IMG/VR virus record: IMGVR_UViG_2778261676_000009
Strand: one strand, 5' to 3'
Source: a virus
Taxonomy: Duplodnaviria > Heunggongvirae > Uroviricota > Caudoviricetes
DNA length: 5,263 nucleotides
Below the pieces are notes generated by a model, which did not search any database, was not told where the DNA came from, and was given only the letters and a program-made list of their open reading frames with translations. The translations under genes and the position numbers were made by a program. This document shows positions 1-5,263 of this stretch, piece after piece (within the stretch, counting starts at the first letter, position 1; the number at the start of each line of letters is the position of its first letter).

Positions 1-15
1 ATGGGGGAAGGTGAG

Positions 16-333
16 GTGAATAAAATAGCTGCTATATCATTAATTAGTGTTTTTCTTATGTCTGGTTGTGCTGTGCATAATGATGAGACAAGTATCGGTA
101 AATTTGGCCTTGCATATAAAAGTAATATTCAGCGTAAACTCGATAACCAATACTACACCGAAGCCGAAGCTTCTTTAGCCAGGGGTAGAATATCTGGTGC
201 AGAAAATATAGTAAAAAATGATGCAGCCCATTTCTGTGTTACTCAGGGCAAAAAAATGCAAATAGTTGAGCTGAAGACAGAAGGTGTAGGATTACATGGT
301 GTCGCTCGTCTGACATTCAAATGTGGAGAGTGA
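16..333 (+). CDS. yegR: Small putative lipoprotein (YegR-like, about 105 aa from the GTG start); host gene flanking the prophage
   Basis: ORF in frame 1 ending TGA 331-333. N-terminus has a hydrophobic signal segment (KIAAISLISVFLMSGC) ending in a lipobox-like Cys. GTG at 16-18 is preceded by a purine-rich SD-like GGGGAAGG (3-11), whereas the ATG at 1 sits at the window edge with no visible upstream context. AT-rich composition differs from the GC-rich phage tail genes. The yegR assignment is from recalled E. coli K-12 context (yegR next to the P2 remnant genes yegZ/ogrK) and matching length, not from a search. Confidence 0.6.
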   Translation: MNKIAAISLISVFLMSGCAVHNDETSIGKFGLAYKSNIQRKLDNQYYTEAEASLARGRISGAENIVKNDAAHFCVTQGKKMQIVELKTEGVGLHGVARLTFKCGE

Positions 334-395
334 GAATATTTTTTGGTAAGCGTCAAATATGTGCGTTCTGGTTGTGCTTAGCCGGAACCTGTGCG

Positions 396-428
396 AGCAC
401 GATGCCGTTACGTGAAAGGCATCGTGCT
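396..428. repeat. Perfect 11-bp inverted repeat (AGCACGATGCC / GGCATCGTGCT) with 11-nt spacer; potential stem-loop or protein-binding site
   Basis: Read directly: 396-406 is the exact reverse complement of 418-428. Not followed by a T-run on either strand, so not a canonical intrinsic terminator. Confidence 0.5.
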
Positions 429-491
429 ATGAAGGGAGATTCTATCGATGTGGTCAATGGAAGACGGTGACCAGGGATAGGGCTTATGCAT

Positions 492-518
492 AAAAAATAA
501 GCCCGTGTAAGGGAGATT
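492..518. other. Candidate P2-type attachment-site core (attL junction): AAAAAATAAGCCCGTGTAAGGGAGATT
   Basis: The 27-nt string lies about 80 bp beyond the 3' end of int, where the P2 att core is expected, since int is transcribed toward att. It matches my recollection of the P2 core, but that recollection may be contaminated by reading the sequence. A composition shift from AT-rich host-like flank to phage DNA occurs here. Exact core boundaries are not verifiable without the other junction (attR) or an empty-site sequence. Confidence 0.45.
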
Positions 519-597
519 TAGGGTGTCACCAGTAGGGGCTTTCAACGGTACAATGCGGGTTTGAGCGGCATAAATTACCACTGAAAGCCCTTAAACG

Positions 598-1611
598 TTA
601 CTCTACTGTGGACACTGTGTGGACACTCTCGGCCTCAGTACCACCTCTTAGCGGATTAAGAGAAATGGCGTCCTGAAGGTACTCTGGCGCAAAATGAGCG
701 TAAACCATAGTTTGCTCAATCCGCGTGTGACCTAGTATCCGTTGTAGCGTGATAATACTTCCTCCATTAATCATGAAATGAGTGGCAAAGCTGTGCCTTA
801 GTGCATGTGTGGCTTGCCCCATTGGCAAATCCGGTTTTATTGCTTTCATTGTTCGTCTGAAGCGAGGGTAATCAGCATCAGGGAATAAAAAACCTCGTTT
901 GTTATCCGCGATCATTTTGGCAACAGCCTCTGAGATCGGGACGGTGCGTGGTTTGTTTGTTTTCGTTTTAACAAACGTGACGCGGTTATGGATGATATTT
1001 TCTGCTTTCAAACGAGCTGCTTCTCCCCAACGTGCTCCAGTACTCAGGCAAAGAATCGCAATCTTTTTGTTGTCGCCGTCAAGAGCAGCAAGCAGTAAGG
1101 CAATTTCTTCCTGCGTGAGATAGCCTGTGTCTGGTTTTTCCTCCTTAAGCCTTTTTGTCCCTCTGATAGGGTGCTCACCAAAGAATAACTCCGCTTCAAT
1201 CAGGGCTGTAAACATGCCGCTAATACATGTTAAATCACGATTGATACTCGAAGGTTTAATACCCTGACTTCTTCGGGTGGCGCAGTACTGGCTGATAAGC
1301 GATTTCGTAATTTGAAATGCGCATGGGTCATTCGTTATTTTTGTGAAGATTTCAATTTTTCCAAGATTAGATTTCCCATGCTCTTCGTGTTTACCCTTTA
1401 AATCCCACCAGATCTGTGTCAGCTCCGACAGACGTCGCTTGTCTGTTGGTTTTGATAGCCATTCTTTATTGTGGTGGTTGTACAACGTGTATTTCTCGAA
1501 AGCGACAGCTTCGCTTTTCTTATCAAACTTCCTACGGATGCGTTTTCCATTACGTCCAGTAGGGCGGATGTCCACTTCATATCGACCATCATCGAGTTTT
1601 TTGATTGCCAT
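598..1611 (-). CDS. int: P2-type tyrosine integrase (site-specific recombinase), 337 aa, apparently intact
   Basis: 337-aa ORF, the length of P2 Int. C-terminal catalytic signature of tyrosine recombinases is present (TGARWGEA arginine; HALRHSF His-x-x-Arg; LGHTRIEQTMVYAHF with the catalytic Tyr). Strong SD (GGAGGG, about 8 nt spacer) upstream of the ATG on the minus strand around 1617-1622. Positioned next to the att core and downstream of the C repressor gene, as in P2. Confidence 0.95.
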   Translation of the reverse strand: MAIKKLDDGRYEVDIRPTGRNGKRIRRKFDKKSEAVAFEKYTLYNHHNKEWLSKPTDKRRLSELTQIWWDLKGKHEEHGKSNLGKIEIFTKITNDPCAFQITKSLISQYCATRRSQGIKPSSINRDLTCISGMFTALIEAELFFGEHPIRGTKRLKEEKPDTGYLTQEEIALLLAALDGDNKKIAILCLSTGARWGEAARLKAENIIHNRVTFVKTKTNKPRTVPISEAVAKMIADNKRGFLFPDADYPRFRRTMKAIKPDLPMGQATHALRHSFATHFMINGGSIITLQRILGHTRIEQTMVYAHFAPEYLQDAISLNPLRGGTEAESVHTVSTVE

Positions 1612-1664
1612 CAGAAAACCCTCCGAGTGGTGTGTTTTTTTGCGACTACTAATCGCTTTTTTCG

Positions 1665-1687
1665 TGGTGGCTGAAATTTAGCCACCA
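1665..1687. repeat. 8-bp perfect stem (TGGTGGCT / AGCCACCA) with 7-nt loop in the C-int intergenic region
   Basis: Read directly from sequence. Lies within the presumably cotranscribed C-int leader on the minus strand. The T-run precedes the stem on the + strand and an A-run follows it on the minus strand, so it is not a canonical terminator in either direction. Confidence 0.4.
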
Positions 1688-1704
1688 ATAGTAGGCACTT
1701 GTGA

Positions 1705-1716
1705 TGAATATATTCA
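1705..1716. repeat. 12-bp perfect palindrome TGAATATATTCA immediately downstream of the C stop codon, flanked by a GATGAAT direct repeat (1703-1709 and 1718-1724)
   Basis: Read directly from sequence; AT-rich dyad typical of a protein-binding site. Function unknown. Confidence 0.4.
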
Positions 1717-1726
1717 CGATGAATTG

Positions 1727-2026
1727 TTAACCAGTCTTTTGACCGGAGTGGGGCGACGTTGTTTCGTTTTGCCCAAAGTGTGCGAGAGCGGGCGCAATTT
1801 GCCCGGACTCAGGAGCGATCTGATTGGTCATGAACCATAAAGTGTATTTGGTGAATTGTGGGGTCTGCAGGATGTTCATCATGACATCTGTTGGAGGTGT
1901 TGAACGACCACTTTCATAGTAACTCAGCGTGCCATACGGAACCCCTGTTAAATCAGCAAGTTGTTGTCTGCTCAAATACTCTGATTTTCGCATTAAGACT
2001 ATCTTCTCGCTTATCGTGTTTGACAT
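1727..2026 (-). CDS. C: P2 C-type immunity repressor, 99 aa, apparently intact
   Basis: 99-aa ORF, the length of P2 C. N-terminal helix-turn-helix-like segment (LSRQQLADLTGVPYGTLSYYESG). Located upstream of int on the same strand and directly abutting a promoter/operator region with direct-repeat operators, as in the P2 immunity region. Confidence 0.9.
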   Translation of the reverse strand: MSNTISEKIVLMRKSEYLSRQQLADLTGVPYGTLSYYESGRSTPPTDVMMNILQTPQFTKYTLWFMTNQIAPESGQIAPALAHFGQNETTSPHSGQKTG

Positions 2027-2059
2027 GGTGTTTAGATCTCAATAGTATTTAGTTTAGAT
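2020..2059 (+). promoter_or_regulatory. Candidate early promoter Pe (rightward) with two direct-repeat operator half-sites
   Basis: -35 TTGACA at 2020-2025 (overlapping the C start codon on the other strand), 17-bp spacer, -10 TAGTAT at 2043-2048. Direct repeats TTTAGAT at 2031-2037 and 2053-2059 are exactly 22 bp apart and flank the -10, matching the known P2 arrangement of C operators O1/O2 as direct repeats around the Pe -10. Confidence 0.6.
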
Positions 2060-2091
2060 GTAGATTATTTAGTGCTTGGATGTGGGCACTA

Positions 2092-2126
2092 AAAGGCATT
2101 ATAAGACATTAAACGCAATTCATGAG
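2092..2126 (-). promoter_or_regulatory. Candidate repressor promoter Pc (leftward), face-to-face with Pe
   Basis: Perfect TATAAT on the minus strand at 2103-2098. No good -35 at 16-18 bp spacing (best is CTCATG/TCATGA at about 2120-2126). Predicted start near 2091 would give roughly 35 nt overlap with a Pe transcript, consistent with the convergent P2 switch. The -35 region may coincide with a deletion junction. Confidence 0.35.
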
Positions 2127-2527
2127 GGCTAACGTCTTTTGCCTTGAGCACCATTGCGGTTTTCATTTCCGGTGTGTAGCGGATATCGCGCGCGGCGGGA
2201 TAGAACGAGCGCACGAGCTGGAACACGCCGACACCGAGGCCGGTGGCATCAATACCGATGTATTCGACGTTGTATTTTTCGGTGAGTTTGCGGATGGATT
2301 CCGCCTGAGTGGCAAAGTCCATGCCTTTCCACTGGTGACGCTCAAGTATTCTGAATTTGCCACCGGCCACCACCGGCGGTGCCAGTACCACGCATCCGGC
2401 GCTGTCGCCACGGTGTGACGGGTCGTAACCAATCCATACCGGACGTGAGCCGAACGGATTGGCGGCAAACGGCGCATAGTCTTCCCATTCTTCCAGCGTG
2501 TCGACCATGCAGCGTTGCAGCTCCTCA
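2092..2527 (-). pseudogene. Internal fragment of a phage terminase large subunit (N-terminal part of the RNase H-like nuclease domain); both ends missing
   Basis: Minus-strand ORF 2089-2574 contains two motifs typical of terminase nuclease domains: VWIGYDPSHRGDSAGCVVLA (hydrophobic strand, Asp, small residues) and YIGIDATGLGVGVFQL. There is no ATPase/Walker region upstream and only about 45 residues after the second motif, so it is a fragment. Boundaries are approximate: the last roughly 10-20 codons probably read through into the Pc/Pe region, and the first roughly 15 codons overlap the next fragment. Strand matches the leftward P gene of P2 prophages. Confidence 0.55.
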
Positions 2528-2823
2528 ACCGGTGTTAAACCGCGTATTCTTGGTGTGCCGGGGCTGGATACCAAAGAGGTGGCTGTTGCACTGGCATCAG
2601 TCTGTCAGAAGCTGCGCGCTTTCGGATATATCAGCGCATGGGGCTGTAAAACCATTTCCGAGGTGAAAGCCTACCGCCAGAATTTCAGCCAGCGTGAGCT
2701 GATGGTCATCTGGCCGGATTTCCTCGCATGGGATACGGTCACCAGTACCACCGCCACCGCGTATGCCACCGCCCGTGCGCTGGGTCTGCGTGCCAAAATC
2801 GACCAAGAGCAGGGCTGGCATAA
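2528..2823 (+). pseudogene. Internal fragment of a phage structural protein (possibly tail sheath FI-like); no credible start, ends at an out-of-frame junction
   Basis: Frame-2 reading gives protein-like sequence (PRILGVPGLDTKEVAVALASVCQKLRAFGYISAWGCKTISEVKAYRQNFSQRELMVIWPDFLAWDTVTSTTATAYATARALGLRAKIDQEQGWHKTL) with balanced composition, unlike the His/Arg-rich junk in the other overlapping frames. The frame is interrupted relative to the downstream T frame (TAA at 2821-2823 in frame 1). The sheath assignment is a weak recollection only. Confidence 0.4.
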
Positions 2824-3606
2824 AACGCTGTCCAACGTCGGGGTATCACCGGCATTAATGCCATCATCGCGGCAGCAGGCGCAATGGGTGCAATCTTCAC
2901 GACGGTTGGCAGTGCCGTTATGACGGCCATCGGGGCGATTAGCTGGCCGGTTGTGGCTGTGGTGGCCGCCATTGTCGCCGGGGCGTTGCTTATCCGTAAA
3001 TACTGGGAGCCTGTCAGCGCATTCTTTGGCGGTGTGGTTGAAGGGCTGAAAGCGGCATTTGCGCCGGTGAGGGAGCTGTTCACGCCACTGAAACCGGTGT
3101 TTGACTGGCTGGGCGAAAAGTTACAGGCCGCGTGGCAGTGGTTTAAAAATCTGATTGCCCCGGTTAAAGCCACACAGGACACCCTGAACCGTTGCCGTGA
3201 CACGGGGGTCATGTTCGGGCAGGCACTGGCTGACGCGCTGATGCTGCCGCTTAATGCGTTCAACAAACTGCGCAGCGGTATTGACTGGGTACTGGAAAAA
3301 CTCGGGGTTATCAACAAAGAGTCAGACACACTTGACCAGACCGCCGCCAGAACTCATGCCGCCACGTATGGCACCGGTGGTTATATTCCGGCGACCAGCT
3401 CTTATGCAGGTTATCAGGCTTATCAGCCGGTTACGGCACCGGCTGGCCGCTCTTATGTGGACCAGAGTAAAAACGAATATCACATCAGCCTGACGGGTGG
3501 TACTGCGCCGGGGACACAGCTTGACCGCCAGTTACAGGATGCGCTCGAAAAATACGAGCGGGATAAACGTGCGCGCGCCCGTGCCAGCATGATGCATGAC
3601 GGTTAA
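2824..3606 (+). pseudogene. T: C-terminal about 260 codons of the tail tape measure protein (gpT); 5' two-thirds of the gene deleted
   Basis: Frame 1 is open from the TAA at 2821-2823 to the TAA at 3604-3606. It has a Gly/Ala-rich hydrophobic segment (GAIFTTVGSAVMTAIGAISWPVVAVVAAIVAGALLI) typical of tape measure proteins, and sits immediately upstream of U and D as in P2 (T-U-D). Full-length P2 T is about 815 aa, so only the C-terminal third remains. First in-frame ATG is at 2884. Confidence 0.75.
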
Positions 3607-3611
3607 GGAGG
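3605..3611 (+). promoter_or_regulatory. Ribosome-binding site (AAGGAGG) for gene U
   Basis: Consensus Shine-Dalgarno 9 nt upstream of the ATG at 3621, overlapping the T stop codon. Confidence 0.7.
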
Positions 3612-3620
3612 TGACGAAAA

Positions 3621-4100
3621 ATGATGCTCGCGTTAGGTATGTTTGTTTTTATGCGCCAGACGCTGCCACACCAGACCATGCAGCGTGAATCAGATTATCG
3701 CTGGCCGTCAAATTCCCGTATCGGCAAACGGGATGCCTTTCAATTTCTCGGTGTGGGTGAGGAAAACATCACGCTTGCCGGTGTGCTTTATCCCGAACTG
3801 ACCGGCGGCAAGCTGACGATGGCCACGCTCAGGCTGATGGCAGAGGAAGGCCGGGCGTGGCCGTTGCTGGATGGCACCGGCATGATTTACGGCATGTATG
3901 TCATCAGCAGGGTGAGTGAAACAGGGAGTATTTTCTTTGCAGACGGCACACCCCGGAAAATTGATTTTACGCTGTCGCTCACCCGCGTTGATGAATCACT
4001 GGCCGCGCTTTATGGCGATATCGGTAAACAGGCGGAATCGCTCATCGGTAAGGCTGGCAGTATGGCGACTAAATTCACGGATATGACGGGGGCGGGATAA
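3621..4100 (+). CDS. U: P2-type tail protein gpU, 159 aa, apparently intact
   Basis: 159-aa ORF with a strong SD, matching the length and position of P2 gpU between T and D. Stop TAA 4098-4100 overlaps the D start (TAATG), indicating translational coupling. Confidence 0.9.
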   Translation: MMLALGMFVFMRQTLPHQTMQRESDYRWPSNSRIGKRDAFQFLGVGEENITLAGVLYPELTGGKLTMATLRLMAEEGRAWPLLDGTGMIYGMYVISRVSETGSIFFADGTPRKIDFTLSLTRVDESLAALYGDIGKQAESLIGKAGSMATKFTDMTGAG

Positions 4101-5263
4101 TGCTGGATGCACTGACATTTGATGCAGGCAGTACGCTGACGCCGGATTACATGCTGATGCTCGACAGCAGGGATATTACCGGCAATATCAGCGACCGTCT
4201 GATGAGCATGACCCTGACGGATAACCGGGGCTTTGAGGCTGACCAGCTTGATATTGAACTGAACGATGCCGACGGGCAGGTCGGGCTGCCGGTTCGTGGC
4301 GCTGTCCTGACGGTGTATATCGGCTGGAAAGGTTTTGCCCTGGTATGCAAAGGGAAATTTACCGTTGATGAGATTGAACACCGGGGCGCACCGGATGTGG
4401 TCACCATCCGCGCCCGGAGTGCAGATTTTCGCGGGACGCTCAATTCCCGCCGTGAAGGCTCCTGGCATGACACCACGCTCGGTGCGATTGTTGAGGCGAT
4501 AGCCTCCCGTAACAGGCTGGAAGCCAGTGTCGCTCCGTCACTGGCCGGAATTAAAATCCCGCACATCGACCAGTCGCAGGAGTCAGATGCGAAATTCCTG
4601 ACCCGTCTTGCTGAACGCAACGGCGGTGAGGTGTCGGTAAAAATGGGAAAACTGTTGTTTCTCAAAGCGGGGCAGGGGGTGACGGCCAGCGGTAAAAAAA
4701 TCCCGCAGATTACCATCACCCGCAGCGACGGCGACCGTCATCATTTTGCGATTGCTGACCGTGGAGCCTATACCGGCGTAACGGCAAAGTGGCTTCACAC
4801 CAAAGACCCGAAGCCGCAAAAGCAGAAGGTAAAACTGAAACGCAAAAAGAAAGAGAAACACCTGCGCGCACTGGAACACCCGAAAGCGAAACCGGTCAGG
4901 CAGAAGAAAGCGCCTAAAGTACCGGAAGCGCGTGAAGGTGAATACATGGCCGGTGAGGCTGACAACGTTTTTGCCCTGACCACGGTATATGCCACGAAAG
5001 CGCAGGCCATGCGCGCCGCTCAGGCGAAGTGGGATAAGCTGCAACGGGGCGTTGCGGAGTTCTCCATCAGTCTGGCTACCGGTCGTGCTGATATTTACAC
5101 GGAAACACCGGTTAAAGTGTCAGGCTTTAAGCGCGTCATAGACGAGCAGGACTGGACAATCACTAAGGTGACACATTTTCTGAATAATAGCGGCTTCACG
5201 ACGTCCTTGGAGCTTGAGGTCAGGCTTTCTGATGTGGAGTACGAAACAGAAGATGATGAGTGA
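4100..5263 (+). CDS. D: P2-type tail protein gpD (Phage_GPD family, baseplate hub-like), 387 aa, apparently intact
   Basis: 387-aa ORF, the length of P2 gpD, immediately after U with the ATG overlapping the U stop. Ends TGA 5261-5263 at the window edge. Contains a highly basic Lys-rich segment (residues about 235-277). In P2 the next gene downstream would be ogr, outside this window. Confidence 0.9.
   Translation: MLDALTFDAGSTLTPDYMLMLDSRDITGNISDRLMSMTLTDNRGFEADQLDIELNDADGQVGLPVRGAVLTVYIGWKGFALVCKGKFTVDEIEHRGAPDVVTIRARSADFRGTLNSRREGSWHDTTLGAIVEAIASRNRLEASVAPSLAGIKIPHIDQSQESDAKFLTRLAERNGGEVSVKMGKLLFLKAGQGVTASGKKIPQITITRSDGDRHHFAIADRGAYTGVTAKWLHTKDPKPQKQKVKLKRKKKEKHLRALEHPKAKPVRQKKAPKVPEAREGEYMAGEADNVFALTTVYATKAQAMRAAQAKWDKLQRGVAEFSISLATGRADIYTETPVKVSGFKRVIDEQDWTITKVTHFLNNSGFTTSLELEVRLSDVEYETEDDE

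Follow-up and report, generated by a model that had tools for sequence, protein, structure and literature searches.

Locus and features

The window, by which we mean the whole analyzed stretch of 5,263 nucleotides, starts in chromosomal DNA and continues into phage DNA, its last base belonging to the stop codon of phage gene D. Comparison with phage P2 (NC_001895) using blastn yielded four blocks, which are collinear, all on the same strand, and in prophage gene order. Window positions 491-2131 correspond to P2 24355-25995 (99.5% identity), 2127-2532 to P2 1451-1856 (98.0%), 2527-2844 to P2 18032-18349 (96.2%), and 2841-5263 to P2 21532-23954 (97.0%). A search with Rfam returned no RNA families in the window. 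The following features were found:

1-333, plus strand: host gene yegR (matching E. coli records carry this annotation; Pfam PF27694 YegR in the identical locus L007)
492-518: attL core, 27/27 match to the P2 attP core, AAAAAATAAGCCCGTGTAAGGGAGATT
535-632: attL Cox-binding region and Int P' arm sites (P2 annotation mapped onto the window with zero mismatches)
598-1611, minus strand: int, full length, 337 aa (Pfam Int_N and Phage_integrase)
1727-2026, minus strand: immunity repressor gene C, 99 aa, identical to P2 C
2020-2123: switch region with Pe -35/-10, operators O1 and O2, and Pc -10/-35, all identical to P2
2130-2131: junction J1, P2 25995 joined to 1456, C-cox intergenic region joined to gene P, shared TA
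2132-2526, minus strand: internal fragment of gene P (terminase large subunit), P2 1456-1850, residues ~382-513 of 590
2526-2527: junction J2, P2 1850 joined to 18032, P joined to FI, 0 bp exact microhomology
2527-2843, plus strand: internal fragment of the tail-sheath gene FI, P2 18032-18348, residues 127-233 of 396
2844: junction J3, P2 18349 joined to 21536, FI joined to T, one shared T
2845-3606, plus strand: 3' third of the tape-measure gene T, P2 21536-22297, residues ~563-815 of 815 (31%)
3621-4100, plus strand: gene U, full length, 159 aa (Pfam Phage_P2_GpU; 3 substitutions, stop-free)
4100-5263, plus strand: gene D, full length, 387 aa (Pfam Phage_GPD; 4 substitutions, stop-free)

At the left end, yegR (annotated start at base 16) is the chromosomal flank and lies outside the prophage, and bases 334-491 are host DNA downstream of it. 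An earlier note on this DNA had placed the beginning of the prophage at 334; the remnant is real, but phage DNA begins only at the attL core. The same 27-mer also forms attR in L007, where the 27/27 core adjoins yegQ, and thus both attachment sites share the 27-bp core of P2 at its known integration site. In L007, ogr and attR lie about 80-430 bp past base 5263, and the prophage therefore exceeds the window. Compared with P2, positions 491-2131 contain eight differences, seven of which are clustered in int between 1039 and 1129 and have the appearance of a conversion patch. A single substitution (E161D) distinguishes Int from its P2 counterpart. The start of cox (P2 26005) falls within deleted DNA.

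The P piece (395 bp) follows C after about 105 bp. Its minus-strand orientation agrees with that of gene P in P2, and the product called there has a Pfam Terminase_6C entry. The piece sits inside a chimeric ORF (2089-2508 or 2089-2574), and the FI piece (318 bp) is read by another one (2498-2923). In the T piece the longest ORF comprises 240 aa (2884-3606). The P, FI, and T pieces should be annotated as fragments of pseudogenes, and neither of the two chimeric ORFs should be listed as a gene.

The earlier note had proposed a P2-family origin and had listed a terminase fragment on the correct strand after int and C, a structural-protein fragment, the C-terminal third of T, and intact U and D, in prophage order. 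All of this was borne out: every fragment is 96-99.5% identical to P2 (blastn), the structural protein is the FI tail sheath, and the stretch 2092-2823 is natively contiguous in no related phage.

Identity of the element

Similarity, gene order, and orientation mark the element in the window as P2-like, and, judged from its sequence, it is very probably a cryptic Peduovirus (P2-type) prophage remnant, located at the P2 attachment site between yegR and cyaR/yegQ (trhP) in a small and almost clonal lineage of E. coli. Intact Peduovirus prophages, e.g., that of strain KE58, and P2 itself share with it the gene order, the att core, Int, and C, and the retained blocks are 96-99.95% identical at the nucleotide level, whereas the window misses 85% of the genome. 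It is not a functional prophage, as P2 25996-33593, 1-1455, 1851-18031, and 18350-21535 have no counterpart in the window according to blastn. The same comparison with P2 speaks against a satellite, with cos, A, and B all absent, and against a tailocin, with FII and the baseplate genes absent and FI reduced to 318 bp. Missing from the remnant are cox, B, A, cos, and Q, the greater part of P, every head, lysis, baseplate, and fiber gene, as well as FII, E, and two thirds of T.

Junctions and deletions

The junctions were placed by base-by-base reading, and microhomology was scored against P2, from which the true parent may differ. J1 and J2 fall within the ranges predicted in the earlier note (2104-2150 and 2500-2560), while the third predicted junction exists but lies at 2844, 4 nt outside the range 2821-2840. 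The deletion at J1 removed about 9,053 bp, comprising cox, B, A, old/tin, cos, and Q together with the 3' end of gene P, and its exact microhomology is the TA of 2 bp only. At J2, about 16,181 bp were removed, with the 5' portions of both P (P2 1851-2993) and FI and, between them, genes O to G and Z/fun. The deletion at J3 comprises about 3,186 bp and joins FI to T in a different reading frame. Together, the three deletions account for about 28.4 of 33.6 kb. For deletion by slipped mispairing, direct repeats of several bp would be expected at both parental ends; beyond the exact overlaps of 2, 0, and 1 bp, the comparison with the P2 sequence showed imperfect matches (GGnTA at J1 and AAC(C)GG at J2), and close to J3 the sequence ACCGGCAT is shared at an offset.

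Two established ways of deletion do not fit. From 491 on, the window is fully P2-homologous with zero extra DNA, which speaks against IS-mediated deletion; in contrast, the remnant of strain Br_178 carries IS1 and IS21. Int is known to promote deletions that are anchored at att, examples being lambda deletion mutants in which one of the ends lies at att, and P2 'eduction'. The remnants of K-12 (PR-X), XJ34, and DSM 103246 conform to this pattern, with a break directly after CCCGTGTA in the core. In the window, by contrast, the attL core is complete and every junction is internal, and none of the three deletions is anchored at att.

We propose that a full-length prophage of the P2 immunity type was converted to the remnant by three internal collinear deletions. 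Illegitimate recombination is the presumed route, because the joints have just 0-2 bp of exact homology. Both ends were probably spared since a deletion across either of them would harm host DNA. The retention of the module boundaries, which the earlier note had emphasized, is better explained by this constraint, i.e., a deletion cannot extend into the adjoining host DNA with yegR at the left and cyaR/yegQ at the right.

Copies of the remnant and the search for a parent

The same 5,263 bases occur on about 21-25 public contigs, which stem from independent NCBI assemblies and from SRA-derived contigs. The sequence is identical in GCA_002518735.1 and GCA_023967315.1, GCA_907175645.1 differs at 1 base, and Logan assemblies from separate sequencing runs also carry the identical sequence. 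In the identical loci L007, L009, L011, and L041 the host context is yegS-yegR at one end and ogr-attR-yegQ at the other.

None of the three junctions was present in 5,426 complete E. coli genomes (megablast with the whole window and with 2030-2950), and exact 29-mers across J1, J2, and J3 retrieved no relative with a junction from collections of metagenome, species-representative genome, and viral contigs. Look-ups of exact protein matches to the P' chimera, to the T' product, and to D found neither an intact parent nor an intermediate, and the same was true for the inspected members of the truncated terminase cluster. The earlier note had the interior removed in several steps; three deletions are evident, but sequential deletion is undemonstrated because none of these searches turned up an intermediate that has just one or two of the junctions.

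Strain KE58 contains a near full-length prophage at the same site, the left end of which is 99.95% identical to the window. However, the identity is only 97.3% for the P block, about 95% for FI, and 98.1% for T-U-D, and KE58 was ruled out as the parent because near-identity is confined to the left block. The blocks are thus unequally distant from both P2 and KE58 (left 99.5-99.95%, rest 95-98%), which implies that the parent was a mosaic relative or that parts were swapped later.

Alternative origins

All three junctions could have arisen in one complex event of serial template switching during replication or break repair (FoSTeS/MMBIR-like), with three forward skips and stretches of 395 and 318 bp copied en route. 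The fragments are short, collinear, and in the same orientation, the junction homology is just 0-2 bp, and neither the 5,426 complete genomes nor the three contig collections yielded an intermediate with only some of the junctions. However, the missing intermediates are weak evidence for a lineage that is present on only about 25 contigs, and in other strains the number of junctions per remnant at this site ranges from one to three, in many different combinations, as would be expected from stepwise decay. We regard a single event as unlikely.

Somewhat less likely still is a patchwork generated by homologous exchange among P2-like prophages or remnants, in which at least some junctions were imported. 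The uneven identities to KE58 and the cluster of differences in int would agree with such exchange, as would strain PE15, which harbors remnants at two separate loci, their Q-P' segments being identical. Yet, the three junctions were seen nowhere else in the collections searched, and uneven identity needs no special event, as P2-like phages are generally mosaic.

The intactness of int, C, U, D, and ogr, and the persistence of D-ogr or parts thereof in most remnants at the yegR-yegQ site, might indicate a domesticated module kept by selection, C for immunity and U-D-ogr for some benefit to the host. We consider this improbable. The copies are identical or nearly so, which leaves purifying selection unmeasurable, K-12 and others retain just a fragment of D, and the position beside attR and cyaR accounts for the retention; moreover, to our knowledge U and D have no function without the remaining tail. 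Lastly, an assembly or scaffolding artefact has practically no chance of being correct, as it is refuted by the identical sequence in the independent NCBI assemblies and the separate-run Logan assemblies.

Expected properties of the remnant

A prophage reduced by three internal deletions, as preferred here, would be dead and locked in place, because it lacks cox, the replication genes, cos, the capsid and lysis genes, and most tail genes; it should be unable to replicate, to package, to lyse the host, or to build particles. Excision of P2 requires Cox and cox has been deleted, so that the element is not expected to excise. The repressor C is probably still made from the intact Pc, conferring immunity to P2-type phages. 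Pe is also intact and would now read into the antisense P piece and then, in sense orientation, into FI', T', U, D, and ogr, under repression by C. The host strain is therefore likely to be immune to P2-type phages, with the preferred P2 site taken.

Other remnants and recurrent break points

The yegR-yegQ site contains at least nine further remnants with different deletions, among them PR-X of K-12. PR-X (the yegZ D' pseudogene and ogrK) stems from the same phage family, lies at the same yegR-cyaR/trhP site, has kept the right end D-ogr-attR, and is non-functional, like the window. In contrast to the window, with its attL, int, and C intact and its three internal junctions, PR-X measures only about 0.64 kb, lacks int, C, U, and the greater part of D, and has a single left junction within the att core, where CCCGTGTA is followed by GCAGAG and D begins at P2 23742. 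The same type of decay as in the window was found in nine E. coli remnants (GPEC1292, FDN-24, FG92-1, XJ34, DSM 103246, PK8276, Z226-5, PE15, and NCTC9100), often with two or three junctions and short gene pieces. The junction combination of the window occurs in none of these nine. Nevertheless, the FI break point is shared with FDN-24 (P2 18033) and the T break point with XJ34 (P2 21536), while the partners on the opposite side differ and the sequences differ by 2.7-6.3%.

Break points were found to recur to the base in independent remnants, the FI and T ends of the window included. A site in gene P at about 1502 was joined to eight different partners, further recurring break points are P 2117, U 22409, and U 22671, and the att core served as a break point three times, K-12 PR-X included. 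At six sites, the break is directly preceded by CGKKTA, oriented like CCCGTGTA of the att core, and at two further sites, FI 18032 being one, this motif is present on the other strand. Many break sites lie within short inverted repeats. The recurrence in the yegR-yegQ series of P2 remnants far exceeds chance. It is conceivable, although we hold it somewhat less probable than the opposite, that deletions in P2-like prophages are non-random, a few preferred nucleotides being re-used independently across unrelated E. coli lineages and chromosomal sites.

One apparent hot spot was discarded: T 21472-21536 in L008 and L012 reflects ascertainment, as these loci were retrieved via the identical 240-aa T' ORF. 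The T coincidences of XJ34 and L072 are unaffected by this.

Candidate agents would be the integrase acting at secondary sites, another recombinase or a nuclease, or hairpin processing. The integrase pseudo-site idea is weakened: the gene P site matches the att core at 13 of 27 positions, which is not outstanding, and P~1502 junctions were also found in prophages inserted at pflB and fieF, which have different att cores. Hairpin propensity at the break points showed a modest enrichment (KS p=0.018), which is confounded by GC content.

Several other ideas were rejected. A 'homology boundary' at the gene P sites turned out to be an artefact of exact-match search patterns. Selection of P-truncated elements for one third of the genome length (P4-size packaging) disagrees with estimated sizes of about 11.3 to more than 14 kb. 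Chi or cos, compared by eye, showed no convincing likeness that would explain the fixed ends, and the gpA nick site bears no resemblance to the sequence at P~1502.

On its own, the window is one more cryptic prophage from ordinary decay and is chiefly useful for correct annotation. The yegR-yegQ site, however, offers a natural series of independently decayed P2 prophages. The pattern of recurrent break points would point to sequence- or structure-specific cutting or strand transfer as a main driver of prophage decay, and, if a defined enzymatic or structural mechanism is responsible, the dismantling of prophages would become experimentally testable in a classical model phage.

Structure of the P2 remnant

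The sequence was compared with the genome of phage P2 (NC_001895) using blastn, and the content of the matching blocks was assigned from the P2 annotation. From window position 491/492 to the end, it consists of four blocks of P2 DNA with nothing left over, all in a common orientation and in the order of the integrated P2.

Features of the window (identities are to P2)
1-333: host gene yegR, left chromosomal flank
491-2131: att core, int, C and Pe/Pc switch; P2 24355-25995; 99.5% identity
2127-2532: minus strand, as in P2; interior of the terminase gene P; P2 1451-1856; 98.0% identity
2527-2844: interior of the tail-sheath gene FI; P2 18032-18349; 96.2% identity
2841-5263: 3' third of T, followed by U and D through the D stop codon; P2 21532-23954; 97.0% identity
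2089-2508/2574: minus strand; chimeric ORF, P' product with a new C-terminus from C-cox intergenic DNA
2498-2923: plus strand; chimeric ORF of 141 codons, antisense P to FI' to out-of-frame T

An earlier note had described a P2-like prophage that was reduced to int-C plus a T fragment, U, and D by at least three internal deletions. The alignment supported this interpretation: the P2-family origin and the prophage gene order were confirmed, the C-terminal third of T is indeed followed by intact U and D, and three junctions between separate P2 fragments (J1, J2, and J3) could be placed to the base. An Rfam search found no RNA families in the window. For yegR, an upstream in-frame ATG at the window start gives 110 codons; the RefSeq start is at base 16 (105 codons).

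The junctions were then read base by base against P2. At J1 (...CATGAGGGCTA joined to ACGTCTTT), the match to the C-cox intergenic region extends to window 2131 (P2 25995) and the match to gene P begins at 2130 (P2 1454), only TA being common to both. At J2 (...GCAGCTCCTC joined to AACCGGTGTT), gene P matches to 2526 (P2 1850) and FI from 2527 (P2 18032), with zero bases in common and only a gapped likeness, GAACGG versus TAACCGG. At J3 (...GTCGGGGT joined to ATCACCGG), FI matches to 2844 (P2 18349) and T from 2844 (P2 21535), with one T in common; the 8-mer ACCGGCAT is present in both parents a few bases downstream, out of register. Scored against P2, the true parent being a P2 relative, all three joints are products of illegitimate recombination, with next to no homology. 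The deletions at J1, J2, and J3 comprise, in P2 coordinates, about 9,053, 16,181, and 3,186 bp, respectively. The remaining 5,173 bp equal the attL-to-attR distance measured in L007, a near-identical copy of the remnant in another assembly.

Surviving genes and predicted state

Int is full length with a single change from P2 Int (E161D), the C protein does not differ from P2 C, and U (159 aa) and D (387 aa) contain three and four substitutions, respectively, and no stop codons. Of the eight nucleotide differences from P2 in the block 491-2131, seven are clustered in a 91-base stretch of int (1039-1129), and only one of them alters the protein, a pattern suggestive of a short patch of recombination. 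No difference from P2 occurs in the att core, the Cox-binding sites, the P' arm, Pe, O1, O2, or Pc. Because J1 lies 7-8 bp past the -35 hexamer of Pc, C retains its whole transcription unit, but cox has been lost. Excision of P2 requires Cox, and therefore we infer that the remnant cannot excise; it would also be unable to replicate, package, or lyse. P2 immunity is probably still conferred. Pe, under C repression, would now be directed first at the P piece, in antisense, and after it at FI', T', U, D, and ogr in the sense orientation.

The FI and T pieces are in different frames: that of FI closes at 2923, and in that of T the longest ORF begins at 2884. The two chimeric ORFs, which some gene callers report as genes, are by-products of the joints.

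Occurrence of the remnant

All 5,263 bases were found with 100% identity in L009 (SRR26082290), L011 (GCA_002518735.1), and L041 (GCA_023967315.1), and L007 (GCA_907175645.1) differed at one base (99.98%). For each of two proteins, the chimeric P' product and the exact D sequence, about 21-25 contigs were recorded, always in the arrangement of the window. None of the three junctions was present in 5,426 complete RefSeq E. coli genomes, and exact 29-mers over each junction were absent from metagenome, species-representative genome, and viral contig collections. Based on this absence, the remnant is a property of a small, near-clonal lineage. A parent prophage or an intermediate was not found in the same genomes and collections. 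The near full-length prophage of strain KE58 occupies the same site with an identical flank; its left block is 99.95% identical to the window, and its other blocks are 95-98% identical.

The gene context is yegS-yegR-remnant-ogr-attR-yegQ-yegP-baeR. Upstream of yegS, the lineage of the window carries a Mannitol_dh/FGGY kinase/MFS/HAD sugar-alcohol operon (L007, 858-5746), and other strains carry gat (L002-L004, 1-2629). A ParD/ParE toxin-antitoxin pair lies between yegQ and yegP in L002, L004, L006, L012, L028, and L029; it is absent from the lineage of the window and from K-12.

Other P2 remnants at the yegR-yegQ site

Across strains, the yegR-yegQ site harbors a range of differently deleted P2 remnants.

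Remnants at the yegR-yegQ site (P2 coordinates; a slash marks a junction)
GPEC1292: int-C joined to U'-D, 26027/22409
FDN-9, FDN-24: int to orf81, then 27682/FI 18033...18511/D 23484
Br_178: retains int; IS1 and IS21 insertions
PK8276: int 24605/U 22671
Z226-5: int 24734/D 23463
FG92-1: P 2627/FI 18220, T 20970/D 23765
L008: P 1504/T 21521
L012: FI 18017/T 21472
S19-141: FI 18522/T 20179
XJ34: att core/T 21536, left junction in att core (L028, 3500-3510)
DSM 103246 and 7 others: att core/I 12398, I 12670/T 20169, T 20677/U 22671 (L039, junction 1790-1800)
K-12 PR-X, annotated cryptic prophage: att core/D 23742 (L027, MG1655 2167183-2167820)

The window thus adds one more member to a known kind of decay series; prophage degradation in general (PMC6379469) and P2-like cryptic prophages (PMC3448106) have been treated before. 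In EC2001 (L037, yegQ site; locus 3873-4622), inverted pieces of T (P2 22297-22135) and N-M (P2 5258-4670) lie between gene P and U, showing that rearrangements at this site go beyond deletions.

Recurrent break points

In independent remnants, several break points agreed within 1-4 bases, each with a different partner opposite. In gene P, at P2 about 1502-1506, the break directly follows CCGG[C/T]GTGTA (L008, L030-L034, L045, L064, L069). Eight partners were observed (P 2538, FI 18475, FII 19067, T 20593, T 21296, T 21521, 22302, and U 22409), in prophages at three chromosomal sites (yegQ, pflB, and fieF). The adjoining Q-P' segments are 2.5-4% apart pairwise, except for two copies inside PE15. 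The two PE15 remnants (L030, L032; pflB and yegQ sites) have identical cos-Q-P' regions (0 differences in 1,301 bp) and the right partners T 20593 and FII 19067, which suggests copying between loci. The P fragment of the window begins at P2 1456 and hence not at this site.

Two of the ends in the window do recur: FI 18032 (window 2527) is also found in FDN-24 (P2 18033) with another left partner, the FI pieces being 93.7% identical, and T 21536 (window 2844/2845) is shared with XJ34 (left, att core) and the viral contig L072 (left, P 2117), the T-U-D identities to the window being 96.8-97.3%. P 2117 has two partners (T 21149 and T 21536), as do U 22409 and U 22671. When 56 break points were each placed randomly inside their own gene, six recurrent sites were observed versus 1.3 expected (P=0.0009), and four versus 0.74 once the gene P and att sites had been left out (P=0.004); L072 joined the set after this permutation test.

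The att core is broken after CCCGTGTA in K-12, XJ34, and DSM 103246 (and seven others), the partners in the three named strains being D 23742, T 21536, and I 12398. Breaks at this one base are as expected for integrase-anchored deletions, and for the att-anchored cases an integrase that acts on secondary sites is an appealing cause. The gene P site shares the hexamer CGTGTA with the att core, but agrees with it at only 13 of 27 positions, and most gene P junctions reside in prophages whose att cores differ. CGKKTA, a motif picked after the data had been seen, ends at the break on the top strand at 6 of 43 distinct sites (0.31 expected), as it does in the att core, and occurs on the opposite strand at two further sites, including FI 18032. 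Hairpin propensity could also underlie the breaks: many lie within short inverted repeats (GCCGGT-TATC-ACCGGC at T 21536, CGGT-A-ACCG at FI 18032), yet the enrichment is only modest. Chi and cos, compared by eye, and the gpA nick site bore no convincing likeness to the break sites. Descent from shared ancient junctions cannot explain how a single fixed end came to have many partners, except if later events struck that base anew; selection for one-third genome length did not fit the estimated sizes, and a "homology boundary" proved to be an artefact of the search patterns used.

In summary, the window contains a cryptic P2 remnant of an ordinary type whose arrangement is new; among these results, only the recurrent break points might surprise a specialist.

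Follow-up and report, generated by a model that had tools for sequence, protein, structure and literature searches.

The segment spanning positions 2020–2130 of the analysed window, a 5,263-nt stretch of DNA from the IMG/VR record IMGVR_UViG_2778261676_000009 assigned to Caudoviricetes, is, as judged from its near-complete match to the P2 record, the immunity-class-I developmental switch of coliphage P2, in which the promoter Pe with its operator half-sites O1 and O2 faces the weaker promoter Pc. The switch lies in a remnant that has lost cox and the other genes transcribed from Pe. It probably persists in a stable state in which C is on and Pe is off, so that the cell would enjoy class-I immunity, Pe would be silent, and the T fragment, U and D would be carried along as passengers. 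This is a known system residing in a defective prophage, and its predicted behaviour is expected biology that calls for no new mechanism.

A P2 prophage reduced by three internal deletions

From left to right, the window contains yegR, int (minus strand), a gene for a 99-aa HTH protein (minus strand), a short AT-rich spacer, several fragments of phage structural genes, and full-length U and D. A search of the window against phage records retrieved P2 and its nearest relatives at 98% identity, with the matches falling in separate pieces. Direct BLAST comparison with the P2 genome (AF063097) yielded four collinear blocks, with neighbouring blocks overlapping by a few bases at the joints:

Block 1, window 491–2131: P2 24355–25995; att core, int, C and the switch; 99.5% identity
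Block 2, window 2127–2532: P2 1451–1856; inside the terminase gene P, on the opposite strand; 98.0% identity
Block 3, window 2527–2844: P2 18032–18349; inside the tail-sheath gene FI; 96.2% identity
Block 4, window 2841–5263: P2 21532–23954; 3′ part of T, U and D; 97.0% identity

Three internal deletions, numbered here in prophage order and with little or no microhomology at the joints, removed P2 25996–33593 plus 1–1450, 1857–18031 and 18350–21531. The first deletion eliminated cox, B, A, tin, old, cos, Q and part of P (the 3′ part), the second took the rest of P through most late genes into FI, and the third extends from the remainder of FI through most of T. The genes for lytic growth are gone, including those for replication, the capsid, lysis, the baseplate, the fibre and most of the tail. 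All four Ogr-dependent late promoters also lie within the deleted intervals (PP/PO at P2 3016–3127, PV at 10239–10308 and PF at 17555–17628). Because both P2 defence hotspots, old/tin and fun(Z), were deleted, C is the sole anti-phage function left in the element. Outside the switch, the following features were mapped:

1–333: yegR, host gene to the left of the remnant
491–517: attL core, the left boundary of the remnant (P2 attP core 24356–24382; P2 homology begins at 491)
598–1611, minus strand: int, intact, 337 aa, with one change relative to P2 Int (E161D)
2132–2527, minus strand: internal fragment of the terminase gene P (P2 1451–1856), with Pfam Terminase_6C on the called ORF; antisense to Pe
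2528–2840, plus strand: internal fragment of FI, tail sheath (P2 18032–18349), out of frame with the following T fragment
2841–3606, plus strand: 3′ part of T, tape measure (P2 21532–22297), whose sole open frame is a 240-aa ORF from the ATG at 2884
3621–4100, plus strand: U, full length, with 3 amino-acid differences from P2 gpU
4100–5263, plus strand: D, full length, with 4 amino-acid differences from P2 gpD

The element is flanked by yegS-yegR on the left and by ogr-yegQ on the right. The yegR/yegQ site is the P2 attachment site locI. In one copy of the remnant, at locus L009, D is followed by ogr (encoding a protein identical to P2 Ogr), a rho-independent terminator and the attR core, and the att core is accordingly present at both ends of the same remnant. 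Thus, the element lies between yegR and yegQ, is bounded by att core repeats and has lost its lytic genes, as is characteristic of defective P2-like prophages. Read from its map against P2, it is a P2 prophage cut down by three illegitimate deletions to int-C-switch / P′ / FI′ / T′-U-D-ogr. An Rfam scan of the whole window yielded no RNA family above threshold.

Several features of the remnant outside the switch deserve mention. In L009, ogr and the terminator (8462–8720) survive even though the remnant keeps no late promoter, and an incoming P2, or P4, could still respond to the Ogr that it encodes. Both cores, attL and attR, persist alongside the counterparts of the Cox and Int arm-binding sites annotated in P2 attP (window 491–632 and L009 8781–8808). 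With the cores, the arm sites and int present and only Cox missing, the remnant might be excised if Cox were supplied in trans by a superinfecting P2-like phage. Furthermore, seven of the eight differences from P2 within 491–2131 are concentrated in 90 bp of int (1039–1129), where their sole effect on the protein is E161D. This cluster looks like a small recombination patch derived from another P2-like integrase allele.

The C repressor and the Pe–Pc switch

The switch features were transferred from the base-level annotation in the P2 record AF063097:

1727–2026, minus strand: C immunity repressor, 99 aa; DNA and protein identical to P2 C
2020–2025, plus strand: Pe −35, TTGACA (P2 25884–25889), overlapping the C start codon (2024–2026, minus strand)
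2030–2037, plus strand: operator half-site O1, GTTTAGAT (P2 25894–25901), within the Pe spacer
2043–2048, plus strand: Pe −10, TAGTAT (P2 25907–25912); predicted start near 2055
2052–2059, plus strand: operator half-site O2, GTTTAGAT (P2 25916–25923), over the predicted Pe start
2067, unstranded: A in the window, G in P2; the sole difference in the C gene and switch, located near +13 relative to Pe and within the C mRNA 5′ leader
2098–2103, minus strand: Pc −10, TATAAT (P2 25962–25967); predicted start near 2091
2118–2123, minus strand: Pc −35, ATGAAT (P2 25982–25987), a poor match consistent with a weak promoter
2131–2132, unstranded: deletion joint J1, connecting P2 25995 to P2 1451; near −41 relative to Pc

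Over the entire stretch 1612–2131, a single base, at 2067, differs from P2. The C protein matches the solved structures of P2 C (PDB 2xcj and 2l49) over residues 1–99 (E = 6e-64), and the called product carries the Pfam domain HTH_3. Within an immunity class, C proteins of the P2 family are at least 95% identical (PMC3448106). In a promoter scan, Pe (TTGACA, 17-bp spacer, TAGTAT) scored 10 of 12 consensus matches and was one of only two promoter-like sites in 1600–5263, the other being located at 4074–4101 on the plus strand. The start of one half-site lies 22 bp from that of the other, and 200 dinucleotide-preserving shuffles never produced the pair. For P2 itself, GTTTAGAT has been established as the C half-site, with a spacing of 22 nt and a requirement for both half-sites (PMC1904263). 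Pe and Pc are convergent, with a predicted transcript overlap of ~37 nt. In P2, Pc is weak, and its transcript is detectable solely when Pe is inactivated (PMC1904263).

Taken together, the window contains, at the sequence level, C itself, a half-site pair around the Pe −10, a Pe −35 that overlaps the C start and a convergent Pc, all of which characterize the class-I switch. The cox gene, which completes the class-I C/Cox switch, is missing, and the window hence holds a truncated, one-repressor derivative. An earlier, sequence-only reading of this DNA had described a full-length C, a near-consensus Pe and direct repeats 22 bp apart flanking Pe. The first two descriptions are borne out: the 99-aa ORF is identical to P2 C and matches both structures end to end, and the proposed Pe is where that reading placed it and equals the annotated P2 promoter. 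As for the repeats, their spacing and location were right, but they are 8 bp long and flank the −10 hexamer only, O1 being inside the promoter spacer and O2 over the start.

The annotated Pc −35 is separated from the −10 by just 14 bp, a spacing shorter than sigma-70 promoters usually have. The real −35 contact may sit a few bases further upstream, still in retained DNA and nearer to the joint. A further occurrence of the Pe operator was found in E. coli CM2 (L088 2501–2556; NZ_CP114891.1 578534–578589), which carries an isolated, perfect 56-bp copy of P2 25873–25928, comprising the Pe −35, O1, the −10 and O2. This copy adjoins a large gene for a Dam-family methyltransferase, and the country field of the record reads 'not applicable'; the arrangement looks engineered using the P2 operator.

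The joint upstream of Pc and the substitution at 2067

The match to P2 stops at 2131 (P2 25995), 9 bp short of the ATG of cox, which has thus lost its ribosome-binding site and start codon, while both Pc hexamers are kept. The DNA upstream of about −41 of Pc is now an inverted internal fragment of gene P, and this replacement may affect the strength of Pc in either direction, as a loss or as a gain. By comparison, the cox start is present in all 67 usable IMG/VR contigs that carry this switch.

In P2, the C footprint runs downstream of O2 to about +16 of Pe (PMC1904263), and position 2067 accordingly falls inside the footprinted region as well as in the leader of the C mRNA. The A allele at this position occurs in none of the IMG/VR contigs, whereas the G allele is found in 69. 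Nine other positions of the same ~110-bp region vary among IMG/VR contigs of phages that still have cox and are presumably functional. A single change such as that at 2067 appears unremarkable, since its neighbours vary too. We considered this substitution as a sign of altered regulation and drew no such conclusion: it is private to the lineage described below, yet nine nearby positions vary among the phages.

Variation among the 67 contigs (L019–L087) of class-I phages includes two common polymorphisms near Pc, namely, position 2106 (A in 38, G in 29) and position 2131 (A in 43, G in 24). In addition, O1 is altered at its first base in one contig, and the Pe −10 reads TGGTAT in two.

Predicted state of the switch and immunity

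In the proposed scheme, Pc would transcribe C and int leftward, and C dimers would bind cooperatively at the two half-sites on either side of the Pe −10, thereby shutting off Pe. In P2, exit from lysogeny follows a fall of C beneath a threshold, upon which Pe fires and Pc is repressed by Cox. Given that cox, which encodes the repressor of Pc, is deleted, the cassette should be unable to flip and would rest with C on and Pe off. Pe would then be essentially silent. In line with this scheme, when a C-Pe-Pc fragment was placed upstream of cat, CAT was undetectable (PMC1904268). Lacking a late promoter, T′, U and D would be untranscribed or barely transcribed passengers undergoing neutral decay.

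Superinfection by P2-like phages that share the immunity class of the remnant would be blocked, whereas heteroimmune or operator-virulent phages would meet no immunity. This prediction is based on the identity of C with P2 C, on the retention of the core hexamers of Pc and on the observation that plasmid-borne C alone prevents P2 plaques in a non-lysogen, whereas heteroimmune phages are not covered (PMC2995052). The E antirepressor of P4 binds C (PMC2995052), and P4 could therefore still neutralize C in the remnant. Whereas the sequence identity, the map, the joints and the distribution were observed directly, it is by deduction from the identity to P2 and from the P2 literature that the remnant probably expresses C, represses Pe and confers immunity.

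If C is expressed, strains of this lineage would resist a P2 immunity class that is present, together with cox, in ~7% of complete E. coli genomes, with consequences for phage typing, for the range of hosts open to P2-like phages and for P4-type satellites, which depend on a P2 helper. By recombination, a superinfecting heteroimmune P2-like phage could also acquire the immunity region, still intact, together with int, the att sites and ogr, for all of which the remnant is a reservoir.

Distribution of the remnant

The remnant is absent from all 5426 complete RefSeq E. coli genomes, and an exact scan of GTDB species representatives for the joint J1 retrieved no match. By contrast, exact look-up of two remnant-specific ORFs found them in draft assemblies, sequencing runs and one metagenome scaffold, with the J1-spanning ORF present on 21 contigs. 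The sequenced copies are 99.8–100% identical to the window and represent one near-clonal E. coli lineage. The coding changes that have arisen within this lineage are R12C and A68V in U, an 8-bp frameshift in U, A9S in D and A2T in Int, none of them synonymous. The variants lie at window positions 1608, 3654, 3823, 3878–3885 and 4124 and were seen in loci L014/L091, L017, L093 and L009/L089/L094. The changes in U and D look like neutral decay, the numbers being small. C and the switch show 0 changes versus 0.8 expected, which is not a significant difference. Given this, and the near-clonality of the lineage, we rejected the conservation of C as evidence for selection.

Other locI remnants have retained C in different settings. 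In GPEC1292, C, the switch and nine codons of cox are joined to U′; in FDN-24, the stretch from C through orf81 is joined to FI′ and D′; and in Br_178, a heteroimmune C is followed by IS1. The elements L010 and FG92-1 were considered as less-deleted ancestors of the remnant and dismissed, because the bases joined in their P′/T′ and P′/FI′ fusions differ from those in the window, which marks them as independent deletions.

Independent deletions from P to FI or from P to T recur in P2 remnants at attachment sites near fieF, pflB and yegQ, every joint being at a different base (window 2132–2844; L005 5400–6049; L006 5049–5285; L010 5898–5958; L007 7178–7189). The T-side endpoint in L010 is ~15 bp from that of the window. 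Such recurrence may reflect either repeated selection against the capsid/lysis/tail block or a deletion-prone stretch of T.

Alternative fates of the switch

Conceivably, the switch is only apparently intact, with either the new DNA upstream of −41 of Pc or the substitution at 2067 crippling C, in which case Pe would be constitutive, producing antisense or junk RNA, and immunity would be lost. The intrinsic weakness of Pc, the strong effect of flanking phage sequences on promoter activity in the related phage W-phi and the confinement of 2067A to this lineage, against the P2 allele in 69 IMG/VR contigs, are compatible with such damage. However, the Pc hexamers, the C leader and the C ORF are unchanged except at 2067, cox-bearing phage contigs differ from one another at several other sites of this 110-bp stretch, which shows that single changes are tolerated there, and cloned C-Pe-Pc fragments establish repression unaided (PMC1904268). 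We consider a crippled switch very unlikely. An unlikely, albeit less far-fetched, possibility is that int, C and the switch have been domesticated, selection having preserved them as a minimal immunity cassette that cannot be induced. At least three further, independently deleted locI remnants, the above-mentioned GPEC1292, FDN-24 and Br_178, keep int and C, and this immunity class, accompanied by cox, is present in ~401 of 5426 complete E. coli genomes, so that phages of the class are common enough to exert pressure; the deletion of old/tin and fun(Z), which makes C the only remaining anti-phage function, points in the same direction. Against this, class-I C without cox occurs in at most about 5 of ~406 complete genomes, this remnant being in none of them, and the lineage is near-clonal, with the lack of changes in C and the switch non-significant. 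As far as is known, locI is most often occupied by the K-12-type remnant, from which int and C have been lost. Selection for the retention of C is thus possible though improbable, and the reading of a switch simply preserved in its C-on/Pe-off state remains the preferred one.

Transcription downstream of Pe is the subject of two further proposals. The sequence-only reading had suggested that U and D, deprived of PF by the deletion, are transcribed by readthrough from Pe under C control. Much of what it built on is correct: cox, B and A are gone, with P2 homology ending 9 bp before the cox ATG, and PF was indeed lost, along with the other three Ogr-dependent late promoters. Its course for the Pe transcript, antisense into the terminase fragment and then in the sense direction toward the T fragment, U and D, is right as to directions but missed the FI fragment (2528–2840) between P′ and T′. 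Pe does point toward U and D, no intrinsic terminator is predicted between 2055 and 3621, and the scan of 1600–5263 yielded no alternative promoter that could serve U or D, given that the site at 4074–4101 (plus strand) ends just past the D start codon. Residual activity of Pe could therefore, in principle, reach U and D. Nevertheless, C-Pe-Pc-cat constructs of the same layout gave an undetectable reporter signal (PMC1904268), and without Cox, Pc cannot be switched off, leaving the switch stuck in its repressed state. Moreover, the ~1.5 kb preceding U consists of antisense P′, out-of-frame FI′ and truncated T′, and the first ATG of the Pe transcript (2122) has no Shine-Dalgarno sequence. Because this leading part of the transcript would be mostly untranslated, Rho-dependent polarity or termination is to be expected. 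A GC-skew profile, tried as a predictor of Rho sites, shows modest C-over-G stretches at 2320–2440, 2480–2560 and 2720–2800 that are not decisive, and we discarded it. U is frameshifted in one sublineage, the point changes in U and D are all nonsynonymous, and other locI remnants are cut into U or D. We know of no role for gpU or gpD without the remaining tail. As a steady state, expression of T′-U-D (and ogr) from Pe under C control is thus highly improbable, and readthrough would be possible only upon inactivation of C. Scarcely any credence can be given to an elaboration of this idea, in which the Cox-less C-Pe-Pc would be a selected one-state immunity device, with Pe firing only when C is neutralized (for example, by P4 E) and reading T′-U-D into ogr, thereby coupling satellite infection to Ogr.

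Comparison with known systems

The closest relative of the system described here is the class-I switch of P2 itself (AF063097), with which the window shares the DNA and protein sequence of C, the hexamers of Pe, O1 and O2 with their 22-bp spacing, the hexamers of Pc and the convergent layout. It differs in the lack of Cox and of all genes transcribed from Pe, in the change at 2067 and in the foreign DNA upstream of −41 of Pc. Defective P2-like prophages have been described for many years. The K-12 locI remnant (yegZ/ogrK) occupies the same attachment site and likewise decayed by internal deletion; it has lost int and C, whereas the window keeps a class-I C. A precedent for the retention of a working immunity region is provided by the defective P2-like prophage of E. 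coli B, which donated the immunity region of P2 Hy dis. That element is of a different immunity class and retains cox (H125), unlike the window, with its class-I C and no cox.

Defective prophages of K-12 offer a functional analogy, in that the repressors DicA/DicC of Qin and RacR of Rac still silence an adjacent early promoter. However, these repressors belong to different protein families and follow a different operator logic from the small HTH dimer acting on direct repeats in the window. They also silence retained toxic genes, so that loss of the repressor is harmful, whereas no known toxic gene lies downstream of Pe in the remnant. A further parallel is with the C-Pe-Pc-cat constructs in pKK232-8, in which cat is promoterless (PMC1904268) and which likewise combine C, Pc and Pe with no cox and with unrelated DNA downstream of Pe. 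In these constructs, C supplied by its own promoter brings the activity of Pe below detection (PMC1904268), although they reside on a multicopy plasmid, as opposed to the single chromosomal copy in the window. The understanding of the P2 switch is unchanged by the remnant, which represents a natural counterpart of a construct already studied on plasmids.
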